Assembly (NCBI GenBank): GCA_965200835.1
Contig: OZ241390.1
Location: forward strand, 2,256,297-2,320,296
Direction of reading: 5' to 3'
DNA length: 64,000 nucleotides
DNA from: Acidimicrobiia bacterium
Lineage (GTDB): Bacteria > Actinomycetota > Acidimicrobiia > Spongiisociales > Spongiisociaceae
Shown here: in pieces, positions 1-64,000 of the stretch
How positions within the stretch are numbered: position 1 is the stretch's first letter
How the letters are laid out: every line of letters begins with the position of its first letter
Translations under genes and position numbers: made by a program
The notes under the pieces: generated by a model
What the model was told of the DNA's origin: nothing
Databases searched by the model: none
What the model saw: only the letters and a program-made list of their open reading frames with translations

Positions 1-9
1 TTTTCCAGG

Positions 10-1344
10 TTGTGGTGGGCCAGCGCCGCCTCCTCCTGGGGTGACTGGCTCACATTTTTTGCAACCCTCGCTCTGGCCAACGATATCGGGGGCCACACCG
101 GGGTGCTGGTTCCACTAACCAGCAGGATAATCCCCGGCCTACTGCTCGGCTCGATGGCGGGGGTGATCGCCGACCGCATGGACCGCAAGCGGGTGATGGT
201 CCTATCCGACATGGGGCGCGGCGTAGTGGTGCTGACGCTGATCCTGGCGAACGATCTGGTTACGATCGCGGTCATCTCAGCGGTGCTCGAGCTGCTCACC
301 ATCATCCGCCAACCGGCCCGCGAAGCAGCCGTACCCACCCTCGTGGAGCCTGCCCAGCTGGTGAGGGCCAACAGCTTCTCTGCCTTCGCCGCCTACGGAA
401 CCGCGCCGGTCGGAGCGGCCGCCTGGGCCGGCCTGGCCGCGGTCTTCTCGGCTACCGGCGCTATCGGCCTGATAGATCGCGGTCCGGACCTGGCTTTTGG
501 GGTGGACGCGCTGACCTTCCTGGTGTCGGGGGCCATCGTGGCAAGCATTTCCATACCGAAACCGACCCTGGCTACTCCGTCCGAGCAGGCCCCGCAGGTC
601 GGTCGGGACTGGAGGCAACCCTTGCGGGACCTGGTGGAGGGCTTCGCGTTCGTCACCCAAACTCGCACGGTCCGCCGGGTGGTCTTCGGAATGGCGGTGG
701 CCCTGTTCGGTGGGAGTGCCCTACTTCCCCTGGGACAGTCCTTCGCCCGGGACGTGCTCGGCGGCGGTGACACCGGCTTCGGAATACTGGTGACCGCCTT
801 GGGTGTCGGGGTGGGTTTCGGCATGCTGGGGGTGGCCATATTCAGCCACGACCGGACTCGTTACGACCTGATCTACGCCCTCAGTTTGTGTGTGACCGGG
901 CTGACGATCGGTCTGGCCGCTCTCGCCGAGACGATTGCCGGGGCATCCGGGTGGGTGCTGGTAGCGGGTATGGGCTCCGGGTTCGCCTACGTCATGGGGT
1001 TCACCCACCTCCATGGAGTAGTCCACGACTCCTTACGGGGACGGACCTTTGCCGCTCTGTTCACCCTGGTCAGAACCGCCATGCTGGTGTCTTTTACCTT
1101 GGCGGTGCTGGTGGCTACCGCCCTAGATGGTCTGTTCGCAGCACCGTTCGACAGCGGGACCGCCAACGTGTTCATGCTGGCAGGAGCGCTCATTCTCGGC
1201 ACGGGGCTGCTGTCCATCGCATCCATCAGCTCCGGCCTCATCCGACCTAAGCTGCCCGCCCGAGTGCGACACTCGATCCGGGATGCGTCCCGTACGTTGG
1301 GTGCAATAAAGGCCAGGCACTATGACGCGACGTATGACGAATGA
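10..1344 (+). CDS. MFS-family transporter (12-TM type). The N-terminus may extend upstream of the window.
   Basis: 444-aa ORF with repeated hydrophobic helices and the MFS-like motif GxLxDRxGRK-like 'IADRMDRKRVM'. GC3-rich coding frame. Confidence 0.6.
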   Translation: MWWASAASSWGDWLTFFATLALANDIGGHTGVLVPLTSRIIPGLLLGSMAGVIADRMDRKRVMVLSDMGRGVVVLTLILANDLVTIAVISAVLELLTIIRQPAREAAVPTLVEPAQLVRANSFSAFAAYGTAPVGAAAWAGLAAVFSATGAIGLIDRGPDLAFGVDALTFLVSGAIVASISIPKPTLATPSEQAPQVGRDWRQPLRDLVEGFAFVTQTRTVRRVVFGMAVALFGGSALLPLGQSFARDVLGGGDTGFGILVTALGVGVGFGMLGVAIFSHDRTRYDLIYALSLCVTGLTIGLAALAETIAGASGWVLVAGMGSGFAYVMGFTHLHGVVHDSLRGRTFAALFTLVRTAMLVSFTLAVLVATALDGLFAAPFDSGTANVFMLAGALILGTGLLSIASISSGLIRPKLPARVRHSIRDASRTLGAIKARHYDATYDE

Positions 1345-1357
1345 GCGGCTCCCCCGT

Positions 1358-1957
1358 ATGGAGCGTTACATAGCGGTGGAAGGTATCGAAGGGGCGGGAA
1401 AGACCAGCATTCAGGCTGCGCTGAGCAGGCGTCTGGAAGAGTCCGGGCACCAGGTGATTTGCGTGCGCGAGCCCGGCGGTACCGAGCTGGGCCGCCAACT
1501 CCGCCAGATCCTGCTGCACGGCGACGAGCTGGGTCCCTGGACCGAGACGTTTGTTTTCGCAGCCGACCGGTCACACCTGGCCGACCGGGTGATCCGGCCC
1601 GCTCTGGAGCGGGGAGCATGGGTGATCAGCGACCGTTCGGTGTATTCGTCGCTGGCCTACCAGGGCGTGGGCAGCGGATTGGGTCGGCATGCGATCCGGC
1701 GGATCAACGAAGAGGGTCTAGCGGGTTGGTGGCCGGGTCGGGTGATCCTGCTGCGGGTCGGTCCTCACACAGGGTTGGATCGGCAGGTGAGGGTCGATCG
1801 GATCGGCGCACGCGCGATCGGTTTCCATGAGGGAGTCGTCAGTGCCTATGACCGGCTGGCCCGCCAAGAACCGGATCGGTTCGCGGTGATCGACGCTGAG
1901 GAGCCATTCGACCTAGTACTGGAGCAAGTGTGGGCAGCTCTGGGAATAGAGCCATGA
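1358..1957 (+). CDS. tmk: thymidylate kinase (dTMP kinase)
   Basis: N-terminal 'MERYIAVEGIEGAGKTS' P-loop and the 'VREPGGT' motif. Alternative in-frame starts at 1322 and 1334. Stop TGA at 1955-1957 overlaps the holB ATG. Confidence 0.85.
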   Translation: MERYIAVEGIEGAGKTSIQAALSRRLEESGHQVICVREPGGTELGRQLRQILLHGDELGPWTETFVFAADRSHLADRVIRPALERGAWVISDRSVYSSLAYQGVGSGLGRHAIRRINEEGLAGWWPGRVILLRVGPHTGLDRQVRVDRIGARAIGFHEGVVSAYDRLARQEPDRFAVIDAEEPFDLVLEQVWAALGIEP

Positions 1958-3024
1958 GTGGTGCGGAACTGGGCCAGGGTGTCATAGGTCACCGGGCCAC
2001 CCTGGCCATGCTGGAGGGAGAAGTTAGGGCACCGGCCCATGCCTACCTGTTCGCCGGTCCACCCAGCGTTGGCAAGGCTACGGTTGCCCTCGCCTTCGCG
2101 TCCTGGCTGGTGTGCCGATCCGAGCGGGGTCGGGCGCGGGTGATGCGGCACAGTCATCCGGATGTCAAAGTCATAGGGCCGGAGGGTCGGGCCACGTTGG
2201 GGGTGGGCCAGGCTCGCCAAGCCATCTCAGGGGCCAGCCTTCGCCCGGTGGAGAGCGAGCGCAAGGTGATCATCTTCGACGAGGCATCCATGATGACCGA
2301 ACCAGCCGCCAATGCCCTCTTGAAGACCCTCGAGGAGCCACCCGCCCGTACGGTGTTCATAGTGGTGGTGGAGTCGGAGGAAGACCTCCCGTCCACGGTG
2401 GCCAGCCGGTGTCGGGTGGTCAGGTTCGGCCGGGTCTCGACCCATGAACTCGCCTCCGCTCTGGTGGACCGAGGCGTGGATGAGGAGAGGGCGACCATGA
2501 CGGCCCGGATCGCCGGAGGAAGTCCGGGCCTGGCCCTGGATCTGGTAGGGGACACGGAGGTCGCCAACTTCCGGCAGCGCTGGTTGGAGGTCCCGACCCG
2601 GGTCACCGACCGTCCCGGTGACGGTTACCGCCTGGCGGAGGAGATGCTGGAAGTCCACCGGCCGCTACTGGCGGCTATCGAGCGTGGTCGGCAGACCGAG
2701 CTCGAGGAGCGTGAGTCACGTGGTTATCAGATTCCCAAGGAGCTGAGGGACCATCAGGAGAGGGCGCTCAGGCGAAGCTCCGCCGCGCTGGTGATCGCCG
2801 GCTTGGGGATGGCCGCCTCCTGGTATCTGGACTCGATATCCGCTCAGTATGGGGGGCCGCTCAGGAACCCGGACCTGGCAGTTACCGAGCTTGCCAGGAC
2901 CCCACCACAGCGAGCAGTTCGTTCCGCCGAGTTGGTCCTCGATGCGGCTGTCCAACTGCGTCGTAACCAGCGGCCGAGGCTGGTACTCGCCTGGCTGTTC
3001 ACCGAACTGGGTAAGGCATCATGA
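1954..3024 (+). CDS. holB: DNA polymerase III delta-prime subunit
   Basis: AAA+ clamp-loader motifs 'HAYLFAGPPSVGKAT' and 'VIIFDEASMM..AANALLKTLEEPP'. ATGA overlap with tmk gives the conserved tmk-holB synteny. Confidence 0.8.
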   Translation: MSGAELGQGVIGHRATLAMLEGEVRAPAHAYLFAGPPSVGKATVALAFASWLVCRSERGRARVMRHSHPDVKVIGPEGRATLGVGQARQAISGASLRPVESERKVIIFDEASMMTEPAANALLKTLEEPPARTVFIVVVESEEDLPSTVASRCRVVRFGRVSTHELASALVDRGVDEERATMTARIAGGSPGLALDLVGDTEVANFRQRWLEVPTRVTDRPGDGYRLAEEMLEVHRPLLAAIERGRQTELEERESRGYQIPKELRDHQERALRRSSAALVIAGLGMAASWYLDSISAQYGGPLRNPDLAVTELARTPPQRAVRSAELVLDAAVQLRRNQRPRLVLAWLFTELGKAS

Positions 3025-3052
3025 AGGATCGAAACACAGCACCCCGATCAAC

Positions 3053-4051
3053 CTACTCCCAGTTGGCTCGCACCATCTTGGATGGCTGCACCCTTGGCGG
3101 CTCGCCGGGCATCTTTGGATAGTTGGGTGGCCAGGGGGCGTCGCCCTGTCCGGCTGCCTCGTCGCGGGCCACCCACTCCAGTAGCTGGTCGATCCGTCCC
3201 GGAGCCTCGTCGATCCGCTCGGTCAGATCACCCACCGCTCGGTAGCGAGCTTCGAACCCGTCCATCGGAAAGTCTTCGATCTCGACGTCGGGTAGCTCGT
3301 CCCAGGTGATCGGAGCGGACACGTAACCGGTGGGGCGCACCCCGTAGGCAGAGGAGACGGTCTTGTCCCGGGCGTTCTGGTTGTAATCGACGAAGATGCC
3401 GCGGCGTTCCTCCTTCCACCACTTGGTGGTTACCAGGTCGGGATGGCGCCGCTCCAGCTCCCTGCCGAATGCCAGCACGGCACGCCGGGTCTGGAAGAAG
3501 TCCCACAGGGGTTCGATGCGTAGATACACGTGAATCCCGCGACTGCCTGAGGTCTTGGGCCAGCCGACCAGGCCCAGCTCGTCGAGCAGTTCCCGGGCAT
3601 GGAGCGCCGCCCGCTTGACGTCCGCGAAGGTGTAACCCTCGGTGGGGTCGAAGTCGAGGCGCAGCTCATCCGGATGATCCAGGTCCTCGGCGCGGACCGG
3701 CCAGGGGTGCAGGTCCAGGCAGCCCAGCTGAGCGAACCGGAGCAGGTCGGCCCCGGTGCGGGGAACGTTCATCCTGCCCGGTCGCTGGGACGGAAAGCGG
3801 ATGGTGGCAGTCTCGAACGGGCTCTTCGAGGTGGCTCGCTTGTGGTAGATCGGGGGCGTGTCGACGTTCTTCATGTAGCGCTTCATCATCGTGGGACGCC
3901 CGTACACCCCCCGCAGGCAACCCTCGGCCACCGTCCGGAAGTGGTGCACTACATGGAGCTTGGTCCATCCCTGCCGGGGGAAAACCACCCGGTCGGGCGA
4001 GGTGACCCGCACCTGCTGCCCGCCGATGGAAACTTGCATGGCTGATCCCAT
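3053..4051 (-). CDS. Stand-alone LigD-type primase-polymerase domain protein (NHEJ PolDom)
   Basis: Similarity to the LigD polymerase domain, e.g. '[19 protein letters not shown]' and '[31 protein letters not shown]'. Ends with TAG. No ligase or Ku is adjacent. Confidence 0.7.
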
Positions 4052-4120
4052 TGCCTCACGGTACCCGCCCGCCCCGGTCGGGGAGGGGAACCCGGGTTAC
4101 TGGCCGCGCCGGACGCGGCT

Positions 4121-5071
4121 TTACAGTTTCTGCTGCAGAGTTTCCGTCAGGCGGGGTAGCACTTGGTGCAGGTCGCCCACGATTCCCAGATCGGCTACCG
4201 AGAAGATCGGAGCCTCCGGGTCCTTGTTGATGGCGACGATGCGCTTGGAGTCCTTCATACCCACCAGATGCTGCATGGCACCGGAAATGCCGCAGGCGAG
4301 GTAGACCTCCGGCTTGACCGTCTTGCCGGTCTGTCCAACCTGCTTGGCATACGGTACCCAGCCTGCGTCGACGATCGCCCGGGTAGCTCCGGTGGCCGCA
4401 CCGAGCGGCTCCGCAACCTCGTCGATCAGGACATAGGCCTCGGCCTTGCCCAACCCGCGCCCTCCGCTCACGATGATCTTGGCATCGCCCAGCTGAGGGC
4501 CCTCGGCGCGCTTCACGATCTTGTCCACCACCCTGGGTGCCCCGGCGTGGCCGGCGTCCGCAAGGGGGATGGTCTCAACCCGGTCTGCCGTCCCCCCGGT
4601 CTCCTCGGCCGAGAACGACTTGGGTCGGACCAGCACCAGGCGAGGACCGGGTCCGGCGAACTCGGTTCTCACCAGCTGGGTGCCTCCGAAGATCTCGCTG
4701 GTCACGGCGTAGCCCGAGCCGAGGTCCACATCGACCGCGTTGGAAATGACGGGTCGATCGATGCGGGCCGCCAGGCGTCCTGCCACATCACGGGAGGTAT
4801 ACGTCTGGGCGAACAGGACGGCCTCCGGTGACTCCCGGGCGATGAGCATGGCTAGGGCGGAGGCGGCGGCAGCAGCCGGAAGGTCACCCCCACCGGTCAA
4901 GTGGAACACGGTGCTTGCTCCATAGGCGCCCAGGGTCTCGAGGGCGCCGCCGGAGCCGTTACCCAGGTAGACGACGGCCACCGCACCTTCGGAGGCGGAT
5001 TTGGTGACTACCTCGAGGGCCGCCTCGCCCGGTCCTCCTTCTACTTCTTCGGCAAATACCCAAGTCGACAT
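4121..5071 (-). CDS. etfA: electron transfer flavoprotein alpha subunit
   Basis: C-terminal FAD-binding region '[37 protein letters not shown]'. Confidence 0.9.
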
Positions 5072-5830
5072 CTATATCACCTTGGCCGTTTCCAGGAACT
5101 CGACTATCCGGAGGTGGCCGGTTCCCTCATCGGCCACCACCTCACCGGCCTGCCTCTCCGGGGCGGGTGCTACCGACACCACCCTCTGGCCGCTGCCGGC
5201 GGTCACTCCCAGGTCGCTCGCGGTCAGGCGGTCGACCGGTTTCCGCTTGGCCGCCATGATTCCTCGGAAGGTCGGGTAGCGGGGTTCGACCGCGCCCGCT
5301 GTCACCGCCAGGACGGCCGGTGGCTCGGCCTCCACCACATCGAAACCTGCGGCGGTTTGGCGCTCGATCCGGAGACCCCCACCACCTAGCTCTACCTTCC
5401 TGGCGAACGTGAGGGCTGGTACGTCCAACAACTCGGCCGTCATCTGGGGAACCACCCCCGAGTAGCCGTCGGTGGATTCCACCCCGGCTACCAGCACATC
5501 GAATCCTTCCCGCCGAGCGGCGGCGGCCAGGACCTTGGCGGTGGTGAGGGCATCGCTGCCCTCCAGAGCCGGATCATCCACGATCACCGCCTTGTCGGCC
5601 CCCATGGCCAGGGCCTGGCGCACGCCCTGCATCGTGCCGGTTGGTCCCATGGAAACGACCGTTACCGAACCGCCGGTCTTCTCCGCCAGCTGGAGCCCCA
5701 CCTCGATCCCATAGCGATCCGTGTCGTCCATGATCTGTTCGGGCGGGCGGACCAGCCGGTTGGTAGTCGGATCGAGCGAAGATGGGGACGCTGGATCCGG
5801 GATCTGTTTGACACATACCAGCACCTGCAT
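5072..5830 (-). CDS. etfB: electron transfer flavoprotein beta subunit
   Basis: 'MQVLVCVKQIPDP' N-terminus, ~250 aa. Its TAG stop directly abuts the etfA start. Confidence 0.9.
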   Translation of the reverse strand: MQVLVCVKQIPDPASPSSLDPTTNRLVRPPEQIMDDTDRYGIEVGLQLAEKTGGSVTVVSMGPTGTMQGVRQALAMGADKAVIVDDPALEGSDALTTAKVLAAAARREGFDVLVAGVESTDGYSGVVPQMTAELLDVPALTFARKVELGGGGLRIERQTAAGFDVVEAEPPAVLAVTAGAVEPRYPTFRGIMAAKRKPVDRLTASDLGVTAGSGQRVVSVAPAPERQAGEVVADEGTGHLRIVEFLETAKVI

Positions 5831-5880
5831 GGCCGCGTCTCCTCGTAGTCGTCATAGATGAAATGGGCGCGACCGCCATG

Positions 5881-7194
5881 CTAGCCCGCGCTCAGGCTCA
5901 CCTCTTCCAATATGAGGGGTCGCGGTGTGGGGGGAGCGAGTCCCAGCTCGAAAGCGGCCGACACCTCCCGGGTCGCCTGATCGGCCCGCCCCCGATCGTT
6001 TAACCTCAACGTGGCCAGCACGTCACCCCGGCTCACCGCCGCTCCGACCTTGGCCGATAGGGTGATCCCCACCCCATGGTCGATGATGTCATCGATGGTC
6101 TCCCGCCCAGCGCCCAGACGCATGGCCGCCACCCCGATCTGGCGGGCTGCGATGGCCACTACGTATCCGTTCTGGTCGGCCCGTACTCGCCGGGTGTAGG
6201 TGGCGGAAGGCAGGGTGTCCGGATCGTCGACTACCGATGCGTCTCCACCCTGGGCCTCGATGAGTCGGCGGAGCCGGTCGAGAGCTGCCCCGGACTCGAG
6301 AGCGTGTTCGATGCGCTCGGACGCTCGCGGGATCCCACCGGTCTCCAGCATGGCAACACCCAACACCTTCAACAGCTCGGTGAGGTCGGGGGGACCGGTG
6401 CCGGCCAGAGTCGAGATGGCTTCGGCTACCTCGTTGGAGTTCCCCACCTCGTTCCCGAGCGGCTGGTCCATATTCGTGAGGAAGGCCCTCACCTTCACTC
6501 CGTGCGACTCGCCTATCCGCATCATGGTCCGGGCGAGGTTCCGTGCGTCAGCAACTTCTTCCATGAAGGCGCCGTTCCCCACCTTCACGTCCAGCACCAG
6601 TCCGTCGAGCCCTTCGACCAGCTTCTTGGACATGATCGACGAGCTGATGAGAGGTATCGATGCGACGGTGGCCGTGGTGTCGCGCAGCGCGTACAGGATC
6701 TTGTCAGCCGGCACGATGGTGTCCGACTGGCCGGCGATTATCACCCCGTTGCGTCTCACCAGGCGAGCGAAGGTAGGCGGATCGAAGGACGTCCGGAAGC
6801 CCGGTATCGCTTCGAGCTTGTCCAGCGTACCTCCCGTGTGTCCCAGACCCCGACCCGACATCATGGGAACCGTCGACCCGCAGGCGGCCACCAGGGGAGC
6901 GAGGCAGAGGCTCACCTTGTCGCCCACCCCGCCGGTGGAGTGCTTGTCGACCTTCGGCTGCCCGCTCTCGATGTGGAGCTGTTCACCCGACTCCATCATG
7001 GCGCTGGTGAGGTCGGCCAGCTCGCGGTCGCTCATACCGCGCAAATAGATGGCCATCAGCAGCGCGGCGGCCTGGTAGTCGGGGACCGTTCGTTCGACCA
7101 CCCCCGAGACGAAGGCGTCGATCTCCGACCGATCCAGCGCTCTGCCATCCCGCTTGTGCGAGATGATCTCCTCGATGCCGGGCACGCCTGTCAA
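5881..7194 (-). CDS. deoA: thymidine / pyrimidine-nucleoside phosphorylase
   Basis: 'KHSTGGVGDKVSL..MSGRGLGHTGGTLDKLE' glycosyltransferase family-3 motifs. 437 aa. Confidence 0.9.
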   Translation of the reverse strand: MTGVPGIEEIISHKRDGRALDRSEIDAFVSGVVERTVPDYQAAALLMAIYLRGMSDRELADLTSAMMESGEQLHIESGQPKVDKHSTGGVGDKVSLCLAPLVAACGSTVPMMSGRGLGHTGGTLDKLEAIPGFRTSFDPPTFARLVRRNGVIIAGQSDTIVPADKILYALRDTTATVASIPLISSSIMSKKLVEGLDGLVLDVKVGNGAFMEEVADARNLARTMMRIGESHGVKVRAFLTNMDQPLGNEVGNSNEVAEAISTLAGTGPPDLTELLKVLGVAMLETGGIPRASERIEHALESGAALDRLRRLIEAQGGDASVVDDPDTLPSATYTRRVRADQNGYVVAIAARQIGVAAMRLGAGRETIDDIIDHGVGITLSAKVGAAVSRGDVLATLRLNDRGRADQATREVSAAFELGLAPPTPRPLILEEVSLSAG

Positions 7195-7258
7195 CCCTTT
7201 CCCGAACGTCCGCCGACCTGCGGGCCGATGGGGGAGCAGTACGCGCTCACCATTCCCC

Positions 7259-7879
7259 TCAAAAGGTGGCGAACAGCCGGTCTCCCATGTCCCCGAGACC
7301 GGGCACGATGTAGTAGTGGTCGTTCAGATGGGAATCCACCGTGGCGGTCACCACCTTGACATCGGGGTGCTCGCGCTCCATCCGGGTCACCCCCTCGGGC
7401 GCCGCCACCACGCATAGGGCGACGATGTCCTCGGCACCGGCTTCCTTCACCCGTTCCACGGCCCAGGAGAGGGATCCTCCGGTGGCCAGCATCGGTTCCA
7501 GGACCAGCACCGTGCTGGCCGACATCTCGGGAAACTTGGTGTAATACTCCATCGGCCGGGCGGTCTCCTCGTCCCGCTGCACCCCTGCGTAACCAACCGC
7601 TACGTCGGGAAGCAGATCGATAACCGCATCGATCAACCCCAGCCCGGCCCTGAGCACCGCCACCGCTACTACCGGTCTGGCAAGCCGCTGGCCGGTAGTA
7701 GCAGTCAGGGGTGTCTCGATGGGGTATGGATCGAGGGCGGCTCCGGCGGTCGCCTCCATCAGCAGGAGGTAGGCAAGGCGCCGGGAAGTATGGCGGAACT
7801 CGGCCGGTTCGGTAGTCCGGTCCCGAAGGATGCTCAGATAGTGATGAACGAGCGGATGGTCTACGACGGTGATTCCCAA
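7259..7879 (-). CDS. upp: uracil phosphoribosyltransferase
   Basis: 'VVDHPLVHHYLSILRD' and the PRPP-binding 'VLVLEPMLATGGS'. Confidence 0.9.
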   Translation of the reverse strand: MGITVVDHPLVHHYLSILRDRTTEPAEFRHTSRRLAYLLLMEATAGAALDPYPIETPLTATTGQRLARPVVAVAVLRAGLGLIDAVIDLLPDVAVGYAGVQRDEETARPMEYYTKFPEMSASTVLVLEPMLATGGSLSWAVERVKEAGAEDIVALCVVAAPEGVTRMEREHPDVKVVTATVDSHLNDHYYIVPGLGDMGDRLFATF

Positions 7880-8018
7880 CGAGGCTCCCTTTGGCTACAG
7901 GCGGCTGGCGAGGCTATACCCAAGAGTACCTGCCGGGTAACCGACTTGTGGTCGACCGTCGATCATTAGAGACTGGAGAGATCAGAATGGCCCTACGCCG
8001 TGAGAGGAGGAACAGGCT

Positions 8019-9491
8019 GTGTTCGAGTCGCTGACCGCCCGTTTCGAAGGGGTGTTCGACCGGATGCGCGGCCAGGCTCGCCTGAGCAGCAAGGACGTGG
8101 ACCGTTCCCTGGCCGAGGTCCGCGTTGCGCTGCTGGAAGCGGATGTCAATGGCCAGGTAGTTCGGGCTCTCCTGGACCGGATCCGGGAGAGGGCGGTGGG
8201 CGCCGAGGTGCTCAAGAACGTCGCACCCGGCCACCAGGTGGTCAAGGTGGTCCACGAGGCCCTGATCGAGACCTTGGGCACGGAAGCCGTTCCCCTGGCC
8301 ACCACCAAGCAGAAGCCTCTGACCACGCTGATGGTAGGGCTGCAAGGTTCGGGCAAGACCACCTCCGCGGCGAAGGTAGCCCGCTGGCACCAGCGCTCGG
8401 GCAAGAGCGTGCTGATGGTGGCGGCCGACCTGGTGCGGCCGGGAGCCGTGGAGCAGCTCCAGCTGCTGGGCGAACAGATCAGAACCCCGGTGTTCACCTC
8501 CAGGCGCCGGAGCCCGGTGGCGGTGGTCAGGGGTGCGATGCGCCATGCCCGGGATCGAGGATTCGATGTGGTGGTGGTCGACACCTCGGGAAGGCTCCAG
8601 ATCGACGCCGCTCTGATGCGCGAGCTGGGTGCCATCAGCAAGGTCACCAAGCCCGACGAGGTCCTGCTCGTCCTGGATGCGATGACCGGCCATGACGCGG
8701 TTCCGGTGGCCAGAGGATTCCTGCGGCATACCAAGTTGACCGGCGTGCTGCTATCGAAGCTGGACAGCGATGCCAGGGGAGGGGCGGCCATCTCGGTCAG
8801 GGAGGCCACCGGCTGTCCCATCAAGCTGGTGGGGACCGGTGAGCGCCCTGAGGACCTCGAGGTCTTCCATCCGGAGCGGATGGCGTCGCGCATCCTCGGG
8901 ATGGGCGACATCCTCACCCTGGTGGAGAAGGCGGAGGAGGCCTTCGACGAGCAGCAGGCCGAGGAGATGGCCGATCGGATGCTGCGGGCCGAGTTCACCC
9001 TGGAGGACTTCCTGGAACAAGTCCGAGGTGTACGCAAGATGGGGTCCTTCGGCGAGGTCCTTGGTATGATTCCGGGTGGCCGCCCTCCGATGGACGACCG
9101 GGTGATGGATCGGGAGATCCGCCGGTCGGAGGCTATCATCCGCTCGATGACCCCGGCCGAGAGGGTCGATCCCCGGGTCATCAACGCCAGCCGCAAGCGG
9201 AGGATCGCGCTCGGATCCGGAACATCCGTGCAGGACGTGTCCGGTCTGCTCAGGCAGTTCAACCAGGTGCGTAACATGATGCAGGCCCTGTCGCAAGGGC
9301 AGGCGCCCGGCGGAATGGCCGGGCTTGCGGGGATGCCCGGCGGGCTGCCGGGGATGGGGGGTGGCGGCTTGCCGGGAAGTAGGGCCCTGTCACGGGGTCC
9401 TGCTAGGAAGAAGAGACCGGGAAACCGGCGGAGCGCCAAGCGCCCCAGAACCCCGAAGAAACAGCAGAAGAAAAAGAAGAGGAAGAGGTGA
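8019..9491 (+). CDS. ffh: signal recognition particle protein Ffh
   Basis: GTG start with a GAGGAGGA Shine-Dalgarno sequence. Has the N, G ('GLQGSGKTT', 'DTSGRLQID') and M domains. Carries an unusually Lys-rich C-terminal tail. Confidence 0.9.
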
Positions 9492-9495
9492 CGAC

Positions 9496-9849
9496 ATGGC
9501 GGTGAGGATCCGCCTCAAGCGTATGGGTAAGAAGAAGCAGCCCACGTATCGCGTCGTGGTAGCTGACGCCCGGGCGCCGCGGGACGGCCGTATCATCGAG
9601 TCTATCGGTCGTTACGATCCCCGCCCGTCCCCGTCGATCGTGGAAGTCGACAAGGACCGAGCGCGGTACTGGCTGGGTAATGGTGCCCAACCCACCGAAC
9701 GCGTGCGGAAGCTGCTGGAGATCTCGGGTGCCGTGCGCCGACCCAAGGTGTCCAGATCCGGCGTCTACCGGCTGGACGACGACCCTCCCCCTGCCGAAGC
9801 CGTGGAAGGGGAGGAAGAGCAGGGCGAGGATACGGGCGACCGCCCTTAG
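9496..9849 (+). CDS. rpsP: 30S ribosomal protein S16
   Basis: '[32 protein letters not shown]'. ATG at 9496, 4 nt after the ffh stop. Confidence 0.9.
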
Positions 9850-9934
9850 GATTCGAAGGTCGGCCCGAACGGCAGCGTTCGGCCACCGGCTAGCGAGGAG
9901 ATGACAACGTGCCGAAGAACAGGGTGAGCAAGTA

Positions 9935-10183
9935 ATGGCGGGGGCGATAGTCGAGCGAGTCGTCCGGTTCGTCGTGTCGGAGATCGTGGACGACCAGGAG
10001 GCGGTCCAGGTGACCATGGTGGAGCGGGGAGAGGACGATGTCTTGGCCCAGGTCAAGACCGCCCCGGGTGAGATGGGCCGGGTGATCGGCCGAGGTGGGC
10101 GAGTGGCGCGCGCCATCCGTTCGGTGGCCCAGGCGGCAGCCGAGGAAGAAGGCCTGACCTCCGGAGTCGAGTTCGTCGACTAA
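9935..10183 (+). CDS. KH-domain RNA-binding protein (UPF0109/YlqC-like)
   Basis: 82 aa with 'GRVIGRGGRVARAIRSV' KH GXXG-type motif. Conserved position between rpsP and rimM. Confidence 0.75.
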   Translation: MAGAIVERVVRFVVSEIVDDQEAVQVTMVERGEDDVLAQVKTAPGEMGRVIGRGGRVARAIRSVAQAAAEEEGLTSGVEFVD

Positions 10184-10227
10184 CTGAAAGATCGTTGGGA
10201 GCCAGCCCTAAGCCAGGCTGGCGCGCC

Positions 10228-10719
10228 ATGATAAGGGTTGGTCGGATCACCCGCTTGCATGGCGTCCGGGGGGAAGTTTGCGTAATGGTCGAGTCCGATG
10301 ATCCTGATCGGTTCAGGCCGCCCTCCATATTCCATACCTCGCTGGACCGGGTGCCGCGGCTCGTCCTCCGCAGGGCGAGGCCTGGCACCAAGGGGCTGAT
10401 CGCCACCTTTGCCGGGTTCACCTCGGCGGAGGCCGCCACCCGGCTGGTGGGCGCCGAGCTGCTGATCAGGCAGGAAGATCGGCGGCGTCTCGCATCGGAT
10501 GAGTACTGGCCCGATCAGCTAGTCGGGCTGGCCGTGCGGATCGGGCCCGACGCGGTGGGAGTAGTCGAGAACCTGGTCCAGGGACCCCAGGACAGGCTGG
10601 TGGTGGCCTGCTCAGACGGGGCCGTGGTGGAAGTTCCGTTCGTGGAACCTCTGGTACCGGAGATCGACCTGGAAGGCGGTTGGTTGCGGGTCGATCCGCC
10701 CGAGGGCCTGTTCAGCTAA
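10228..10719 (+). CDS. rimM: 16S rRNA processing protein RimM
   Basis: 'IRVGRITRLHGVRGEV' N-terminus plus a PRC barrel. ATG at 10228. The longer ORF beginning at 10195 was rejected. Confidence 0.85.
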   Translation: MIRVGRITRLHGVRGEVCVMVESDDPDRFRPPSIFHTSLDRVPRLVLRRARPGTKGLIATFAGFTSAEAATRLVGAELLIRQEDRRRLASDEYWPDQLVGLAVRIGPDAVGVVENLVQGPQDRLVVACSDGAVVEVPFVEPLVPEIDLEGGWLRVDPPEGLFS

Positions 10720-12352
10720 GCAGGCGGAGGGCGACCTCCCGTGCCTCATCCAGATCCTTGACGAACCGGTCCTCCGGGATCCTACGTAGCACGTCGAATG
10801 CTTGGAGGCTGCTGGCTGCCGATCCTTCCACGCCCATCACGATGCACTCGGTGTCCTCGGCGTAAGCGGTGTCGATCAGGCGTTCCACCACCAGGGTGGC
10901 GCTCCCGTCCATATATGCGGTCTGGGAGAAGTCGAGGATCACCACCTCGTGATCCCGCACGTCGACGCTGATGGTGTTGATCATCCGCTTGGCCGACGCC
11001 ACGGTGAAACTGCCCCGGAGCGACACCATGCCCACCCGCGCCGAGAAAGGATCCACATCGTCGTCCAGATCGACTCCCAGGAAGGTCATGTCGAGCAGCG
11101 GGACCGAGATCACGCTGTCCAGTTCCAGCCTTTCGAACTGGCGAGCGCTGGCCATGGCCGAGGCGATCAGGCCGATGGCCACCGCCACTACCAGGTCCAC
11201 GAACACCGTGAACCCGAGGGTGAGCGTCATGACCACGAACTGCTCGCGCTGGATGTGCCGGAACCGGGTCAGGAAGCGCCAGTCGAGGATGTCGAATCCG
11301 ACCTTGGTCAGGATTCCCGCTAGCACCGCATGAGGGATTCGGTCCACGTACTGGCCGACACCCAGAACCAGCGCCAGTATGACCAGCGCGCACAGGATTC
11401 CCGACACCCGAGTCCGCCCTCCGGCCCTGATGTTCGCCACCGTGCCGCTGGTGGCGCCAGCGCCGGGGATCGCTCCGATCAGACCGGCGAGCACGTTACC
11501 GATCCCCACCCCGACCAGCTCACGATTCGGTTCGTGCTGTGTACCGGTCATCGAGTCGGCCACCAGCGCGGTCAGCAAGCTGTTGATCGAGCCGATCAGG
11601 GCGATCGTCACGGCCGGTATCAGGGCACCCCCAAGGGTGGACAGCGAGAGTTCGGGAAGATGGATCTGGGGGAGGCCGGTGGGAACCTCGCCGATCACCG
11701 GAGCGTCGCGCAGCCAGAGGATGCCCAGCAGGGTTCCGACGATCAGCGCAGCCACAGTGGGCGGCAGGACCTTCCGGAGTCTGTTCGGCCAGAAGATGCA
11801 GACCACTACCGTAATGGCAGCCAGCAGTAGCGCCTCGAAGTCGATGCTCGTGAAGACCTCCGGCCACTTACGAACGGCCGCGAGCGGTCCGCCCAGCGCA
11901 ACCGGGGTCCCGAGCAGGGGCAGGCTCTGGACCAGGATGATGATGGCGCCCACCCCGCTGGTGAATCCCGATATCACCGAGTGGGGCGTGTAAGCGACGA
12001 AGCTACCCAAACGCAACGTGCCGAGGAGGATCTGGATGACCCCGGCCAGCGCGGCGATCGTGAGAGCCTCTGCCAAGCTGTCCGCATAGCTGGTCACCAC
12101 CACCGACATGGCAACCGCCAGTGGCGCGGTAGGGCCGGAGATCTGGGTGCTGGTCCCACCGAACACGGCCGCGAAGAACCCGACCGCCACCGCCCCGTAC
12201 AGACCGGCTATCGCTCCTAGGCCGGATGCCACGCCGAAGGCCACCGATAGGGGCAGGGCGACCACCGCCGCGGTCAGACCTCCGAACGTATCCTCCCGGA
12301 GGGTCTGGAGACCGTAATTCACTACCAGGCTTACCTTACCCGCTAGGTTCAC
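10712..12352 (-). CDS. SulP-family sulfate/anion permease with a C-terminal STAS domain
   Basis: 546 aa. N-terminal 'GLTAAVVALPLSVAFGVASG' SulP signature and a C-terminal STAS-like region. Confidence 0.85.
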   Translation of the reverse strand: MNLAGKVSLVVNYGLQTLREDTFGGLTAAVVALPLSVAFGVASGLGAIAGLYGAVAVGFFAAVFGGTSTQISGPTAPLAVAMSVVVTSYADSLAEALTIAALAGVIQILLGTLRLGSFVAYTPHSVISGFTSGVGAIIILVQSLPLLGTPVALGGPLAAVRKWPEVFTSIDFEALLLAAITVVVCIFWPNRLRKVLPPTVAALIVGTLLGILWLRDAPVIGEVPTGLPQIHLPELSLSTLGGALIPAVTIALIGSINSLLTALVADSMTGTQHEPNRELVGVGIGNVLAGLIGAIPGAGATSGTVANIRAGGRTRVSGILCALVILALVLGVGQYVDRIPHAVLAGILTKVGFDILDWRFLTRFRHIQREQFVVMTLTLGFTVFVDLVVAVAIGLIASAMASARQFERLELDSVISVPLLDMTFLGVDLDDDVDPFSARVGMVSLRGSFTVASAKRMINTISVDVRDHEVVILDFSQTAYMDGSATLVVERLIDTAYAEDTECIVMGVEGSAASSLQAFDVLRRIPEDRFVKDLDEAREVALRLLS

Positions 12353-12428
12353 GGCTCCCGGGCAATCGCGGTGCTCGGCGGCGGGCAGTTGCCGGTTGGC
12401 GGGAGGGCGATGTTAGATTCCTGACCGC

Positions 12429-13568
12429 ATGGCTCATCCTGCTCCTGACCGCCAGCTGGCTATCGATTATCTCTCGGGGCTGCGTGACGACTCCCCTCTG
12501 TTCGAACATGCGCGCCGGCTCAGGGACGAGGGGCGGGGCCGCACCATCACTTTCAGCCCCAAGGTGTTCATCCCGCTGACCACCATGTGCCGGGACACCT
12601 GCACCTACTGCACCTTCGCCAAGCCACCGGGCGCCGGAGGGGAGTATCTGACTCCTGATGATGTGCTGGCCATCGCCGGCGCGGGGGATGCCGCTGGATG
12701 CAGCGAGGCCCTGTTCACCCTGGGGGACCGGCCGGAGGCGCGCTGGCCCCAGGCCCGGTCGTTCCTGGCGTCGCAGGGCCACACTTCGACCATCGGGTAC
12801 TTGACAGCTATGAGCGAGTCGGTGGTCGAGTCCACCTGGCTGTTCCCCCACGCCAATCCCGGTTACATGACCGCCGCCGAGATGGCTGCTCTCCGTCCCA
12901 GCAACGTCTCGATGGGGATGATGCTGGAGAACATCTCGCCCCGGCTGATGGAACCCGGCATGCCCCACTACCAGTGCCCCGACAAGGACCCGGCCTGGCG
13001 AATGGCCACCATCGAGGCGGCCGGGATGCTACGGATCCCCTTCACGACCGGCATCCTGGTGGGCATCGGCGAGACCATCCCCGAAATCGTGGACAGCCTG
13101 CTGGCGCTGGCCGAGGTGCAGGCTCGCATGGGACACATCCAGGAGGTGATCGTCCAGAACTTCCGAGCCAAGGCCGATACCCGCATGCGACGCTCGGCCG
13201 AGCCGATCCCCACCTGGTTCGCTCGGGTGGTGGCGGTGGCCCGCTGGATTCTCGGACCGGAGATGAACCTCCAGGTACCGCCCAATCTGACCGAGCGGTA
13301 CGAGATCTACCTCGAGGCCGGTATCAACGACTGGGGTGGGGTGTCGCCGCTCACCATCGACTGGGTCAACCCCGAGGCCCCCTGGCCCCATCTCGCCGAA
13401 TTGCGTCACCGGACCGAGGCGCAGGGTTTCGAGCTGGTACCCCGCTTGCCGGTATATCCCGAGTACCTGGACGAGAGCTGGATAGATTCCGGATTGCTAG
13501 GCCGGGCGCGCGCTGCCGCGGATGACCGAGGGTACGCTATACGACTCCAGAAGGAAGGTGTCAGATGA
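12429..13568 (+). CDS. cofG: FO synthase subunit 1 (7,8-didemethyl-8-hydroxy-5-deazariboflavin synthase CofG, radical SAM)
   Basis: 'CRDTCTYCTF' CxxxCxxC radical-SAM motif. CofG-like length and C-terminus. Confidence 0.8.
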   Translation: MAHPAPDRQLAIDYLSGLRDDSPLFEHARRLRDEGRGRTITFSPKVFIPLTTMCRDTCTYCTFAKPPGAGGEYLTPDDVLAIAGAGDAAGCSEALFTLGDRPEARWPQARSFLASQGHTSTIGYLTAMSESVVESTWLFPHANPGYMTAAEMAALRPSNVSMGMMLENISPRLMEPGMPHYQCPDKDPAWRMATIEAAGMLRIPFTTGILVGIGETIPEIVDSLLALAEVQARMGHIQEVIVQNFRAKADTRMRRSAEPIPTWFARVVAVARWILGPEMNLQVPPNLTERYEIYLEAGINDWGGVSPLTIDWVNPEAPWPHLAELRHRTEAQGFELVPRLPVYPEYLDESWIDSGLLGRARAAADDRGYAIRLQKEGVR

Positions 13569-15454
13569 CCGGAAGTGCGATCAGGGACCTGACCTTCCTC
13601 AGGGTGCGTCCAGCCACCCAGGTCACCGAGGTGACCGCCTCCAGCCGGAGGGCGGAAGGAACTACCAGTCTGGAGCTGAACCGGTCGGAGGGCGAGTCGG
13701 TGTCCGCCTGCTTGGCAGGAGGGGTCCTTCCGGTGGCCTCCCGGCAGACCACCGATGGGTTCGTGGGCTGGGTGGTGGATCCCGAAGATGCGCTGGAGCT
13801 GTCCAGCCAGGGGATTCCGGGATGGCGCCTGTCGGTGAGGCACACCGGCGATCGGGCGGCGGTGATCGACGCGCTGGCCCGTACCGAGGCAGCCTTCCTG
13901 CGCACCGGGCGGAGCCGGGTGATCGAAGCCGCCGACATCTGCGGGCTACCGGCCATCCGGGCCAGGGTCTCGGTGTTTGTGGACTCGGTGGAAGGCGCGC
14001 TGGCTGCTACCAGGGCCGGAGCCCACGATCTGCTGCTGCGTGACTGGGACTCGGAGCAGATCGGTGAGCTACGCGACGCGGTCGGGGGTCGCCTGGCTGA
14101 GCGGGTGGCGATACCCCCGGGAGTAGAACTCGACGAAGTCCGCGAGTCGCTGTCGCCTGCCCAGCTGAGGGCCTACCTGGACCTGATCGATGCGGGCGGA
14201 TATGCGCGACCCCGTTACACCTGGGCTCCCGGAATGCCGATCGAACCACCCCTGAACGTCCATCGGTTCTCGGCTGCCTGGCCGGACGCCATGTGGACCG
14301 TGGCCAGGATGCCTGCCATTGCGGCCGCCAGCCGGCCGGTACGGGAGGTGCTGGAGTCCTCCCTGGCAGGAGTCCCTCCCACGGTGAGCCAGACCGCCCT
14401 GCTGCTCGGGGCGCGGGGCGACGACGTGGACGCCATAGCGGCCGCCGCGGACGAGCTTCGTAGGCAACGGGTGGGCGATACCGTGACCTATGTGGTCAAC
14501 CGCAACATCAACTACACCAACGTCTGCTACTTCCGGTGCGGGTTCTGTGCTTTTTCGAAGGGCCCGCGGAGCCTCAACCTGCGAGGTGATCCCTACCTGA
14601 TGACAGTCAACGAGGTGGTCGAACGCACCACCGAGGCCGCCGCCCGAGGTGCCACCGAGGTGTGCCTCCAGGGAGGTATCCACCCGCGGTTCACCGGACA
14701 GTTCTACGTGGATGTGCTCTCCTCCATCAAGGAGGCGGTCCCCGACATACACGTCCATGGGTTTACCCCGCTGGAGGTGTGGCAGGGCGCCGATACCCTG
14801 GGGATGACGATCAGGTCGTTTCTCGAGATGCTCAAGGAGGCCGGCCTCGGAACCCTGCCCGGAACGGCCGCCGAGATACTCGACGACCGGGTTCGCAAGC
14901 ACCTGTGTCCGGACAAGATCCGGACCTCCCAGTGGGCAGAGGTCATGCTGGAGGCCCATCGACTGGGCCTGAGATCGACCTCGACCATCATGTTCGGGCA
15001 TATCGATGATCCGAGGTCCTGGGCCAATCATCTGGAGGTCCTCCGCAAGATCCAGCGCCGCACCGGTGGGTTCACCGAGCTGGTCCCCCTCCCGTTCGTC
15101 CACATGGCGGCTCCCATCTATCTGAGGGGCCGGGCCCGACCCGGGCCTACCTGGGACGAGGTGGTGCTGGTTCATGCCGTGGCCCGCCTAGCCCTGGACG
15201 GCTTGATTCCCAACATCCAGGCATCCTGGGTGAAGCTCGGCCTGGAGGGTGCCGCCCGGCTGCTCGAGGCCGGATGCAACGACTTCGGCGGCACCCTGAT
15301 GAACGAGACGATCTCCCGAGCGGCCGGCGCCTCCCACGGCCAAGAGATGGATCCAGCCGACTTCGAGAGGGCTATCTCCCGGATGGGTCGGGTGCCGCGC
15401 CGGAGATCCACCCTGTACGAGCTCATCGATGAGGTACCGCAACCCGTCCGTTAG
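13565..15454 (+). CDS. cofH: FO synthase subunit 2 (CofH, radical SAM) with an uncharacterised N-terminal extension of about 240 aa
   Basis: ATGA overlap with the cofG stop. The CofH core begins near residue 250 ('TYVVNRNINYTNVCYFRCGFCAF'). The N-terminal extension has high GC3 and is therefore coding. Confidence 0.8.
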   Translation: MTGSAIRDLTFLRVRPATQVTEVTASSRRAEGTTSLELNRSEGESVSACLAGGVLPVASRQTTDGFVGWVVDPEDALELSSQGIPGWRLSVRHTGDRAAVIDALARTEAAFLRTGRSRVIEAADICGLPAIRARVSVFVDSVEGALAATRAGAHDLLLRDWDSEQIGELRDAVGGRLAERVAIPPGVELDEVRESLSPAQLRAYLDLIDAGGYARPRYTWAPGMPIEPPLNVHRFSAAWPDAMWTVARMPAIAAASRPVREVLESSLAGVPPTVSQTALLLGARGDDVDAIAAAADELRRQRVGDTVTYVVNRNINYTNVCYFRCGFCAFSKGPRSLNLRGDPYLMTVNEVVERTTEAAARGATEVCLQGGIHPRFTGQFYVDVLSSIKEAVPDIHVHGFTPLEVWQGADTLGMTIRSFLEMLKEAGLGTLPGTAAEILDDRVRKHLCPDKIRTSQWAEVMLEAHRLGLRSTSTIMFGHIDDPRSWANHLEVLRKIQRRTGGFTELVPLPFVHMAAPIYLRGRARPGPTWDEVVLVHAVARLALDGLIPNIQASWVKLGLEGAARLLEAGCNDFGGTLMNETISRAAGASHGQEMDPADFERAISRMGRVPRRRSTLYELIDEVPQPVR

Positions 15455-15480
15455 ATCTCTGCGACTCTCTGCGTTAGAGC

Positions 15481-16173
15481 ATGCACATTGCGGTCGTCAC
15501 CCTGTTCCCTAGCTTCTTCGATGGGTCCCTGGCGGTGGGAACCCTGGCGAGAGGGGTGGCCTCGGGAGCGTTGCACGTCGAGCTGGTTGCCCTGCGCGAG
15601 TACGGGGTCGGAAACTACCGGCAGGTGGATGATGCCCCGTTCGGGGGAGGCGCCGGCATGGTGCTCATGCCCGGCCCGCTGACCAGGGCTTTGGAGGGGA
15701 GGGAAGACTCGCATCGGATCCTGCTCACCCCGGCCGGTCGCCGGCTGGACCAGGCCACGCTGGACCGCTGGGCAACTCTCGAGGCCCTCACCCTGGTGTG
15801 CGGTCGCTACGAAGGCGTGGACGAGCGCTTCGTGGAGGGGTCCATCGACGAGGAGATCTCGCTGGGCGACTTCGTGTTGTCCGGGGGCGAAGCAGCCGCC
15901 CTGGCGGTCATCGAAGGGGTGGCGCGCCTGCTACCCGGGGTGCTGGGCAACCCGAAGTCGGTAGAGAGCGAGTCCTTCCGAGACGGCCTCCTGGAAGAAC
16001 CGCAATACACCCGACCGGCGATCTTCCGCGACCGTCAGGTACCACCCGTTCTCCTGTCGGGCGACCATGCCCGGATCGCGGATTGGCGAAAGCAGCGCCG
16101 GATAGAGCGGACCCGGGCACGACGGCCTGATCTCCTCCAGCAGGATCCTCCGGAAGGGGGGTCCGGTCATTAG
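15481..16173 (+). CDS. trmD: tRNA (guanine37-N1)-methyltransferase
   Basis: 'MHIAVVTLFP' and the SPOUT-knot motifs 'VCGRYEGVDER' and 'GDFVLSGGE'. Confidence 0.9.
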   Translation: MHIAVVTLFPSFFDGSLAVGTLARGVASGALHVELVALREYGVGNYRQVDDAPFGGGAGMVLMPGPLTRALEGREDSHRILLTPAGRRLDQATLDRWATLEALTLVCGRYEGVDERFVEGSIDEEISLGDFVLSGGEAAALAVIEGVARLLPGVLGNPKSVESESFRDGLLEEPQYTRPAIFRDRQVPPVLLSGDHARIADWRKQRRIERTRARRPDLLQQDPPEGGSGH

Positions 16174-16295
16174 TAAAGGGCGCCGACCTGCGGTAGACTA
16201 GGGGTGGTCACGGGCCGCGGTCCCGTGGCGGTCCCCAGGAGCCCCGATCCAAACGGGTGCGCGGGCGACCGGGCTGGCGATGTTGAGGAGACCCC

Positions 16296-16637
16296 ATGAA
16301 TGACCTCCAGTATGTCGAGCGCGCCTACCTACGTGACGACATTCCAGACTTCCGGCCCGGCGACACGGTGAAGGTCCAGGTCCGGGTGGTGGAAGGCGGC
16401 CGCGAACGGATCCAGGTGTTCGAAGGAGTGGTCCTGGCCCGCGACGGTGGTGGCCTGTCGGAGACCTTCACGGTACGCAAGATAAGCTTCGGTATCGGCG
16501 TGGAGCGGGTATTCCCGGTGCACGCCCCCATAATTCAGCGGATCGAAGTAGCCCGGCGCGGTCGGGTGCGGGGCGCCAAGCTGTACTACCTGCGCGGCCG
16601 AGTGGGCAAGGCGGCCCGCATCAAGGAGCGACGCTAG
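16296..16637 (+). CDS. rplS: 50S ribosomal protein L19
   Basis: '[29 protein letters not shown]'. Confidence 0.9.
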
Positions 16638-16642
16638 CTGCC

Positions 16643-17341
16643 ATGAGTCCGGCCGCCCGGGCACCGAGGGATGGTGTGGCGGTGGGAGAGCGAATGGAGG
16701 ACCATTCCACCGGATCGGATGACGACTGCGGATGCGCCGACGACCGCCGCCCGGGTAACGCTTCTCGTTTCTTTCGCGAGCTACCCAGTGTCTTGCTCGT
16801 GGCGCTGGTGATGGCGGTGCTGATCAAGACCTTCCTCATCCAGGCCTTCTTCATACCATCGCCGTCCATGATCCCGACCCTGGAGATCGATGACCGGGTA
16901 TTGGTCAGCAAGCTCGCTTACCGGTTCAACGGACCCCAGCAGGGTGATGTGATCGTGTTCGACTCGCCCTATTTCGACCCCGCACCGGCCCAGCCCCTCT
17001 GGGAGCGGATGGTCAGGAATGTTCTCGAAGCGGTGGGGATCCAAGCTGCCGGTACTGAGGACCTGATCAAACGGGTGATCGCTACTGGTGGTGACCGGGT
17101 GGAGATACGGGACAACCAGGTTTGGGTGAACGGGACGGTTCTCGAGGAGCCCTATCTACCCCTTGAGTACCGGATGGGGCAGCTGACCGCGTTGTACGTT
17201 CCGGCTGGCCATGTCTGGGTCATGGGTGACAACCGGGATCGCAGCCAGGACAGCCGATGGTTCGGTCCGGTCCCGATCGAGAGTGTGGTAGGCCGGGCGA
17301 TCGTCCGTATCTGGCCACCGACCCGCTGGGAGGGAATGTAG
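16643..17341 (+). CDS. lepB: signal peptidase I
   Basis: 'IPSPSMIPTL' with the catalytic Ser, and 'GDNRDRSQDSRWFGPVP' with the catalytic Lys. The start could alternatively be 16694. Confidence 0.85.
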   Translation: MSPAARAPRDGVAVGERMEDHSTGSDDDCGCADDRRPGNASRFFRELPSVLLVALVMAVLIKTFLIQAFFIPSPSMIPTLEIDDRVLVSKLAYRFNGPQQGDVIVFDSPYFDPAPAQPLWERMVRNVLEAVGIQAAGTEDLIKRVIATGGDRVEIRDNQVWVNGTVLEEPYLPLEYRMGQLTALYVPAGHVWVMGDNRDRSQDSRWFGPVPIESVVGRAIVRIWPPTRWEGM

Positions 17342-17432
17342 CCGACCCTCTGGACGTCCCGGCGCGCTCTGTCATAGCTACCCGTTACGGTGCCATCCGA
17401 GCAGACTGCTACACCGGGAAGGGGCACTTGGT

Positions 17433-17780
17433 ATGGCTCGCATGGGGATCGGCCACTATCGGGCACGGCTGGGATCTCTAGGGGAATGGGCGGCCGCCGG
17501 CTTCCTGGCTCGCAATGGAGTCCGGATCGTCCGCCGTAACGTCAAGGTCGGGCGGGGTGAGGTGGATATCGTGGCCGAGGAGGCCGGTGGGTTGTTGGCG
17601 GTCGAGGTCAAGTCGGGAGTGGCTTCCGAGGATGGCCATCCGCGCTGGAACTTCACCGACCGCAAGGCGGAGCAGGTGGCCGACCTGGCACGCCGCTTGG
17701 GGATCTATCGGGTCGATCTGGTCACCGTCGAGTTCCGGAGCGACGGGTTGAGGCTGGATTGGCATCCCCGGGTGGTCTAG
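17433..17780 (+). CDS. yraN: YraN-family (UPF0102) endonuclease-like protein
   Basis: 'GEWAAAGFLARNGVRIVRRNVKVGRGEVDIVA..LLAVEVK' restriction-endonuclease-like fold signature. Confidence 0.75.
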   Translation: MARMGIGHYRARLGSLGEWAAAGFLARNGVRIVRRNVKVGRGEVDIVAEEAGGLLAVEVKSGVASEDGHPRWNFTDRKAEQVADLARRLGIYRVDLVTVEFRSDGLRLDWHPRVV

Positions 17781-17810
17781 GAGAAGGTCGTTACCCGACT
17801 CTCCGGACGC

Positions 17811-18188
17811 TCACAGACGGCCGACCAGCTGGTCACGGGTCCCGCGCCGCCGGCGGCTGGGATGGCGGCCCGCTACCCGGCGCTGCTCCTTGTACCAGCA
17901 TCCATGGTGCCAGTGACGCCGAAGATCGGGCGCTTCCTCCGGGACCACGACCAGGTGGAACCTCCGCTCAGCTATCACGCCGTCGCATCCCGGGCACCGA
18001 TACGGTTTCCGGGCCGAGGTGGGCTGGACGTGGCGTACGCTCAGCCGCCCGTAAGTGCCCATATCACCAGGGCCGCCGTCACCAGGAACGTTCCCACCAC
18101 CAGGGCGAGATCGGCTGCGCGGGGTTCGTGCTTGCGGAACGGATTGAATCCCATGATCGGGATGGTTTATAGCAGGTCGCGAATACAA
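17811..18188 (-). CDS. Hypothetical small Cys/His-rich protein ('CPGCDG..HHGCW'), possibly a zinc ribbon. This may instead be an antisense artefact.
   Basis: The ORF shares codon boundaries with an equally long + strand ORF (17862..18230). Only the minus-strand product has a metal-binding-like motif. GC-position statistics are inconclusive. Confidence 0.25.
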   Translation of the reverse strand: MYSRPAINHPDHGIQSVPQARTPRSRSRPGGGNVPGDGGPGDMGTYGRLSVRHVQPTSARKPYRCPGCDGVIAERRFHLVVVPEEAPDLRRHWHHGCWYKEQRRVAGRHPSRRRRGTRDQLVGRL

Positions 18189-18242
18189 TGGTTAACGGCT
18201 CGGCGAGTCCGGCTGAGCGACAATATATAACCTGTCATAGTC

Positions 18243-19732
18243 ATGCCGTATATTGACCAGCATGTTTCATCAACCAACTCTGTGGCGCTGGTCGGCGTGA
18301 AGGCGCGTGCCGTCCGCGTAGAGGCTCATGTGGGAGGAGGAGAGAAAGGCCGGCTCAATGTGGTGGGCCTGCCCGACACCGCGGTGCGAGAGGCCAAAGA
18401 CCGGGTGCTGGCAGCCATGGCGGTGTCCGGTTACCGTTTCCCGCCCCGGTCGGTCACCGTCAACCTGGCGCTGGCCGACCTGCCCAAGTCGGGAAGCGCC
18501 TACGACCTACCCATCGCCCTATCCCTGCTGGCGGCTGCAGGGATAGGGCGATCGGTGCCTGCAACGTGGTAGCCCTCGGGGAGCTGGCGCTGGACGGCAG
18601 CCTTCGCCCGGCACCCGGAGGTCTGGGGGCGGCCGTCGTGGCCGCCGAAATGGGCATACCCTGCCTGCTTCCGCCCGTTTCCGCCACCGAGGCGAGCATC
18701 GTGGGCTCGGCCAATGTCCAGATGGTGGGTTCGCTGGCCACCGCCATCGCGGCCGCACTCGGCGAGGCCGACTTTCCGCCCCCACAAGTGCCCCGCGTTG
18801 CGGAGGTCGAGCGCGCAGACCTGGCTGAGGTCAGGGGCCAGCCGCTGGCCAAGCGGGCCCTCGAGGTGGCGGCGGCCGGCGGTCACCACATGTTCCTGTC
18901 CGGTCCTCCTGGATCAGGCAAGACCATGCTGGCCCGCTGCCTGCCCGGACTGCTGCCGGATCTGGACGAGCAGGCCGCGCTGGAGGTAGCGCAGGTATGG
19001 TCGACCGCAGGCCGGCCCCGCACCTCGCTGCTCAGGCCACCCATCCGATCACCGCACCACACGGCCACCACGCCGGCGATGGTCGGCGGCGGCTCGGGGT
19101 CACCGGTTCCCGGTGAGATCAGCCTGGCACATCGGGGAGTGCTGTTCCTCGATGAGCTGGGAGAGTTCCGCCCCCACCTGCTGGACGCGCTGCGCCAGCC
19201 CCTCGAGGAGGGCGAGGTCACCATCGCCCGGAAGGGTGTCTCGGTCACCTTCCCGGCCGCCGTGCAGCTGATGGCGGCCACCAATCCCTGCCCGTGTGGG
19301 TTCCTGGGCGACTACCGCCAGGGGTGTAATTGCAGCGCCCGGATGGTCCAGCGTTACCGCCGACGGCTGTCCGGGCCGTTGATGGATCGGTTCGACATCC
19401 GGGTGATGGTCGAGCAGGTGGACGTGGACGCCTTCATCGGACCGCCGGAGGAACCCAGCCAGCCGGTAGCCGAGCGGGTGGCGGCAGCTTGGCAGGCCCA
19501 GCACGCCCGAGGGCGCCGGAATCGGGACCTGGGCCGGAGCGAGCTGGACGCCCTGGAGATGGCCAACGGTGCCAAGAAGCTGGTCGAGGGTGCTCTCCGG
19601 CACGGCTCTCTGACGGGGAGGGGATTCGACCGGGTCCGGCGGCTGTCCCGCACGGTGGCCGACCTGGCCGGCTCGGCGGCTGTGGGAGAACCACACACGG
19701 CCGAGGCGCTGGTCCTGCGAGGGGTGATATGA
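18243..19732 (+). pseudogene. comM: Mg-chelatase-like AAA+ ATPase ComM/YifB, interrupted by a frameshift near 18,545-18,572
   Basis: The N-terminal 109 aa ('..NVVGLPDTAVREAKDRV..YDLPIALSLLAAAGIG') stop at a TAG at 18570-72. The remaining ~388 aa continue in the +1 frame from a GTG at 18566 ('LGELALDGSLRP..GPPGSGKT..'). Together they equal a normal ComM length (~497 aa). Confidence 0.75.
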
Positions 19733-20787
19733 GCCGGGAAGAGGACTGCCTGGTGAGGCTGGCGCACGTGGGCATGCACCCGGATCGGCTGCGGGGGTTG
19801 GTGGCCAAGGCGGGATCCGCCTGCCGTGTCCTCCGAGACATAGAGCGGGGGAGAGTGAAGTTGCCGGCGGCCGCCCGGGAGGCCGCCCGCATCCCGGCGC
19901 AGGAACGGCGCGAGGCTCTTCGCTCGGCAGGCATCGAGTTCGCGACCCGCGAGGACGAGGCCTATCCCGAAGTCCTCGGCGGCTTGCCTGATGCCCCGCT
20001 GTTCCTATTCCAGCGGGGCTCGGCCTTCCGAGGCATTGCGGTGGCCATCGTGGGTACCAGAACCTGTACGGTCTACGGGCGCCGCCTGGCCGAGAGTTAC
20101 GGGCGGGCGGTGTCGCGGGCGGGCTGGTCGGTGGTCAGCGGGCTGGCCAAGGGGATCGACGGCGCCGCCCACCGTGGTTCGCTGGAGGGGCCCAGCCCCG
20201 GTGTCGCGGTGCTCGGTTCGGGGGTGGACGTGTGGTATCCACGTAACCATCGGCGGCTCGGCGAGTCCTTGCTGGAGGCTGGCGGGACGGTGTGGAGCGA
20301 AGCTTCCCCAGGAGCGCGGCCTTTTGGCTGGCGGTTTCCTCCCCGCAACCGGATCATCTCGGGAGTCGCCGGCGCAGTGGTGGTGGTGGAAGCGGGAGCC
20401 AAGGGAGGTGCCCTGGTTACCGCTCGACTTGCCCTCGAGCAGGGTCGTGACATCTTCGCCACCCCCGGTGATGTCGGAAGGCAGAGTTCGATGGGCTGCA
20501 ACCAGCTCATCCGCGACGGCGCCTTCCCGGTGCTGGATGCCGAGGATCTGATGGAGTGCTTGAAGCTAGTCATGGGGACTCCTCCTCACGATCGGGAGAA
20601 AGCCACGGAGGCCGGGGACGCCCCTGTCGAAGGCCGCCCCATGACCGAGTTCCTGGCTGCTCTCGGAAGTGATCCCGTGGTGGCTATGGCGGAGCTCGGA
20701 CGAATGGTGGCAACCGGATCGGTCGTGATCGACGCCAGCGGGATGGTCCTGGCCGGAAACGGCTCAGCCGCTACCCTTGAAAGCTGA
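19728..20787 (+). CDS. dprA: DNA processing protein A (Smf)
   Basis: ATGA overlap with the comM stop. Rossmann-like core 'VAIVGTRTCTVYGRR..GLAKGIDGAAHRG'. The longer ORF from 19330 was rejected. Confidence 0.85.
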
Positions 20788-20867
20788 GCAAGCTGTGATG
20801 ATTTGGCTGGCCGACCGTGGCACCTTGGTGGGCTGTCGCCTGCGAGGGGTTTCGCTACCCTGCGGGC

Positions 20868-21611
20868 GTGCAGCTGACGGTCCTCGGTTCCAATGGCACC
20901 TACGCCACGGCCGGCCGCCCGGCATCCGGATACCTCGTTTACGAGCGCGAGACCACGCTGTGGATGGACGCCGGGCCAGGTACCTATCTGGCCCTCTGCG
21001 CGGAAATGGATCCGAGCGACCTGCACGGGGTATTTCTGTCTCACCGGCACCCTGACCACTGCACTGACATCTTCGCTCTGTACCACGCTCTGGCCTATGG
21101 CAACCGGAAGGTACGGGGCCTCCCGGTCTTCTGTCCGGAAGACTTGGCCGATCTACTCGGCGCGCTGGTGGGCAATCCCCCTGCCTGGCGGTCCACCTTC
21201 GACTTCATAGCCCTGGCGGACGGTGACACCGTGACCTTGGGGGCCATGGAGATCTCGGTGGCGTCGACCAACCATCCGCCGCCCACCCTCGCTCCCCGCA
21301 TCGAGGCGGCTGGCCGGTCGCTGACCTACACCGCCGACACGGGACCGAGCCCGGCCCTCGAAGGCCACGCCCGCGAGTCGAATGTTCTGCTGGCCGAGGC
21401 GACCCTGCCGGAAGCTCGGGACCCGGAAGCCTACGCCTACCATCTGACCGCGGTGCAGGCAGGAGAGATGGGGGCCCGAGCTGGGGTCGACCGCTTGGTG
21501 CTCACCCACCTGGCTCCCTACCTGGATCCGGACCGGTCGGTGATGGAGGCCGAGTCGGTCTTCCGGGGGCCGGTGTGGCTGGCCGTCCCCGGCGCCCGCA
21601 TCCGGATCTGA
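20868..21611 (+). CDS. MBL-fold metallo-hydrolase
   Basis: 'HRHPDHCTD' metallo-beta-lactamase HxHxDH motif. Conserved position upstream of rph. GTG at 20868, with an alternative ATG at 20817. Confidence 0.7.
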   Translation: MQLTVLGSNGTYATAGRPASGYLVYERETTLWMDAGPGTYLALCAEMDPSDLHGVFLSHRHPDHCTDIFALYHALAYGNRKVRGLPVFCPEDLADLLGALVGNPPAWRSTFDFIALADGDTVTLGAMEISVASTNHPPPTLAPRIEAAGRSLTYTADTGPSPALEGHARESNVLLAEATLPEARDPEAYAYHLTAVQAGEMGARAGVDRLVLTHLAPYLDPDRSVMEAESVFRGPVWLAVPGARIRI

Positions 21612-21646
21612 TCCCAAGGGCTACCACGAGAAGGGCGAGCAGTGCG

Positions 21647-22354
21647 ATGAGTTCCCGGACCAGAGCGACCGACGAGTTGCGTCCCATCCGCTTCACCCGT
21701 GGTTACACGGAGATGACCCCTGGATCGGTGCTGATCGAGATGGGACGCACCAGGGTGCTGGCCACCACCGCCTTCGAGCCGCGGGTACCGAGGTGGATGC
21801 GAGGATCGGGATCCGGCTGGATAAGCGCGGAATACGCCATGATGCCCGGTTCATCGAGTAGTCGGGTGCGGCGTGAGCGATACACGAGTGGTAGATCCAA
21901 GGAGATCTCCCGTCTGATCGGCCGGTCGCTCCGCTCCGTGGTCGATCTGGGTGGGATGGGGGAGGTCATGGTCAAAGTGGACTGTGATGTCATCCAGGCG
22001 GACGGCGGTACCCGGACCGCCGCGGTGAACGCGGCCTGGGTGTCCCTGAACGATGCCCTGGAGTGGGCGGTCGAGCACCAGATGATGGCGACCAACCCCA
22101 TGGCCGACCGGGCCACCGCCGTCTCGGTCGGCATCGTCGAAGGTAGGTTGCTGCTGGACCTCGACTACCAGGACGATTCAGCGGCGTCGGTCGACCTGAA
22201 CGTCGTGATGACCGGGAGAGGTTCGTTGGTCGAGGTCCAGGGTACGGCCGAGGGATCTCCGTTCAGCCGTGCTGAACTGGACCGGCTGCTGGATCTGGCC
22301 GCGGGCGGGATCGCCCAGATCGGAGAGCTCCAGACCGGCGCGGTCGGTCTGTGA
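21647..22354 (+). CDS. rph: ribonuclease PH
   Basis: 'DELRPIRFTRGYT..GSVLIE..DCDVIQADGGTRTA'. ATG at 21647. Confidence 0.9.
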   Translation: MSSRTRATDELRPIRFTRGYTEMTPGSVLIEMGRTRVLATTAFEPRVPRWMRGSGSGWISAEYAMMPGSSSSRVRRERYTSGRSKEISRLIGRSLRSVVDLGGMGEVMVKVDCDVIQADGGTRTAAVNAAWVSLNDALEWAVEHQMMATNPMADRATAVSVGIVEGRLLLDLDYQDDSAASVDLNVVMTGRGSLVEVQGTAEGSPFSRAELDRLLDLAAGGIAQIGELQTGAVGL

Positions 22355-22941
22355 CCCGTCCGGTGATCGCGCGGGCAGTGGTGGCGTCGAAGAACGCCCA
22401 CAAGATAGAAGAGATGGAGTCGTTGCTCGAAGGGACGGAGGCGGTCGGCCAGATCGTGAGGGATCTCGACTGGCCGGATGTGGTGGAGGACGCCCCCGAT
22501 CTCGAAGGCAATGCTCGCCTCAAGGCAAGATCGGTGGCTTCCTGGACCGGGTTGGCGGCGATCGCGGACGACACCGGCTTGGAGGTGGAGGCTCTCGATG
22601 GGGCCCCGGGTGTTCACACGGCCCGTTTCGCCGGGCCCGAGGCTACCTATCGGTCGAATGTAGCCGCCTTGCTCGCCGCCCTAGAAGGCGTGGAAGATCG
22701 GAGGGCCCGATTTCGGACCGTGGTGGTGGCCATCCTGGATGATGGCCAGGAGGTAATGGTCGACGGATGGGTCGAGGGTCGCATAACCACTTACCCGCGG
22801 GGCGCGGGCGGGTTCGGCTACGACCCGATCTTCGAGGTGGGAGGTAGGACGCTGGCGGAGATGACCCCCGAGGAGAAGAACCGGATCAGCCACCGGGCCA
22901 GGGCGGTGCGCGCCCTAGTCGTAGCGCTTGGGACTTCCTAG
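22351..22941 (+). CDS. rdgB: non-canonical purine NTP pyrophosphatase (RdgB/HAM1)
   Basis: GTGA overlap with rph. 'GFGYDPIFE' Ham1 signature. Confidence 0.9.
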   Translation: MTRPVIARAVVASKNAHKIEEMESLLEGTEAVGQIVRDLDWPDVVEDAPDLEGNARLKARSVASWTGLAAIADDTGLEVEALDGAPGVHTARFAGPEATYRSNVAALLAALEGVEDRRARFRTVVVAILDDGQEVMVDGWVEGRITTYPRGAGGFGYDPIFEVGGRTLAEMTPEEKNRISHRARAVRALVVALGTS

Positions 22942-22995
22942 CCGATCCCGACCGGCCGGTCTGCGCAAGGTCCCGGTTCTGGTTACACTGACGGC

Positions 22996-23071
<76 letters not shown>

Positions 23072-23078
23072 TGACCAA

Positions 23079-23160
23079 GCGGGTGTGGCGGAAAGGTAGA
23101 CGCGCCAGGTTTAGGTCCTGGTGGGCTAGGCCCGTGGGGGTTCGAGTCCCTCCACCCGCA
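23079..23160 (+). tRNA. tRNA-Leu (anticodon UAG), long variable arm
   Basis: Acceptor GCGGGTG/CACCCGC. Anticodon stem CCAGG/CCTGG with loop TTTAGGT. Long variable arm TGGGCTAGGCCCGT. Confidence 0.85.
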
Positions 23161-23241
23161 CCGGACCCCCACCCGCCGGATCGCACCCACCACCGACCCC
23201 GCCCATCGGGTTTGGGCCAGGCCGGACGGTGGGTCTAGGGC

Positions 23242-24885
23242 TTACTGGTAGGAGACGAACACTGGTACGGGGGTGAGGTCCAGCACCTGTTCGGGTGTGG
23301 CGGTGGGGGAGTCCTCGTCGTAGAAGTTCTTCCAGCCCCACCGGAAGCCCATATCTTCGGTGTCCTTGGTGAGCACGCTCCAGGTGGTGTACTTGGAACC
23401 GAGGCTTCCCTGCCCGTCCATCTGGATCACCACCGCCAGCTCCGAGGGTGTTTCGATCAGGTCACGGTTGGTGATCATGTCATGGCGGAATTGGTGGACG
23501 ATCAGCAGCTTCTGGGGAAGGGCCTCCTCCCGTACCAGGTCAGCCAGCCAGTCGACCACCAGGTTGACCTCGGCCGCGTCGACCGATCCGATCTGCACCA
23601 GATGCACTTCATTGGGCCCCAGCCGCCATTCGGGATCCAATGCCAATCCGACGTGGGGCATCCTGAGGAACTCTACGTAGAGCTTGGCCTGGGTCAAGAA
23701 GTCGGTGCGGCCCGGCTGTAGGTCCAGGACCACATACACCCCATGCTCGGCGGCGGTTTCGATCCAGGGCCGGATGACATCCTTGCGGGTGAGGGCCGAG
23801 TAGTCACCGTCCGGGCCGGCCCCGGCTGAGGCCACCGTGGCGATGATCTCGAAGGTGGGGAGGATGGTGGCACCGTCGGCGTCGTAACCGGCTGCTATCC
23901 GACCCAGCCTGTCCACCCCGGCCCGGGCGCTCTGTTCCCCTAGCACTCCGAGTCGATGAGTGGCGGGATGTCCGTAGATGGCAATCAGTCGCCGATCAAC
24001 TTCACCGTCGAACATCAACAACCCGCCACCGGGAATCTCCTGGCCGGCCCGGATCACGTCCAGCTGCCAGTCGGTGTCCTCGCCGAAGTTCGAGACCAGC
24101 TCCAACCGCTCAGCCTCACGCACCATCTGCCGAGCATCGGCCGGCATACCCCGTAGATCTCCCTCGACCGGTACCAGACCGATCCCCAACCTGGCAGCAG
24201 CCGCCACCAAGGAGGGCAGCGGACCGTCAGTAGAAGCCAGCCAAACCAACTCGGCCGGAGACGACCTGGCACTCAACATCCCCTCGGCATCCAGTACCCA
24301 CTCGGCCTCGAGCTCCACCCCCTCGACCTCGAACCCGAGCGTTTCCAGACCAGTCACCACCCCCGGATCCACACCTGACACCAAAACCACGTCCGGGTCC
24401 AGCCGCTTCAGCTCCCCGATCGTGCCATCCGACAGCCCACCGTGCGACACCAGCAACAACGGACCTTCCAGACCCGCCAGCAACAGGCTGGCCGCCGCGG
24501 CCCCCAGATCATTCGTGGGAACCAGGCCCACCCGATCAGCGCAGGGAAAGACCTGCTGTGACACCTCCACAGAAGCAGCCACCGGGGATACCGACGCCAA
24601 GCGGAATTCCGATGGGAGGGAGGCGGAGCAATCTCTGGGTGGCAGGGTGGTGGTCGTGGTGGTGCTCGAGGTGGTGGTTGCGATAGTGGAGGTAGTGGTC
24701 GTGGTGGTCGGAGAAGTGCTGGTAGAGGTGGAGGGCTCGTCCGAGGTGGTGGGCGCCGGTGCGGTAGTGGAGCGTTCGGACGTGGGGGAACTCGAACAGG
24801 AGACGGTTGTTACCAATAGGGCCAGAAGTGGGAGCAGGGCCCTTGCCCGGATCGGTCTGCGGCGGCTCACGTAGCCGTTCCTCAT
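23242..24885 (-). CDS. Secreted lipoprotein with a Thr/Ser-rich linker, CWB2-type cell-wall-binding repeats and a C-terminal domain of unknown (hydrolase-like?) function
   Basis: Lipobox 'LLALLVTTVSC'. Poly-Thr tract. Three 'LLLVSHGGLSDGTIGELKRLDPDVVLVSG'-like CWB2 repeats. Conserved C-terminal ~250 aa. The start was chosen at the Met preceding the signal peptide; the longer ORF runs to 24990. Confidence 0.65.
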   Translation of the reverse strand: MRNGYVSRRRPIRARALLPLLALLVTTVSCSSSPTSERSTTAPAPTTSDEPSTSTSTSPTTTTTTSTIATTTSSTTTTTTLPPRDCSASLPSEFRLASVSPVAASVEVSQQVFPCADRVGLVPTNDLGAAAASLLLAGLEGPLLLVSHGGLSDGTIGELKRLDPDVVLVSGVDPGVVTGLETLGFEVEGVELEAEWVLDAEGMLSARSSPAELVWLASTDGPLPSLVAAAARLGIGLVPVEGDLRGMPADARQMVREAERLELVSNFGEDTDWQLDVIRAGQEIPGGGLLMFDGEVDRRLIAIYGHPATHRLGVLGEQSARAGVDRLGRIAAGYDADGATILPTFEIIATVASAGAGPDGDYSALTRKDVIRPWIETAAEHGVYVVLDLQPGRTDFLTQAKLYVEFLRMPHVGLALDPEWRLGPNEVHLVQIGSVDAAEVNLVVDWLADLVREEALPQKLLIVHQFRHDMITNRDLIETPSELAVVIQMDGQGSLGSKYTTWSVLTKDTEDMGFRWGWKNFYDEDSPTATPEQVLDLTPVPVFVSYQ

Positions 24886-25020
24886 GCCCGGGACTCGTAC
24901 CATGGTTGCTGAAGGTGACCGGTCAACTTCATGCGGGCCCGTTTGCCGACCGCCCGCGGGCGTATCCATTCGCCGATCTGAACTGGCCATGTCTCGTTGC
25001 CTTCCTAGAATGTCCTCGTA

Positions 25021-25094
25021 CGGGCTGTGGCGCAGCTTGGCAGCGCGCCTGCTTTGGGAGCAGGAGGTCGTCGGTTCGAATCCGACCAGCCCGA
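25021..25094 (+). tRNA. tRNA-Pro (anticodon UGG)
   Basis: Acceptor CGGGCTG/CAGCCCG. Anticodon stem CCTGC/GCAGG with loop TTTGGGA (G37). Confidence 0.85.
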
Positions 25095-25219
25095 CCGCCT
25101 CCTGGCCGTACGCAGGGCAGCGTAAATGAAGGCCGGCCCTCCGGCGGGGATTTAGGTGCGGTCCACCTGTCGAGAGGGTTTGAACCTCCTCCGAGCCATG
25201 TAATATGGGGCTCGTACGC

Positions 25220-25290
25220 GCGGGTGTAGCTCAATGGCAGAGCTCCAGCCTTCCAAGCTGGCGGCGAGGGTTCGACTCCCTTCACCCGCT
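25220..25290 (+). tRNA. tRNA-Gly (anticodon UCC)
   Basis: Acceptor GCGGGTG/CACCCGC. Anticodon stem CCAGC/GCTGG with loop CTTCCAA. Confidence 0.85.
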
Positions 25291-25321
25291 CTGCGGAGAC
25301 GCCCGTCCGGTTGGCGGCTGA

Positions 25322-25394
25322 GCCCCCGTAGCTCAGAGGACAGAGCAGGAGCCTTCTAAGCTCTTGGTCGAAGGTTCGAATCCTTCCGGGGGCG
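25322..25394 (+). tRNA. tRNA-Arg (anticodon UCU)
   Basis: Acceptor GCCCCCG/CGGGGGC. Anticodon loop CTTCTAA. Confidence 0.85.
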
Positions 25395-25444
25395 CCTCGC
25401 CGATCGACCATCGGGCTGAGGCCCGGAAGCCGATTCTCACGCAT

Positions 25445-25520
25445 GGTGACCGTAGCTCAGCTTGGTTAGAGCGCCTGGTTGTGGTCCAGGAGGTCGGGGG
25501 TTCGAGTCCCCTCGGTCACC
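25445..25520 (+). tRNA. tRNA-His (anticodon GUG), with G-1
   Basis: An extra 5' G pairs with discriminator C. Anticodon stem CCTGG/CCAGG with loop TTGTGGT. Confidence 0.85.
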
Positions 25521-25577
25521 CCGGCACTACGCCGTTTGGTGCCCGGACCCCTGCCTGCGAAAAAACCTAGGAGTTCG

Positions 25578-26954
25578 ATGTCCGTCACGGTTACGGAGCT
25601 AGGTCCGTTCGAGCGACAAGTCACCATACGTTACGAAGGAGCTTCTCTGGCCCGGGCCGAGACCCGAGCAGCCCGCCGGCTCTCCTTGCGCCTCGACATC
25701 AACGGGTTCCGCCGCGGGAAGGCTCCTCGCCGCATGGTCGAGAATCTGGTCGGCAAGGATCGAATCCGCCAGGAGGCGGTGGAGGAGCTGGTCGAGCAGG
25801 GTTTGCCCTCGGTTCTGGCTGATGCCGACCTTTCGCCCGCGGTTGCTCCATCGGTCGAGGCGATGCGGCAAGTTGGCCATGGGGTGGAGGTGGATGTGAG
25901 GGTGAGTATGTGGCCCATGCTGGACGCTCCGCCCGACTATCAGGGCAGGCGGTACCAGCTCCGGGATCCGGGAATCGTGGTCGATGAGGCAACCATCACC
26001 GACCAGATCGACCGTTACCGGGGGCACTTCGCCGAACTAGAGACCGTGGAACGGGCCGCGGCAACCGGCGACTTCGTGGCCATCGACCTGCACGCATCCC
26101 ACGGCGGACGATCCCTCGAGTTGATATCGGTGTCCGACCTGCTGTTCGAGGTGGGCTCGGACTCCAATCTGGAAGACCTGAACCCCCAGCTGATAGGCTC
26201 CTCGGCAGGTGACATTCTCTCCTTCCCGACCCGCCTGCGCATGGAAGATGAGGGGCTGGCGGCCGGTACCGAGATATATGTTCGGGTGCTGGTCAAGGAG
26301 GTCAAGGAGAAGCGCCTACCCGAGCTCGACGATGAGTGGGTTCATGACTTCACCGAGTTCGACACCGTGGAGGAGTTTCGCGCCGGCATAGCCGAGGAAC
26401 TCGAGCAGACCCGGTCGCGGATCCTGTCGGAGGGCCTGGCCGAGCAGGTGCTCTTCGAGCTGTCGGACGAGGTCAGGGTGGAGATACCGGAGGCGGTGAA
26501 GCTAGCCAGGGCAGCGCAGATCCACGATCGGATGCTGAACGCGCTGCAAGCAGCCGATCGAACGTTCGAGTCGTATCTGGAGCAAATGGGCAGGGATGAG
26601 GAGGCCTATTTCAACGGGCTGCAAGCGCAGGCCCTCATCCAGATCCGTACCCGGGTGATGCTCGACTCGGTGGCGGTCGACGCCGGCTTCGAAGTGACGG
26701 AAAGCGAGCTCGAGCAGTTCTACGAGGAGGCGGCTGAGGGCCTCGACGAGACGGCAGAGGAGCTGGCGACCCGGCTGGCGGGGAGCATCCAAGAAATCAA
26801 CGTCATGAGTGATATCCTCCGCGCCAAAGCGCGAGCGGCAGTGCTGCGCGGCGCGGTAGCGACAGATAGCGACGGGAACGTACTCGACCTTCATCTGGAA
26901 GTGGAGAACGGAGCCGAGGCCGTGGAAGCCGAGACCGAGCAAGGAGACCAGTGA
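25578..26954 (+). CDS. tig: trigger factor
   Basis: '[17 protein letters not shown]' plus PPIase and C-terminal domains. ATG at 25578 just after tRNA-His. The longer ORF beginning at 25479 overlaps the tRNA and was rejected. Confidence 0.9.
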
Positions 26955-27613
26955 TCGCCTATACAGCATCGGAGCCGGAGCTCCCAGTTGGCCCACCCCC
27001 CAGCAACTACCTGGTTCCCACGGTGGTGGAGTCCACCAGTCGGGGGGAACGTGCCTTCGACATCTTTTCCCGCCTGCTCAAGGACCGCATCATCTTTTTG
27101 GGCACCGCGATCGATGACGCGGTGGCCAACCTGGTGATGGCCCAGCTTCTCCACCTGGAGTCGGAGGATCCCGACCGTGACGTGAACCTCTACATCAACT
27201 CCCCGGGTGGCGAGATCACCAGTCTCTTCGCCATCTACGACACCATCCAGTACATCAAGCCCGATGTGAGCACCGTGTGTATGGGTATGGCGGCCTCCGC
27301 GGCGGCCGTGATCCTGGCCGGCGGGACCAAGGGAAAACGTTTCGCCCTTCCCCATGCCCGGGTCATGCTCCACCAGCCTCATGGCGGAGCACGAGGGCAA
27401 GCTGCCGACATCGAGATCCAAGCCCGGCTGATCGTGCAGATGCGGGAGCAGCTCAATCGGATCCTGGCCCGCCACACCGGCCAGGAGTACGAGAAGGTGG
27501 CCAAGGACACCGACCGTGACTTCTGGATGCTGTCCGAAGAAGCCGTCGACTACGGGATCGTCGACGACGTCCTGCTCAGCAGGGATCTGGCGGCGGTGCC
27601 GGATCGGAACTGA
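26951..27613 (+). CDS. clpP: ATP-dependent Clp protease proteolytic subunit
   Basis: '[22 protein letters not shown]' and catalytic-Ser '[12 protein letters not shown]'. Confidence 0.9.
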
Positions 27614-27619
27614 GGAGCA

Positions 27620-28882
27620 ATGAAGTACAGCGAGGGGAGTGAGATCCTCAAGTGCAGCTTCTGCGGCCACTCCCAGAAGCAGGTCAAGAAGCTGATTGCC
27701 GGCCCCGGCGTCTACATCTGCGACGAGTGCGTGTTGCTCTGTACCGAGATCCTCGACGACGAGCTGCTGCATGCCCGCACGGAACGGGCCAGCGAGCTCC
27801 CCAAGCCCGCCGAGGTGTTCGCCTTCCTGGACGACTACGTGATCGGCCAGGAGAGGGCCAAGAAGGCGCTGTCGGTGGCCGTCTACAACCACTTCAAGCG
27901 AATCAGAAGCACCACGGCCCGCAACGAGGAGGTGGAGCTGTCCAAAGCCAACATCCTCCTGATCGGCCCGACCGGTTGTGGCAAGACCTTGCTGGCCGAG
28001 ACTCTGGCGCGGATGCTGGAGGTCCCGTTTGCGATTGCCGACGCCACTGCGCTTACCGAGGCCGGCTACGTCGGGGAGGATGTCGAAAACATCCTGCTCA
28101 AGATCATCCAGGCAGCCGACTACGACGTGAAACGGGCACAAGAGGGCATCATCTACATAGACGAGATCGACAAGATCGCTCGCAAGGCCGAGAACCCCTC
28201 GATCACTCGTGATGTTTCGGGCGAGGGCGTCCAACAGGCGTTGCTCAAGATCGTGGAGGGGACGGTGGCGTCGGTGCCGCCGCAGGGAGGCCGCAAGCAT
28301 CCCCATCAGGAGTTCCTCGAGATCGACACCACCGACATCCTGTTCATCTGTGGGGGAGCGTTCGCCGGGCTCCATCAGGTGATCGGTCGGCGGGTCGGCA
28401 ACCGCATAGTGGGTTTCGGCGCCGATATCGGATCCCGCCATGACCGCTCGCGCAACGATCTCCTGGCCGAGGTGATGCCGGACGATCTCATCAAATACGG
28501 TCTGATACCGGAGTTCATCGGCCGGATGCCTATGGTGGCCACGGTGGACGCTCTCGATCGAGAAGCCCTCATCCGGATACTCCAGGAGCCCCGCAACGCT
28601 CTCGTCAAGCAGTACGTGAGGATCATGGAGATGGACGACGTGGAGCTGGTCTTCGAACCCGATGCCATCGAGGCGATCGCGGACCAAGCCATGCTGCGCG
28701 GTACCGGCGCCCGGGGTCTGAGGGCCATCATGGAGGAAGTGCTGCTCGACACGATGTACCAGCTTCCCTCCCAGCCCGAGGTTCGCCGGGTGGTGATCGA
28801 CCGCCGAGTGGTCGAGGAGAAGGTCAATCCGACCCTGCTCTCGCTGCCTGACGTCGGAGAACGTCGCGAGAGGAGTGCCTAG
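27620..28882 (+). CDS. clpX: ATP-dependent Clp protease ATP-binding subunit ClpX
   Basis: Zinc-ribbon '[26 protein letters not shown]', Walker A 'GPTGCGKT' and '[10 protein letters not shown]'. Confidence 0.9.
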
Positions 28883-28912
28883 TCATCGGTTCGCGCTGAA
28901 CCGAGCCTGGCA

Positions 28913-31567
28913 GTGACCACAATGGCCACCCGCCCCAACGGGACTTTGGAAGGGAGCTACGACCCGGCAGCGGTGGAGCAGCGCTGGTACCGCATCTGGG
29001 AAGAATCCGGCGCCTTCGCCCCCGAGATCAATCCGGATGGGGAACCCTTCACCATCGTGATTCCACCCCCCAACGTGACCGGGGTGCTGCACATCGGTCA
29101 CGCCCTCGACCACTCCATCCAGGACGCCATCATCAGGCGTAAGCGCATGCAGGGTTACGCGGCACTCTGGTTGCCGGGGACCGATCACGCCGGGATCGCC
29201 ACCCAGATGGTGGTGGAGCGGGAGCTGGCCACCGAAGGCCTGAGCCGGTACGAGCTGGGCCGGGACCGGTTCGTCGATCAGGTATGGACCTGGAAGCAGC
29301 GTTCCGGGGGTGCTATCACTCAGCAGATGAGGGCCCTGGGGGACTCGTGTGACTGGACCAGGGAGCGCTTCACCCTGGACGAGGGTCTCTCCGCGGCGGT
29401 CCGTGAAGTTTTCGTCAGGCTCCACGAACAGGGTCTGATCTACCGCGGGCACCGGATCATCAACTGGTCTCCCGGCCTCATGACGGCCATCTCCGACATC
29501 GAGGTCGAGTACGAAGAGGTGGAAGGCCGGATGGTGCACATCACCTACCCCTTCTCGGAAGTCGGGCCTGATGGTCGCGACGGCATAACGGTGGCCACCA
29601 CCCGTCCCGAGACCATGCTCGGGGATACCGGCGTGGCAGTACATCCGGGGGATGACCGTTACCAGCATCTGATCGGCCAGTCGGTCCGGCTCCCGCTGAT
29701 GGACCGACACATTCCAGTGGTGGCCGATGAAGCCGTCGACCCCGCCTTCGGTACGGGGGCAGTGAAGGTGACCCCTGCTCACGACCCGCTGGACTTCGAG
29801 ATTGCCACCAGGGCGGGGCTGCCCCCCGTGACAGTGATCGGCGAGGATGGCTATATGACCGAAGCCGCCGGTCGTTTCGCCGGCCTGGAGCGCTTCGAGG
29901 CTCGGGAGCGCGTGATCGAAGCCCTCAGAAGCGGTGGCTACCTGGAGCGGATCGAGGACCATCGCCACACGGTGGGACACTGTTCGCGGAGCGGGGCGGT
30001 CATCGAGCCCCTGCTCTCGCGCCAGTGGTTCGTGCGGGTGGGTTCCCTGGTAGAGCCCGCCATCGAAGCTGTTCGCAACGGGTCCTGCCGCTTCGTCCCC
30101 CGGCGGTGGGAAAAGAACTACTACCACTGGATGGAGAACCTCCACGACTGGTGCATCAGCCGCCAGCTTTGGTGGGGCCACCGGATTCCCGCCTGGTATT
30201 GCGAGGTCGACGACACGGTGATGGTCGCCCGCGAGGAGCCGAGCAGATGCAGCAAGTGCGGGGGCCACACTTTGCGGGCCGAGGAGGATGTGCTGGACAC
30301 CTGGTTCAGCTCGGCGCTGTGGCCCTTCTCGACCCTCGGGTGGCCCGGCGACACCGCGGACCTGCAGCGTTTCTATCCCACCGACGTCCTGGTGACGGGC
30401 TACGACATCATCTCCTTCTGGGTGGCCCGCATGCTGAAGATGGGTGTGGAGTTCACCGATGAAGTCCCGTTCCACGAGGTGGTGATCCACGGAATGGTGC
30501 GTGACTCCGACGGGCGGAAGATGTCCAAGTCGCTCAACAACACCGTCGATCCGATGGAGATGGTCGAGCGGTACGGGGCCGACGCCCTCCGCCTCAGCTT
30601 GCTCAAATCGGCATCCGCCGGCCACGACGTGAGCTTCGATGTCCAGTGGGTGGACGCGGCCCGGCGGTTCGGCAACAAGCTATGGAATGCCGTCAAGTTT
30701 GCCCTCATGCACCTCGAGCCCGGAAGTGTCCCACCCGAGGGTGGATATCCGGAGGCACCCGGTCCGGTGGATCGGTGGATCTTGGCCCGTCTGGGCGAGG
30801 TGGCTGAGCGGGTCGACTCGTTGTACGACAGTTACCGGCTCTCCGAGGCCTTCTCCCTGCTCTACTCCTTCGCCTGGTCAGAAGTGTTCGATTGGTATCT
30901 GGAGATGTCCAAACCGGCTCTGGCCGAGGGTGGACCGAAGGCCGATACCGTCCGCCGCACCCTAGGCGTGGTGCTGCGTGATCTTTTTAAGTTCTTCCAT
31001 CCGGCGATTCCCTTCCTGACCGAGGAGCTGCACAGCCACCTGGTCGACGCCCGGATGCTGATTTCCTCCCGCTGGCCCTCGGTGCCCCGCTACACCCCGC
31101 CCGCCGGTATGGAGACCCTCCAGGAGCTGGTGTCGGGTCTCCGGCGCTTCCGGGCGGCGCACGGCCTCCCGGCCCGCCGGCAACTGAGTGTGGTGGTCCA
31201 CGACCCTGACGGGCTCTGGCACGACTGGTGGAGTCCCCAGCTCCAGGCCCTGGCGGCCACGACCGCCACCGTCGGTCGCCCGCCTGCCGGAGCCGGCTAC
31301 CTGCGGGTGGAGGCCCGCTCTCTCGAGGTTTCCATCCCGATGGAAGGTGTGATCGACGTGGAGGCCGAGCGAGCCCGTCTCCGACGCCGGGTCGAAAAGG
31401 TCACCAGCGACCTCACCCGAGCCGACGGCAAGCTCTCGAACCCTTCGTTCCGGACCAGGGCACCCGCCGCAGTGGTGGCCAGGGAGGAGGCCAAGGCGAG
31501 GGAGTTCCGGAACCTGCTGCGATCCCTCGAGCAGGAACTGGCTGCGCTCGACGGGTCGGGGCGGTAG
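28913..31567 (+). CDS. valS: valyl-tRNA synthetase
   Basis: HIGH 'PPPNVTGVLHIGHAL', KMSKS 'KMSKSLNN' and a C-terminal coiled coil. GTG at 28913, with an ATG at 28922. Confidence 0.9.
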   Translation: MTTMATRPNGTLEGSYDPAAVEQRWYRIWEESGAFAPEINPDGEPFTIVIPPPNVTGVLHIGHALDHSIQDAIIRRKRMQGYAALWLPGTDHAGIATQMVVERELATEGLSRYELGRDRFVDQVWTWKQRSGGAITQQMRALGDSCDWTRERFTLDEGLSAAVREVFVRLHEQGLIYRGHRIINWSPGLMTAISDIEVEYEEVEGRMVHITYPFSEVGPDGRDGITVATTRPETMLGDTGVAVHPGDDRYQHLIGQSVRLPLMDRHIPVVADEAVDPAFGTGAVKVTPAHDPLDFEIATRAGLPPVTVIGEDGYMTEAAGRFAGLERFEARERVIEALRSGGYLERIEDHRHTVGHCSRSGAVIEPLLSRQWFVRVGSLVEPAIEAVRNGSCRFVPRRWEKNYYHWMENLHDWCISRQLWWGHRIPAWYCEVDDTVMVAREEPSRCSKCGGHTLRAEEDVLDTWFSSALWPFSTLGWPGDTADLQRFYPTDVLVTGYDIISFWVARMLKMGVEFTDEVPFHEVVIHGMVRDSDGRKMSKSLNNTVDPMEMVERYGADALRLSLLKSASAGHDVSFDVQWVDAARRFGNKLWNAVKFALMHLEPGSVPPEGGYPEAPGPVDRWILARLGEVAERVDSLYDSYRLSEAFSLLYSFAWSEVFDWYLEMSKPALAEGGPKADTVRRTLGVVLRDLFKFFHPAIPFLTEELHSHLVDARMLISSRWPSVPRYTPPAGMETLQELVSGLRRFRAAHGLPARRQLSVVVHDPDGLWHDWWSPQLQALAATTATVGRPPAGAGYLRVEARSLEVSIPMEGVIDVEAERARLRRRVEKVTSDLTRADGKLSNPSFRTRAPAAVVAREEAKAREFRNLLRSLEQELAALDGSGR

Positions 31568-31622
31568 CAACCGATCCCGTTCCCGGATCAGCGTCGGTAC
31601 CATCCTCGTTCGTGATCACCCC

Positions 31623-32912
31623 GTGAACTATCGCCAGGCCGTCGACTTTCTGGACCGCCACATCGAGCTCGGCTGGAAGCCGGGACTGGAGCGAATCGGT
31701 CGGCTCATGGAGATGATGGGGTCACCGGAGCTCTCCTATCCGATCGTTCACGTAGCGGGGACCAACGGCAAGACCACGGTCACCTACGCATGCGCCTCGA
31801 TCGTCGATGCTCTGGGTCTGAAGTCTGGTCGATACACCTCCCCGCACCTGCAGCGGGTGGAGGAACGATACGCGGTGGCCAACCACGAGGCCACTCCGGA
31901 ACAGTTCGCCCGGGCCGTGGCGGATGTAGCGCCGTTCGTCGACCTGCTCGAGCACGAGACGGGCGAGCGGGCCACCTACTTCGAGCTCACTACCGCTGCT
32001 TGCTTCACCCACTTCGCCAACGAATCGGTGGATGTGGGCGTGGTCGAGGTGGGTATGGGCGGGCGCCTCGACGCCACCAATGTGGTCCAGGGGGACGTGG
32101 CGGTGCTCACCGGTGTCTCCATAGACCATGCCGAGTACCTGGGCTCCACCTCTGCCGAGATCGCCGTCGAGAAGCTGGAGATCCTGGAGCGGGACGGGGT
32201 GCTGATCACCGGTGACCTGGCCGAGGAGGTGGAGATCGTAGCCAACCGCAAGTGTGCCCGGATGGGGGCGGCTCGCTACTCGCTGGGCCGTGACTTCCGG
32301 ATCGAGGATCTGCGGATGGCGGTGGGTGGTTGGGCCATGAGCCTGGATGGACTCCATGGTGACTACGACGACCTATACCTGCCCCTGCACGGTCGTCATC
32401 AGGCGGCCAATGTCGCGGTGGCCGTGGCGTCCGTCGAGGCGCTCCTGGGGCGCTCTCTCCCGGAGGACGTGGTCCGCCAGGCGCTGGCATCCTTGCGGGT
32501 GCCTGCCCGCATCGAGGTAGTGGCGCGCTCTCCTCTGGTGGTGATCGATGGCGCCCACAACCCAGAGTCCTGCCAGGCACTGGCGCGGACCCTGCAAGAG
32601 GAGCTCCCCGAGCTCGCCTGGACGCTGGTGATCGGAGCGTTCCGGGACAAGGACATCCTGGAGATGCTTCTCCCGTTTGCCGGCTTGGCAACCAGGGTGA
32701 TCGTCACCGCAGTGGATCACGAGCGGGCGACCGAACCGGCCGATCTGGTAGGGATCGTGGACCAGGTACTACCCGGACTTCCGGTAACATCGGTGGGTAC
32801 CGTTGCCGGCGCACTGGAGTTGGCGCGACAGTGGACCGGCCCGGCCGGTGCGATCGTGGTGGCCGGGTCGCTCTACGTTGCCGGTGAGGCGCGGACCTGT
32901 TACTTCCCCTGA
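31623..32912 (+). CDS. folC: folylpolyglutamate synthase / dihydrofolate synthase
   Basis: 'VHVAGTNGKTT' P-loop. Mur-ligase fold length. Confidence 0.85.
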   Translation: MNYRQAVDFLDRHIELGWKPGLERIGRLMEMMGSPELSYPIVHVAGTNGKTTVTYACASIVDALGLKSGRYTSPHLQRVEERYAVANHEATPEQFARAVADVAPFVDLLEHETGERATYFELTTAACFTHFANESVDVGVVEVGMGGRLDATNVVQGDVAVLTGVSIDHAEYLGSTSAEIAVEKLEILERDGVLITGDLAEEVEIVANRKCARMGAARYSLGRDFRIEDLRMAVGGWAMSLDGLHGDYDDLYLPLHGRHQAANVAVAVASVEALLGRSLPEDVVRQALASLRVPARIEVVARSPLVVIDGAHNPESCQALARTLQEELPELAWTLVIGAFRDKDILEMLLPFAGLATRVIVTAVDHERATEPADLVGIVDQVLPGLPVTSVGTVAGALELARQWTGPAGAIVVAGSLYVAGEARTCYFP

Positions 32913-32999
32913 GTCCGGGGTGATCCTCGGGCAAAGCACCGGGCGACGATGGGGAGGGCGATCCAGCCGGATCGCCGTTACAGGAAGGAAGTCCCGGAG

Positions 33000-33404
33000 A
33001 TGGCTCATCAGAGTACGTTCGTCATGATCAAGCCCGATGGTGTCCGGCGCCGGCTGGTGGGTGAGGTCATCAAGCGGCTGGAGTCCAAGGGTCTGTCCGC
33101 CGACCGGATCGAGCTCATCGTCCCTACTCGGGAGCTCGCCGCCCACCACTACGCGGAGCATGCCGAGAGGCCCTTCTATCCCGACCTCATCGAGTTCATA
33201 ACTTCCGGTCCGGTGATCGCCATGCAGTGGTCGGGGGAGTCGGCGGTGACCTCGGTCCGCGCGCTCATCGGCGCTACCGATCCGCAGGAAGCTCTGCCCG
33301 GAACCATCCGGGGCGACTTCGGCCTCGAGGTGCAGCACAACATCGTTCATGGCTCCGACAGCCCGCCGAGCGCCGCCCGGGAGCTCGGTATATGGTTCGG
33401 GTGA
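33000..33404 (+). CDS. ndk: nucleoside diphosphate kinase
   Basis: 'TFVMIKPDGVRRRLVGEVI..NIVHGSDS' with the active-site His. ATG at 33000. Confidence 0.9.
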   Translation: MAHQSTFVMIKPDGVRRRLVGEVIKRLESKGLSADRIELIVPTRELAAHHYAEHAERPFYPDLIEFITSGPVIAMQWSGESAVTSVRALIGATDPQEALPGTIRGDFGLEVQHNIVHGSDSPPSAARELGIWFG

Positions 33405-33488
33405 GGGTCCACGTAGGGCTGGGCCCTCGGATCGCCACAATGCGGCTCAGGCTATACTTCTGGCGCATAGCCGAACCAGGCTCTTCGA

Positions 33489-34523
33489 ATGGCTAACAGT
33501 TTATTTGCGATCGCAGGCCAGGACATGGCGGTGGATCTCGGTACTGCCAACACTCTCGTCTACCTGCGAAACCGGGGGGTGGTGCTGAACGAGCCATCCG
33601 TGGTGGCGATCAACACCCACACCAATGAAGCACTGGCAGTGGGCATGGATGCCAAGCGGATGATCGGCCGCACGCCCTCCTACGTGCAGGCCATCCGTCC
33701 GCTCCGAGACGGGGTGATCGCCGATTTCGACATAACCGAGCGGATGCTTCGCTACTTCATCGAAAGGGTGCATCGGCGGCGCTGGGCCAAGCCCAGGATC
33801 GTGATCTGCGTCCCTTCCGGTATCACGGGCGTCGAGCGCCGAGCGGTCGAGGAGGCCGCCTATCACGCAGGTGCGCGACGAGCGTTCACCATCGATGAGC
33901 CGATGGCGGCGGCCATCGGATGTTCGCTGCCGGTCAACGAGCCGATCGGCTCGATGGTGGTGGACATCGGGGGTGGTACCACCGAGGTGGCGGTGATCGC
34001 CCTGGGGGGCATCGTGGTGTCCAAGAGTGTCCGGGTTGGTGGTGACGAAATGGACGAGCGAATCGTCGAATGGGTGAAGAAGGAGCACAACCAGCTGCTC
34101 GGCCTGCGGACCGCCGAGCAGATCAAGATGACCATCGGCTCGGCCTATCCGTTCCAGGATGAGCCGAATGCCGAGGTGCGAGGCAGGGACCTCATGTCAG
34201 GACTGCCCAAGACCACTCTGATCACGGCGGCCGAGGTAAGGGCGGCGATCGAGGAGCCCGTGTCGGCGATCGTCGATGCCGTCCGGGTCACGCTGGACAG
34301 TACCCCCCCGGAGCTGGCCGCCGATCTGATGGAGACCGGCATCGTCATCACCGGGGGCGGCGCCCTGCTCAAGGCCCTCACTCACCGGATAGCTCACGAA
34401 ACCGGGATCCTGGTCAAGGTGGCCGAGCGACCCCTCCAGTCGGTGGTGATCGGGTCCGGTCAGTGCCTCGAGAACTATGAGGTGCTTCACACGGTTCTCG
34501 ACTCCTCCGGCCGCCGTTTCTGA
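33489..34523 (+). CDS. mreB: rod shape-determining actin homologue MreB
   Basis: 'DLGTANTLVY' and 'VVDIGGGTTEVAV' actin-fold phosphate motifs. Confidence 0.9.
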   Translation: MANSLFAIAGQDMAVDLGTANTLVYLRNRGVVLNEPSVVAINTHTNEALAVGMDAKRMIGRTPSYVQAIRPLRDGVIADFDITERMLRYFIERVHRRRWAKPRIVICVPSGITGVERRAVEEAAYHAGARRAFTIDEPMAAAIGCSLPVNEPIGSMVVDIGGGTTEVAVIALGGIVVSKSVRVGGDEMDERIVEWVKKEHNQLLGLRTAEQIKMTIGSAYPFQDEPNAEVRGRDLMSGLPKTTLITAAEVRAAIEEPVSAIVDAVRVTLDSTPPELAADLMETGIVITGGGALLKALTHRIAHETGILVKVAERPLQSVVIGSGQCLENYEVLHTVLDSSGRRF

Positions 34524-34778
34524 CGGCGTGACCGGCCGTAGCCCATGCGGCTACCGAACATCACGCGCCGTCGATCGTGATCGGAGGGCGGCCAGGTGCG
34601 CCGAGACGGTTCGGTGGACCAGCGGCAACTGTTCTCATGACTTTCATAGCGCACACCCGGCCGATCGACCCACGGCCGGGTGAGCTTCAGCGGCCCTCAT
34701 CGATCGGTGCCGTAGCGCCTGACCACCCGGTAGCAATCGCCCCTCCGGTGCCGGAGGACGAGTTGCTCGGCCGAGGCG

Positions 34779-35783
34779 GTGATCGTCATCACCCTTAGCG
34801 ATCGGCGGAGGTCCCGTGTCGACCCACCCAAGCGACCTCCGCTGAAGGAGGGATCGAGGGGCCGGGCCGATCGCTCGGCCTATGTCACCATCGGTTTGCT
34901 GGTCATTTCACTCCTGCTGATGACCTTCGATGTGCGATCCTCCGGCCAGGGATACGGTGCCACGCTCCGCAGCGCTACCCAGTACCTGACAAGCCCCATC
35001 CAGGGGGGCCTCAACGCGGTGGTAGCTCCGGTGATCGACGTAACCGACGGGATCGCCAGTCTGGCCGGTCTCCGCGCGGAGAACGAGCGGCTCAGAGCAA
35101 GGATTGCCGAGCTGGAGCTCGAGGTCATCAGGGTCCGGCACCTCGAAGAACGGGTCGACGAGCTGGATGTCCTCCTCGGGCTGCGCTTGGAGGAGGATCT
35201 GTACGAGCTGGCCGTGAACGCCGAGGTCACCGGGCGAGCCGGTACGCTGGATGCCGCTCTCATCATCGATCGCGGCACCGAGGACGGTGTTCACCCCGGC
35301 CAGCCAGCCGTGGACAGCCGCGGTGCTCTGCTGGGACTGGTTTCTACCGCCGGTGAGCAAACCGCCACCATCATTCCCATCACCTCGCGCCAGGCAGCAG
35401 GTGTGACGGTCCGGCTGTCCGATGATCGTCGGGGAATAGTGGAGGGCCATGGCACCGGACGCCTCCAACTCCTCGTTCTCGACACCGAGGATCCGGTCCA
35501 AGAGGGTGAGCTACTGATTACCTTCGGACCGTTCGGTCAGGCTGACTCCTATCCCAAGGGTCTGGAGGTCGGAACGGTGACCAGAACGGCCGTCCCCCAA
35601 GCGGGATCGGTACGAGTGGAGGTCGATCCGGTCGGAGATCTCGAGGCGGTGGAGTTCGTGGCGGTGATCCCATGGGAGTTCACGCCCGAGCAGGCCGCGG
35701 ATGGGGTTACCGATACCACCGCGCCGGAGGACACGGTCCCAGCGAATGGCAGTGGTGATCCGTCATCGGGGGTCGGCACGTGA
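34779..35783 (+). CDS. mreC: rod shape-determining protein MreC
   Basis: N-terminal TM helix, coiled coil 'ENERLRARIAELELE' and a beta-rich C-terminus. The start is uncertain. Confidence 0.8.
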   Translation: MIVITLSDRRRSRVDPPKRPPLKEGSRGRADRSAYVTIGLLVISLLLMTFDVRSSGQGYGATLRSATQYLTSPIQGGLNAVVAPVIDVTDGIASLAGLRAENERLRARIAELELEVIRVRHLEERVDELDVLLGLRLEEDLYELAVNAEVTGRAGTLDAALIIDRGTEDGVHPGQPAVDSRGALLGLVSTAGEQTATIIPITSRQAAGVTVRLSDDRRGIVEGHGTGRLQLLVLDTEDPVQEGELLITFGPFGQADSYPKGLEVGTVTRTAVPQAGSVRVEVDPVGDLEAVEFVAVIPWEFTPEQAADGVTDTTAPEDTVPANGSGDPSSGVGT

Positions 35784-36358
35784 GCAGCCGGCGAGCAATG
35801 ATTTCTCTGAGCCTGCTGGTGGTAGCGGTACTGGTGCAGACCACCGTGTTCCACCTATGGCGCCCGTTCGGGGAGGTGCCCGAGTTGGTGCTGCTCATGG
35901 TTATCGTTTGTGCCAGATGGTTCCAGCCGGAGTCAGCAGTTCTGCTGGGCTTTACCGGAGGATTGATGGTCGATCTATTCGGGACCACACCCTTCGGTCT
36001 CCATGCCCTCGCCTATACGCTCGTGGCCTACGCTACGGTGAGGATAAGTGATAGATTCGACTACGGGCTTCACATCACAGTTCCTGCGGTTGGTGTGATC
36101 ACCTTTGTCGGGCTCAGCACCATCGCCCTGGTTGGCACTTTGTTCGGCGAGAGAACCCTCGGTTCCACGGGGATAGCACGAACCTTGATCCTGGTGCCGT
36201 TCTACAACATGCTGCTGGGCATAGTGGCACTTCCTTTGACCAACGGATTGTTCAGATCGTCGAGGCACCATGACCGTTACGGCACGCCAGCTACCAAGGG
36301 GCTGCCTCGGCCACGTCGGACTACTTCACGTGCTCCCAGGGGGTGGGGTAGGAGATGA
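35780..36358 (+). CDS. mreD: rod shape-determining protein MreD
   Basis: Polytopic ~190-aa membrane protein directly between mreC and the PBP2 gene. Confidence 0.7.
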   Translation: MSSRRAMISLSLLVVAVLVQTTVFHLWRPFGEVPELVLLMVIVCARWFQPESAVLLGFTGGLMVDLFGTTPFGLHALAYTLVAYATVRISDRFDYGLHITVPAVGVITFVGLSTIALVGTLFGERTLGSTGIARTLILVPFYNMLLGIVALPLTNGLFRSSRHHDRYGTPATKGLPRPRRTTSRAPRGWGRR

Positions 36359-38364
36359 GGTACAAGTGGCGGCTGAGCATGCTGGCACTGGTCTTCACCG
36401 CGGCTTTCTCGATACTCTTTATCAGGCTCTGGGCCGTACAGGTGGCACAGGGCGAGGAGTACGTTCTCAAAGCCGAACAGAATCAAGTGACATGGGTGAA
36501 GGTTCCTGCCCCGAGGGGGGAGATAGTGGACCGGAACGGTATCCCGCTGGCCACTTCCCGATCCCAGCTGGTGATAGAGATAGACTACGCGGGGCTCGCT
36601 CCGGATGTTCAGGAGGACGTGGTCCAGCGGCTGGCCGCCATCCTGGATGTCCCGCCCACCGACCTGAGAAGACAGGTCGAAAGCGCATATCTAAGAGAGG
36701 AGATCGAGGTAAGGGACGGTCTATATCTGGTAGTGCTCAGAGATCGTAGACGGCCAGACGCCGTAGCTGCGTTGACTCATCCAGACTTTCCCATCGATGC
36801 CGACACCGCGTATGTAGTGATGGAGCAGCGTGCCACCCTCCCAGGAGTGACGGTGAGAGCCCGGCCAGTACGTGGGTACCATCGGGGGTCTTTGATGGGC
36901 CATGTAATCGGTTACATAGGTCTACCCGGCGATAAGGATCTGGAAGAACGGCCAGCTCTCGATAGCCGCAACCCTATCGGGAAGTCGGGAGTGGAGGAAG
37001 AGTACGACGAGTTCCTTCAGGGCACGCCGGGCCAGATCGTCTACCAGATCACCCCTCAGGGCGAGATCCGTGGAGAGATCGGCTCGGATGATCCTGTTCA
37101 GGGAGCCACAGTGAGGTTGACCCTGGATATTCCAACCCAGGAAGTAGTGGAGCAGGTTCTGGTGGAGGCCATCGACCTCTCCAATGCTATCAAGGATGAA
37201 GCGTACGCTGAGCTCGATAGTCAGCCTCTGCCGACCGAGCGGGCTACAGCCGTTATCATGGAGATCGAGACTGGGGCTGTTCTCGCTATGGCCTCCTATC
37301 CAACCTATGTTCCGCAGTCGTTCGTCGGGGGGATGAGCGATGATACCTTCGAGGAACTGATCGCCAGCCAGGCTTTCAACAATCTGTCGATCCAGGCTCA
37401 AAAACCTCCGGCATCTACCTTCAAGGCGATCACCTATATCACCTCTCTCGAGGAGGGGATCTTTCCTAAGGAGGCTTCGTCGGCAGAGGAACTCATCGTG
37501 TGCTCAGCCCAACTCGACTACAGCTTCGTGGATAGATCCAAGCTGGTGTGGCGTAATTGGACCTATCCCGAAGCAGATGGACACCAAAACCTCCACGGCG
37601 CGCTCCGCCGGTCGTGCAACATCTATTTCTGGGAGATCGCCCTCTCCATCTGGGATGCATACAAGGAGACCGATCGGGAAGGAATCGTTCAGCAGTGGGC
37701 CCGGGATCTGGGCATGGGACGGCGTACCCAGGTCGACATTCCCTACGAGCGAGAAGGTCTGGTGGGGGACCGCCAGCTGTTCGAGGAGTGGCAGGAAAGC
37801 CAGCCGTGGAGAGTACGTGAAGAGGGTTGGTTGGGCGGCGATCTCATGAACCTCGTAGTTGGCCAGGGACCGATTCTGGCCACTCCGCTGCAGATGGCGG
37901 TGGCTTATGCGGCCATTCTCAACGGCGGGACCGTGTACCAGCCGCGAGTGGCCGACCGGATCGAGTCCTCGGGTGGGGAGCTGCTCAGGACGATGCCTCC
38001 GCGGGTCCTGCGCACGGTCGACATCGACCCGGAAACGGTCGAATCCCTTAGGGTCGATCTGGCGGGGGTCGTGACGGAGGGCACTGCCCGCCAGGCCTTC
38101 GACGACTCGGGGATCGAGACCGGGGTGGGCGGCAAGACCGGCACGGCTCAAGCCATCACGGAACCGGATGGGACATTTCATGACTCCACCGCCTGGTTCA
38201 TCGGTGTGGCTCCCATAACCAGCCCCCGCTGGGTAGTTGCGGTGATGGTGGATGAGGGCGGATCCGGTGGCGCGGTAGCGGCCCCGGCGGCGCGCGCCAT
38301 GATGCAGTTCTTGATGGGGGAGCCGGTCACGCCGCTGGTGGCCGGGGCGGATACCGAGAGGTAA
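36355..38364 (+). CDS. mrdA: penicillin-binding protein 2 (elongasome transpeptidase)
   Basis: N-terminal TM helix, PBP dimerisation domain, 'STFK' active-site motif ('ASTFKAITY') and 'KTGTA' ('GKTGTAQ'). Confidence 0.9.
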   Translation: MRYKWRLSMLALVFTAAFSILFIRLWAVQVAQGEEYVLKAEQNQVTWVKVPAPRGEIVDRNGIPLATSRSQLVIEIDYAGLAPDVQEDVVQRLAAILDVPPTDLRRQVESAYLREEIEVRDGLYLVVLRDRRRPDAVAALTHPDFPIDADTAYVVMEQRATLPGVTVRARPVRGYHRGSLMGHVIGYIGLPGDKDLEERPALDSRNPIGKSGVEEEYDEFLQGTPGQIVYQITPQGEIRGEIGSDDPVQGATVRLTLDIPTQEVVEQVLVEAIDLSNAIKDEAYAELDSQPLPTERATAVIMEIETGAVLAMASYPTYVPQSFVGGMSDDTFEELIASQAFNNLSIQAQKPPASTFKAITYITSLEEGIFPKEASSAEELIVCSAQLDYSFVDRSKLVWRNWTYPEADGHQNLHGALRRSCNIYFWEIALSIWDAYKETDREGIVQQWARDLGMGRRTQVDIPYEREGLVGDRQLFEEWQESQPWRVREEGWLGGDLMNLVVGQGPILATPLQMAVAYAAILNGGTVYQPRVADRIESSGGELLRTMPPRVLRTVDIDPETVESLRVDLAGVVTEGTARQAFDDSGIETGVGGKTGTAQAITEPDGTFHDSTAWFIGVAPITSPRWVVAVMVDEGGSGGAVAAPAARAMMQFLMGEPVTPLVAGADTER

Positions 38365-38395
38365 GGGCAGGCAAGGTGGTACAGCGCGTCGAGGG

Positions 38396-39607
38396 TTGGA
38401 TACTCCCGTGGTAGTGGTAGGTAGGAGGATTCGAGGTATCGCCAGGGAAGGAGTCGGGGGACTCTTCAAGGACCGGGTGAAGCCGACCCCCGACCTGATC
38501 ATGTTTCTGATGATGAGCTGCCTGATGGCGCTCGGCGCCTTGATGGTCTACTCCGCCACCCACGTGCGGCTGGAAGCTGACACCGGGGATCCTTCGTCGG
38601 CGATGAGGCGGCAACTGGTGTTCGCAGGAGTGGCGGTGGGGGTGTTCGTGGTCGGTTCGCTGATCGACTACCGGCAATATCGCAGGCTCCTGGCCCCGAT
38701 CTATCTGACGAGCCTTGCTCTGCTCGGCGGGGTGCTGTTCGCCGATCGTCGCCAGGGCGCCTCCCGCTGGATACCGGTAGGCGACTTCCAGTTCCAACCC
38801 TCGGAGTTCGCAAAGGTGAGCCTGATCATCGTGCTGGCTGGATTGCTGGTCCGCAAAGCGCAGCCGAGACTCGAGTGGAGCCGCCTCGCCCTGGTCCTGG
38901 CAGCCGTAGCCGTGCCCTGTTTCCTGGTGTTCCTGCAACCGGATCTAGGGACGATGCTGGTAATTGGTGCCATCCTGGTCGGAATACTGTTCGTCGCCGG
39001 AACCAGCTTGAGGCAGATCCTGGTCCTCCTGGCAGGTGGTGCAGCCGGTGTGTGGATCGTCTTGCAGCGGGAGCTCCTGGCGGAATACCAGCTGGAACGT
39101 CTCAGGGGTTTCACGAACCAGAGTCGCGATCTGTTGGGAAGCAACTACAACCTCGACCAGTCCCTGATCGCGATCGGCGCGGGCCAGATCCAGGGTCAAG
39201 GACTCTTCAACGGCAACCAGACCAGCCTCAACTTCGTACCTTCCCAGACCACGGACTTCATCTTCACCGCGGTGGGCGAGCAGTTCGGATTCATCGGTGG
39301 GGCCGCGGTCCTGATCGTGTATTCGGTTCTGGTCTCGCGCATCCTGATGGTGGCCGCCGGTGCGCCCGACCGGTTCGGCACGCTCATAGCAGTAGGTATG
39401 GCATCCATGCTCTCGTTCCACGTTTTCATCAACATCGGGATGACCATCGGGATCGTGCCGGTGACCGGACTGCCGCTGCCGTTCATGAGCGCCGGTGGCT
39501 CGGCTATGATCGCCATGGCGGGCGGTCTGGGAGTCGTGAACTCCATATGGCGTTCCCGGACTCCCCTCGGCGAACACCTCCGGGAACGGGAGCGGTCACC
39601 GGGTTGA
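38396..39607 (+). CDS. rodA: SEDS-family peptidoglycan polymerase RodA
   Basis: FtsW/RodA/SpoVE family ten-TM protein, 'LQPDLGT' and 'TDFIF' motifs. Confidence 0.85.
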   Translation: MDTPVVVVGRRIRGIAREGVGGLFKDRVKPTPDLIMFLMMSCLMALGALMVYSATHVRLEADTGDPSSAMRRQLVFAGVAVGVFVVGSLIDYRQYRRLLAPIYLTSLALLGGVLFADRRQGASRWIPVGDFQFQPSEFAKVSLIIVLAGLLVRKAQPRLEWSRLALVLAAVAVPCFLVFLQPDLGTMLVIGAILVGILFVAGTSLRQILVLLAGGAAGVWIVLQRELLAEYQLERLRGFTNQSRDLLGSNYNLDQSLIAIGAGQIQGQGLFNGNQTSLNFVPSQTTDFIFTAVGEQFGFIGGAAVLIVYSVLVSRILMVAAGAPDRFGTLIAVGMASMLSFHVFINIGMTIGIVPVTGLPLPFMSAGGSAMIAMAGGLGVVNSIWRSRTPLGEHLRERERSPG

Positions 39608-40010
39608 CCTCGTAGACGGACCACCTCGTGCAATCGGGCCGGTTCCTCCCTGACCACACCGAAAGCACATTTGTTGCTTCCAAGATCTGCTAAGCTCACA
39701 GAGCCGCTTGCGTGGCGACTTAGAGCCCGGCCCCATGAACCGTTCCATCCTCGGAGGCACTCCGACCCATCGGCGATGGTTGCCGGCTCCACGAAGAAAC
39801 TGCGAACGCGAGGACCTGTGAGCACTCCGACCGGACAGGAGTCCGGATCAGCAGACACAAATAGGGAAGACCGCGCCTGGGCTTGGCGAATTCCAGCCCG
39901 GCAGCCGGAGCTCTGCATTGGGTCGACCTCCCGATTCGTCACTTCGACACGTACCGAACCTATGGGTACGGCCCGAGCGGCCACCACCTGCACCCAAGGA
40001 GTTATCACCG

Positions 40011-41531
40011 ATGTTTCTGTTTCGGCGCAAGGAAGCCGAAGTACTACGCCGCGGAGTCGGCGACCAATCCACCGAAGAACGAGCTACCCGCAGGATCGGG
40101 CGCCAGACCGTAAAGGTCCGGCGGGTACCCGAGCCCGCTCCTAAGACTTCGGCACCGGCTAAGCGCCGGAAGAAGAAGGCACCCGAGCGACCGAGGCGTA
40201 AGAAGGCTGCGCCCACTCGTGCGAGCGAGGCCAAAGTCGTCCCGCTCCCGCTCGCCGGACGGAAGCAGATGCTGGTCAGGGTGTTGCCCCACCAGACCCA
40301 GATGGTGGTGCTCGAAGGTCCGCTACTCGTCGAGCACTATGTCCACCAATCCGATCGAGAGACGCTGGTGGGGAACATATACGTCGGCAAGGTACGCAAC
40401 GTGCTGCCGGGGCTGGAGGCGGCCTTCGTGGATATCGGAACCGAGAAGAACGGGGTCGTATACGCAGGTGACCTCAACTCGGGTCGGCGTACCCACGGCA
40501 GTGGGCCGCGGATCGAACAACTCCTCAAGCCCGGCCAGCAGCTGGTGGTGGAGGTCGACAAGGATCCGATGGGCGGAAAGGGCCCTCGCCTCACCAGCCA
40601 GGTGACCCTTTCTGGCCGTCACCTGGTCCTGTCCCCATCCGGCAACATGATGGGTATCTCACGGCGCTTGCCACAGGCCGAGCGAGCACGACTGCGCGAG
40701 ATCATCGGAGAAGTCAAGCCGGCAGGCTTCGGGGCCATAATACGGACTGCCGCGGCCGGTGCCACCAAGGCAGACATCGCGGCCGAGATCGAGCACCTGG
40801 TCGACAAATGGAGAGGGATCGAGAAGGACAGCAAGGGCGGGTCGGCGCCCCGGGTGCTCCATCAGGAGCCCAGCCTGCTCATCCGGGTGATCCGGGAACA
40901 TTTCACCGAGGAGTTCCGGCGCCTGATAATCGACGACCGGGAGTCGTATGAGGCACTGGTGAGCTATCTCGAACAGGTTGCGCCCAAGCTGGTGTCACGC
41001 GTGCACCTGAGCACGGAAGCCGATCAGGCGCTATTCGAACGGTTCCACGTGGATAGCCAGCTCCGCCGGGCGATGGGCCGGAAGGTGTGGTTGCCGTCCG
41101 GTGGGCATGTGGTGATCGACCGTACCGAGGCTCTTACTGTGATCGATGTCAATACCGGCAAGTTCGTCGGCAAAGCCAACCTCGAGGATACCGTCGTGCA
41201 GAACAACCTCGAGGCCGCTGAGGAGATAGCCCGTCAGCTGCGACTCCGGGACATCGGCGGGATCATCGTGATCGACTTCATCGACATGGAGACCCGGAGG
41301 CATCGTGTGCAGGTGCTGGAAAGGTTGCGCAGCGCGCTGGCGCGTGACAAGACCACCACTCAGGTGCATGCTGTCTCCAGCTTGGGCCTAGTGGAGATGA
41401 CCCGCAAGAACGTGTCGAGCGGCCTGGTGGAAGCCTTCTCGGACTCGTGCCCGACCTGCAACGGGCGAGGACTGGTGCTGCACGAAAAGGCCGCAACCGC
41501 GGGGACGCCCATTAGTCGAGTCGGCAGCTAG
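40011..41531 (+). CDS. ribonuclease E/G family endoribonuclease (RNase G-sized) with a basic N-terminal extension
   Basis: S1 domain 'GNIYVGKVRNVLPGLEAAFVDIG', DNase-I-like 'IVIDFIDM' and a Zn-link 'CPTCNGRG'. ATG at 40011 is preceded by AAGGAG. The longer ORF beginning at 39918 was rejected. Confidence 0.85.
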   Translation: MFLFRRKEAEVLRRGVGDQSTEERATRRIGRQTVKVRRVPEPAPKTSAPAKRRKKKAPERPRRKKAAPTRASEAKVVPLPLAGRKQMLVRVLPHQTQMVVLEGPLLVEHYVHQSDRETLVGNIYVGKVRNVLPGLEAAFVDIGTEKNGVVYAGDLNSGRRTHGSGPRIEQLLKPGQQLVVEVDKDPMGGKGPRLTSQVTLSGRHLVLSPSGNMMGISRRLPQAERARLREIIGEVKPAGFGAIIRTAAAGATKADIAAEIEHLVDKWRGIEKDSKGGSAPRVLHQEPSLLIRVIREHFTEEFRRLIIDDRESYEALVSYLEQVAPKLVSRVHLSTEADQALFERFHVDSQLRRAMGRKVWLPSGGHVVIDRTEALTVIDVNTGKFVGKANLEDTVVQNNLEAAEEIARQLRLRDIGGIIVIDFIDMETRRHRVQVLERLRSALARDKTTTQVHAVSSLGLVEMTRKNVSSGLVEAFSDSCPTCNGRGLVLHEKAATAGTPISRVGS

Positions 41532-41652
41532 CCTACTCGCTTTGGATCATCCTCGTGCTTTGGCTATTTTGCCCGATGACCGGTAGGCGGTCATGGCAGC
41601 ACCGGCTTACTCTCTGAGAATCTCCCCCAGGCGAAAGGGTTTGGACCGGGAC

Positions 41653-41982
41653 ATGTACGCAATCATCCGCTCCGGCGGCAAACAGGCTAGGGTCGCAGCG
41701 GGCGACATTCTCGATGTGGAGTTGCTCCAGGATGCGGCCGGTAGCCAGGTGACCTTCACTCCCTTGCTCGTGGTCGATGATCGCGGTACCGCGGTTTCCG
41801 CCAAACAAGATCTCGATCGGCTATCGGTCACAGCCCGGGTGGTGGGGCAGGTCAAGGGCCGTAAGGTCGACATCTTCAAATACAAGAACAAGTCCGGTTA
41901 CCGTCGCAGGCAGGGACACCGGCAGCGTTATACCCGGCTCGAGATCCTCGAGATCGGAGCCGCTCACTCCCGGGAGGTCTAG
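41653..41982 (+). CDS. rplU: 50S ribosomal protein L21
   Basis: 'MYAIIRSGGKQARVAAGDIL'. Confidence 0.9.
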   Translation: MYAIIRSGGKQARVAAGDILDVELLQDAAGSQVTFTPLLVVDDRGTAVSAKQDLDRLSVTARVVGQVKGRKVDIFKYKNKSGYRRRQGHRQRYTRLEILEIGAAHSREV

Positions 41983-42234
41983 ATGTCAAAAACCAAAGGC
42001 GGAGGTTCTACCAAGAACGGGCGGGATTCCCACGCCAAGCGATTGGGTCCGAAGGTTTTCGACGGGCAGCGGATCAATGCGGGCGCCATCATCGTCCGGC
42101 AGCGAGGAACCCCTATCCATCCGGGTGACAACGTGGGCCGGGGAGGTGACGACACCCTGTTCGCACTCCGGCCGGGCACGGTGATGTATCACCGGCGGAG
42201 CGGCCGCCGCAGGGTTAGCGTATTACCTGACTGA
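41983..42234 (+). CDS. rpmA: 50S ribosomal protein L27
   Basis: '[21 protein letters not shown]'. Confidence 0.9.
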
Positions 42235-42394
42235 AGGCCATCTACTCCTAGGCACCTACCGTTCCCCAAGGTCCGTACCCACGACTCCTGCGTTTGCGGT
42301 CGTCGCCGTGAGGGCCCCGGAGGGTAAAGAGAACCCTGCGGCAATACACTGAGGCCTAGATAAGCAATCTCACCCCACGAGGCGCCTCGGCCCT

Positions 42395-43654
42395 GTGTTC
42401 GTAGACAACGTCCGCCTTCATCTTCGCTCCGGAAACGGAGGAGCAGGTGCGGTTTCCTTCATCAAGGAGGGACGCCGCCCCAAGGGGAAGCCCTCGGGCG
42501 GTTCCGGCGGGCGCGGAGGAGAGGTGATCGTCATCGCTGATCGATGGAAGGCCACCCTGCACTCGTATCGCCGCCGCCCGCACCGTTCCGCAGGCTCCGG
42601 GACCCATGGTTCGGCGGACCAGCGGCACGGAAGGCGGGGACGGGACCTCCATCTGCCGGTACCACTGGGGACCTTGGTGTACGACGAGCAAGGCACGCTC
42701 ATGGCGGATCTGGTCGAGCATGGTCAGCGGGTGGTGGTCCTCCCCGGCGGTCGGGGAGGGCGGGGCAACGCCGCGCTCGTCTCGACCCGGAACCGGGCGC
42801 CCACTTTCTGTGAGCAGGGAGAGTACGGCGAGTCGGCCTGGTTCACGCTGGAGATGAAGCTCATGGCCGACGCTGCTCTGATCGGCTTTCCCAACGCGGG
42901 TAAGTCCACCCTCATTTCGCGGGTGTCGGCTGCTCGGCCGAAGATCGCTGATTACCCGTTCACCACCCTCGAGCCGAAGCTAGGTGTGGTGGTGATCGGT
43001 GAGCGGGAGTTCGTCCTGGCCGATGTACCGGGTCTGATCGAAGGGGCGGCCGATGGAAAGGGCCTTGGGCACGAGTTCCTGCGCCATTGCGAGCGAGCCA
43101 AGGTGCTGGTGGTGCTGCTCGATCCTTCCCCGTTGCAGACCATCCCTCCCGAGCGCCAGTATGAGATCCTCCGCCGCGAGCTGAGGTTGCATGATCCCGA
43201 GCTGGCCGAGCGCCCCCAGGTAGTAGCGGTGACCAAACGGGACCTCACCAGGGCCGATCCGATCACCGGCCCCCTCCGCCGAGCGGTTCCCAACGTGATG
43301 GCGATCAGTTCGGTTACGGGGGAGGGGATCGATCAGCTGTTGCATCAGATCGCCGATGCCGTCGATCGAGCCGATCGGGACATGCCAGGCGCTGAAGGTT
43401 TCGTCCTCCATCGGCCGGTGCGTTCGGGCTTCTCGGTGGACCGCATCGATGGGGTGTGGGTCGTCGAGGGTCGGGCTGCCGAGCGGGCGGTGGCTATCAA
43501 CGATCTGACCATCGCCGAGGCAGCCGGCCTGGCGGCTCGACGCCTGGACCGCCTCGGAGTGGACAGCGCCCTGCGGCGGGCCGGCGCGCAGGAGGGTGAT
43601 GACGTGAGGATCGGAGACCATCTGTTCGAGTACCGGAGCGCTGGAGATGGCTGA
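42395..43654 (+). CDS. obg: GTPase Obg
   Basis: Gly-rich Obg fold 'SGNGGAGAVSF' and G1 'GFPNAGKST'. Confidence 0.9.
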   Translation: MFVDNVRLHLRSGNGGAGAVSFIKEGRRPKGKPSGGSGGRGGEVIVIADRWKATLHSYRRRPHRSAGSGTHGSADQRHGRRGRDLHLPVPLGTLVYDEQGTLMADLVEHGQRVVVLPGGRGGRGNAALVSTRNRAPTFCEQGEYGESAWFTLEMKLMADAALIGFPNAGKSTLISRVSAARPKIADYPFTTLEPKLGVVVIGEREFVLADVPGLIEGAADGKGLGHEFLRHCERAKVLVVLLDPSPLQTIPPERQYEILRRELRLHDPELAERPQVVAVTKRDLTRADPITGPLRRAVPNVMAISSVTGEGIDQLLHQIADAVDRADRDMPGAEGFVLHRPVRSGFSVDRIDGVWVVEGRAAERAVAINDLTIAEAAGLAARRLDRLGVDSALRRAGAQEGDDVRIGDHLFEYRSAGDG

Positions 43655-44768
43655 GCTACCAGGCGGCGCCCGCCCCAAGCCTCTTCCCGGGACTCCCGTC
43701 GTCCTGAAGGTGGGTTCGTCGAGCCTTACCAATGCTGACGGCTCGATCGATCAGGAGGCCGTGCTCAGGGTCATCGACCAGGTCGGCACCTTCTGGAGTG
43801 CCGGTTGTCCGACCGTGCTGGTCTCGTCGGGCGCGGTGGCCGCCGGGTCACCGGCCCTGGGTGGCCGGCCGACCGAGATCACCGGCCTGCAGGTGGCAGC
43901 AGCCATCGGGCAGACCCTCCTGATGGCCCGATACAGCCAGGCGTTCACGGAAGCCGGCCGCATCATCGGGCAGGTGTTGATAACCATGGACATCCTCTCG
44001 ATGCGCTCGCAGTATCTCCATGCTCGAGGCGCTCTGCAGCGGATGCTCGACTGCGGCATCGTTCCGATCGTCAACGAGAACGACACGGTGGCGGTGGAGG
44101 GTCTGAAGATGGGCGACAACGACCGGCTGGCCGCCATCGTGTCGCATCTGATCGCCTCAGGCATGCTGGTGATCCTCACCGACACCGACGGCCTCTATTC
44201 GGCCGATCCCCGGTCCGGATCAGGCGACCGTATCCCTGTGGTCCGCCACAGCGACCCGGTCCTGGACGGGCTGGTCGTCGGCGGTGCCGGTCCGATGGGA
44301 TCGGGAGGGGTAGCCACCAAGATAGAGGCAGCCCGGATGGCCGCCTGGTCCGGAATCCCCACCGTGATCGTCCGTTCCACCCGGCCCGGTGTGATCCAGG
44401 AGATCATCGAGGGCAGGGCAACCGGAACCTATGTCCTACCCGGCCGGTCGCGACTCTCGGCCCGCAAACTCTGGCTGGCGTTCGGCCAGCAGCCGAAGGG
44501 CAGGGTAGGGATCGACGATGGTGCGGTCCGAGCACTCGTGGAACGAGGTAGCTCCCTGCTCTCGGTAGGAGTGACGGGGGTAGAGGGTGAGTTCATCCGC
44601 GGGGCGGCGGTGGAGGTCCGCGGTCCGGAAGGTGGGCTGGTAGGCAAGGGCCTGGCGAGCACCGGATCATCAGAGATGCGGCGGTGGATGGGCAAGCGAT
44701 CGGCCGAGATAGGCGCGGTAGGCGAGGTGATCCACAGGGACCAGCTGGTAGTCCTGCTCAGAGGGTGA
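43647..44768 (+). CDS. proB: glutamate 5-kinase (with PUA domain)
   Basis: 'VVLKVGSSSLT' and 'IVNENDTV' amino-acid-kinase motifs. C-terminal PUA domain. Confidence 0.9.
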   Translation: MAELPGGARPKPLPGTPVVLKVGSSSLTNADGSIDQEAVLRVIDQVGTFWSAGCPTVLVSSGAVAAGSPALGGRPTEITGLQVAAAIGQTLLMARYSQAFTEAGRIIGQVLITMDILSMRSQYLHARGALQRMLDCGIVPIVNENDTVAVEGLKMGDNDRLAAIVSHLIASGMLVILTDTDGLYSADPRSGSGDRIPVVRHSDPVLDGLVVGGAGPMGSGGVATKIEAARMAAWSGIPTVIVRSTRPGVIQEIIEGRATGTYVLPGRSRLSARKLWLAFGQQPKGRVGIDDGAVRALVERGSSLLSVGVTGVEGEFIRGAAVEVRGPEGGLVGKGLASTGSSEMRRWMGKRSAEIGAVGEVIHRDQLVVLLRG

Positions 44769-45062
44769 AACCGCGTCGGCAAGCAGTGACGGGGGCCGGA
44801 CCGCGGGGCGCCTTAGGAGCCGGAACCTGGTGCCACTGATTCTGCGCCCTGATCAGCTGTTGGCTACATTTTCCTTGCGCTGAAGCTTCGCCGGGGCCGA
44901 GAAAAGCGATACTGTGATCACTCTCACATGGTAGAGTCAGCTGGTGATTCTAGCTTTGCCAGCGGCTGATGGAACGGTGACATTACGTTGTGAAAGTAGG
45001 TTGCTTCCTTTGGAGGGGGCATTACGAGGGCCAGTATTGCTGGAAGTACGGAGCCTCCTACT

Positions 45063-46981
45063 GTGGGTGGTCTGAGTAAGTTATCTGGCCTCATATCGTT
45101 GCTTGTAGCAGTTGTCGTTGCTTACGGCTTCTCGGTCCCGCTTTTCAGCCTCTCTCCCCTTCAGGCAAAGAGCGCTGGTTCTTTTGACTTAGCCGTTTCT
45201 TACTCTTCGAGGTGTCCGAACGGCGGCCGAAGCTGACTTGCCTGATGTTGTCGGTAGCTACTGGGATGTCAATGAGGACTCAGTTCATTATTCAAGCATC
45301 TCGACTCTCACCAGCCTCGGTGTGTTTCGGGATACTGGGTGTGGGAACGACCGGTTTTGTCCCGAAGAGCCGCTTCTACGTTGGGTGATGGCTGTTTGGT
45401 TAATTCGGATGCTCTATGAGGAGCCTTCGGATGCTGGTAATACTTTCTACGATGTAGATGATTGGGAATGGTGGGCAGGGCAGGTGGTTCGTCTTGGTGA
45501 GGTGGGTGTAACTTCGGGTTGTAGCGCCGATCCTCCGTACTTTTGTCCTGACTATGCGGTCACTCGTGCTCAGATGGCTACGTTTCTGACTCGCGCATTC
45601 CGGCTCGATCCGGTAGCTTCTAGTGGGTTCGCTGACGTTGACCTAACGATGCACACGCTGACGGCATCGGTGCGTTGGCCGCTTCGGGTGTCACTGCCGG
45701 ATGTCGGACTGATCCTCCCAGGTTCTGTCCCAACCAGGCCGTGACTCGTGCTCAGATGGCTACGTTTCTGGCACAGGTCCTCAACCTCTCACCCATAGCC
45801 GACCAAGACCACGGTCGGGATAGTGCTCCTGACGACATTGTTGCTTACGGTGAGGTTAATGGGCGGATAGCCGCTGGTCTTTATCACTCTTGTGCCATCG
45901 GTCTCGACGACACGATAACCTGTTGGGGTTCTGATTATTCTGGTAAGACAGATACTCCTGTCGGTAAGTATAAGTAGGTTTCGGCCGGTGTTAGTCATTC
46001 GTGCGCTATCGACTTTGACGACACGATAACCTGTTGGGGTTTGATAGCTCTGGTGAGACAGATGCTCCTGTCGGTAAGTATAAGTAGGTTTCGGCCGGTG
46101 TTAGTCATTCGTGTGCTATCGGTTTTGACGACACGATAACCTGTTGGGGTTCTGACCATAATCTTGATGTTGATATTGGTGTTGGGGCCCTTGATGCTCC
46201 CCACGGTAAGTTTAGGCAGATAGTCACTTATAACCTTCATTCCTGTGCAGTCACCTTGGGTGGAACGATCCGATACTGGGGCAACAGATTTCGTGCTCGG
46301 GATGGTAAATATCGGCAGGTAACCGTCGGGAACGGGCATGCGTGTGCGATCACTCTGAGCGATACGATCGTCTGCTGGGGCGCGGACCGCTATGGTCAGC
46401 TTGAGGCTCCTGACGGTACGTTTGTGCAGATAGCCACTGGTGAGCATCATTCGTGTGCTATCACTGTAAAAGATGCGTTTGTCTGTTGGGGCCGTAACCG
46501 TTATGGCGAGACTAATGCCCCAGGCAGTGAACCCATAAGCAGTGTTCCTACGGTGACACTATTCGACATTACTGATGAACAAGACCGTGATCTACGTTCA
46601 TATTTGGACGGTGATAAGCATTTGATGCTGTGGTTCTTCGCACCGTGGTGACCGTCTTGTCGGGCTATGGCGCCCGTTGTTGAGCAGTTTGCTCAACAGT
46701 ACTTGAGTGAGGTGAAGGTTATCGTGGTTGGCAGCCAAGCTAGTTTGGAACGTGTTAAGACCGGTCTTGACGACCTCGACCTCGGCGTTGACAGCATTCC
46801 CGTATGGGACTCCGGAAACACTTTGTGGGGTATCTGGCCTCCAGCCAACAACCACCCACAGTTTGGCTCCTTTAGTAACAACTCCCGCTATGTGGTGTTT
46901 CGGCCCGATGGCTCTCTTCTGGACGGCGGCGTCTGGAACTGCCCAAGCTGCTCATCTCCTCCTTGGACACCCGAAGGGTAG
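45063..46981 (+). pseudogene. Decayed gene for a protein with a signal peptide, three SLH domains, an RCC1-like beta-propeller repeat array and a TlpA-like thioredoxin-fold domain
   Basis: Signal peptide 'LSKLSGLISLLVAVVVAYG..LQA'. SLH motifs '..AVTRAQMATFL..'. About six 37-aa repeats 'G(K/T)(Y/F)xQ(V/I)..GxxHSCAI..DxTIxCWG'. Redoxin 'WFFAPW[TGA]PSC'. There are at least three frame changes, two in-frame TAGs (45975-77 and 46085-87) and one in-frame TGA (46649-51). Confidence 0.6.
45868..46097 (+). repeat. Near-identical 110/111-bp tandem direct repeat, about two copies, inside the RCC1 array. Each copy ends in '..GGTAAGTATAAGTAG'.
   Basis: Copies at 45868-45977 and 45978-46087. They differ by a few substitutions and a 1-nt deletion. 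Both carry TAG where the repeat consensus has CAG (Gln). Confidence 0.7.
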
Positions 46982-47237
46982 CTTTAGCAATATGATGCGT
47001 GTGGTAGCAGTTTTGAACACATTTGTTTGGGGCTACTTTGTGTGGGGATACTGGTTGGTTGGCGTGTTGGTGTTCACGACAGGCATCTGTAGGGTTAACC
47101 ACGATCTGGCTCTTGGGTTTATCCGTAGAGTATGGCAAATTCAGTTTCATAAACAAGGTTCCGCGGGATAGGCTGGAGTCCTTAGAGGAACCGGCCTAGG
47201 TGGCTTTACATAAGCGAAATGGGAAATAGGGGTAGTT

Positions 47238-47876
47238 GTGATAGCGCGGACAAAAGTCTTGTTACTGGTAGTTGGGGCCGCCTCTGTGGTAGTTGGATTG
47301 GCTATTTGTTCCGGATCCTGACCGGCCGGACGAGGAGCCTGATGTTGAACCGAGAGCTATAATATATTCCGGAGTCGGAGGAACCAGATTCCCCGGATGT
47401 TGTCGTTCCAGAGCCAGAGGAACCTGACCCCCCGGTGGAGGTTGACAGGCCGGACCTCGAGGTTGATTATGTCCAGGTAGCCGCCGGTCACTAGCATGAG
47501 TGTGCGGTCACCTCAGGCGGGTACATTGAGTGCTGGGGCGGCGACGAGTACGGGGAGGTGTCGGGGGCGCCAACCGACCGCGGTTATATCCAGGTCTCCC
47601 CAGGGGCCGGGCATGAGTGTGCGGTCACCGCCGACGGGTACATTGAGTGCTGGGGCTATGACTACTACGGGCAGGTGTCGGGGGCGCCGACGGGTGGCGG
47701 TGATATTCAAGTCTCAGCCGGTTGGGAGCATGTATGTGCGATCAGATCAGGCGACGAGTACATTGAGTGCTGGGGCAGCGACAGGTGGTAGTGGCGCAGC
47801 TGGATATCTTGAGGGGTTCAACTGCGGCGTTGTGTCGGATTGGGGGTTTTCGTGTGTGATTACAGGCAATCCTTAG
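47238..47876 (+). pseudogene. Second decayed RCC1-repeat protein with a lipoprotein-type signal and an Asp/Glu/Pro-rich linker
   Basis: 'VIARTKVLLLVVGAASVVVGLAICSGS'. 'EPDPPVEVDRPDLEVD' linker. Repeats 'GxxHECAVTxxGYIECWGxDxYGQVSGAP'. Frameshifts and an in-frame TAG at 47492-94. Confidence 0.5.
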
Positions 47877-48777
47877 GTTGCGGGGTTGCCGGTCGGATGT
47901 GATTCGGGTGTGTTCGGCCGTGAAGGGTGGTGGGGTGTGCCGATCGTCTCTCTGGAGTTCTCCTGAGGTGGTTCAGGTAGTTCATGTTGGCGTTTGGGCC
48001 GTTGACGGTTGTGTGATAGCTTTTGGGAGCGAGCGCCAGGTCGCCATGGTGAACAACCTTTGAGTGTTCGTAGTTTTTGTTTTCACGTCGGTTGCGGTGC
48101 AGCGCGTAACCGTCGGGTCGATTCAGACAGAAGTAGTAGGTCTGTCTTCCAGTTAGGGCGAGCCCTGGCGCCCGTCATGGGAATGGGGCGGCCACGCAGC
48201 CGATGTGCGTCTTGGGATACACACCTCATAGAGAGTCAGGTGCTCGGCCGGCCGTGGGTACGCCATTGAGTGCACCCGCTGGCGGGGCGCCTGGCCACCG
48301 CCGCGAGTCGCGATCTTCGTCTCGTGCGCTCGAACAGCACACGTTTTGGGTAGCGGCCCTCAGTCGGTGTGGAGCCAGACGTTGCCACAAGCCGGTGATC
48401 AGATTCGACCACGAATGGTGTGGCTGGCGGAATGTAGACCACGTAACCCATATGATCGAACACCGAGCTACTGCTTGTCGGCTCCAGTTTGGGTGCCGTC
48501 GAAGACCCAGTCGGTTGAGACCAGGATCAGCTTCGCACCGACTTGTTCGCTGCCTTCGCGAGCACCCGGAAGCGCACCGGCAGAAGTCCTTTCAAGACTC
48601 ACGCTAGCCTCCGGGGCATCTGCCATCAGACTTGTCACGGTGCCGCTTCAATCCAATCACATGATCTTGACCGCGTCTGAGGTCGCTGAGAGGCCAGCGT
48701 CAGCCGGTATTTACGGTGCCTGCCGTAGAAGGAGAATCTTTGGAGATTGCTCGGCTGAAGTAGTCAGGAGACTAAGC

Positions 48778-49059
48778 ATGATCTCGGTTGATCTATCTAC
48801 AGTCCGTTGGCTATTGCCGGTTGTGGCGCTTGCTGTTGTTGCCCTAATCGGCTGCGGCGCCGACCCCGAACCGCCCGCGGCCACCGACACCGCAGAGCAA
48901 GAACCCATGTACGAGGCTGCCGACATGCCAGGGGAACAACCCGAAGCCACGGACACATCCGAAGAAGAAGCCGCTTCAACCGTGGACACTCCCAACACCG
49001 CCGACGGCGCATATATGCAGGTTTCGTCCAGGTTATGGTCCGGCCCGTTATTATGGTGA
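48778..49059 (+). CDS. small acidic lipoprotein (hypothetical)
   Basis: AGGAG Shine-Dalgarno 8 nt upstream of the ATG. Signal peptide plus lipobox 'VVALIGCG'. Asp/Glu/Thr-rich mature part. Confidence 0.45.
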   Translation: MISVDLSTVRWLLPVVALAVVALIGCGADPEPPAATDTAEQEPMYEAADMPGEQPEATDTSEEEAASTVDTPNTADGAYMQVSSRLWSGPLLW

Positions 49060-49219
49060 TAGTAACTATATGTATGCGGCGGTCGGTACGGGTGCGGGTG
49101 ATGGTACTTTGGCACAGTGGAAGTTTGTTGCATTGTAGTTGATGATGACTTTGATATTGAGGTGTTTGTTCCTTATAATCATGGTTCTGCACGGGTTATG
49201 TATAGGATTCGGTCTTTGA

Positions 49220-49816
49220 ATGATATTGGTGGTTGGGATGAGCGGCGGTGTTCGGATGTTGGAGCAGGTTAAACTGTCGGGGTGGTCTCGTTTGGGGGAT
49301 TCTTTATATGTTGATGGTAGTGAGTCGGTGCCTCGGTCTTTGGTGATTCAGGTTCACTATTCGGACTCGCAGTATGCGGAGGGGTTTCCGGTTGATCCTC
49401 TTTATCGAATGATGGGTGTGGATGCCGTCAGGATACGGTGTTCTTCCTGTGGTGGTGAGGATGAGGAGCCTGTGGATGAGGAGCCTCCGTCTCGGCCGCG
49501 GAATATGAGGCTGGTGCGGCAGGACAGTCCCCGCTCGGGGTATAGGTATCAGTATGTTATTAGTGTTGACCCGCCGGCCGATAGTGGTGGTGGTCCGGTG
49601 ACGGGTTATAGGTTTACGTTTGCCCGTGCTGGGCGTGGTGGTTCTTTTGTTAGGAGTGTCCCTAGGATTATTCTCCTTACGAAGTCAGCGACTAGATATA
49701 CCGTTTCGTTTTCGGCTGTTAATGAGTTTGGTACTAGTGATCCGATTACGCCGGCGTTTTACTACGCCTCGGTCTGTGACGGAACCGTCCGTGCCGACAC
49801 CTGGTCGACCGCTTAA
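49220..49816 (+). CDS. fibronectin type-III domain protein, N-terminal part
   Basis: FN3 signature 'PSRPRNMRLV..GYRYQYVISVDPP..VTGYRFTF..TRYTVSFSAVNEFGTSDP'. Overlaps the next ORF in another frame. This may be a frameshifted single gene. Confidence 0.45.
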   Translation: MILVVGMSGGVRMLEQVKLSGWSRLGDSLYVDGSESVPRSLVIQVHYSDSQYAEGFPVDPLYRMMGVDAVRIRCSSCGGEDEEPVDEEPPSRPRNMRLVRQDSPRSGYRYQYVISVDPPADSGGGPVTGYRFTFARAGRGGSFVRSVPRIILLTKSATRYTVSFSAVNEFGTSDPITPAFYYASVCDGTVRADTWSTA

Positions 49817-50837
49817 TCTTAAGGTTACGGTTGGGATTATGGATGCTGAAAGTCGGCGACTGCCTGTTACGTTGACTTGGAGTCGGCCATCTGGGTCCGG
49901 TGGTCGTGATGTTGATCACTATAAATTGCAGATTGTGGATGCGGGCGGTAGACGAGTGCAGGAGTGGACACCGAGGGAGATTAGGCATCCGGCCTATTTG
50001 TATCCGGATGTGTCAGGTAGTTATAAGGTTACAGTGTCGGCAGTGAACCGCGGCAGTGGCCGCAGTGTGATTGGTCCGTCTGTGAGTAAGCAGTTTACTC
50101 TGTCGGCCTGTCCGTATGATAAGCGGCTACTGACATCGAGGAATAGGCAGGTATCTGCTCGAAGGTTCCCTGTGGTTGATGTGAGTCGGCAGGTTTATAT
50201 TCAGGCTCGTCAAAAAAGCGGAGAGCTGCATGACCGTAAATTGATTCGTGGTGCTATAGGCAGCTGGGGTTGTGCCTGGGTTGGCTATGGGGCGGAGCTT
50301 AACAATAGAAGCTTTGTGAGGGATGACGCACTTGTTACTGGGCGTGCAATCGTCAAAGACGATGCGACAGTGTCGAATGGTGCTCTTGTTTCGGGTAATG
50401 CAGAGGTCAGCGGTCGAGCACAAGTTTATCAGGGCGCCAGGATAATAGGCAACAATCTTGGCAGGGATAAAGCGAGAGTTTACGATGATGCTCGAGTGTA
50501 TTGCAATGCCAAGATATCAGAAAATGCTACAGTTTACGGTCATGCTGAAGTGTATGGAGCAGCACAGGTTTATGGCGACGCGGATGTTCGCGGGGACGCT
50601 AGGGTGTATGGTAATGCTAAGGTTTACGGTGCCTTGACTATTGTAGAAGGTAACGCCCAGGTCTATGGGAACGCCGAAGTTTATGGTACGGACACAGAAA
50701 GTGTGAGGCGTTTGGAGACCGAGACTCGTATACGGGGCAATGCTGAAGGTCACGGAGAGGCTGTGGTCTTTGGCAAAGAGACGATCATTGAAGGCAGCGC
50801 CAAAGTTTATGGCGACGCGAGGCTTGGTAGCAGATAA
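49620..50837 (+). CDS. Protein with a second FN3 domain followed by about 25 tandem hexapeptide 'A-x-V-Y-G-x' repeats (beta-solenoid-like). The real start is probably an internal GTG near 49776, or the gene is frameshift-fused to the preceding ORF.
   Basis: 'PGRPLNLKVTV..LTWSRPSGSGGRDVDHYKLQI..SYKVTVSAVNRGSGRS' FN3, then 'GNAEVSGRAQVYQGARIIGN..ARVYGNAKVYGALTIVEGNAQVYGNAEVYG'. Confidence 0.5.
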   Translation: MPVLGVVVLLLGVSLGLFSLRSQRLDIPFRFRLLMSLVLVIRLRRRFTTPRSVTEPSVPTPGRPLNLKVTVGIMDAESRRLPVTLTWSRPSGSGGRDVDHYKLQIVDAGGRRVQEWTPREIRHPAYLYPDVSGSYKVTVSAVNRGSGRSVIGPSVSKQFTLSACPYDKRLLTSRNRQVSARRFPVVDVSRQVYIQARQKSGELHDRKLIRGAIGSWGCAWVGYGAELNNRSFVRDDALVTGRAIVKDDATVSNGALVSGNAEVSGRAQVYQGARIIGNNLGRDKARVYDDARVYCNAKISENATVYGHAEVYGAAQVYGDADVRGDARVYGNAKVYGALTIVEGNAQVYGNAEVYGTDTESVRRLETETRIRGNAEGHGEAVVFGKETIIEGSAKVYGDARLGSR

Positions 50838-50891
50838 GAACCCCTTGTTATCGATGAGCCTCATTATGATGGCAAACAGGAATTCGAATGG

Positions 50892-51345
50892 ATGGCCAAG
50901 GAAGCATACAACGTGGCCTACCGTCAAGCTAGGGACTATTTATCGGATTGCTTCCCCAAATTGTGGGCAACTATGAAGCAGGAAGATAAACATGACACAA
51001 TCCGGGTCGGCTTGGGTGAACCGTGGTCAAATACACGCGCACTCCCTGAGGAGATTCTCAAAATGGCGTGTGATAATTTCGAGTTCGCCGAAACGGATCA
51101 GGGAAATGGTGAACCCATGGATGGCCAGTTTTGGTTTTGTGGCACCATTTCTGAAAGCGGGTAAGCTCACAGGATACTTGAAGCTGATAAGGGACGGGAT
51201 CATACTCGCCTACGACGCAAAGAACGTGTGGGACAACATGAACCTGCTCACAGCCTTGACAGAAGCAAAAGGTATGATGATGAAGAACACCTTCGAACAA
51301 TGCCGTAAGGCATCAGAGGCATCAGAGCCATTCAAAGACTGCTAA
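50892..51345 (+). CDS. Hypothetical low-GC ORF(s): two overlapping frames (50892..51164 and 50992..51345) with no recognisable domain
   Basis: AT-rich codon usage typical of the island. No homology recognised. Possibly one frameshifted gene. Confidence 0.25.
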
Positions 51346-52466
51346 ACAGGCAGGCATGAAGAACACAGAAATCCGACACTACAACACGCCGATCATACTA
51401 TTCACCATAGTTTAGGCAAACCATCACCCAATGGCAGTTGACATTAGGCAGCCGGGCACCCTTGCCCTAGACGAAAACAGCGCCTACCGCGGTTACCACA
51501 AAGCAGACCGGGAAGACTGACACGCCGAACCTGCCATCGTCAAAGCGTCCGGCGACAGAAAGCAGACACCTGGCAATCCCTCTAGACAACACCATCACCC
51601 TGCTTAGGGAAAGAATGCTTCGCGGGTGGTAAGGGGTGGCCGAGCGGTGCACCACCGGCTATCCGATCACCCCGCAACCGATGGTCAGGACCAATGACGG
51701 CGGATCAGCCAGGCCGTCCGCCACTCGGGGTAGGTGGCGGAAGTGACGATGGTGGGTACCTTCGCTAGCCCGGAGGCAACAATCACCGCGCTGATCATAT
51801 AGCTGAAACGGGGAGCATCGCGCCGGGGACGGGTTGAGAATAAACGGGAGGCGGATTTCGGGTGCCGATCACTCACAGCTTCTGGTTCTGATGCCCGTCT
51901 CCGGAACTCGCCCCGCTGAGAACAGTGACTCGGCTCCGGCTATGGCAGACGGAACGGCGAAGATGATCAGATGGTCCGTGCCGTGACGGACGTCACACCC
52001 GAGGGAACGAACGCCCGATCACCTGGGACGATTCCCGCCATCACCGGCCCTGACGGAGGGGCAGATCCTTCAGAGTCGGTCTCACCGTCCTGGGAACCGG
52101 CTGGAACTTCGAGCTTGATCACTTCGGAGTTGGTATCGGAGAAGGTGGCTACCGAACGCAGGTTTGCCTCTCCTCACGAAGCGGAGGATCTGTGCCGCCG
52201 TCGCCAGGCTCGGTGAGACGGTTGTGCATGTTTGGCTGACCTCGTTGCGATCCGAGCGGTGACGCGGAGGCTATCCGGGGTAGTTCAGGGGGTTCCGAAC
52301 CTCCGGCAATGGGGTGCACACCCCGGAACGCCCCGCTGGTTGTCCCTTGGCAGACGCATTTCCGGCGGATACATTGGCCTTACGACCGGATCCGGCGCTG
52401 CGCGATGCCGGTGCGGGTCGTGGATGGCGAGCATTGGCTGCGCGGCGGGAGGCAGGAGGTGTCCTC

Positions 52467-52994
52467 ATGTGCGGTATCCGTCCGTCTCTGTCCGTCCTGG
52501 TGGTGGCTCTCGCCTTGGTGTCCGGTGCCCTTCCGGCCTCGGTGATGGCCGAGCCCACCAAGCTGGGCTCGTCGTGCGTCGGTCTCGATGCGCCGAGTGA
52601 TGGGGTGGTGGCCAACCATTTCGAGCCCGGACCGAACTATTCGGGCCACTGGGGGATCGACTACGTCGGTGACACCGACGGTTACGCCCGTGCGGCGGCC
52701 GGAGGACGGGTCACCTTCGCCGGAATGGTGGCTGACAACCTGGTGGTGACGGTCGATCATGGGGGAGGGCTCAGGACCAGTTACTCGTACCTGGCGGAAG
52801 CCATGGCAGAGGTGGGTACGACCGTGGCCCGAGGGACGGTGATCGGTCGGATCGGTTCGGGGCGCCACCACGATGGTCTCCACTTCTCCACGCGCATCGA
52901 TGGTGTCTACCTCGATCCGCTGACCATCCTGGGATGCCGGCTCGGCCCCCCTTCTGCAGGTCTCCGCCTGGTGCCCGCGCCCGCCGACCGTTAG
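52467..52994 (+). CDS. secreted M23-family peptidase
   Basis: Signal peptide 'MCGIRPSLSVLVVALALVSGALPASVMA'. 'HWGIDY..VDHGGGLRTSYSYL..HLHF' M23 motifs. The ATG at 52467 was chosen; the longer ORF begins at 52314. Confidence 0.75.
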   Translation: MCGIRPSLSVLVVALALVSGALPASVMAEPTKLGSSCVGLDAPSDGVVANHFEPGPNYSGHWGIDYVGDTDGYARAAAGGRVTFAGMVADNLVVTVDHGGGLRTSYSYLAEAMAEVGTTVARGTVIGRIGSGRHHDGLHFSTRIDGVYLDPLTILGCRLGPPSAGLRLVPAPADR

Positions 52995-53052
52995 GTTCCC
53001 CTGTGCTGTGGGATGTCGGGGGTCCGTCCGGATGCTCCGGTAACCTCGGATA

Positions 53053-53700
53053 GTGCGAATTGGCATCATGGGCGGCACGTTCGATCCACCTCACCTCGCG
53101 CACATGGCGGTGGCCGAAGCAGCCTTCCAGCAACTGGAGCTCGACGAGGTCAGATTCATTCCCGCCGGCACTCCCTGGCAGAAGAGTGGGTTGGACATAA
53201 CGCCCGCCCGGCATCGGTGGGAGATGGCGGTGGCCACCACCTGTGGCATCCCATACCTGCGGCCCGATGATCGGGAGGTCCTCCGTCCGGGACCTACCTA
53301 TACGGTCGACACCCTGGCCGAGCTGGAGGATCATTCACTCACGCTGATCCTGGGGTCCGATTCGGCTGCTCACCTTCCTTCCTGGTTCCGGGCCCGGGAG
53401 GTGCAGGAGCGGGCCCGCATTGCGGTGGCGCCCCGGCCGGGGACCCCGCGGCAGGCGGTCGAACAGGGGTTGGGGGGGAAAGCGCAGTGGATCGACGTAC
53501 CGCTCCTCGATCTTTCAGGGACCCAGCTGAGGCACCGGGCCTCCGCCGGGCTCAGCCTGCGATTCCTGGTCCGGGAGCCGGTCCGCCGCTACATCCTCGC
53601 CCACCATCTATATGAGCAGCCGATCAGCCATCGGAGCCGGCCGCCTTCCCAGCGCACGGCTCACTATGCTGGGCGCCCAGTGCCCGACCCGAAAGAGTGA
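53053..53700 (+). CDS. nadD: nicotinate-nucleotide adenylyltransferase
   Basis: 'RIGIMGGTFDPPHLAH' HxGH nucleotidyltransferase motif. Confidence 0.9.
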   Translation: MRIGIMGGTFDPPHLAHMAVAEAAFQQLELDEVRFIPAGTPWQKSGLDITPARHRWEMAVATTCGIPYLRPDDREVLRPGPTYTVDTLAELEDHSLTLILGSDSAAHLPSWFRAREVQERARIAVAPRPGTPRQAVEQGLGGKAQWIDVPLLDLSGTQLRHRASAGLSLRFLVREPVRRYILAHHLYEQPISHRSRPPSQRTAHYAGRPVPDPKE

Positions 53701-54113
53701 GCATCCAAGAACGCCGAGCAAGCGCCTCAGCCATCCGGATCCCTACCGAGGACTTGGCTGTGTTTGCCGCCGACGCCGTCGATGCCAAGCGCGGGACCGA
53801 GGTAGTCATCCTGGAGGTCGGGGAGCTCCTCGGGATCGCCGACCTGTTCGTTATCGCCACCGGCAACACCAAGAGGCAGGTACGGACGCTGGCGGAGGCG
53901 GTCAAGGAGGCTATCAAGAGCCACGGGAGGTCCCCGCTGCGAGTGGAGGGTATGGATGTGGCCGAGTGGGTACTGGTGGATTACGGTGACCTGGTTGTTC
54001 ACATCTTCCAACCCAAGGTGCGCGACCTCTACTCGTTGGAGCGGCTATGGGGAGACGCTCCCCGAGTGCCGTGGACGGGTGGTGCCGGCGCTCATCCTTC
54101 CGGAGGGTCCTGA
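53697..54113 (+). CDS. rsfS: ribosomal silencing factor RsfS (Iojap)
   Basis: 'ILEVGELLGIADLFVIATGNTKRQVR..DYGDLVVHIF'. GTGA overlap with nadD. Confidence 0.85.
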   Translation: MSIQERRASASAIRIPTEDLAVFAADAVDAKRGTEVVILEVGELLGIADLFVIATGNTKRQVRTLAEAVKEAIKSHGRSPLRVEGMDVAEWVLVDYGDLVVHIFQPKVRDLYSLERLWGDAPRVPWTGGAGAHPSGGS

Positions 54114-54206
54114 GTTTACCCGGCCTGGTGCGACAACCAAGTCCTGCGAGGTTGGTAGGCTACATAGTCGGTACCGGTCCGGTTACAGGAATCAGTACCA
54201 GTCCAC

Positions 54207-54279
54207 GGGGCTGTAGCTCAGCTGGCAGAGCGCTTGCATGGCATGCAAGAGGTCACGGGTTCAAATCCCGTCAGCTCCA
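54207..54279 (+). tRNA. tRNA-Ala (anticodon GGC) with the G3:U70 identity pair
   Basis: Acceptor GGGGCTG/CAGCTCC gives G3-U70. Anticodon stem CTTGC/GCAAG with loop ATGGCAT. Confidence 0.85.
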
Positions 54280-54415
54280 CCGAGCCTATATGTTGGGCCC
54301 CGTCCGGACTTCATCCCAGCGTGGTTCGAGGTCCTGGGTGGGACACCGGGGGCTGGTCACCGCGAGGTTGTCCTTCGTTCTAACAGGTATCCAGCGTGCG
54401 AATAGGATCACGGCT

Positions 54416-57151
<2,736 letters not shown>

Positions 57152-57346
57152 ACCGCCCGGACCGCCAACCCGGGGTATGACCCTCCCTCCTTTCTGACCC
57201 AACACACCCCTTCACCATCGGATCGCCCGGTGGTACAAGGGCGGAAGGTCCACCGAGGGGCAAGGGGGTGCCTGATCCACCACACCGATCAGGTCCGGGA
57301 AGAACCGGCGACAACTGGAGCCAACCTAGATCCTCGGCGGGTGATC

Positions 57347-57904
57347 ATGGGAGTGGGTGGAGGCTTGGTGCTGGTTGTCGCCTTGGCCTTCTGGTACCGG
57401 CCGCAAGCCCCTCCGCCTAGCATCCCCCCTGCCCCGGCGACGATGGTCAGTCCGGTGGCGGCTACTTCTGCGGTGGCGCTGATCACGGTTCATGTCTCCG
57501 GAGCGGTGTCCAGGCCCGGACTGGTCTCCCTGGTGGAAGGCAGCCGGGTGGCCGACGCCCTGGCAAAGGCGGGAGGCGCCTTGGCGGGGGGTGCCCTGAG
57601 CGGGATCAACCTGGCCGCCCCGGTGGCCGACGGGATGCAGATCGTCGTGCCGTGGGTCTCCGATGGATCGACCGGTAGCCCGCGTGCTTCGGGTGAGTCA
57701 TCGGACCTCCCGGTAGACCTCAATCGGGCCGGGATCGAACGGTTGACCTCGCTGCCGGGGGTGGGTGAGGTTCTGGCTAGCCGGATCGTGGCCCATCGAG
57801 AGACTCACGGACCGTTCAGCTCCATGAAGGATCTGCTGGACGTGCCCGGGATCGGGGAGGGCAAGCTGGCCGGGCTGCGGGACTACGCGGCGGTCGGGCG
57901 ATAG
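57347..57904 (+). CDS. comEA: competence protein ComEA (SLBB plus helix-hairpin-helix DNA-binding domains)
   Basis: N-terminal TM helix, then 'VDLNRAGIERLTSLPGVGEVLASRIVAHRETHGPFSSMKDLLDVPGIGEGKL'. Confidence 0.8.
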   Translation: MGVGGGLVLVVALAFWYRPQAPPPSIPPAPATMVSPVAATSAVALITVHVSGAVSRPGLVSLVEGSRVADALAKAGGALAGGALSGINLAAPVADGMQIVVPWVSDGSTGSPRASGESSDLPVDLNRAGIERLTSLPGVGEVLASRIVAHRETHGPFSSMKDLLDVPGIGEGKLAGLRDYAAVGR

Positions 57905-57978
57905 GGCGCTTCCCCGACCGGCGGGCTCGTCTCTATCTGGCGGGCGCCGCGGCTGTCTGGCTCGGAGTCTTATGCGGG

Positions 57979-60057
57979 ATGCGGGCGCCCTGGTCGGCGG
58001 TCCTAGTTGCGGGTGCCCTGGGGATCGCGCTGGCAGCCAAGCAATGGACCTCTGTGCTGGTGGTAGGGCTGGCGGGCGTGGGCATGGTGAGTGGCCTGCT
58101 GGTCGACGCTCGGCACCAGCAGATTCAAGAGATGGACCTGCCCGCCGGGACGGTGACCGTGCTCGTTGAGGCAGTGTCCGACGGGCAGGGCGATCCAGGC
58201 AACGGATGGGTGAAGGTTCGGATCCGAGGGTTCGAGACCGACGGAGGCGCGCCTACCTGGGATGGTCCGGTGGGCTGGCTGCGTGGGGACGTATCGCACT
58301 GGAGGCGCACCTCGAGGTGGTGGGTTCGGACGGTCATGGCGCCGCTCCCGGAGGCGGCTGAGAGCCGGGTTGGCCATATTCGCCCCACCTGGGGTGGACG
58401 GGCCTCCCGCGCCCGCCCGGCCGGTACGGCCGGAGGATGGTTCGGAGCTCAGGTCGCCGGGATACGGGCCCGGTTGATCGAACGACTGGCTCCGGGTGAT
58501 GATCCCGGGCGGGCGCTACTGGCGGGATTCCTCCTGGGCGACACCTCCTATCTGGGCGAGCTCTAGGAGGAGTGGATGCGCCGGGCCGGGCTGTCCCACT
58601 TCGTAGCAGTCTCCGGCAGCAACGTGGCTCTGTTCCTGGGAGCGTTGTTCGTGCTGGCCGGACCCCTCGGCTGGAGCTCCCGGCGCCGGGCGATTCTGGG
58701 GATCGGGGGGCTGATCTTCTTCGTGGTCCTCATCGGCCCCGAGCCCTCCGTGGCCCGAGCTGCCACGATGGCCGGGTTGGTCCTGCTTGCTCGCCCCTTC
58801 GGGCTGCGTCCGGACATCTGGGTGGTACTGGCGGTCGGGGTCGGTGTCCTGTTGCTGGTCTCTCCGGAGCTAGCCGCCAGCCTAGGCTTCCAGCTCTCGG
58901 TGGCCGCCACGGCCGGCGTGGTGATCGGCACCGGCTGGTTCGAATCCTTGCGGCCCGAGTGGTTGCGGCTGTCGCTCGGGGCATCGTGCGGCGCCCAGGT
59001 GGCGGTTGCTCCCATCCTCCTCCTCTACTTCGGATCGGTTCCCCTCTGGTCGCCGGTAGCCAACCTGGTGGCCGCCCCGCTGGTGGTCGTGTCCACCGGC
59101 TTGAGTGCCGCCGGAACGGCGCTCGGAGCAGATTTGGTAGTGAGCGCCGGGGCGCTGGCAGCCCGCGGGGTGTTGGGCATCGCCCGCCTCGCGTCATCGC
59201 TACCCGACCTTCACTGGCCGACGTTCGGGCTGCTGGCCGCGCTGGTGATCGGTGCCCTCCGCTGGAGACGGCTCCGACCGGCCCTGGTCCTGGCCTCCGC
59301 CCTGGTGGTTGTGATGCTCACTGTTCCGGTTGCTCTGAGCATCTCGGGCGCGCAGTCGCCCCGGCCGGCCTTCGTGGCGCTAGATGTCGGCCAAGGCGAT
59401 GCTCTCCTGCTGCTCGGAGAGGCGGGAGAGGTGGTCCTGGTGGATGGTGGTAGTAGCAGCTCGAAGGTCATGGATGGGCTGTTCCGGCATGGGGTCCGCG
59501 CCATCGACCTGCTGGTGGTGTCCCATGCTCACCACGATCACTACGGGGGTCTGCCGGGCGTGGTCGGATCCGTGCCGGTTGGTGCCCTGTGGTACGCGCC
59601 GTTTCCTGGCCAGGGCGAGGCATTCGGTCGCTTCATCGACAGTGCCTCCGAGGCCACCCAGGTGCGAGTACCGCAGTCGGGGAAGTACCAGGTGGGTTCG
59701 ATCATGCTGGAAGTGCTGGGTCCCCGGCGCCGCTACGCCTCTGTGAACGATCAGTCCCTCATCATCGTGGCCAACCTGGCCGGTACCCGGATCCTGCTGT
59801 CGGGGGATATCGAGCGGGTCGCTCAGCGGGAGCTCGAACCGCCGGTGGTCGAGGTGCTCAAGGTTCCCCACCAGGGTGCCGCCACCTCCGATCCGGCCTG
59901 GCTGGTAGCCACCGGTGCGAACTCCGCGGTGGTGAGTGTGGGCCCCAACCCGTTCGGGCATCCCTCGTTGGAACTCCTGGATGAGCTGGAGCGAGCCGGG
60001 ATGCGGGTGAGGCGCACCGACCTCGAGGGTGACGTGGTCATCCGGGCTGGCTCGTAG
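57979..60057 (+). pseudogene. comEC: DNA internalisation channel ComEC, interrupted by a single in-frame TAG at 58564-58566
   Basis: The DUF4131-like N-terminal part (195 aa) ends '..GDTSYLGEL*'. The same frame then continues 'EEWMRRAGLSHFVAVSGSNVAL' (competence domain) and ends in an MBL domain 'VVSHAHHDHYGG'. This region is contiguous in intact ComEC. Confidence 0.75.
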
Positions 60058-60121
60058 CGGTCGCTTGGTCGACTCGAGCACTAGCATCGCCTCCCATGGA
60101 TCACCTGGTCGGACGCAGGGG

Positions 60122-60829
60122 ATGAAGGTTCTAGTCACAGGATCGGCCACCGGTCTGGGAAGGAGCCTGGCCCTGGCCCTGGGGATGGACGGCCACCATG
60201 TGATGGTTCACTACCGATCGAGCGAGGGGGCCGCGGAGTCGGTGGTCAACCGTATCCGTCGAACCGGCGGAAGGGCCCGAGCGGTGCGGGCGGATGTCAC
60301 CGTCCCGTCCGAGGTGGAGGCCATGGCTCGGTCCATCCGGTCCGAGGTGGGGGGACTCGACGTGCTGATCAACAACGTCGGGGACTTCATACTGAAGAAT
60401 CTGGACGACCTGTCGACGGACGAGTGGGATGCACAGATCGCCTCGACCGTGTCGGCCACCTACTACGTGTCGAAGGCAATGCTTCCCATGCTGCGAGAGA
60501 AGGGCGGGCGGATCATCAACATCTCCGATTCGGGCGCAGATCGGCTGTCTGCCCGACCGCGCAGCCTTCCCTACTATGTCGGCAAGACCGGAGTCCTGAT
60601 CGTCACCCGGACGATGGCGGTCACCGAGGCGCCCTACGGCATAACGGTCAACGCCATCCTGCCCGGTGCTCTCGAGAACTCCGAGCCGCTTCCGGCTCTG
60701 GCCCGCATTCCGGCCCGGCGGCACGGGCGGTTCGAGGACGTGTCCACCGCGGTCAGGTTCCTGCTGGACGAGCGCACCGACTACATAAGCGGTTCGTTCA
60801 TCCAGGTGGGGGGAGGCTGGAACCTCTGA
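60122..60829 (+). CDS. SDR-family oxidoreductase
   Basis: 'VLVTGSATGLGRS' Rossmann motif, and 'YYVSK' with the catalytic Tyr/Lys. Confidence 0.8.
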   Translation: MKVLVTGSATGLGRSLALALGMDGHHVMVHYRSSEGAAESVVNRIRRTGGRARAVRADVTVPSEVEAMARSIRSEVGGLDVLINNVGDFILKNLDDLSTDEWDAQIASTVSATYYVSKAMLPMLREKGGRIINISDSGADRLSARPRSLPYYVGKTGVLIVTRTMAVTEAPYGITVNAILPGALENSEPLPALARIPARRHGRFEDVSTAVRFLLDERTDYISGSFIQVGGGWNL

Positions 60830-61815
60830 AGCGACTCGTACACCTGGCGGGACCGGCGGAACCGGGCCCTGGGGAGCGCAAGCGCCTCAAGGATCGGGCG
60901 GCAGAGCTCTTCGAGTCGGCCGGGATCGAGCCGTCCGGGATCGTTCGTATCCATGTGCCGGGCCGGGGTCAGTCCGAGTCAGGTGAGGCGACCGTACGTC
61001 CCGAGGTCGAACCGGTCGTTCCTGCCCTCCAATCCGGTTCCCTGTTCGGTAGCCGCACCGGAGTGATGGTCATCGACGCCCAGCTCCTCAAGGCCTCGGA
61101 AGCGGCTGCCATCATCGACCTGCTGGAGGGCCCGGACAGCGGCAGCCACCTGGTGGTGTTCCTATCGGCCGGCAAGCTGCCCGCTCGGCTGAGTGCCCAC
61201 CTGAGAAAACACGGACGATCAGAGTCGTTTCGCAAGCTCCAGGAGCGGCAGGCGCTGCAATGGATCCGCCAGGAGGCGCGGAAGCGACGCCTGCGGTTGC
61301 GGGCAGATGCGGCCAAGGCACTGGTCGAGCGCTTCGGGACCGATGTCGAGGCCCTCGGCCATGCTCTCGATCAGCTAGCCCTGTCGAAGGGTCCGATCAC
61401 CGGGGAGCTGATCCGGGACCGGTTTCGCAATCGGCCCGACCAACCCATCTGGCGCCTGACCGATGCCTTCGCCCGTGGCTCGGTCGAGGATGCGCTGCGC
61501 ACCCTGCACGATCTACTCACCCGCAGCCATCCGCTATTGCTGCTCGGTGCTATCGAGAACGATCTTCGCCGCCGAGCACTCGCTTCCACCGCACCCGACA
61601 TCGAAACTTTCGCTCTATGGATCAGGTCGAAGCCCGACTACTATCCCACTCGTAGGGCGTGGCAGGCGGGCAGCCGGATGACCGATTCCACGCTGAGTAG
61701 GGCGATCGAAGCAGTGAGGAGGACCGACAGCACCCTGAAGACCCTGCCCGAGGAGACCCACCTGGTCACGATGGAGCGCTTGGCGGTGTCGCTCTGTTAC
61801 TGGTACCGAAATTAG
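60826..61815 (+). CDS. holA: DNA polymerase III delta subunit. The start codon is unclear; no ATG or GTG lies near the expected N-terminus.
   Basis: 'LVHLAGPAEP..SLFGSRTGVMV' delta N-terminal pattern. Conserved rpsT-holA-comEC-comEA synteny. Begins in the -1 frame, overlapping the SDR stop. Confidence 0.65.
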   Translation: MKRLVHLAGPAEPGPGERKRLKDRAAELFESAGIEPSGIVRIHVPGRGQSESGEATVRPEVEPVVPALQSGSLFGSRTGVMVIDAQLLKASEAAAIIDLLEGPDSGSHLVVFLSAGKLPARLSAHLRKHGRSESFRKLQERQALQWIRQEARKRRLRLRADAAKALVERFGTDVEALGHALDQLALSKGPITGELIRDRFRNRPDQPIWRLTDAFARGSVEDALRTLHDLLTRSHPLLLLGAIENDLRRRALASTAPDIETFALWIRSKPDYYPTRRAWQAGSRMTDSTLSRAIEAVRRTDSTLKTLPEETHLVTMERLAVSLCYWYRN

Positions 61816-61871
61816 GACGCGCTTCGCCCGGCCACGACCGATGCTGGCTGCTGCCTGGCTAGGCGGGGGGT

Positions 61872-62153
61872 CTAGGAGTCGGTAGGACCTCGACCGGCCG
61901 CTCTGACCTGGCGGACCAGGCTACGCTTGCGACGGGCGGCGGTGTTCTTCTTCAACACGCCTTTGGCAGCCGCCTGGTCGATGCGCTTCTGCGCGATGCG
62001 AAAGGCTTCGGCCGCCGCTGACGGATCGCCGTGCTCCGCAGCCTCCACCGCTTTCTTCATCCGGGTCTTCAGCTCGGAACGCAATGACTTGTTACGAGCA
62101 GTTCGGACGATCGTTTGCCGATTGCGTTTTTCCTGGGATTTGTTGTGTGCCAT
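61872..62153 (-). CDS. rpsT: 30S ribosomal protein S20
   Basis: 'MAHNKSQEKRNRQTIVRTARNKSLRSELKT'. The longer upstream-extended ORF (to 62210) was rejected. Confidence 0.9.
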   Translation of the reverse strand: MAHNKSQEKRNRQTIVRTARNKSLRSELKTRMKKAVEAAEHGDPSAAAEAFRIAQKRIDQAAAKGVLKKNTAARRKRSLVRQVRAAGRGPTDS

Positions 62154-62337
62154 CTCGTAGACTCGGAAACAGGGAATAGGGCCGGTGGTACCCGTCCGGT
62201 CCCTAGACACCGGTTCGGGGACTGAGCTAGTTTAGGCGGTCCACGGAGCTTCTTCCAATGTCTCGTCTGCCGTGACGGCGCCTCGGCAGTTACCTAGAGG
62301 CAGCGTTGGGGGTCCACGACCCATATATCATTGGCCC

Positions 62338-63345
62338 ATGCTGGACGATCGGAAGGCGAGGATCCTGCGGATCCTGGTCGAGGAGTATATCCGGACGGGT
62401 GAACCCGTTAGCTCTCGAGCGGTCCTCGAATGCTGCAATCTGGGCGTGTCGCCTGCCACGGTGCGGAGTGAGCTGGCCGCGCTCGAGGCGGAGGGGTACG
62501 CTGCCCAACCTCACACGTCAGCGGGCCGGACCCCCACCGCGCGCGCCTATCGTTACTACGTCGACCAGCTGATGAGGCCCAACAGCTTCCCGAACGCCTC
62601 GGCGCGTGTGGCCGAGTTCTTCACCTCGGTCCACAGCGAGCTGGGTCGGCTGCTCAAGGCCACCACCGGACTGCTCAGCGAGATCACCCACTATCCATCT
62701 GTGGTCACCGGACCCGGACTGTCGAGCGAGGTGGTGCGCGCCATCCATCTGGTACAGACCGGCGTCGATGGGATCGTCATGGTGGTGGTCACCCAAAGCG
62801 GTAGGGTGTCCCAGTCCCTGCTCTCCTTCCCCTTCCCTCTTGATGCGGCTGATGTAGAAGAGGCTGAACTCATGCTCAGGCAAGGCCAGATCGGACATGC
62901 CATGTCCCGCGGGCTGGAACCCGACAGGCCGAGGTCGGACGACGTGGTGGCTGGGGCTGAATCGATCGTATGGCGGGCCTCCGAAGTATTGAGGAAGGCA
63001 GGCAACGCGGAGCGCGAGCTGTACCTGGGACCGGCTAGCTACCTGGCCGGTGCATGGGGGGAGATATCGAAGGTGCGCGGCGTTCTCAAGGTACTCGAGC
63101 GTGAAGCCGCCCTTCTCGAAGTGCTGGCGCACTTACCGGAGGGCACGGAGGTACGGATCGGACGGGAGCTCGGTATCGAATCGCCGCGTGACATCTCCCT
63201 GGTGTCGACGACCTACGGCGGGGAGCATGGGGGGCCGCCCGGCCGGATCGGAGTGATCGGTCCGATGAGGATGGACTACGGGCGGACCATCTCGGTGGTG
63301 GAACAGGTGAGCGGTGGGTTGGACGAGAGCCTGGGGGGTGGCTGA
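62338..63345 (+). CDS. hrcA: heat-inducible transcription repressor HrcA
   Basis: 'MLDDRKARILRILVEEYIRTGEPVSSRAV' winged-helix N-terminus. Lies immediately upstream of dnaJ. Confidence 0.85.
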   Translation: MLDDRKARILRILVEEYIRTGEPVSSRAVLECCNLGVSPATVRSELAALEAEGYAAQPHTSAGRTPTARAYRYYVDQLMRPNSFPNASARVAEFFTSVHSELGRLLKATTGLLSEITHYPSVVTGPGLSSEVVRAIHLVQTGVDGIVMVVVTQSGRVSQSLLSFPFPLDAADVEEAELMLRQGQIGHAMSRGLEPDRPRSDDVVAGAESIVWRASEVLRKAGNAERELYLGPASYLAGAWGEISKVRGVLKVLEREAALLEVLAHLPEGTEVRIGRELGIESPRDISLVSTTYGGEHGGPPGRIGVIGPMRMDYGRTISVVEQVSGGLDESLGGG

Positions 63346-63460
63346 CCTTGTTTCGCTTCCCTGCCTGCCCATTCGCACCCGGCCTGCTGACGCGGCGGGA
63401 CTTCTGCCGCAGCGGCGGCCAGGTACGGCCCAGCACCGGGAAGGCTGGCTGAGCGACGGT

Positions 63461-64000
63461 ATGGCCGATCATTACGAGGTGCTGGGGGTCGATCGGGACG
63501 CCTCACCCGGAGAGATAAAGAGGGCCTTCCGCCGCAAGGCCCGCGAGAGTCATCCCGACGCCCATCCCGATGATCCCACTGCGGAAGGGAGGTTCCGCCA
63601 GGTGGCGGAGGCCTATGAGGTGTTGTCCGATCCCGACAAGCGGGCTCGTTACGACCGGGGAGACGACCTGGATATGAGCCGGCTGTTCGAGGGAAGCGGC
63701 TCGTTCGATGACCTGCTGGCCTCGGTCTTCGGGGGTGGGGGGCTGTTCGGCGAGGGAGGGATCTTCGGAGGAACAGCGAGGGGCGCGGTGGACTCCCGCG
63801 GTCGGGATATCCGGGTCCATCTGGCCATCGACCTTGAAGAAGCCGCCTTCGGGGCGGTCAAGTCCGTTCGGTTCCGGGCGGCGGTCTCCTGCGAAACCTG
63901 CGAAGGGTCGGGCGACCGGTCCGGATCGGGAACCCGCGCCTGCAACGTGTGCGGGGGAACCGGCCAGGTCAGGGTTGCCCGGCGGAGTGCGTTCGGGTCG
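63461..64000 (+). CDS. dnaJ: chaperone DnaJ (the C-terminus lies beyond the window)
   Basis: J-domain 'DHYEVLGVDRDASPGEIKRAFRRKARESHPD', a Gly-rich linker and the first CxxCxGxG zinc-finger repeats. Confidence 0.85.
   Translation, partial: MADHYEVLGVDRDASPGEIKRAFRRKARESHPDAHPDDPTAEGRFRQVAEAYEVLSDPDKRARYDRGDDLDMSRLFEGSGSFDDLLASVFGGGGLFGEGGIFGGTARGAVDSRGRDIRVHLAIDLEEAAFGAVKSVRFRAAVSCETCEGSGDRSGSGTRACNVCGGTGQVRVARRSAFGS

What the first reader, a model, noticed from the sequence alone, without database searches (positions are those of the whole stretch)
44769..52300. A low-GC island of decaying foreign surface-protein genes sits exactly where proA should be
Base composition falls from about 66% to about 50% GC at the proB stop codon (44768). 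It stays low for about 6.6 kb, then recovers before the M23 peptidase and nadD genes. In most bacteria, including the obg-proB-proA-nadD-rsfS arrangement common in actinobacteria, proA lies in this slot. Here no proA-like frame could be found by eye. The island instead carries genes for large extracellular proteins (SLH, RCC1 propeller, TlpA redoxin, FN3, hexapeptide repeats), all broken by frameshifts or stops. No integrase, tRNA attachment site or inverted repeats are visible, so the route of entry is not obvious. The island looks like an old acquisition that is now eroding. That an S-layer-type (SLH) anchoring system is present at all is unexpected for this host type.
Basis: partly seen in the sequence, partly recalled or inferred. 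Interest (0 to 1): 0.7.

Follow-up and report, generated by a model that had tools for sequence, protein, structure and literature searches.

The report
Degraded foreign surface-protein genes replacing trkH–trkA
In a sponge-associated actinobacterium, about 6.8 kb of compositionally foreign DNA carrying broken cell-surface protein genes has replaced most of a potassium-uptake gene pair (not proA), which is an ordinary example of gene gain, deletion and decay in a symbiont genome.

Summary
GC falls from about 0.65 to 0.49-0.56 right after the proB stop, at z = -4 to -6. It stays low in two blocks (44.9-47.3 kb and 48.9-51.5 kb) separated by a block of about 0.60. The genes there are broken SLH/RCC1/thioredoxin and FN3/beta-solenoid genes, with no integrase, adjacent tRNA or terminal repeats.

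Two parts of the interpretation fail. The host is a sponge-associated Acidimicrobiia (Ca. Spongiisociaceae). In 13 of 17 relatives the proB-M23 slot holds trkH and trkA, and in the 12 closer ones it holds no proA. The window still keeps a trkH N-terminal relic and a trkA C-terminal relic at the island's right edge. The island therefore displaced trkHA.

SLH-RCC1 proteins are also not unexpected here. They are a large accessory family in these very genomes, often next to IS elements.

The low GC was imported, not produced by local decay. The native trk relics are still 61-62% GC, and the T-rich codon usage arose while the genes were under selection.

Each large gene carries only a handful of lesions, far fewer per codon than the trkH relic. 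One "stop", a TGA in the CxxC motif, is probably a selenocysteine codon.

Overall this is ordinary, of low to moderate interest.

The parts
43647..44768 (+). proB (glutamate 5-kinase), intact; left boundary of the island
   Evidence: 67-76% aa identity to proB of 16 sponge-associated Acidimicrobiia (56% to the distant L017). In L031 the identical gene hits AA_kinase+PUA.
44769..45062 (.). Left junction, non-coding. GC starts to fall here. No homology to the proB-trkH spacer or the trkH 3' end of relatives.
45063..46981 (+). Pseudogene a: signal/TM segment, 2 SLH repeats, RCC1 beta-propeller repeats and a thioredoxin-fold domain (about 640 codons). It is spread over 4 frame segments (45063-45236, 45232-45654, 45654-46040, 46037-46981). 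It carries TAG stops at 45975 and 46085. GC is 0.52-0.55; T at 4-fold sites is 0.44.
   Evidence: Pfam RCC1_2 5e-33, SLH 5e-7, Thioredoxin 3e-6. Frame map from homologs P0001/P0003/P0012. Stops listed. Best homologs are 45-53% identical.
45926..46145 (+). Tandem duplication of a 110-nt RCC1 unit (91% identical). 110 is not a multiple of 3, so it creates a frameshift. Both copies carry the same TAG.
   Evidence: family D1
46649..46651 (+). In-frame TGA at the first Cys position of the redox motif (W-TGA-P-S-C). Probably an ancestral selenocysteine codon rather than a lesion.
   Evidence: The same TGA occurs at the same position in the only other family member (L030 1285-1287, W-TGA-P-R-C). The frame continues with 56/111 identical residues. 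Two hairpins downstream are conserved, with no synonymous change in the stems.
47363..47791 (+). Fragment b: acidic/Pro-rich linker plus 3 RCC1 repeats (117-nt period), with an internal TAG at 47492 and no start. GC 0.62, GC3 0.70, closer to host usage.
   Evidence: (D3)
47953..48144 (-). Fragment of a KduI/IolB-family gene (profile positions 185-248 of 262)
   Evidence: Pfam PF04962, E = 4.8e-7, 29.8 bits
48468..48638 (-). Possible fragment of an RmlD/NAD-dependent epimerase-type gene (weak match)
   Evidence: Pfam PF04321, E = 0.021, below cut-off. ORF translation contains 'LILVSTDWVFDG'.
48778..51164 (+). Pseudogene c-d-e: lipoprotein-type signal peptide, FN3 domains, YdcK-type beta-solenoid and a C-terminal domain of unknown family (about 800 codons). 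It lies in 3 frames (48778-, 49031-, 49761-) with an internal TAA at 50835. GC is 0.49-0.54 downstream of the 0.60-GC signal-peptide segment; T at 4-fold sites is 0.38.
   Evidence: Pfam B_solenoid_ydck 1e-8, fn3 9e-6. Homologs P0138, P0165, P0136 and P0141 align across the frame changes and through the stop at 50835. PHROG matches of unknown function.
51165..51537 (.). A-rich tract (A 0.34, GC 0.50) with no recognisable gene
51538..51876 (-). Relic of trkH, residues 1-116 of about 501, with 4 in-frame stops. GC 0.61. The other roughly 385 codons are gone.
   Evidence: BLASTP to L002 TrkH, 35% identity, E = 1e-11. tblastn with L016 TrkH, E = 6.5e-10. Translation. TrkH identity of the relatives' gene: Pfam 1e-67.
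51914..52235 (-). Relic of trkA, residues about 339-441 of 443, with indels. GC 0.618 against 0.655 in relatives. The N-terminal roughly 338 codons are deleted.
   Evidence: blastn 67-72% identity to 12 relatives. Indels, GC and substitution spectrum. TrkA_N/TrkA_C in the relatives' gene.
52314..52994 (+). M23 peptidase gene; right boundary, host composition
   Evidence: Pfam Peptidase_M23 7e-15. Syntenic in relatives.

Best explanation
The tract is a non-functional remnant of horizontally acquired accessory DNA, sitting in a variable locus of a sponge-associated Acidimicrobiia (Ca. Spongiisociaceae) chromosome.

Ancestral state (shown by synteny): proB(+), trkH(-), trkA(-), M23 peptidase(+), nadD, rsfS.

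What happened (inferred): DNA carrying surface-protein genes was inserted into trkH, and deletions then followed. The donor had about 50% GC and a T-preferring, A-avoiding codon usage. About 385 codons of trkH and about 338 codons of trkA were lost, together with whatever mobility genes brought the DNA in.

What remains:
- two large genes: an SLH-anchored RCC1 propeller fused to a probably selenocysteine-containing thioredoxin fold, and a lipoprotein with FN3 domains and a beta-solenoid;
- an RCC1 fragment, and fragments of sugar-metabolism genes at intermediate GC.

The large genes stayed under selection for a long time. They were then inactivated fairly recently by a few frameshifts, one 110-nt tandem duplication and a few nonsense codons. 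Nothing in the tract is expected to function now.
For: Host and synteny:
- trkH and trkA lie between proB and M23 in 13 of 17 relatives.
- The locus is variable in others. L003 and L005 have a DNA methylase and an IS630-type transposase there.

Relics of trkH and trkA sit in the right order and orientation at the island's right edge.

Foreign composition:
- GC z-scores are -4 to -6 and tetranucleotide distance is more than 2x background.
- Dinucleotide odds differ, with TA at 0.92-0.97 against about 0.6 in the host.
- 4-fold sites are T 0.38-0.44, C 0.19-0.23 and A 0.10, against host T about 0.10 and C about 0.42.

The composition predates inactivation:
- 46 Gln codons (CAG/CAA) are retained against 9 TAG/TAA, although roughly 60% of third-position C is 'replaced' by T.
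- Long open stretches persist: a 405-aa ORF, and a 315-codon stretch with 2 internal stops (one the probable Sec codon).
- The native trk relics are at least as degraded per codon, yet still 61-62% GC against 65.5% in orthologues.

The gene families are typical accessory genes of this lineage, next to IS110/IS3/ISL3/IS21 in relatives. No homologue exceeds about 50% identity over the SLH/RCC1 and FN3/beta-solenoid parts; the only closer match is the thioredoxin domain (63% over 35 aa, about 54% over the whole domain, to L030).

The nearest relative of the thioredoxin domain (L030, GC 0.60) also shows raised T and low A at 4-fold sites.

An 8,622-bp ENA contig is 100% identical across obg-proB-island.
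Against: - No donor, integrase, transposase, att site or terminal repeats were found, so the route of entry is inferred only by analogy with IS-flanked family members in relatives.
- The middle block (47.3-48.9 kb, GC about 0.60) may be native DNA moved by rearrangement rather than imported.
- The extreme T-over-A asymmetry at synonymous sites is unusual for a generic mid-GC donor and is not fully explained.
- The identical ENA contig may derive from the same reads, so it is not proven to be independent.
- The order of events (insertion before or after the deletions) cannot be reconstructed from one genome.
Confidence: 0.8

Rival explanations
1. Native DNA that lost GC in place. After the genes were inactivated, the universal GC-to-AT mutation bias, with a C-to-T excess on the leading strand, drove a host-type 65% GC segment down to 50%.
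For: On the + strand C falls from 0.30 to 0.23 and T rises from 0.18 to 0.25, while G and A barely change. GC skew is positive and AT skew negative, as expected for a leading strand. The trkA relic shows GC>AT 21 against AT>GC 12.
Against: - The native trk relics have more stops per codon than the island genes yet lost only about 4 GC points.
- The T enrichment is about 3 times stronger at third positions than at first and second positions.
- Gln codons are largely spared: 46 retained against 9 TAG/TAA.
- Segments b and c, lying between the T-rich genes, have normal T3.
- The tract at 51.2-51.5 kb has the opposite skew.
Confidence: 0.05
2. Assembly or sequencing artefact. Either a chimeric join with DNA of another organism, or indel errors at low coverage produce false frameshifts.
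For: The identical ENA contig is labelled 2x coverage. One other gene in the window, ComM-like near 18560, is also split by a frameshift.
Against: - The foreign tract is flanked on both sides by syntenic host DNA, proB on the left and the trkH/trkA relics, M23 and nadD on the right. That requires two precise joins.
- The lesions include nonsense substitutions, a 110-nt duplication and kilobase deletions, not only 1-nt indels.
- About 57 kb of flanking genes are intact apart from one case.
- A second contig is 100% identical over 8.6 kb.
Confidence: 0.04
3. A store of silent, promoterless cassettes of surface-protein genes. These would be used as donors for gene conversion into an expressed SLH/RCC1 locus elsewhere, giving antigenic or surface variation.
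For: The tract contains truncated and frameshifted copies of a large, variable surface-protein family, clustered on one strand.
Against: - There is no similar expressed copy in the 64-kb window.
- The best database homologues are only 45-53% identical.
- The tract contains unrelated fragments (IolB, RmlD-like, trk relics), typical of junk rather than of an ordered cassette array.
- The only repeats are the internal RCC1 units.
Confidence: 0.03
4. Strand-specific cytosine deamination of these particular genes, enzymatic or from repeated single-stranded exposure such as transfer or heavy transcription. Selection would have purged the damaging changes, which would explain T-rich but A-poor synonymous sites.
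For: At 4-fold sites T is 0.38-0.44 while A stays at 0.10 as in the host. Purine-ending codons keep the host-like G preference, with A/(A+G) at 0.25-0.34. Family members in other genomes show strong skews of either polarity at synonymous sites.
Against: - There is no dinucleotide context signature; all odds ratios are 0.87-1.26.
- The closest relative's contig (L030) shows the same tendency in neighbouring genes, so it looks like a lineage-wide codon usage.
- Adjacent segments of the island are unaffected.
Confidence: 0.05

Closest known systems
Degraded genomic islands (islets) and pseudogene clusters in host-associated bacteria
   Same: Atypical composition, insertion relative to syntenic relatives, disruption of resident genes, and accessory surface-protein cargo now inactivated.
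   Different: No integrase, tRNA target, direct repeats or IS remnants survive. The tract is a mosaic of at least three compositional classes.
SLH-domain / RCC1-repeat secreted proteins of sponge-associated Acidimicrobiia (for example P0007, P0032, P0089)
   Same: Same domain order (N-terminal SLH repeats followed by RCC1_2 repeats). Encoded in the accessory, IS-rich parts of related genomes.
   Different: The island copy is at most 45-53% identical to any of them. It has 52% GC instead of 61-68%, carries an extra C-terminal thioredoxin fold, and is frameshifted.
Thioredoxin-fold selenoproteins with a U-x-x-C redox motif (known from marine metagenomes; own knowledge)
   Same: In-frame TGA at the first Cys position of the CxxC motif, conserved in a 54%-identical homologue, followed by conserved hairpins at +11 and +30 nt.
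   Different: Fused to SLH cell-wall anchoring repeats, and here also to an RCC1 propeller. Only two sequences are known. No Sec machinery could be checked. The window copy is broken upstream.
proBA operon / obg-proB-proA-nadD-rsfS arrangement
   Same: obg, proB, nadD and rsfS are present in that order.
   Different: proA is absent from the window and from +/-10 kb of proB in 16 relatives. trkH-trkA occupy the slot in this family.

Membership tests
Horizontally acquired genomic island | Base composition and oligonucleotide signature differ from the host | tested here: met
   GC z = -4 to -6. Tetranucleotide distance 0.04 against 0.018 +/- 0.003. Different dinucleotide odds and codon usage.
Horizontally acquired genomic island | Absent from the same locus in related genomes | tested here: met
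   No island-like sequence was found in any of the 17 proB loci. 13 have trkH-trkA between proB and M23.
Horizontally acquired genomic island | Mobility genes, tRNA target or flanking direct repeats | tested here: not met
   No integrase or transposase domain in six frames, no adjacent tRNA, no terminal repeats.
Pseudogene | Homology to intact proteins continues across frame changes or stop codons | tested here: met
   tblastn of P0001, P0003, P0012, P0138, P0165 and P0141 maps onto 3-4 frames per gene and runs through the stop at 50835. The trk relics have stops and indels.
proBA operon | A gamma-glutamyl phosphate reductase gene (Aldedh family, about 420 aa) next to proB | tested here: not met
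   ProA of L017 finds nothing in the window (best E = 0.97) or in the other loci. No Aldedh hit in six frames of the island or in candidate ORFs.
SLH-domain protein | Match to Pfam PF00395 above the gathering score | tested here: met
   30.0 bits against a cut-off of 20.8, E = 5e-7 on the stitched frame. Homologues carry PF00395.
Bacterial selenoprotein | In-frame TGA aligned with Cys or Sec of homologues, with conserved coding sequence downstream | tested here: met
   Window 46649 and L030 1285 both read W-TGA-P-x-C. Downstream, 56/111 residues are identical. Only one independent homologue exists.
Bacterial selenoprotein | SECIS hairpin shortly downstream of the TGA | tested here: inconclusive
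   Two hairpins are conserved in both sequences, with 8 of 8 third-codon stem positions unchanged. There is no covariation, the single-sequence fold z-score is only -1.2, and there is no Rfam match.
Bacterial selenoprotein | selA, selB, selD and tRNA-Sec in the genome | not testable with these tools
   Only 64 kb is available, and it contains no tRNA-Sec.
Trk potassium uptake system | Intact trkH and trkA | tested here: not met
   Only residues 1-116 of TrkH (with 4 stops) and about 339-441 of TrkA (with indels) remain.

The most novel reading that the evidence does not exclude
The thioredoxin-fold domain of pseudogene a and its one homologue (L030) may define a small family of cell-wall-anchored (SLH) extracellular selenoproteins with a W-U-P-x-C redox centre in sponge-associated bacteria. 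On that reading, the TGA at 46649 is a conserved selenocysteine codon served by a conserved downstream hairpin. It would imply that the donor, and perhaps this host, decodes Sec.
Probability: 0.5. Interest if true: 0.4.

Novelty: new member of a known kind. Interest (0 to 1): 0.25.

Why it matters
The finding corrects an attractive but wrong reading. Nothing has happened to proline biosynthesis at this locus; a potassium transporter gene pair was lost instead.

It is a clean, datable example of accessory surface-protein genes being gained, kept for a time and then discarded in a sponge symbiont. The resident trk relics serve as an internal clock and as a control on composition.

The practical lesson for annotation is that the expected neighbour of a gene should be taken from close relatives, not from textbook operons.

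Two by-products may deserve separate attention: a probable SLH-anchored selenoprotein, and an odd T-rich, A-poor codon usage.

Tried and rejected
- Pfam on all six frames of the island for Aldedh/proA, integrase and transposase: none found.
- tblastn of island fragments against the rest of the window and 17 related loci for paralogues or orthologues: none found.
- Two protein searches of the 5.8-billion-protein collection for genes a and d: no homologue above about 50% identity, so no donor was identified.
- Scans of viral and JGI metagenome contigs with gene d: only 35-42% relatives.
- PHROGs: only unknown-function repeat matches to the beta-solenoid, so no case for a prophage.
- Rfam at gathering and at E <= 1: nothing in the island.
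- Dinucleotide-context test for a deaminase or methyl-cytosine signature: none.
- Alignment of the left junction to the proB-trkH spacer of relatives: no homology.
- Literature search for the host family and for pseudogenes in sponge Acidimicrobiia: nothing specific.
- The word-indexed search for the thioredoxin domain returned only the window's own ORFs. The exhaustive search, by my mistake run with the 35 residues before the TGA rather than the part after it, nevertheless found the informative homologue.


Full report
**Observation.** The compositional break is real and sharp.
- Outside 44769-52313 the 500-bp GC averages 0.654 (sd 0.027). Inside it averages 0.543, with a minimum of 0.490.
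- The tract is not uniform. Two blocks at 0.49-0.55 (about 44.9-47.3 kb and 48.9-51.5 kb, z = -4 to -6) flank a block at 0.58-0.61 (47.3-48.9 kb). The last 0.8 kb before the M23 gene is about 0.61.
- Strand-symmetric tetranucleotide distance to the window mean is 0.032-0.045 in the tract, against 0.018 +/- 0.003 elsewhere.
- On the + strand the change is almost wholly C (0.30 to 0.23) into T (0.18 to 0.25).

**Host and ancestral state.**
- A pattern scan with ProB returned 17 loci. All are Acidimicrobiia metagenome-assembled genomes, several named Ca. Spongiisociaceae or Spongiisocius, at 56-76% identity.
- obg, proB, the M23 peptidase gene, nadD, rsfS and a large downstream gene are syntenic in 12 of them.
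- In those 12 the 3.2 kb between proB and M23 holds two minus-strand genes of about 500 and 443 aa. Pfam identifies them as TrkH (1e-67) and TrkA (TrkA_N 2e-46, TrkA_C 5e-23).
- L003 and L005 instead carry a DNA methylase and an IS630-type transposase there, so the site is variable.
- Only the most distant relative, L017, has an Aldedh-family, ProA-sized gene in the interval, and it lies after trkH.
- That ProA finds nothing in the 64-kb window (best E = 0.97) or in the other loci.

**Relics.**
- The window keeps TrkH residues 1-116 on the minus strand at 51538-51876. The match is 35% identical to L002 TrkH (E = 1e-11) and contains 4 in-frame stops.
- It keeps TrkA residues about 339-441 at 51914-52235. 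This is 67-72% identical in nucleotides to 12 relatives and contains indels.
- Homology to trkA stops at about 52240, about 75 bp before the M23 reading frame. About 1 kb of trkA is therefore deleted.
- The remaining roughly 1.2 kb of trkH is missing on the other side. No homology to the trkH 3' end remains next to proB.
- The island therefore replaced trkHA, not proA.

**Contents of the tract.**
- Gene a (45063-46981, + strand) is a signal/TM segment, two SLH repeats, RCC1 repeats and a thioredoxin fold. Pfam gives RCC1_2 5e-33, SLH 5e-7 and Thioredoxin 3e-6.
- Homologues map gene a onto frames 1, 3 and 2 in succession.
- Gene a's lesions are these:
  - a break after the signal segment;
  - a frameshift near 45650;
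  - a Gln-position TAG (GKYK*VSAG, where sister repeats have GKFRQ/GKYRQ);
  - a 110-nt tandem duplication that copies the TAG and shifts the frame.
- Fragment b (47363-47791) is a linker plus three RCC1 repeats with host-like GC3 of 0.70.
- On the minus strand lie a KduI/IolB fragment (E = 4.8e-7) and a weak RmlD-like fragment.
- Gene c-d-e (48778-51164, + strand) is a lipoprotein-type signal, FN3 domains, a YdcK-type beta-solenoid and an unknown C-terminal domain.
- P0138, P0165, P0136 and P0141 align across two frame changes in gene c-d-e and through the TAA at 50835.
- 51165-51537 is A-rich and unassigned.

**Foreign origin or decay in place?** Four results favour import.
1. Third positions and 4-fold sites of genes a and d are T 0.38-0.44, C 0.19-0.23, G 0.22-0.32 and A 0.10. 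Every host gene in the window is T 0.08-0.13 and C about 0.42.
2. The shift is about three times weaker at first and second codon positions. In addition, 46 CAG/CAA codons survive against 9 TAG/TAA. The shift therefore accumulated while selection was removing damaging changes, before inactivation.
3. The native trk relics act as an internal control. They are more degraded per codon (4 stops in 117 codons, against roughly 0.3-0.5 per 100 codons in genes a and c-d-e). Yet they are still 61-62% GC, against 65.5% in orthologues.
4. Segments b and c, lying between the T-rich genes, are not T-rich. A regional mutational process is therefore excluded.

The same comparison implies that trk was disrupted long before genes a and c-d-e were inactivated.

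**Donor and family.**
- SLH+RCC1 proteins number in the hundreds in the protein collection.
There they are flanked by IS110, IS3, ISL3 and IS21 transposases.
- An SLH anchor is therefore normal for this lineage.
- These relatives' genes are 61-68% GC, and none is more than 45-53% identical to gene a. Gene c-d-e has no relative above about 36-48% over part of its length.
- The donor therefore remains unknown.
- The contig with the closest thioredoxin-domain relative (L030, GC 0.60) also has raised T and low A at 4-fold sites. This suggests that a lineage with that codon habit exists in such communities.

**Artefact check.**
- An 8,622-bp ENA contig is 100% identical to window 42881-51502.
- The tract is bounded by syntenic host DNA on both sides.
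- The lesions include substitutions, a duplication and kilobase deletions.
- One further split gene, ComM-like near 18560, shows that broken genes also occur elsewhere in this genome.

**By-product.**
- The TGA at 46649 occupies the first Cys position of the redox motif.
- An exhaustive search found one homologue whose predicted protein ends at exactly the same Trp.
- Its DNA reads W-TGA-P-R-C, and the frame continues with 56/111 identical residues.
- Two hairpins at +11 and +30 nt are conserved, with no synonymous change in their stems. Elsewhere, 45% of identical residues use different codons.
- This points to a selenocysteine codon. With two sequences there is no covariation, and the Sec machinery cannot be checked.

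**Verdict.** This is an ordinary, well-explained case of a degraded foreign islet that displaced trkHA in a sponge symbiont. The proA and 'unexpected SLH' arguments do not.

Noticed in passing
window 46649-46651 and L030 1285-1287: There is a conserved in-frame TGA at the first Cys of the thioredoxin CxxC motif (W-TGA-P-x-C) in both known members of an SLH-linked thioredoxin family. The frame continues downstream and the hairpins there are conserved. This is probably selenocysteine.
   Followed up: partly
window 18243-19732: A ComM/YifB-like (Mg-chelatase-type) gene is split into two ORFs (18243-18572 and 18566-19732) by a frameshift near 18560. This is a broken gene outside the island, either a pseudogene or a rare consensus error.
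   Followed up: no
window 45232-46981 and 49220-51164; L030; L021 6001-8649: Synonymous sites are T-rich but A-poor (T4 0.38-0.44, A4 0.10). Weaker versions occur in L030 genes (T4 0.26-0.32) and in P0089 (0.27). Other family members (P0001, P0007) show the mirror image, C- and A-rich. The cause is unexplained.
   Followed up: partly
window 54207-54281: A tRNA-Ala(GGC) gene lies inside the mechanical 1034-aa ORF 54047-57151. Homology to relatives starts at about residue 110, so the true start of that gene is downstream of the tRNA.
   Followed up: no
L017 12958-14217: In the most distant relative, an Aldedh-family gene of 420 aa (ProA-like) lies between trkH and the M23 gene. proA may therefore have left this interval in the ancestor of the closer relatives.
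   Followed up: partly
L003 11555-13797 and L005 11689-12603: Two relatives carry an N6/N4 DNA methylase, and L003 also an IS630-type DDE_3 transposase, directly downstream of proB in place of trkHA. The site is recurrently rearranged.
   Followed up: partly
window 36001-38000: There is a second, milder GC dip (0.59) and tetranucleotide outlier over the 669-aa ORF 36355-38364 (function not tested). The gene is intact with GC3 of 0.71.
   Followed up: no
L021 13862-14649: A relative's genome carries a 50% GC gene for an SLH/CAP/leucine-rich-repeat protein with plant-like LRRs. Low-GC surface or 'eukaryote-like' genes therefore also occur in sister genomes.
   Followed up: no

What the first reader, a model, noticed from the sequence alone, without database searches (positions are those of the whole stretch)
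45063..46981. SLH-anchored RCC1 beta-propeller fused to a TlpA-like redoxin, caught in the act of decay
Reading across frames reconstructs a single protein with this order of parts:
- A signal peptide.
- Three S-layer-homology domains, identified by 'FxDV..' and '..AVTRAQMATFL..' motifs.
- At least six 37-aa RCC1-type blades with consensus 'GK(Y/F)RQ(V/I)xxGxxHSCAI..DxTIxCWG'.
- A thioredoxin-fold TlpA/ResA-like domain carrying 'W-x-P-S-C' and a second 'NCPSC'.
An extracellular propeller tethered to a thiol-disulfide oxidoreductase on an S-layer anchor is an unusual architecture.

The gene is broken in several ways. There is a frame change between the signal peptide and SLH1, and another inside SLH3. 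A 1-nt deletion lies in blade 2. Two TAG codons fall exactly where every other blade has Gln. One TGA sits on the first Cys of the redox motif. The two TAGs lie at the same position in two tandem 110-bp copies. This implies a CAG-to-TAG nonsense change followed by a tandem duplication or gene conversion of the blade.
Basis: seen in the sequence. Interest (0 to 1): 0.5.

Follow-up and report, generated by a model that had tools for sequence, protein, structure and literature searches.

The report
Dead surface selenoprotein gene, TGA misread
This is a broken copy of a gene for a cell-surface protein (wall anchor, beta-propeller, redox domain), but its TGA "stop" is a conserved selenocysteine codon with its own RNA signal, not decay damage; it belongs to a large selenoprotein family in Acidimicrobiales that gene callers routinely cut in two.

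Summary
Window 45063-46981 (+) reconstructs as a signal peptide, three SLH repeats, six RCC1_2 blades and a TlpA/ResA-like thioredoxin domain. It is interrupted by three frameshifts and two TAGs. Independent assemblies from other sequencing runs reproduce the first two frameshifts and the first TAG, so these three lesions are real. The gene is a pseudogene inside a low-GC island.

The TGA at 46649-46651 is not a lesion; it is almost certainly a selenocysteine codon.
- In 127 related domains from about 80 Acidimicrobiales genomes, 126 carry TGA at this position and one carries TGT.
- After the TGA, 90-109 further in-frame codons follow.
- Two hairpins lie directly downstream of the TGA. The second shows clear compensatory changes and rare-codon use.
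- A covariance model built without the window sequence finds the window element at E = 5e-12.

The architecture is also not unique. Intact SLH-RCC1-TlpA(Sec) genes exist in relatives, within a very common SLH-RCC1 "variable cargo" family.

UxxC selenoproteins of the TlpA type have been known since 2005. What appears new is the S-layer-anchored propeller fusion and the nearly all-selenocysteine Acidimicrobiales clade with its two-hairpin signal. The selenocysteine machinery of the host could not be checked.

The parts
45063..45236 (+). Start of the gene. GTG start, a signal-peptide-like N-terminus (frame 0), ending in an out-of-frame TGA at 45234-45236.
   Evidence: The signal peptide was judged by eye (basic n-region, hydrophobic core, LQA|KS); no predictor was available.
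45190..45236 (+). Frameshift 1 zone (+1, frame 0 to frame 1), between the signal peptide and SLH1.
   Evidence: Overlap of the two open frames. Three independent Logan assemblies match this stretch with no gaps.
45238..45790 (+). Three SLH repeats. SLH1 is about 45238-45410, SLH2 about 45445-45600 and SLH3 about 45618-45790.
   Evidence: Pfam SLH 35.8 bits on SLH3. tblastn of P0054, P0029 and P0002 shows the internal repeats. Homologues carry PF00395.
45643..45648 (+). Frameshift 2 (frame 1 to frame 0) inside SLH3: GAC-CT-AAC, with one base missing.
   Evidence: tblastn hits of P0054 and P0029 switch frame here. The site is identical in assemblies L086, L087 and L088.
45861..46519 (+). Six RCC1_2-type blades of about 37 aa (GK[YF][KR]Q..G..HSCAI..D.TI.CWG).
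   Evidence: Pfam RCC1_2 E = 6e-35. Blade list.
45906..46155 (+). 110-bp tandem repeat (2.3 copies, 92% identical) that carries both TAGs.
45975..45977 (+). TAG 1, at the position that is CAG (Gln) in blades 4-6.
   Evidence: Present in independent assembly L086, which reaches 45984.
46041..46045 (+). Frameshift 3. One base is lost (GGTTCTGA to GGTT-TGA) in blade 2.
   Evidence: Comparison of the repeat copies. tblastn frame switch.
46085..46087 (+). TAG 2, at the same position in the second repeat copy.
   Evidence: Identical in ENA contig L001.
46553..46978 (+). TlpA/ResA-like thioredoxin-fold domain with U-P-S-C.
   Evidence: Pfam Thioredoxin and Redoxin. NCBIfam. Nearest relatives are P0123, P0124 and L089.
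46649..46651 (+). TGA, read here as a selenocysteine codon (first residue of UxxC). It is not a lesion.
   Evidence: 126 TGA to 1 TGT in 127 homologous domains. The window-type relative L089 has LMLWFFAPW-TGA-PRC.
46661..46676 (+). SECIS hairpin 1: CGGGC-UAUGGC-GCCCG, starting right after the Cys codon.
   Evidence: Found in the minimum-energy fold of 113 of 113 Sec-form sequences. Compensatory pairs in close relatives and within register groups.
46679..46697 (+). SECIS hairpin 2: GUUGAGC-AGUUU-GCUCAAC. Its loop lies 34 nt after the UGA.
   Evidence: Covariation: CG 87, UA 23 at one pair; AU 99, GC 12 at another. Rare-codon use. Absent from the lone Cys form. Covariance-model hit at 46649-46703, 50.2 bits, E = 5e-12.
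46940..46951 (+). Second CxxC (C-P-S-C) near the C-terminus. It is specific to the window's subfamily.
   Evidence: P0123 has NCLGC and P0124 lacks it.
46979..46981 (+). True stop codon (TAG).
45000..52300 (.). Low-GC island (about 55% against 65%) that holds the pseudogene and other gene remnants. It lies between proB and the M23 peptidase/nadD genes.

Best explanation
The locus is the dead remnant of a gene for an exported, cell-wall-anchored selenoprotein.

**Ancestral product (inferred from domain families).** A signal peptide directs export. Three SLH repeats hold the protein on the wall. A six-blade RCC1-like propeller acts as a binding platform. A C-terminal TlpA/ResA-like thioredoxin-fold domain carries out thiol-disulfide chemistry, with selenocysteine as the attacking residue of a U-P-S-C motif.

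**How the UGA is read.** The UGA at 46649 is recoded to selenocysteine. The signal is an mRNA element directly downstream: two adjacent hairpins, the second with a conserved AGUUY loop. This is presumably the SelB binding site. The conservation of the codon and the element is shown here. SelB binding and selenium insertion are inferred.

**State in this genome.** The gene has been inactivated by five lesions:
- a +1 frameshift after the signal peptide;
- a 1-nt loss in SLH3;
- a 1-nt loss in blade 2;
- a CAG-to-TAG change that was copied into a neighbouring blade by duplication or gene conversion, giving two TAGs.

The selenocysteine codon and its signal are still intact.

**Origin.** The gene sits in a 7-kb low-GC island with GC3 about 50%, against about 80% for the host. 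This suggests it arrived by horizontal transfer and then decayed.
For: **Domains:**

**Lesions mapped against intact homologues:**

**Lesions are real.**
- Logan assemblies from SRR33960553, SRR33991095 and SRR33991084 match the window up to 45984, 45879 and 45680 with zero gaps.
- They differ from it by 3 SNPs each, so they are different data. They include frameshifts 1 and 2 and TAG 1.
- ENA contig L001 is 100% identical over 42881-51502.

**Selenocysteine.**
- Homologues P0003 and P0120 end at ...WLYSPY. Reading through their TGA gives xxC plus about 99 more in-frame codons of a TlpA-like fold.
- 42 database hits are almost all fragments cut at this site.
- The count is 126 TGA to 1 TGT across 80 Acidimicrobiales loci.
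- The reading frame after the TGA runs 90-109 aa in 125 of 127 cases.
- The window's own subfamily also has the TGA plus the hairpin (L089).

**SECIS.**
- Pair 33:47 is CG 87, UA 23, UG 2, with 1 broken. Pair 35:45 is AU 99, GC 12, GU 2, with 0 broken. None of 500 shuffles reaches the observed covariation score.
- The stem uses rare codons. Ala GCU occurs in 101 of 113 sequences (background 9.9%). Arg CGA occurs in 81 of 89 (background 12%). GCU switches to GCC exactly where the partner base is G.
- The Cys form lacks hairpin 2.
- A covariance model built without the window hits 46649-46703 at 50.2 bits, E = 5e-12. The next best hit scores 16 bits.

**Composition:** the window gene has GC 53% and GC3 about 50%. 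Intact homologues have GC 65-67% and GC3 82-87%. Host proB has GC3 79%.

**Standard code in the host:** TAG ends 18 and TGA ends 25 of 50 host ORFs.
Against: - No selA, selB, selC or selD gene is present in the 64-kb window or in the fetched flanks. Whole genomes could not be scanned, so decoding capacity is untested.
- Rfam has no matching SECIS family.
- The loop of hairpin 2 is 34 nt from the UGA. From memory of bSECISearch (16-37 nt), that is near the upper end of the range reported for bacterial SECIS elements.
- The core of hairpin 2 also encodes a conserved E-Q-F-A peptide, so part of its conservation is at the protein level.
- Only one Cys-form homologue was found.
- Frameshift 3 and TAG 2 are supported only by the window and one ENA contig. 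Whether those two assemblies are independent is unknown.
- The function of the redox domain is inferred from family membership. Gene neighbourhoods gave no hint.
Confidence: 0.85

Rival explanations
1. All six interruptions, including the TGA, are decay lesions, and the TGA arose from a Cys codon (TGT or TGC) by mutation.
For: The gene is clearly decaying in other ways. TGY to TGA is a single-base change.
Against: TGA occupies this position in 126 of 127 homologous domains, including the window's own subfamily. The downstream SECIS is intact in the window and scores 50 bits against a model built from other genomes. The only Cys form lacks hairpin 2.
Confidence: 0.04
2. The gene is intact in the organism, and the frameshifts and TAGs are sequencing or assembly errors. 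One matching contig is named ..._2x_l, which I read as roughly 2x coverage.
For: The name of contig L001 suggests low coverage (this reading is my inference). The blade repeats are hard to assemble, and short-read contigs all stop at the repeat.
Against: Three assemblies from other runs carry their own SNPs. They agree base for base across frameshifts 1 and 2 and TAG 1. The window and L001 agree on the remaining lesions. The lost C at about 46043 is not in a homopolymer. A substitution error repeated identically in two repeat copies is unlikely.
Confidence: 0.04
3. The locus is still expressed through recoding or as split products. Examples are a -1 slip at the in-frame G_GGU_UUG left by the deletion, TAG read-through, or an internal start at TTG 45238.
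For: The heptamer at 46038-46044 fits the X_XXY_YYZ pattern, and a -1 slip there would restore the blade frame (sequence reading). ORFs of 100-168 aa remain.
Against: Five separate lesions of different kinds would each need their own rescue. TAG is an ordinary stop in the host. No pyrrolysine genes or suppressor tRNA are present in the window. A product starting after frameshift 1 would lack the signal peptide that an SLH protein needs.
Confidence: 0.05

Closest known systems
UxxC 'thiol-disulfide isomerase-like protein', 'Redoxin family' and 'Prx-like thiol:disulfide oxidoreductase' selenoproteins (TlpA-like, cd02966, PF08534, PF00578), described from the Sargasso Sea in 2005 (PMC1088965) and listed in the 2026 review PMC13188914
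   Same: Thioredoxin fold of the TlpA/Redoxin type. Selenocysteine is the first residue of a UxxC motif. A hairpin lies just downstream of the UGA, with a G in a small apical loop. Cys-form homologues exist.
   Different: Here the domain is the C-terminal cargo of an SLH-anchored RCC1 propeller. The Acidimicrobiales clade uses selenocysteine almost exclusively (126 of 127). It has two adjacent hairpins. No NCBIfam selenoprotein model reaches its cut-off. I could not compare sequences directly with the published examples.
ResA / TlpA / DsbE (CcmG) extracytoplasmic thiol-disulfide oxidoreductases
   Same: Exported or membrane-tethered thioredoxin-fold reductases. The family's main branch aligns over nearly the whole DsbE/ResA profile.
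   Different: Scores are far below the family cut-offs (42 bits against 123 for DsbE). Selenocysteine replaces Cys. No ccdA/resBC neighbourhood was seen in four loci. The cis-Pro loop is not recognisable in the window copy.
SLH + RCC1_2 surface proteins of Acidimicrobiia
   Same: The same signal peptide, three SLH repeats and a run of about 37-aa blades. Identity is 40-48%.
   Different: Most carry other C-terminal domains (OpuAC-like, CAP, PLD, a peptidase-like domain) or none. Only a minority carry the Sec-TlpA domain (7 of 127 Sec-TlpA domains are fused to RCC1).
Bacterial SECIS of the E. coli fdhF type (from my own knowledge)
   Same: A stem-loop within about 40 nt downstream of the UGA, inside the coding sequence, with G and U in the apical loop.
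   Different: Two separate hairpins rather than one extended stem. There is no sequence similarity and no Rfam match.
NF041054 'ResA-like WAxxUGC motif-containing protein' (NCBIfam selenoprotein model)
   Same: A ResA-like selenoprotein. It gave a weak hit of 27 bits.
   Different: Its cut-off is 300 bits, and its motif is UGC rather than UxxC. This is not the same family.

Membership tests
Bacterial selenoprotein gene (Sec-coding UGA) | The in-frame UGA aligns with Cys in homologues (a Sec/Cys pair) | tested here: met
   L023 has TGT at the same column. With C substituted, the motif aligns to the WCxxC of thioredoxins.
Bacterial selenoprotein gene (Sec-coding UGA) | A conserved coding frame continues past the UGA | tested here: met
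   90-109 in-frame codons follow in 125 of 127 homologues. In the window, 109 codons follow before the TAG at 46979. P0123 and P0124 match this part at E = 4.7e-26 and 5.6e-10.
Bacterial selenoprotein gene (Sec-coding UGA) | A SECIS stem-loop lies just downstream of the UGA and is supported by covariation | tested here: met
   Covariance-model hit in the window at E = 5e-12.
Bacterial selenoprotein gene (Sec-coding UGA) | The genome encodes selA, selB, selD and tRNA-Sec | not testable with these tools
   None is present in the 64-kb window or in 60 fetched loci. Whole genomes could not be scanned.
Bacterial selenoprotein gene (Sec-coding UGA) | Selenium is incorporated into the protein | not testable with these tools
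   This requires 75Se labelling or mass spectrometry.
TlpA/ResA/Redoxin thioredoxin-fold oxidoreductase | The profile match reaches the curated threshold | tested here: met
   Pfam Thioredoxin 35.5 bits (cut-off 23.5) and Redoxin 28.1 (cut-off 26.6), with U written as C. The equivalog models of NCBIfam were not met.
TlpA/ResA/Redoxin thioredoxin-fold oxidoreductase | A CxxC-type motif at the start of helix 1, after a W | tested here: met
   FAPW-U-P-S-C.
TlpA/ResA/Redoxin thioredoxin-fold oxidoreductase | A cis-Pro loop and the full thioredoxin fold | tested here: inconclusive
   Only residues about 33-80 of the domain align to solved thioredoxins. The stitched sequence may not be submitted for structure prediction.
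SLH domain | Pfam PF00395 above its threshold | tested here: met
   35.8 bits against 20.8, for SLH3 only. SLH1 and SLH2 are supported by repeat and homologue alignment.
RCC1_2 repeat propeller | Pfam PF13540 repeats above their threshold | tested here: met
   118.6 bits against 22, with five stretches. Six blades were counted by eye. Closure into a propeller was not tested.
Pseudogene | The frame is disrupted relative to intact homologues, and the disruptions are reproducible in independent data | tested here: met
   Searches cover three of the five lesions. The other two are seen in two assemblies whose independence is unknown.

The most novel reading that the evidence does not exclude
Acidimicrobiales, including many sponge-associated lineages, carry a lineage-wide family of exported TlpA-like oxidoreductases. 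The family depends almost entirely on selenocysteine and has a distinctive two-hairpin SECIS. Some members display the selenocysteine domain on the cell surface, at the end of an S-layer-anchored beta-propeller. Gene callers split every member at the UGA, so the family is largely invisible in current annotation and is not covered by any curated model.
Probability: 0.4. Interest if true: 0.6.

Novelty: new variant of a known kind. Interest (0 to 1): 0.45.

Why it matters
- It corrects a natural misreading. A TGA on a redox cysteine should prompt a selenocysteine test before it is scored as decay.
- A cell-surface selenoprotein anchored by SLH repeats would place selenocysteine chemistry outside the cell. 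That would be an unusual setting for it.
- The family is large. There are 127 domains in about 80 species-level genomes, and many are tandem. Its members are systematically annotated as pairs of short hypothetical proteins, so selenium use in Acidimicrobiales and in sponge symbionts is probably undercounted.
- The covarying two-hairpin element gives a ready search model for these genes.
- The window copy shows that a selenoprotein gene can keep its UGA and SECIS intact while the rest of the gene decays.

Tried and rejected
- A word-index search with the redox domain alone found only the window's own fragments.
I therefore used the exact 104-aa C-terminal ORF.
- Scans for window-type relatives found nothing in genome contigs or in JGI metagenomes.
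- DNA for P0054 and P0123, the paralogue fragments on the 2.84-Mb contig, is not on record.
- Rfam gave no match in the island.
- No tRNA-Sec lies near 60 homologous loci.
- Neighbouring genes in four loci gave no functional hint: no ccdA or resBC.
- TAG recoding was rejected. TAG ends 18 of 50 host ORFs, and CAG sits at the equivalent sites.
- In-situ AT-biased decay does not explain the low GC. A GC3 of 50% with only five lesions fits a foreign origin better.
- The second-best covariance-model hit, in proB (16 bits), was judged to be chance.
- Literature searches found no report of SLH-RCC1 proteins in Acidimicrobiia, nor of selenocysteine in Poriferisocius or Aldehydirespirator.
Full report
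**1. The observation**

- A GTG at 45063, preceded by GGAG, opens a signal-peptide-like sequence in frame 0. This frame runs into a TGA at 45234-45236.
- Frame 1 is open from 45190 and carries SLH1, SLH2 and the start of SLH3.
- The protein continues in frame 0 from 45643-45648, and in frame 2 from 46041-46045.
- It ends at the TAG at 46979-46981.

Intact homologues used as tblastn queries switch frame at exactly the second and third of these points.

With the stops replaced, Pfam gives the following:
- RCC1_2 at E = 6e-35.
- SLH at 35.8 bits.
- Thioredoxin at 35.5 bits.
- Redoxin at 28.1 bits.

All four exceed their cut-offs.

The two TAGs (45975-45977 and 46085-46087) lie in a 110-bp tandem repeat of 2.3 copies at 92% identity. 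They sit where blades 4-6 have CAG.

**2. Are the lesions real?**

The window's proB protein is found on 20 contigs from many samples.
- Three Logan assemblies from other sequencing runs (L086, L087, L088) align to the window up to 45984, 45879 and 45680.
- They align without a single gap. Each carries three SNPs, so they are separate data.
- They cover frameshift 1, frameshift 2 and, for L086, the first TAG.

An ENA contig (L001) is 100% identical over 42881-51502.

Exact-sequence look-ups place the window's island ORFs and flanking genes on a 2,835,419-bp NCBI/ENA contig. That contig is probably the window's source.

The deleted C at about 46043 is not in a homopolymer. The host uses TAG and TGA as ordinary stops, in 18 and 25 of 50 ORFs.

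The gene is therefore truly broken, by three frameshifts and two TAGs.

**3. The TGA is a selenocysteine codon**

*First clue.* Two SLH-RCC1 homologues, P0003 and P0120, end at ...LLLWLYSPY. That is the residue just before the redox motif. On their contigs the stop is TGA. It is followed in frame by xxC and about 99 further codons of a TlpA-like fold. The same holds for three more copies.

*Database fragments.* A profile search returned 42 hits. Almost all are short fragments that either end at ...W[FL][WY][SA]P[YHLF] or begin just after the motif.

*Genome survey.* A scan of one genome per species found 80 loci, nearly all in Acidimicrobiales. The lineages include Ca. Aldehydirespirator, Ca. 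Poriferisocius, Ilumatobacteraceae, Sva0996 and many sponge-derived MAGs.
- Among 127 domain instances, 126 have TGA at this position and one (L023) has TGT.
- The frame after the TGA runs 90-109 codons in 125 of 127 cases.

*The window's own subfamily.* This subfamily is marked by a second, C-terminal CxxC. A JGI contig (L089) reads SLH...DRDLRSYHSGDRDLMLWFFAPW-TGA-PRC...EQFAQ and then continues into P0124.

**4. The RNA signal**

I aligned 113 distinct sequences from the UGA to +72 nt, with no gaps. Two hairpins follow the UxxC codons.

*Hairpin 2* (columns 32-37 paired with 43-48; loop AGUUC, AGUUG or AGUUU):
- Pair 33:47 is CG in 87 sequences, UA in 23 and UG in 2, with 1 broken.
- Pair 35:45 is AU in 99, GC in 12 and GU in 2, with none broken.
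- None of 500 shuffles reaches the observed covariation score. Sliding the partner columns drops pairing from 90% to 11-42%.
- The stem is built from rare codons. Ala is GCU in 101 of 113 sequences, against a background of 9.9% in the same genes. It switches to GCC in exactly the 12 sequences whose partner base is G. Arg is CGA in 81 of 89, against a background of 12%.

*Hairpin 1* begins right after the Cys codon.
- It is present in every minimum-energy fold, but in several registers.
- It shows U-A, A-U and C-G swaps among close relatives and within register groups.

*Controls.*
- The lone Cys form keeps hairpin 1 but has lost hairpin 2.
- A covariance model built from 39 sequences, without the window, finds window 46649-46703 at 50.2 bits and E = 5e-12. 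The next hit in 64 kb scores 16 bits.
- In the window the hairpins are CGGGC-UAUGGC-GCCCG (46661-46676) and GUUGAGC-AGUUU-GCUCAAC (46679-46697).
- Rfam has no matching family.

**5. What the gene was, and what it is now**

SLH plus RCC1_2 is a very common surface-protein design in this group. The search gave 1843 hits, with many different C-terminal domains.
- The Sec-TlpA domain is one such cargo. Seven of the 127 domains are fused to RCC1, and six of those also have SLH.
- One domain follows SLH alone.
- The remainder are short secreted or lipoprotein forms, often as tandem genes.

Intact fused genes have the composition of their hosts: GC 65-67% and GC3 82-87%. The window copy has GC 53% and GC3 about 50%, in a host whose proB has GC3 79%.

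The window copy lies in a low-GC island of 7.3 kb. The island also holds a second RCC1 remnant and an fn3/beta-solenoid ORF. Its flanks are core genes: obg-proB on one side and M23 peptidase, nadD and rsfS on the other. The rest of the window is housekeeping and has no sel genes.

The best reading is that a foreign surface-selenoprotein gene decayed after arriving in this genome. That reading is an inference.

**6. Function**

The following are shown:
- the domain families;
- the UxxC motif;
- the export signals in relatives.

The following are inferred:
- that the domain acts as an extracytoplasmic thiol-disulfide oxidoreductase;
- that SelB reads the hairpins.

The family's main branch aligns over nearly the whole DsbE/ResA profile, but far below the cut-offs. 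No selenoprotein-specific NCBIfam model fits it. Gene neighbourhoods were uninformative.

**7. Comparison with what is known**

UxxC selenoproteins of the TlpA/Redoxin type have been known since the Sargasso Sea survey (PMC1088965). They are listed in a 2026 review under cd02966, PF08534 and PF00578 (PMC13188914). The kind is therefore known.

I found no report of any of the following in the searched library:
- the SLH-RCC1 fusion;
- selenocysteine use in these Acidimicrobiales lineages;
- this two-hairpin element.

A 2026 preprint reports universal selenocysteine machinery in a different order of the same class, Actinomarinales. That makes selenocysteine use in Acidimicrobiia plausible, but it says nothing about these genomes.

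**8. Limits**

- The selenocysteine machinery of the host and its relatives could not be checked.
- Frameshift 3 and TAG 2 rest on two assemblies whose independence is unknown.
- The signal peptide was judged by eye.
- No structure could be predicted for the stitched domain.
- I could not compare the family directly with the published example accessions.

**9. Verdict**

The locus is a real pseudogene. However, its most eye-catching "lesion" is the native selenocysteine codon of a large, poorly annotated family. I rate it a new variant of a known kind, of moderate interest.

Noticed in passing
window 45000-52300: A low-GC island (about 55% against 65%) lies between proB and the M23 peptidase/nadD genes. 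No tRNA or integrase sits at its borders. Besides the pseudogene it holds several short or overlapping ORFs that look like gene remnants.
   Followed up: partly
window 47493-47791: A second RCC1_2 remnant. It is a 117-bp tandem repeat (2.5 copies, 78%) that encodes a 77-aa ORF with two blades (GHECAVTADGYIECWG...). Pfam RCC1_2 gives E = 3e-10.
   Followed up: partly
window 49220-50837: Two overlapping ORFs of 198 and 405 aa. The longer one has a weak fn3 match and YdcK-type beta-solenoid/hexapeptide repeats. They may be one frameshifted surface-protein gene.
   Followed up: no
window 46038-46044: The 1-nt deletion in blade 2 leaves an in-frame G_GGU_UUG, which fits the X_XXY_YYZ slippery pattern. 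A -1 slip there would restore the blade's frame. This is probably coincidence.
   Followed up: no
2,835,419-bp NCBI/ENA contig (proteins P0054, P0123): The same chromosome seems to carry a paralogue. P0054 is SLH-RCC1, 439 aa; it starts inside SLH1 and ends at CWGG. P0123 is an 88-aa tail of a window-type redox domain at 64% identity. As called, this paralogue also looks fragmented. Its DNA could not be fetched.
   Followed up: partly
L004:6001-7923: One otherwise intact SLH-RCC1-TlpA(Sec) copy has a frameshifted tail, with 72 instead of 98 codons after the UGA. Its neighbouring genes are split in two. This is either another decaying copy or a lower-quality contig.
   Followed up: no
P0142 (595-bp ENA contig); also L003:7879 and 8747, L055, L067 and others: Sec-TlpA genes often occur as tandem pairs. 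P0142 joins the tail of one domain to the head of the next in a single frame and ends at the next UGA. That hints at proteins with more than one selenocysteine.
   Followed up: no
window 44903-44904, 45510, 43027: Assemblies from other samples differ from the window by AA>GG just upstream of the pseudogene, by A>G inside it, and by A>G in obg. These are strain-level variants of an organism seen in at least 20 contigs.
   Followed up: partly
window 43879-43938: The second-best hit of the SECIS model (16.3 bits, rough E = 0.0075) lies inside proB. There is no in-frame TGA context, so I judged it to be chance.
   Followed up: no
L023:3097: The only Cys-form member (TGT) keeps hairpin 1 but has lost hairpin 2. 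Its peptide there is IEELAQ instead of xEQFA[RQ]. It is a natural control and would be useful for experiments.
   Followed up: partly

What the first reader, a model, noticed from the sequence alone, without database searches (positions are those of the whole stretch)
46640..46700. In-frame TGA on the first Cys of a W-C-P-S-C redox motif, with a downstream hairpin: a selenocysteine candidate or a nonsense lesion
The redoxin domain reads 'HLMLWFFAPW-[TGA]-PSCRAMAPVVEQFAQQY..' in frame. A TGA replacing the first Cys of a thioredoxin-fold CxxC motif is the textbook signature of UxxC selenoproteins. A perfect hairpin with a 9-bp stem and a GUU loop follows: tTTGAGCAg-GUU-cTGCTCAAa at 46678-46698. 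Its loop is about 36 nt from the UGA, with a G at the first loop position. This is inside the loose geometry described for bacterial SECIS elements.

Against this, the same gene carries other clearly disabling lesions. No selA/selB/selC/selD genes are in the window. Sec usage would be unexpected in this context. A simple TGC/TGT-to-TGA nonsense mutation is therefore at least as likely.
Basis: partly seen in the sequence, partly recalled or inferred. Interest (0 to 1): 0.5.

Follow-up and report, generated by a model that had tools for sequence, protein, structure and literature searches.

The report
Relic selenocysteine codon in broken redoxin gene
The in-frame TGA is a genuine, evolutionarily conserved selenocysteine codon with its RNA insertion signal, belonging to a known kind of secreted thiol-disulfide redox protein, but this particular gene copy has been destroyed by other mutations, so it is a fossil selenoprotein gene rather than a working one.

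Summary
TGA at 46649-46651 replaces the first Cys of W-C-P-S-C in a thioredoxin-fold domain. A 10-bp hairpin with a GUU loop lies at 46677-46699.

The TGA is not a nonsense lesion. An intact homologue (L026, 51% identical) has TGA at the same codon as its only in-frame stop. Its neighbouring paralogue has TGA there too. An unbiased codon-level metagenome scan returned 81 TGA genes of one lipoprotein redoxin family and no Cys form of it.

All share a two-hairpin element at fixed spacing. It shows invariant synonymous sites, a compensatory C-G/U-A pair and a register-shift compensation. A covariance model built without the window hits 46649-46702 at E = 4e-15. All four published bSECIS criteria are met. 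Cys homologues exist and lack the conserved helix sequence.

The window copy is nevertheless dead. It has two or three frameshifts and two TAG stops upstream, and it sits in a low-GC island of gene fragments that has replaced trkH/trkA.

Whether this sponge-symbiont Acidimicrobiia genome has Sec machinery could not be tested. TlpA-like UxxC selenoproteins are already known, so this is a new, decayed member of a known kind, with moderate to low interest.

The parts
45063..45236 (+). N-terminal signal-peptide fragment (MGGLSKLSGLISLLVAVVVAYGFSVPLFSLSPLQA...). It is in a different frame from the SLH repeats that follow, which implies frameshift 1 at about 45190-45236.
   Evidence: The frameshift is inferred from the signal-peptide logic and from the intact L026 architecture. 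Independent Logan contigs are 99.9% identical here with no gaps.
45214..45639 (+). SLH-type repeats 1-2, collinear with residues 46-181 of the intact L026 protein (47% identity).
   Evidence: tblastn; PF00395 SLH.
45640..45665 (+). Frameshift 2. The reading frame changes between SLH2 and SLH3 (FADVDLT | DAHADGIGALAASGVT).
   Evidence: It is present without gaps in independent Logan contigs L001, L003, L004 and L005.
45666..45782 (+). SLH-type repeat 3 (67% identical to L026 residues 190-228).
45840..46540 (+). Block of RCC1-like repeats, absent from the intact homologue L026. It carries TAG at 45975-45977, a 1-nt deletion between 46041 and 46042 (frameshift 3) and TAG at 46085-46087.
   Evidence: RCC1_2, 5 stretches, E = 4e-36; 111/110-nt tandem units; alignment showing the deleted base and the shared TAG; TAG coordinates.
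46544..46981 (+). Thioredoxin-fold (TlpA/DsbE/ResA-like) redoxin domain with U-P-S-C, ending in TAG at 46979-46981. It has a second C-P-S-C at 46940-46951.
   Evidence: It is 51% identical to L026, 33% over 132 aa to the lipoprotein family (E = 2e-19) and 64% to P0003.
46649..46651 (+). UGA, the ancestral selenocysteine codon at the first position of UxxC.
   Evidence: TGA is at the aligned codon in L024, L025 and L026 gene 1, in L026 gene 2 and in 81 metagenome genes. Cys is at this position in full-length homologues P0010 to P0053.
46661..46676 (+). Hairpin 1 of the SECIS-like element (CGGGC / GCCCG, 5 bp, 6-nt loop).
   Evidence: Across the family the GCCCG arm is kept by a 1-nt register shift coupled to the Pro codon's third base.
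46677..46699 (+).
   Evidence: The invariant GAGCAGUUYGCUC core and the +33/+47 C-G to U-A covariation are.
46649..46702 (+). Full match to the covariance model built from 57 unrelated metagenome UGA-plus-54-nt sequences.
   Evidence: 63.5 bits, E = 4e-15, all 11 modelled pairs formed, the only significant hit in the window.

Best explanation
The TGA at 46649-46651 is an inherited selenocysteine codon, not a nonsense mutation.

It sits at the first position of the U-x-x-C redox motif of an extracytoplasmic TlpA/DsbE/ResA-like thiol-disulfide oxidoreductase domain. In this subfamily the domain is exported by a signal peptide and tethered to the cell wall by three SLH repeats.

The RNA just downstream forms two hairpins: CGGGC/GCCCG at +13 to +28, and the 10-bp GUU-loop hairpin at +29 to +51. 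This is the family's bacterial SECIS element. In a Sec-competent cell it would recruit SelB-GTP-Sec-tRNA(Sec) to the ribosome paused at UGA, so that selenocysteine is inserted instead of termination. That step is inferred from the established bacterial mechanism.

In this genome, a sponge-associated Acidimicrobiia of Candidatus Spongiisociaceae, the copy is a pseudogene. It acquired an RCC1-repeat block and is interrupted upstream of the Sec codon by two or three frameshifts and two TAG codons. It lies in a 7.5-kb low-GC island of gene fragments that replaced most of trkH and trkA.

Shown here: the codon, the hairpins, their conservation and covariation, the Cys/Sec homologue pairing and the lesions. 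Inferred: SelB binding, the redox role and non-expression.
For: (1) Conserved TGA. The intact homologue L026 has about 401 codons (signal peptide, 3 SLH repeats, redoxin), and TGA at the aligned codon is its only interruption. The adjacent paralogue has TGA at the same motif position.

(2) A codon-level pattern allowing TGN at this codon and any synonymous codon elsewhere returned 95 metagenome matches. Of these, 81 are TGA and all belong to one lipoprotein family, 'WFWAPH-U-PxCRAE[AG]PxVEQFA[RQ]'. The 14 TGC/TGT matches are a different family, classical thioredoxins.

(3) Nucleotide-level constraint. The 4-fold site at +45 is U in 57 of 57, against G, C and T at 6, 5 and 1 in the Cys controls. 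GAG and CAG are invariant. +15 is G in 55 of 57.

(4) Covariation. The +33/+47 pair is C-G in 53, U-A in 7, U-G in 3 and mismatched in 2. No shuffle of 500 reached the observed covariation score, and 89.6% of cells are paired against 27-46% when partners are slid. Hairpin 1 is kept by a register shift: G at +24 goes with C/U at +27 in 44 of 44, and C/U at +24 goes with G at +27 in 19 of 21.

(5) A model built without the window finds 46649-46702 at E = 4e-15.

(6) All four bSECIS constraints quoted in PMC13188914 are met: a 3-nt loop, a 10-bp stem, G then U at the start of the loop, 35-nt spacing, and -11.9 kcal/mol.

(7) Cys homologues (31-44% identical, 'redoxin domain-containing protein') have WFWAPH-C-PICRAEAP but a variable following helix. 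So the VEQFA conservation is an RNA constraint, not a protein one.

(8) An exhaustive HMMER search with the C-terminal domain found only two relatives. Both are ORFs truncated just after the motif, as gene callers produce at a TGA.

(9) Pseudogene status: lesions; the first three reproduced in independent assemblies; trkA/trkH remnants next door.
Against: Sec machinery (selA, selB, selC, selD) was not found in the window or in any fetched locus, and the rest of the genome could not be examined. One sponge Acidimicrobiia bin in the literature lacks SelA and SelB.

The metagenome pattern was derived from the window and L026. Fixed positions therefore match by construction, and the requirement for V-E-Q-[FL]-A selects sequences carrying the element. 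The covariance-model score partly reflects protein homology.

Only one base pair shows full compensatory change, and the sequences are related, so shuffle controls overstate significance. Which of the two hairpins binds SelB is not established. The apical loop lies near the far end of the allowed spacing.

The TGA region of the window is supported only by the window and one 100%-identical ENA contig whose independence is unknown. No expression or selenium-labelling data exist.
Confidence: 0.8

Rival explanations
1. The TGA is a nonsense lesion. A TGC/TGT Cys codon of an ordinary CxxC redoxin mutated to TGA during decay of the pseudogene, and the hairpin is coincidental.
For: The gene is heavily decayed, with frameshifts and TAG stops. 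No Sec machinery is seen in the window. Cys-type homologues of the wider family exist.
Against: This would require the same codon to have been hit independently in L026 gene 1 (otherwise intact), in L026 gene 2 and in 81 other genes. The downstream element matches a family-wide covarying structure at E = 4e-15. Perfect hairpins of this size occur only twice in 64 kb. No Cys-containing close relative of this subfamily was found among 1.84 billion representative proteins.
Confidence: 0.03
2. It is a live selenoprotein gene. The upstream frameshifts and TAGs are assembly errors, are bypassed, or are irrelevant because a shorter product containing the redoxin domain is translated from an internal start and Sec is inserted at UGA.
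For: The redoxin domain (46544-46981) has no lesion other than the UGA, and the SECIS-like element is perfectly intact with all 11 modelled pairs. SelA and SelB are common in sponge symbionts (PMC5649159).
Against: Frameshifts 1 and 2 and the first TAG are reproduced without gaps in independent Illumina-derived contigs from other samples. The 1-nt deletion is evident against sister repeats. Any internally initiated product would lack the signal peptide and the SLH anchor present in the intact homologue and would start inside an RCC1 blade. Neighbouring genes in the island are also fragmented.
Confidence: 0.07
3. The TGA is an ancestral Sec codon, but the copy arrived by horizontal transfer into a genome lacking Sec machinery and so was never functional here, or the lineage lost the Sec trait and its selenoprotein genes then decayed. 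This is a variant of the best explanation that specifies the cause of death.
For: The island is about 54% GC against 65% in the host, with strong G/T strand skew. None of 17 related genomes has the gene at this locus, where they carry trkH and trkA instead. One sponge Acidimicrobiia bin has SelD but no SelA or SelB.
Against: The genome's Sec machinery status is unknown. Other fragments in the island that are not selenoprotein genes are equally decayed. General decay of the island therefore explains the lesions without invoking the Sec trait.
Confidence: 0.3

Closest known systems
[quoted passage not shown]
   Same: Thioredoxin fold. UxxC with Sec at the first, attacking position. Cys-containing homologues. 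A stem-loop immediately downstream of the UGA within the coding region. Predicted secreted or lipoprotein thiol-disulfide oxidoreductase.
   Different: I could not compare with the reference accessions of those families, so identity with a named family is unproven. The window and L026 subfamily is fused to a signal peptide and three SLH cell-wall-anchor repeats, plus RCC1 repeats in the window, and has a divergent C-terminal half (PPxxxHP...FSNNxRY). The window copy is a pseudogene.
Consensus bacterial SECIS (bSECIS) model of Zhang and Gladyshev, as summarised in PMC13188914, with E. coli fdhF as prototype
   Same: Hairpin in the coding sequence after the UGA. Small apical loop with G followed by U. 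Upper stem of 4-16 bp. Spacing of 16-37 nt. Free energy below -7.5 kcal/mol.
   Different: This element has two conserved hairpins rather than one. The G-U loop lies at +39/+40, near the distal limit, whereas it lies nearer +23/+24 in fdhF (my recollection). SelB binding is untested.
Cys-type actinobacterial lipoprotein redoxins ('redoxin domain-containing protein' of Ornithinimicrobium and Micropruina; P0010 to P0053)
   Same: Same length and lipoprotein signal. Same WFWAP[HW]-x-P/T/V-x-CRAEAP active-site context. 31-44% identity to the Sec family.
   Different: They have Cys instead of Sec, and the helix after the motif is variable rather than VEQFA[RQ]. That is, they carry no SECIS footprint.

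Membership tests
Bacterial selenoprotein gene (UxxC thioredoxin-fold type) | In-frame TGA aligned with a conserved redox Cys of Cys-containing homologues (a Cys/Sec pair) | tested here: met
   The window's TGA aligns with Cys in P0010, P0012, P0013 and others (WFWAPHCPICRAEAP).
Bacterial selenoprotein gene (UxxC thioredoxin-fold type) | TGA-containing homologues in other organisms at the same position | tested here: met
   L024, L025 and L026 gene 1, L026 gene 2 and 81 metagenome genes.
Bacterial selenoprotein gene (UxxC thioredoxin-fold type) | Coding potential continues downstream of the TGA in the same frame | tested here: met
   109 further codons that are homologous to P0003 (64%), L026 (51%) and the lipoprotein family (33% over 132 aa).
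Bacterial selenoprotein gene (UxxC thioredoxin-fold type) | Otherwise intact, translatable ORF from a start codon | tested here: not met
   Two or three frameshifts and two TAGs lie upstream, so the window copy is a pseudogene. The homologue L026 is intact.
Bacterial selenoprotein gene (UxxC thioredoxin-fold type) | Genome encodes selC, selA, selB and selD | not testable with these tools
   None is in the 64-kb window or the fetched loci. The literature shows the trait is present in some sponge Acidimicrobiia and absent in others.
bSECIS consensus model (PMC13188914, Fig. 2 legend) | 3-9 nt apical loop and 4-16 bp upper stem | tested here: met
   3-nt GUU loop (5-nt AGUUY across the family) and a 10-bp stem.
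bSECIS consensus model (PMC13188914, Fig. 2 legend) | G in one of the first two loop positions, usually followed by G or U | tested here: met
   The loop is G-U-U. G39 and U40 are invariant in 57 of 57 family members.
bSECIS consensus model (PMC13188914, Fig. 2 legend) | 16-37 nt between the UGA and the apical loop | tested here: met
   35 nt (46652-46686). The spacing is identical in all family members.
bSECIS consensus model (PMC13188914, Fig. 2 legend) | Minimum free energy of -7.5 kcal/mol or lower | tested here: met
   -11.9 kcal/mol for hairpin 2 alone and -21.2 for UGA plus 54 nt.
bSECIS consensus model (PMC13188914, Fig. 2 legend) | Binds SelB and directs Sec insertion | not testable with these tools
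   This needs a reporter or binding experiment.
TlpA/DsbE/ResA-like extracytoplasmic thiol-disulfide oxidoreductase | Thioredoxin-fold domain scoring above curated cut-offs | tested here: met
   Pfam Thioredoxin 38.4 bits (cutoff 23.5), Thioredoxin_8 28.4 (27) and Redoxin 27.4 (26.6). No NCBIfam equivalog reaches its cutoff, so no specific named subfamily can be assigned.
TlpA/DsbE/ResA-like extracytoplasmic thiol-disulfide oxidoreductase | Export signal or membrane or wall anchoring | tested here: inconclusive
   The intact L026 has a signal peptide and 3 SLH repeats, and the main family has lipoprotein signals. In the window the signal-peptide fragment is out of frame. One family member (L055) is adjacent to a DsbD_TM/CcdA gene, but this neighbourhood is not general.

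The most novel reading that the evidence does not exclude
The SLH-anchored U-x-x-C redoxins (window, L026, P0003) may form a small subfamily of cell-surface selenoproteins that exists only in the Sec form and is confined to sponge-associated bacteria. Its decay here, inside a low-GC acquired island, may record either loss of the selenocysteine trait in this Spongiisociaceae lineage or a horizontally transferred selenoprotein gene that was non-functional on arrival because the recipient could not decode UGA as Sec.
Probability: 0.2. Interest if true: 0.5.

Novelty: new member of a known kind. Interest (0 to 1): 0.35.

Why it matters
It shows that an in-frame TGA inside an obvious pseudogene can still be a real recoding signal.

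Annotation pipelines would count this TGA as one more disabling lesion. They split the intact relatives into two hypothetical ORFs, as all database entries found here are split.

The comparative set assembled here gives a well-supported bSECIS class for actinobacterial-type lipoprotein redoxins. It comprises 57 unique sequences with invariant synonymous sites, one compensatory pair and one register-shift compensation. It could be used to annotate these genes.

If the source genome lacks Sec machinery, the locus would be a concrete example of a selenoprotein gene decaying after loss of the trait or after transfer. Otherwise the finding is incremental, because thioredoxin-fold UxxC selenoproteins and their SECIS hairpins are well known.

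Tried and rejected
- **Exhaustive HMMER search, first attempts.** I used the stop-free stretch after the TGA instead.
- **Word-indexed protein search.** With the redoxin domain it returned only the window's own two ORF fragments.
- **Metagenome scan with protein-derived patterns.** It matched 89 stretches but none was a relative. The short JGI contigs L024 and L026 are evidently not in that collection.
- **P0003.** It lies on a 2.8-Mb NCBI/ENA contig, but its DNA could not be retrieved, so the codon before it is unverified.
- **Screen for other in-frame stops with coding-like GC3 on both sides.** It was uninformative in this high-GC genome; the top case at 27611 is just two adjacent genes.
- It found nothing in 0.92 Mb of held sequence. 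ARAGORN found no tRNA-Sec.
- **Taxonomic placement of the 81 contigs.** Looking for housekeeping genes shared with the window failed.
- **Rfam.** No family matches the element.
- **Literature look-ups.** Searches for the sample accessions and for 'Spongiisocius' found nothing.
- **Stop-codon reassignment or pyrrolysine for the TAGs.** Considered and rejected, because frameshifts accompany them, the two TAGs lie in near-identical tandem repeat units, and the rest of the window uses standard stops.
Full report
**Observation**

In one frame the + strand reads HLMLWFFAPW, then TGA (46649-46651), then PSCRAMAPVVEQFAQQY.... With Cys substituted, the 143-aa segment scores above Pfam cut-offs for Thioredoxin, Thioredoxin_8 and Redoxin.

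The hairpin spans 46677-46699: nine Watson-Crick pairs plus one G-U pair, with a GUU loop. It folds at -11.9 kcal/mol alone. The 72 nt after the UGA fold at z = -2.3 against shuffles. Only two perfect hairpins with a stem of at least 9 bp exist in the 64 kb. A second GC-rich hairpin, CGGGC-UAUGGC-GCCCG, lies between the UGA and the first hairpin at 46661-46676.

**Context**

The window comes from a 65% GC Acidimicrobiia bacterium. Its ProB is at most 76% identical to MAGs named Candidatus Spongiisociaceae or Spongiisocius. The gene order mreBCD-pbp2-rodA-rne-rplU-rpmA-obg-proB is conserved.

Between proB and an M23 peptidase the relatives carry trkH and trkA on the minus strand. The window keeps only a TrkA C-terminal remnant and a TrkH N-terminal remnant (about 51538-52225). 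In their place it has a 7.5-kb segment of about 54% GC with strong G/T excess on the + strand. None of the 17 related loci contains the gene of interest.

**The gene and its lesions**

Translation in three frames, Pfam and alignment to an intact homologue give this layout:

- a signal peptide (45063-45236, frame 0);
- SLH repeats 1-2 (45214-45639, another frame);
- SLH repeat 3 (45666-45782, frame 0 again);
- about 700 nt of RCC1-like repeats;
- the redoxin domain (46544-46981).

Apart from the TGA, the interruptions are:

- an inferred frameshift after the signal peptide;
- a frameshift between SLH2 and SLH3;
- TAG at 45975;
- a 1-nt deletion at 46041/46042, visible against sister repeats;
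- TAG at 46085.

Contigs assembled independently from other sequencing runs are 99.9% identical without gaps up to 45984. They therefore confirm the first three lesions. An ENA contig is 100% identical over the whole island. The gene is a pseudogene.

**Is the TGA one more lesion?**

No. An exhaustive HMMER search of 1.84 billion representative proteins with the stretch after the TGA found only two true relatives, P0003 (64% identity) and P0004 (47%). Both are short ORFs beginning just after the motif.

The DNA encoding P0004 and its variant P0008 was retrievable. In contig L026 a single frame encodes a signal peptide, three SLH repeats and the redoxin domain. That is about 401 codons, whose only interruption is TGA in ...DLMLWFFAPW-TGA-PRCRARAPIVEQFAQ.... 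This is exactly the window's position.

Immediately downstream, a second lipoprotein redoxin also has TGA at the first motif position (MLWFWDVY-TGA-PTCRAKASEVEQLAR). All three genes have GUU GAG CAG UUN GCU C beginning 27 nt after the UGA.

**A wider family**

I scanned metagenome contigs with a codon-level pattern: TGN CCN NNN TGY CGN GCN, then 12 N, then GTN GAR CAR YTN GC. It does not prefer TGA over TGY and leaves synonymous sites free. Of 95 matches, 81 carry TGA. All 81 belong to one family of lipoproteins of about 200 aa...WFWAPH-U-PxCRAE[AG]PxVEQFA[RQ]...VIGLGTQ.... The 14 TGC/TGT matches are classical thioredoxins...DFWAPWCPPCRAL.P.VEQLA....

The window's domain aligns with this family over the whole fold (33% over 132 aa, pairwise E = 2e-19).

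Caveat: the pattern came from the window and L026. Requiring V-E-Q-[FL]-A selects for sequences carrying the element, so '81 of 81' does not mean the family lacks Cys forms. Full-length Cys homologues do exist at 31-44% identity. They are annotated as redoxin domain-containing protein in Ornithinimicrobium and Micropruina, or as thiol-disulfide isomerase/thioredoxin. They have the same WFWAPH-C-PICRAEAP context but a variable helix afterwards (DLVDFAARH, EVLAVAEEF...). That is a classical Cys/Sec pair. It also shows that the VEQFA conservation in the Sec forms is not a protein requirement.

**RNA structure**

In 57-65 unique UGA sequences, several synonymous positions vary freely among all four bases (for example +6, +18 and +30). 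Others are frozen. The 4-fold site at +45 is U in every sequence, although these are GC-rich genomes, and GAG, CAG and CGG are essentially invariant. In the Cys thioredoxins from the same scan, +45 is G, C or T (6, 5 and 1). Local folding energy there is -4.4 kcal/mol against -9.7.

The pair +33/+47 is C-G in 53 sequences, U-A in 7 and U-G in 3, with 2 mismatches. It links a synonymous Val site to an Arg/Gln replacement.

Hairpin 1 keeps a GCCCG arm opposite CGGGC by shifting register. When the preceding codon ends in G, the Pro codon ends in C or U (44 of 44). When it ends in C or U, the Pro codon ends in G (19 of 21).

On the fixed structure, 89.6% of cells pair, against 27-46% when partners are slid. 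No shuffle of 500 reaches the observed covariation score. The sequences are related, so this overstates significance.

A covariance model built from the 57 sequences, excluding the window, finds 46649-46702 at 63.5 bits and E = 4e-15, with all 11 pairs formed. It is the only significant hit in the window. The model also finds both L026 sites. Part of that score reflects protein homology.

The published bSECIS constraints are a 3-9 nt loop, a 4-16 bp stem, G in the first two loop positions, 16-37 nt spacing, and an energy of -7.5 kcal/mol or lower (PMC13188914). All are met. Rfam has no matching family.

**Sec machinery**

None is present in the window or in any fetched locus. The rest of the genome was out of reach.

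The literature removes the argument that Sec would be unexpected here. SelA and SelB co-occur in most sponge-symbiont bins of Aplysina aerophoba. Among its two Acidimicrobiia bins, bin76 has SelA, SelB and SelD, and bin134 has only SelD (PMC5649159). All 84 complete Actinomarina genomes, from another Acidimicrobiia order, encode selC, selA, selD and a divergent selB (bioRxiv 10.64898/2026.04.03.716425).

**Conclusion**

The TGA and the hairpin are the inherited Sec codon and SECIS of a TlpA/DsbE/ResA-like UxxC redoxin. [quoted passage not shown]

The SLH-anchored architecture, the RCC1 insertion and the two-hairpin element with its specific invariant core are particulars I did not find described. 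The window copy is dead.

The cause of its decay is open. It could be general erosion of an acquired island, or inability to decode UGA as Sec in this host. I rate the relic-selenoprotein explanation at 0.8, a live gene at 0.07 and a plain nonsense mutation at 0.03.

Noticed in passing
window 51538-52225 (minus strand): Remnants of TrkA (C-terminal ~100 aa, 52225-51917) and TrkH (N-terminal ~146 aa, 51966-51538). Relatives have complete trkH-trkA between proB and the M23 peptidase, so this genome appears to have lost the Trk potassium uptake genes at this locus.
   Followed up: partly
window 44800-52300: Low-GC island (53-59% against about 65%) with marked G>C and T>A excess on the + strand (GC skew up to 0.20, AT skew to -0.17). 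It consists almost entirely of fragmented + strand ORFs. Its origin (horizontal transfer, mutational bias) is undetermined.
   Followed up: partly
window 47219-47800: A second broken gene: a lipoprotein signal peptide (VVGLAICSG) in one frame, then an acidic Pro-rich linker and three RCC1-like repeats in another frame, with an in-frame TAG at 47492-47494 (AAGH*HECAV). It parallels the position of the second lipoprotein gene in L026, but no redoxin domain or SECIS match follows it.
   Followed up: partly
window 18513-18552: The only other long perfect hairpin in the window (16-bp stem, 8-nt loop) lies inside a ComM/YifB-like gene (...YDLPIALSLLAAAG...). It coincides with a frame change: a TAG at 18570, and the motif VVALGELALDGSLRP continues in another frame from 18566. 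This suggests an inverted-duplication event that disrupted the gene.
   Followed up: no
L026 1699-2493 (TGA at 2317): A second selenoprotein candidate lies directly downstream of the intact SLH redoxin. It is a lipoprotein with a long acidic Ser/Gly-rich linker and the motif MLWFWDVY-TGA-PTCRAKASEVEQLAR, and it is cut by the contig end. Tandem redoxin paralogues also occur in L031, L033, L075, L082 and L092.
   Followed up: partly
L024 1-555 versus L026: L024, seen in 4 samples, is 99.4% identical to L026 only from its position 556 onward. Upstream it has unrelated DNA, so the signal peptide and SLH1-2 are missing. This is either a 5'-truncated allele or a chimeric assembly.
   Followed up: partly
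window 46940-46951: A second C-P-S-C motif lies near the C-terminus of the redoxin domain (GGVWNCPSCSSPPW). P0003 has C-L-G-C at the same place and L026 has none. It could be a second redox or metal site specific to this branch.
   Followed up: no
window 49220-50837: Two overlapping + strand ORFs in different frames (49220-49816 and 49620-50837). The second has an fn3-like segment and YdcK-type beta-solenoid/hexapeptide repeats (GNAxVYG). Probably one surface-protein gene split by a frameshift.
   Followed up: partly
L055 11479-12426 (minus strand): A DsbD_TM/CcdA-type transmembrane thiol-electron transporter lies next to one member of the Sec lipoprotein redoxin family. In L044 the neighbour is a 1-Cys peroxiredoxin. 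The neighbourhood is not conserved across loci.
   Followed up: partly

What the first reader, a model, noticed from the sequence alone, without database searches (positions are those of the whole stretch)
49220..50837. FN3-FN3 protein ending in a long 'A-x-V-Y-G-x' hexapeptide array: an uncharacterised beta-solenoid-like repeat
Two fibronectin type-III domains are followed by about 25 perfectly phased six-residue repeats. Two FN3 domains are clearly recognisable even though the first is in a different frame. The array reads 'GRAQVY QGARII .. ARVY DDARVY CNAKIS ENATVY GHAEVY GAAQVY GDADVR GDARVY GNAKVY ..', with a conserved small residue (A), a hydrophobic residue (V or I) and Y-G. The periodicity matches left-handed beta-helix or solenoid hexapeptides. 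The register is unusual: G sits at i+2 rather than i+1, with an invariant aromatic Tyr. I do not recognise this as a described family. It may be an adhesin or a polymerising surface module. Either the gene is frameshifted between the FN3 domains, or two overlapping genes exist.
Basis: seen in the sequence. Interest (0 to 1): 0.5.

Follow-up and report, generated by a model that had tools for sequence, protein, structure and literature searches.

The report
Decayed FN3–YdcK-solenoid surface protein gene
The two FN3 domains and the six-residue repeat array are real, but the repeat is the already catalogued YdcK-type beta-solenoid, and the gene is a dead copy, broken by several frameshifts and a premature stop, of a secreted protein family found in sponge-symbiont Acidimicrobiia.

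Summary
Window 49220-50837 (+) has two FN3-like domains in different frames, followed by about 26 hexapeptide units. "Perfectly phased" and "invariant Tyr" are overstated: 19 units share one phase and Tyr occurs in 11 of 26.

The repeat is not undescribed. It passes Pfam PF18836 (YdcK beta-solenoid repeat) at 43.3 bits against a cut-off of 30. It matches the YdcK crystal structures 2F9C/2PIG, phage families phrog_7964 and phrog_5070, and more than 2,000 database proteins.

A full HMMER search found intact homologues, some in sponge-associated Acidimicrobiia. Their layout is signal peptide, N-domain, FN3 x2-3, YdcK head plus solenoid, C-terminal domain. Aligning them to the window needs at least four frameshifts (~49137, ~49222-49234, ~49757-49784, ~51096) and read-through of the TAA at 50835.

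The finding is therefore the best-preserved part of a ~2.5 kb pseudogene (about 48.8-51.35 kb). It lies in a 7 kb low-GC island of gene debris that replaced trkH-trkA. Four near-identical assembled copies, counting the window's own genome, show the same lesions. This is ordinary gene decay in a known family, so interest is low. Side observations: a TGA at a CxxC cysteine and a strand-specific C-to-T codon bias.

The parts
48778..48855 (+). Probable original start: lipoprotein-type signal peptide MISVDLSTVRWLLPVVALAVVALIGC (frame 1), followed by an acidic, Pro-rich linker up to about 49000
   Evidence: Read directly from the translation. Intact homologues start with signal peptides. This segment itself has no alignable homologue, so assigning it to this gene is an inference.
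49004..49135 (+). N-terminal domain, fragment 1 (frame 2): ..GYGPARYYGDSNYMYAAVGTGAGDGTLAQWKF..
   Evidence: BLASTP to P0247 residues 70-107 (E=2e-6) and to P0132 residues 86-114. Frameshift-aware alignment.
49140..49230 (+). N-terminal domain, fragment 2 (frame 1): ..DIEVFVPYNHGSARVMYRIRSLN.. It is bounded by frameshifts near 49137 and near 49222-49234.
   Evidence: BLASTP to P0132 residues 124-142, P0165 residues 93-111 and P0151. Frameshift-aware alignment places the frameshifts.
49235..49483 (+). N-terminal domain, fragment 3 (frame 2), ending ..MGVDAVRIRC, followed by the acidic linker GGEDEEPVDEEPP.
   Evidence: ORF1 residues 14-171 align to P0132 residues 154-301 and P0136 residues 157-317.
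49484..49760 (+). FN3-1 (frame 2)
   Evidence: Pfam fn3 14.7 bits, below the cut-off. Titin FN3 E=0.06. 29% identical to FN3-2, E=4e-5. Aligns to strong fn3 domains of P0132 and P0165.
49757..49760 (+). TTTT run, the likeliest site of the +1 frameshift between FN3-1 and FN3-2. Removing one T gives a single open 538-codon frame from 49220 to 50834.
   Evidence: The frameshift-aware alignment places the shift between about 49757 and 49784. The exact base is an inference.
49782..50110 (+). FN3-2 (frame 0)
   Evidence: Pfam fn3 21.4 bits, E=2.9e-4. AlphaFold2 gives a 7-strand sandwich with pLDDT 60-76. Foldseek matches 10FnIII and monobodies at TM ~0.6.
50111..50306 (+). Low-confidence linker plus a degenerate YdcK-family 'head' (..VYIQARQ..GAIGSW..AWV..) that leads into the solenoid
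   Evidence: pLDDT below 35. Aligns to the P0165 head KYVVALRDF..GDWGGE..NLS..SW. The canonical head motif is present in 66 of 124 solenoid homologues.
50307..50834 (+). YdcK-type hexapeptide beta-solenoid of about 26 units
50835..50837 (+). Premature TAA stop
   Evidence: The intact homologue g6716 on L022 aligns straight through it..YDGKQEF.. against ..YDGKQEY...
50838..51345 (+). Remnant of the C-terminal domain: frame 0 to about 51096, then frame 1 to the stop at 51343-51345
   Evidence: Frameshift-aware alignment of g6716 (270 aa) to 50406-51318: 94 of 265 identical, one stop and one frameshift near 51096.
44800..51900 (.). Low-GC island (50-59% GC against ~65% in the host) made up of broken SLH, RCC1, thioredoxin-like and FN3-solenoid genes, all on the + strand. 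It replaces trkH and most of trkA.
   Evidence: Composition. Fragmented ORFs. Relatives carry trkH and trkA between proB and the M23 peptidase, and none of the island's pieces.
51917..52225 (-). trkA C-terminal remnant that marks the right edge of the island
   Evidence: tblastn of the L009 TrkA protein, residues 340-442.

Best explanation
The region is the 3' two-thirds of a pseudogene of about 2.5 kb (roughly 48.8-51.35 kb, + strand).

Its ancestor encoded an exported protein laid out as follows: signal peptide (here lipoprotein-type), a conserved N-terminal domain of about 150 aa with no Pfam model, two FN3 domains, a YdcK-family head plus hexapeptide beta-solenoid (Pfam PF18836), and a C-terminal helical domain.

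Intact proteins of this layout occur in other metagenomic contigs. One related cluster includes a RefSeq protein of the sponge-associated Candidatus Poriferisocius. In those proteins the signal peptide puts the protein outside the cytoplasm. I infer that the FN3 modules act as spacers and that the rigid solenoid with its C-terminal domain forms the distal, interacting part. That would make it a 'eukaryotic-like' surface or secreted protein of the kind enriched in sponge symbionts. This functional reading is inference, not shown.

The copy in this window is dead. It is cut by at least four frameshifts and one nonsense codon, and it sits in a 7 kb island of similarly broken genes. The 405-codon ORF that holds the repeat array is simply the longest surviving open stretch.
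For: Repeat identity:
- PF18836 43.3 bits against a cut-off of 30.
- YdcK structures 2f9c/2pig, E=7e-9.
- 2,152 homologues among the scored candidates.
- phrog_7964 at 1e-43 and phrog_5070 at 4e-39.
- 61 phage records.

Family and architecture:
- phmmer of ORF1 against 1.84 billion representatives gives 230 hits.
- P0132 and P0165 have signal peptide, N-domain, FN3 x3 or x2, head plus solenoid.
- 10 of 149 representatives carry five or more YdcK-type hexads at the C-terminal end.
- RefSeq WP_419846513.1, 'fibronectin type III domain-containing protein [Candidatus Poriferisocius sp.]', belongs to one such cluster.

Pseudogene status:
- Pieces in frames 2, 1, 2 and 0 match successive parts of P0132 and P0247 colinearly.
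- Frameshift-aware alignment of P0165 to 49034-50654 (161 of 474 identical) needs three frameshifts.
- g6716 aligns to 50406-51318 (94 of 265 identical) through the TAA at 50835, with one further frameshift.

Not an assembly error:
- Three further assemblies are 99.95-100% identical to the window with no gaps.
- Flanking genes such as leuS (1034 aa) are intact.

Context:
- proB is 76% identical to Candidatus Spongiisociaceae MAGs.
- The island is absent from relatives, which carry trkH-trkA at that place.
- The neighbouring RCC1 gene has an in-frame TAG in both tandem copies plus a 1-bp indel.
- Contig L022 carries an intact, syntenic cluster: SLH protein, P0132, solenoid gene.
- fn3 domains are enriched in sponge-symbiotic Actinobacteriota (PMC11706023).
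Against: - The 411-codon stretch 49602-50834 has no stop. Its chance probability is about 4e-10 at the local base composition. Decay of this part is therefore recent, or the part is still under selection.
- Gene callers predict a 332 aa or 348 aa product.
- A near-consensus sigma-70-like promoter lies at 49151-49179.
- No expression data could be consulted.
- The link between the signal peptide at 48778 and this gene rests on position and on analogy, not on alignment.
- The exact positions of the frameshifts are approximate.
- No function is known for any member of the family.
Confidence: 0.84

Rival explanations
1. The surviving ORF (FN3-2 plus solenoid, 332-405 aa) is still expressed from an internal start and works as a stand-alone, probably cytoplasmic, solenoid protein. 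This would resemble the short head-plus-solenoid proteins encoded in the early regions of temperate phages.
For: - The frame is open for 411 codons, P about 4e-10 by chance.
- Gene callers annotate it.
- The solenoid core is well conserved and is modelled with pLDDT 70-88.
- Stand-alone homologues of 230-370 aa are common. In phage phiST1 the homologue lies among early genes.
Against: - It has lost the signal peptide, the N-domain and the C-terminal domain that intact relatives have.
- Its head motif is degenerate.
- The ATG start at 49839 would begin inside FN3-2.
- Every other gene in the island is broken.
Confidence: 0.1
2. The frameshifts and the stop are sequencing or assembly errors, and the gene is intact in the living cell.
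For: - One shift maps to a short T4 homopolymer.
- One supporting contig is labelled '2x', which may mean low coverage.
Against: - Four assembled copies from at least three datasets (the window's genome, ENA ERZ25068762, Logan SRR33960550 and SRR33960552) agree. There are no gaps over 5.8-11.9 kb and only 0-3 substitutions.
- The errors would have to cluster in this island while the flanking genes stay intact.
- A nonsense codon is not a typical long-read error.
Confidence: 0.03
3. Programmed ribosomal frameshifting, or two deliberately overlapping genes, produce ORF1 and ORF2 as functional products.
For: ORF1 and ORF2 overlap by about 200 nt, and each is open.
Against: - The required shift is +1, and there is no recognisable slippery site or stimulatory stop at the junction.
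- The PGRPLN motif shows that frame 0 was already the coding frame upstream of the ORF1 stop.
- Three further frameshifts and a nonsense codon in the same ancestral gene cannot all be programmed.
- Intact homologues are single ORFs.
Confidence: 0.02
4. One reading: a previously undescribed hexapeptide solenoid family.
For: - The register differs from that of classical hexapeptide transferases.
- PF00132 and Bactofilin are both below their cut-offs.
Against: - PF18836 is passed.
- The family has a solved structure.
- There are PHROG families and thousands of homologues.
Confidence: 0.01

Closest known systems
YdcK family / Pfam PF18836 'YdcK beta solenoid repeat' (E. coli and Salmonella YdcK; PDB 2F9C, 2PIG)
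   Same: - It shares the G-[ND]-A-x-V-[Yx] hexad.
- It passes the Pfam cut-off.
   Different: - It scores 44 bits against the NCBIfam YdcK equivalog cut-off of 350, so it is not a YdcK orthologue.
- Here the solenoid is the C-terminal module of an exported multidomain protein, not a stand-alone protein of about 330 aa.
- This copy is a pseudogene.
- The function of YdcK itself is unknown.
Exported FN3-array proteins of sponge-associated Acidimicrobiia (e.g. P0132, P0165; RefSeq WP_419846513.1 of Candidatus Poriferisocius)
   Same: The domain order is the same: N-domain, FN3 x n, YdcK head plus solenoid, C-terminal domain. The sequences are about 34% identical and colinear.
   Different: Those proteins are intact single ORFs. 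The window copy has at least four frameshifts and one nonsense codon. It has two FN3 domains where P0132 has three.
Phage/prophage head-plus-solenoid proteins (phrog_7964, phrog_5070; annotated 'polymer-forming cytoskeletal protein', 'putative acyltransferase' or hypothetical)
   Same: - The solenoid repeat is the same, with E values of 1e-43 and 4e-39.
- Identity to proteins of Streptococcus, Xanthomonas, Vibrio and Liberibacter phages is 36-55%.
   Different: - The phage proteins are short (about 230-370 aa) and have no signal peptide or FN3.
- They carry a well conserved LYRIxAL..GDLGGYIE..NLS..CWV head.
- In phiST1 the gene lies among early genes.
Bactofilin (PF04519)
   Same: - It is a beta-helix with a triangular core and about 18 residues per turn.
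- There is a weak profile match.
- The AlphaFold2 model behaves as right-handed, as bactofilin is known to be (the handedness of bactofilin is from my own knowledge).
   Different: - It scores 15.4 bits against a cut-off of 27.9.
- There is no evidence of polymerisation.
Left-handed beta-helix hexapeptide acyltransferases (PF00132; LpxA, LpxD, GlmU)
   Same: - The six-residue period is the same, with a small residue and an aliphatic residue four positions apart.
   Different: - PF00132 scores 21.7 bits against a cut-off of 27.
- All NCBIfam transferase models score far below their cut-offs.
- Gly is shifted to i+2.

Membership tests
Pfam PF18836 B_solenoid_ydck | Whole-protein score at or above the gathering cut-off (30 bits) | tested here: met
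   43.3 bits, E=1.9e-11. The precomputed annotation of P0001 also lists PF18836.
NCBIfam NF040481 YdcK_fam (equivalog) | Score at or above 350 bits, meaning full-length orthology to YdcK | tested here: not met
   44.3 bits, and only over profile positions 90-260.
YdcK-type head-plus-solenoid proteins | Conserved head motif LYRIxAL..G(D)LGG[YW]IE..NLS..[CA]WV directly upstream of the array | tested here: inconclusive
   The motif is found in 66 of 124 homologues. The window has only a degenerate version (VYIQARQ..GAIGSW..AWV), which aligns to the P0165 head. My own head HMM matches only the hexads.
Hexapeptide transferases (PF00132 / LpxA-like enzymes) | Pfam Hexapep at or above 27 bits, or any NCBIfam transferase model at its cut-off | tested here: not met
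   21.7 bits. The NCBIfam transferase hits score 9-25 bits against cut-offs of 150-440.
Hexapeptide transferases (PF00132 / LpxA-like enzymes) | Left-handed helix, trimer interface and catalytic residues | tested here: inconclusive
   [not shown]
Bactofilin (PF04519) | Score at or above 27.9 bits | tested here: not met
   15.4 bits, E=0.023.
Fibronectin type III (PF00041) | Score at or above 25 bits; seven-strand beta-sandwich | tested here: inconclusive
   The sequence scores are 21.4 bits (FN3-2) and 14.7 bits (FN3-1), both below the cut-off. The fold test is met for FN3-2: 7 strands and Foldseek TM ~0.6 to 10FnIII. Both domains align to domains scoring 75-132 bits in homologues. The FN3-1 model was unusable, pLDDT 34.
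Exported N-domain / FN3 / YdcK-solenoid proteins of sponge-associated Acidimicrobiia | Colinear similarity across the N-domain, FN3 domains, head, solenoid and C-terminal domain | tested here: met
   P0165: 161 of 474 identical over 49034-50654. g6716: 94 of 265 identical over 50406-51318.
Exported N-domain / FN3 / YdcK-solenoid proteins of sponge-associated Acidimicrobiia | Single uninterrupted ORF with an N-terminal signal peptide (a functional member) | tested here: not met
   Four frameshifts and one in-frame TAA are needed. The candidate signal peptide at 48778 is in yet another frame.

The most novel reading that the evidence does not exclude
The intact family, of which this is a dead copy, could be an unstudied class of sponge-symbiont surface or secreted factors. 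In that reading a YdcK-type solenoid is displayed on an FN3 stalk. The solenoid may be right-handed and bactofilin-like rather than a left-handed LpxA-like helix, and it would mediate host contact or self-assembly. Separately, the surviving 405-codon ORF might still be expressed. A further possibility is that the island's C-to-T codon bias reflects a targeted, strand-specific deamination process rather than ordinary decay.
Probability: 0.1. Interest if true: 0.4.

Novelty: new member of a known kind. Interest (0 to 1): 0.12.

Why it matters
It matters little for this locus. It shows that an apparently novel repeat is a catalogued one (PF18836), and that the 'two overlapping genes' are fragments of one decayed gene.

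It is useful as an annotation correction. The called 198 aa, 332/348 aa, 90 aa and 79 aa 'genes' should be merged into one pseudogene.

It is also a small example of gene loss in a sponge symbiont: eukaryotic-like surface protein genes are decaying, and trkH-trkA has been lost.

The wider YdcK-solenoid family, in bacteria and in phages, still has no known function. That is the only real open question this locus touches.

Tried and rejected
1. The word-indexed search with a fused ORF1 plus FN3-2 query found only self and three weak FN3 proteins. That wrongly suggested an orphan. The exhaustive HMMER search overturned it.

2. I suspected that 'RVMYRIRSLNDIG' (~49190) and 51088-51240 were extra YdcK 'head' remnants (E 0.25-0.6). 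This was rejected. They align to the N-domain and to the C-terminal domain of intact homologues.

3. AlphaFold2 on ORF1 alone gave pLDDT 34 and was unusable.

4. Pfam scans of the N-domain, both the window reconstruction and three homologues, found nothing. The 'golvesin_C-like' label rests only on a faint precomputed hit on a neighbouring L022 gene, so I dropped it as a claim.

5. Rfam on the whole window found only tRNAs.

6. The promoter and terminator scan gave one 11/12 promoter-like site at 49151-49179. It lies inside the ancestral coding sequence and is probably fortuitous.

7. I looked for a mobile-element signature of the island, meaning terminal repeats or a tRNA target. Nothing convincing turned up.

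8. The low-GC stretch at 36-38 kb is ordinary mreD / PBP2 / rodA, not a second island.

9. The afdb50 fold library was unavailable. BFVD returned only FN3 matches.

10. Literature searches on the function of YdcK and of the phage solenoid proteins found nothing functional.
Full report
**1. Observation**

The two ORFs exist as reported: 49220..49816 (198 aa, frame 2) and 49620..50837 (405 aa, frame 0).

The C-terminal 176 residues of the second ORF (50307-50834) form about 26 hexapeptide-like units.
- Nineteen consecutive units (50301-50642) share one phase.
- After those come a 7-residue unit, two hexads, a 17-residue degenerate turn and another 7-residue unit.
- The small residue (A/S) is present in 23 of 26 units, the aliphatic residue in 24, Gly in 17 and Tyr in only 11.
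- So 'about 25 repeats' is correct, while 'perfectly phased' and 'invariant Tyr' are overstated.
- The register remark is correct: Gly sits at i+2 relative to the classical hexapeptide.

Both FN3 domains are real but divergent.
- They score 21.4 and 14.7 bits against a Pfam cut-off of 25.
- They resemble each other (E=4e-5) and titin FN3 domains.
- The AlphaFold2 model of FN3-2 is a 7-strand sandwich with pLDDT 60-76. Foldseek places it on fibronectin 10FnIII and monobodies at TM ~0.6.

**2. The repeat is a described family**

- The array passes Pfam PF18836, 'YdcK beta solenoid repeat', at 43.3 bits against a cut-off of 30, E=1.9e-11.
- Its best solved relative is YdcK, 2F9C/2PIG, E=7e-9.
- A database search returned 2,152 significant proteins among the candidates scored, nearly all annotated PF18836.
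- It matches phage families phrog_7964 (1e-43) and phrog_5070 (4e-39).
- It has tblastn matches in 61 phage records, annotated as hypothetical, 'polymer-forming cytoskeletal protein' or 'putative acyltransferase'. In Streptococcus phage phiST1 the gene sits among early genes.
- It is not a YdcK orthologue (44 bits against 350). It is also below the cut-offs for Hexapep and Bactofilin.

**3. Genomic context**

- The window is about 65% GC. Its proB gene is 76% identical to MAGs of Candidatus Spongiisociaceae and other sponge-associated Acidimicrobiia.
- Between proB and the M23-peptidase/nadD genes, the two relatives read in detail (L009, L005) carry trkH and trkA on the minus strand, and at least 13 relatives show the same proB-to-M23 spacing of about 3 kb.
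- The window instead has a ~7 kb island of 50-59% GC. Only the last ~100 codons of trkA remain, at 51917-52225 on the minus strand.
- None of the island's coding pieces occurs at the relatives' loci.
- The island contains only fragments: SLH repeats in two frames, RCC1 repeats, a thioredoxin-like piece and a second RCC1 stretch.
- The RCC1 tandem copies both carry an in-frame TAG where the repeat consensus has Gln. They also differ by a 1-bp indel.

**4. The decisive result**

A word-indexed search with the FN3 part found nothing close. An exhaustive phmmer search of ORF1 against 1.84 billion representatives found 230 homologues.

Several of these are intact proteins of 520-750 aa, laid out as signal peptide, a conserved ~150 aa N-domain, then two or three strong fn3 domains.
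- In P0132 and P0165 these are followed by a YdcK head, a hexapeptide solenoid and a C-terminal tail.
- Ten of 149 representatives carry five or more YdcK-type hexads at the C-terminal end.
- One such cluster includes RefSeq WP_419846513.1, 'fibronectin type III domain-containing protein [Candidatus Poriferisocius sp.]'.
- P0132 lies on contig L022, between a 1058 aa SLH/fn3 protein and a 270 aa solenoid protein. The SLH protein matches the left end of the window's island in two frames. The island is therefore a decayed version of a conserved surface-protein cluster.

**5. Pseudogene anatomy**

Window fragments in frames 2, 1, 2 and 0 match successive segments of P0132, P0247 and P0165. I wrote a frameshift-aware protein-to-DNA alignment and ran it on the intact homologues.
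- P0165 (659 aa, two FN3 domains) aligns to 49034-50654 with 161 of 474 identities. This works only with frameshifts near 49137, 49222 and 49784.
- P0247 gives the same first two shifts.
- The third shift most plausibly lies in the T4 run at 49757-49760. Deleting one T yields an open 538-codon frame.
- The PGRPLN motif, which parallels the PSRPRN motif of FN3-1, shows that frame 0 was already the coding frame upstream of the ORF1 stop.
- The 270 aa L022 protein aligns to 50406-51318 with 94 of 265 identities. The alignment runs straight through the TAA at 50835 (..YDGKQEF.. against ..YDGKQEY..) and needs one more frameshift near 51096.
- A lipoprotein-type signal peptide (MISVDLSTVRWLLPVVALAVVALIGC, 48778-48855) lies upstream in frame 1. 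It is the likely original start, but this is an inference, because that segment has no alignable homologue.
- The ancestral gene therefore spanned roughly 48.8-51.35 kb. It is now interrupted at least five times.

**6. Not an artefact**

- Three other assemblies (ENA ERZ25068762, Logan SRR33960550 and SRR33960552) are 99.95-100% identical to the window over 5.8-11.9 kb, with no gaps.
- Flanking genes are intact.
- Programmed frameshifting is implausible. The required shift is +1 with no recognisable signal, and several independent lesions affect the same gene.

**7. Mechanism**

Shown:
- the domain order;
- export signals in the intact homologues;
- the solenoid and FN3 folds.

Inferred:
- In intact members the FN3 modules act as spacers that hold the rigid solenoid and the C-terminal domain away from the cell surface.
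- That would make these proteins 'eukaryotic-like' surface or secreted proteins. fn3 domains are significantly enriched in sponge-symbiotic Actinobacteriota (PMC11706023).

The copy in this window lacks a contiguous frame, its signal peptide and its C-terminal domain, so it most likely makes no functional product.

The main caveat is that 49602-50834 is still open for 411 codons, about 4e-10 by chance. Inactivation is therefore recent, or a truncated product persists; I give that rival about 0.1.

**8. Verdict**

This is a new, dead member of known kinds: a PF18836 solenoid within an FN3-array exported protein family. Interest is low (0.12).

**9. Side observations worth recording**

- A TGA falls exactly at the first Cys of a W-C-x-x-C thioredoxin motif (46649).
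- Third codon positions in the island look like C-to-T replacement with G untouched: T 0.40-0.43 and C 0.10-0.14, against C 0.41 and T 0.10 in host genes. Intact homologues elsewhere show T3 of only 0.20-0.26. This is unexplained.

Noticed in passing
window 46649-46651 (within 46088-46978, + strand): A TGA sits exactly at the first Cys of a thioredoxin-fold motif (..LWFFAPW[TGA]PSCRAMAP..). It joins the RCC1 ORF 46088-46648 and the 109-codon ORF 46652-46978 in one frame. It is either a selenocysteine codon (UxxC) or a nonsense hit in a decaying gene. The downstream RNA fold is not exceptional (z=-1.5) and there is no Rfam hit. The sel genes cannot be checked within 64 kb.
   Followed up: partly
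window 45000-51400, + strand: The composition is strand-asymmetric, with T>A and G>C. At third codon positions of ORF1 and FN3-2 the values are T 0.40-0.43, C 0.10-0.14, G 0.37-0.39 and A 0.04-0.13. Host genes have C 0.41, G 0.40, T 0.10 and A 0.08. It looks as if C3 had been converted to T3 while G3 was untouched. First and second positions are much less affected. Intact homologues elsewhere have T3 of 0.20-0.26. The TAG at 45975 (from CAG) fits C>T; the ancestral codon of the TAA at 50835 could not be determined. The cause was not established. Candidates are leading-strand or non-template-strand deamination, or the donor's codon usage.
   Followed up: partly
window 44769-52313; remnant at 51917-52225 (-): trkH and most of trkA (potassium uptake) are missing. 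The two relatives read in detail carry them between proB and the M23 peptidase, and at least 13 relatives have matching spacing there. Only the last ~100 codons of trkA remain.
   Followed up: yes
window 45124-46648 and 47495-47788: Broken SLH-domain and RCC1-repeat genes lie here. The 110-bp RCC1 tandem copies (45906-46155) both carry an in-frame TAG and differ by a 1-bp indel. A second RCC1 stretch with 117-bp repeats has host-like codon usage. The SLH part is homologous to the 1058 aa SLH/fn3 protein on L022.
   Followed up: partly
[not shown]
   Followed up: partly
window 49151-49179 (+): A near-consensus sigma-70-like promoter (TTGATA-17-TATAAT, 11 of 12) lies 41 nt upstream of the ORF1 ATG. 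It is inside the ancestral coding sequence of the N-domain. It is probably a by-product of the T-rich composition.
   Followed up: no
L021 (Streptococcus phage phiST1) 4827-5789; 61 phage records: YdcK-type head-plus-solenoid genes are common in temperate phages. In phiST1 the gene lies in the early region, between the regulatory genes and the ERF recombinase, not among structural genes. Their function is unknown, and no literature was found.
   Followed up: partly
window 50892-51164 and about 51106-51345; L001-L003 gene calls: The two small genes that public gene callers predict downstream of the solenoid gene (90 aa and 79 aa) are fragments of the ancestral C-terminal domain, not independent genes.
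   Followed up: yes
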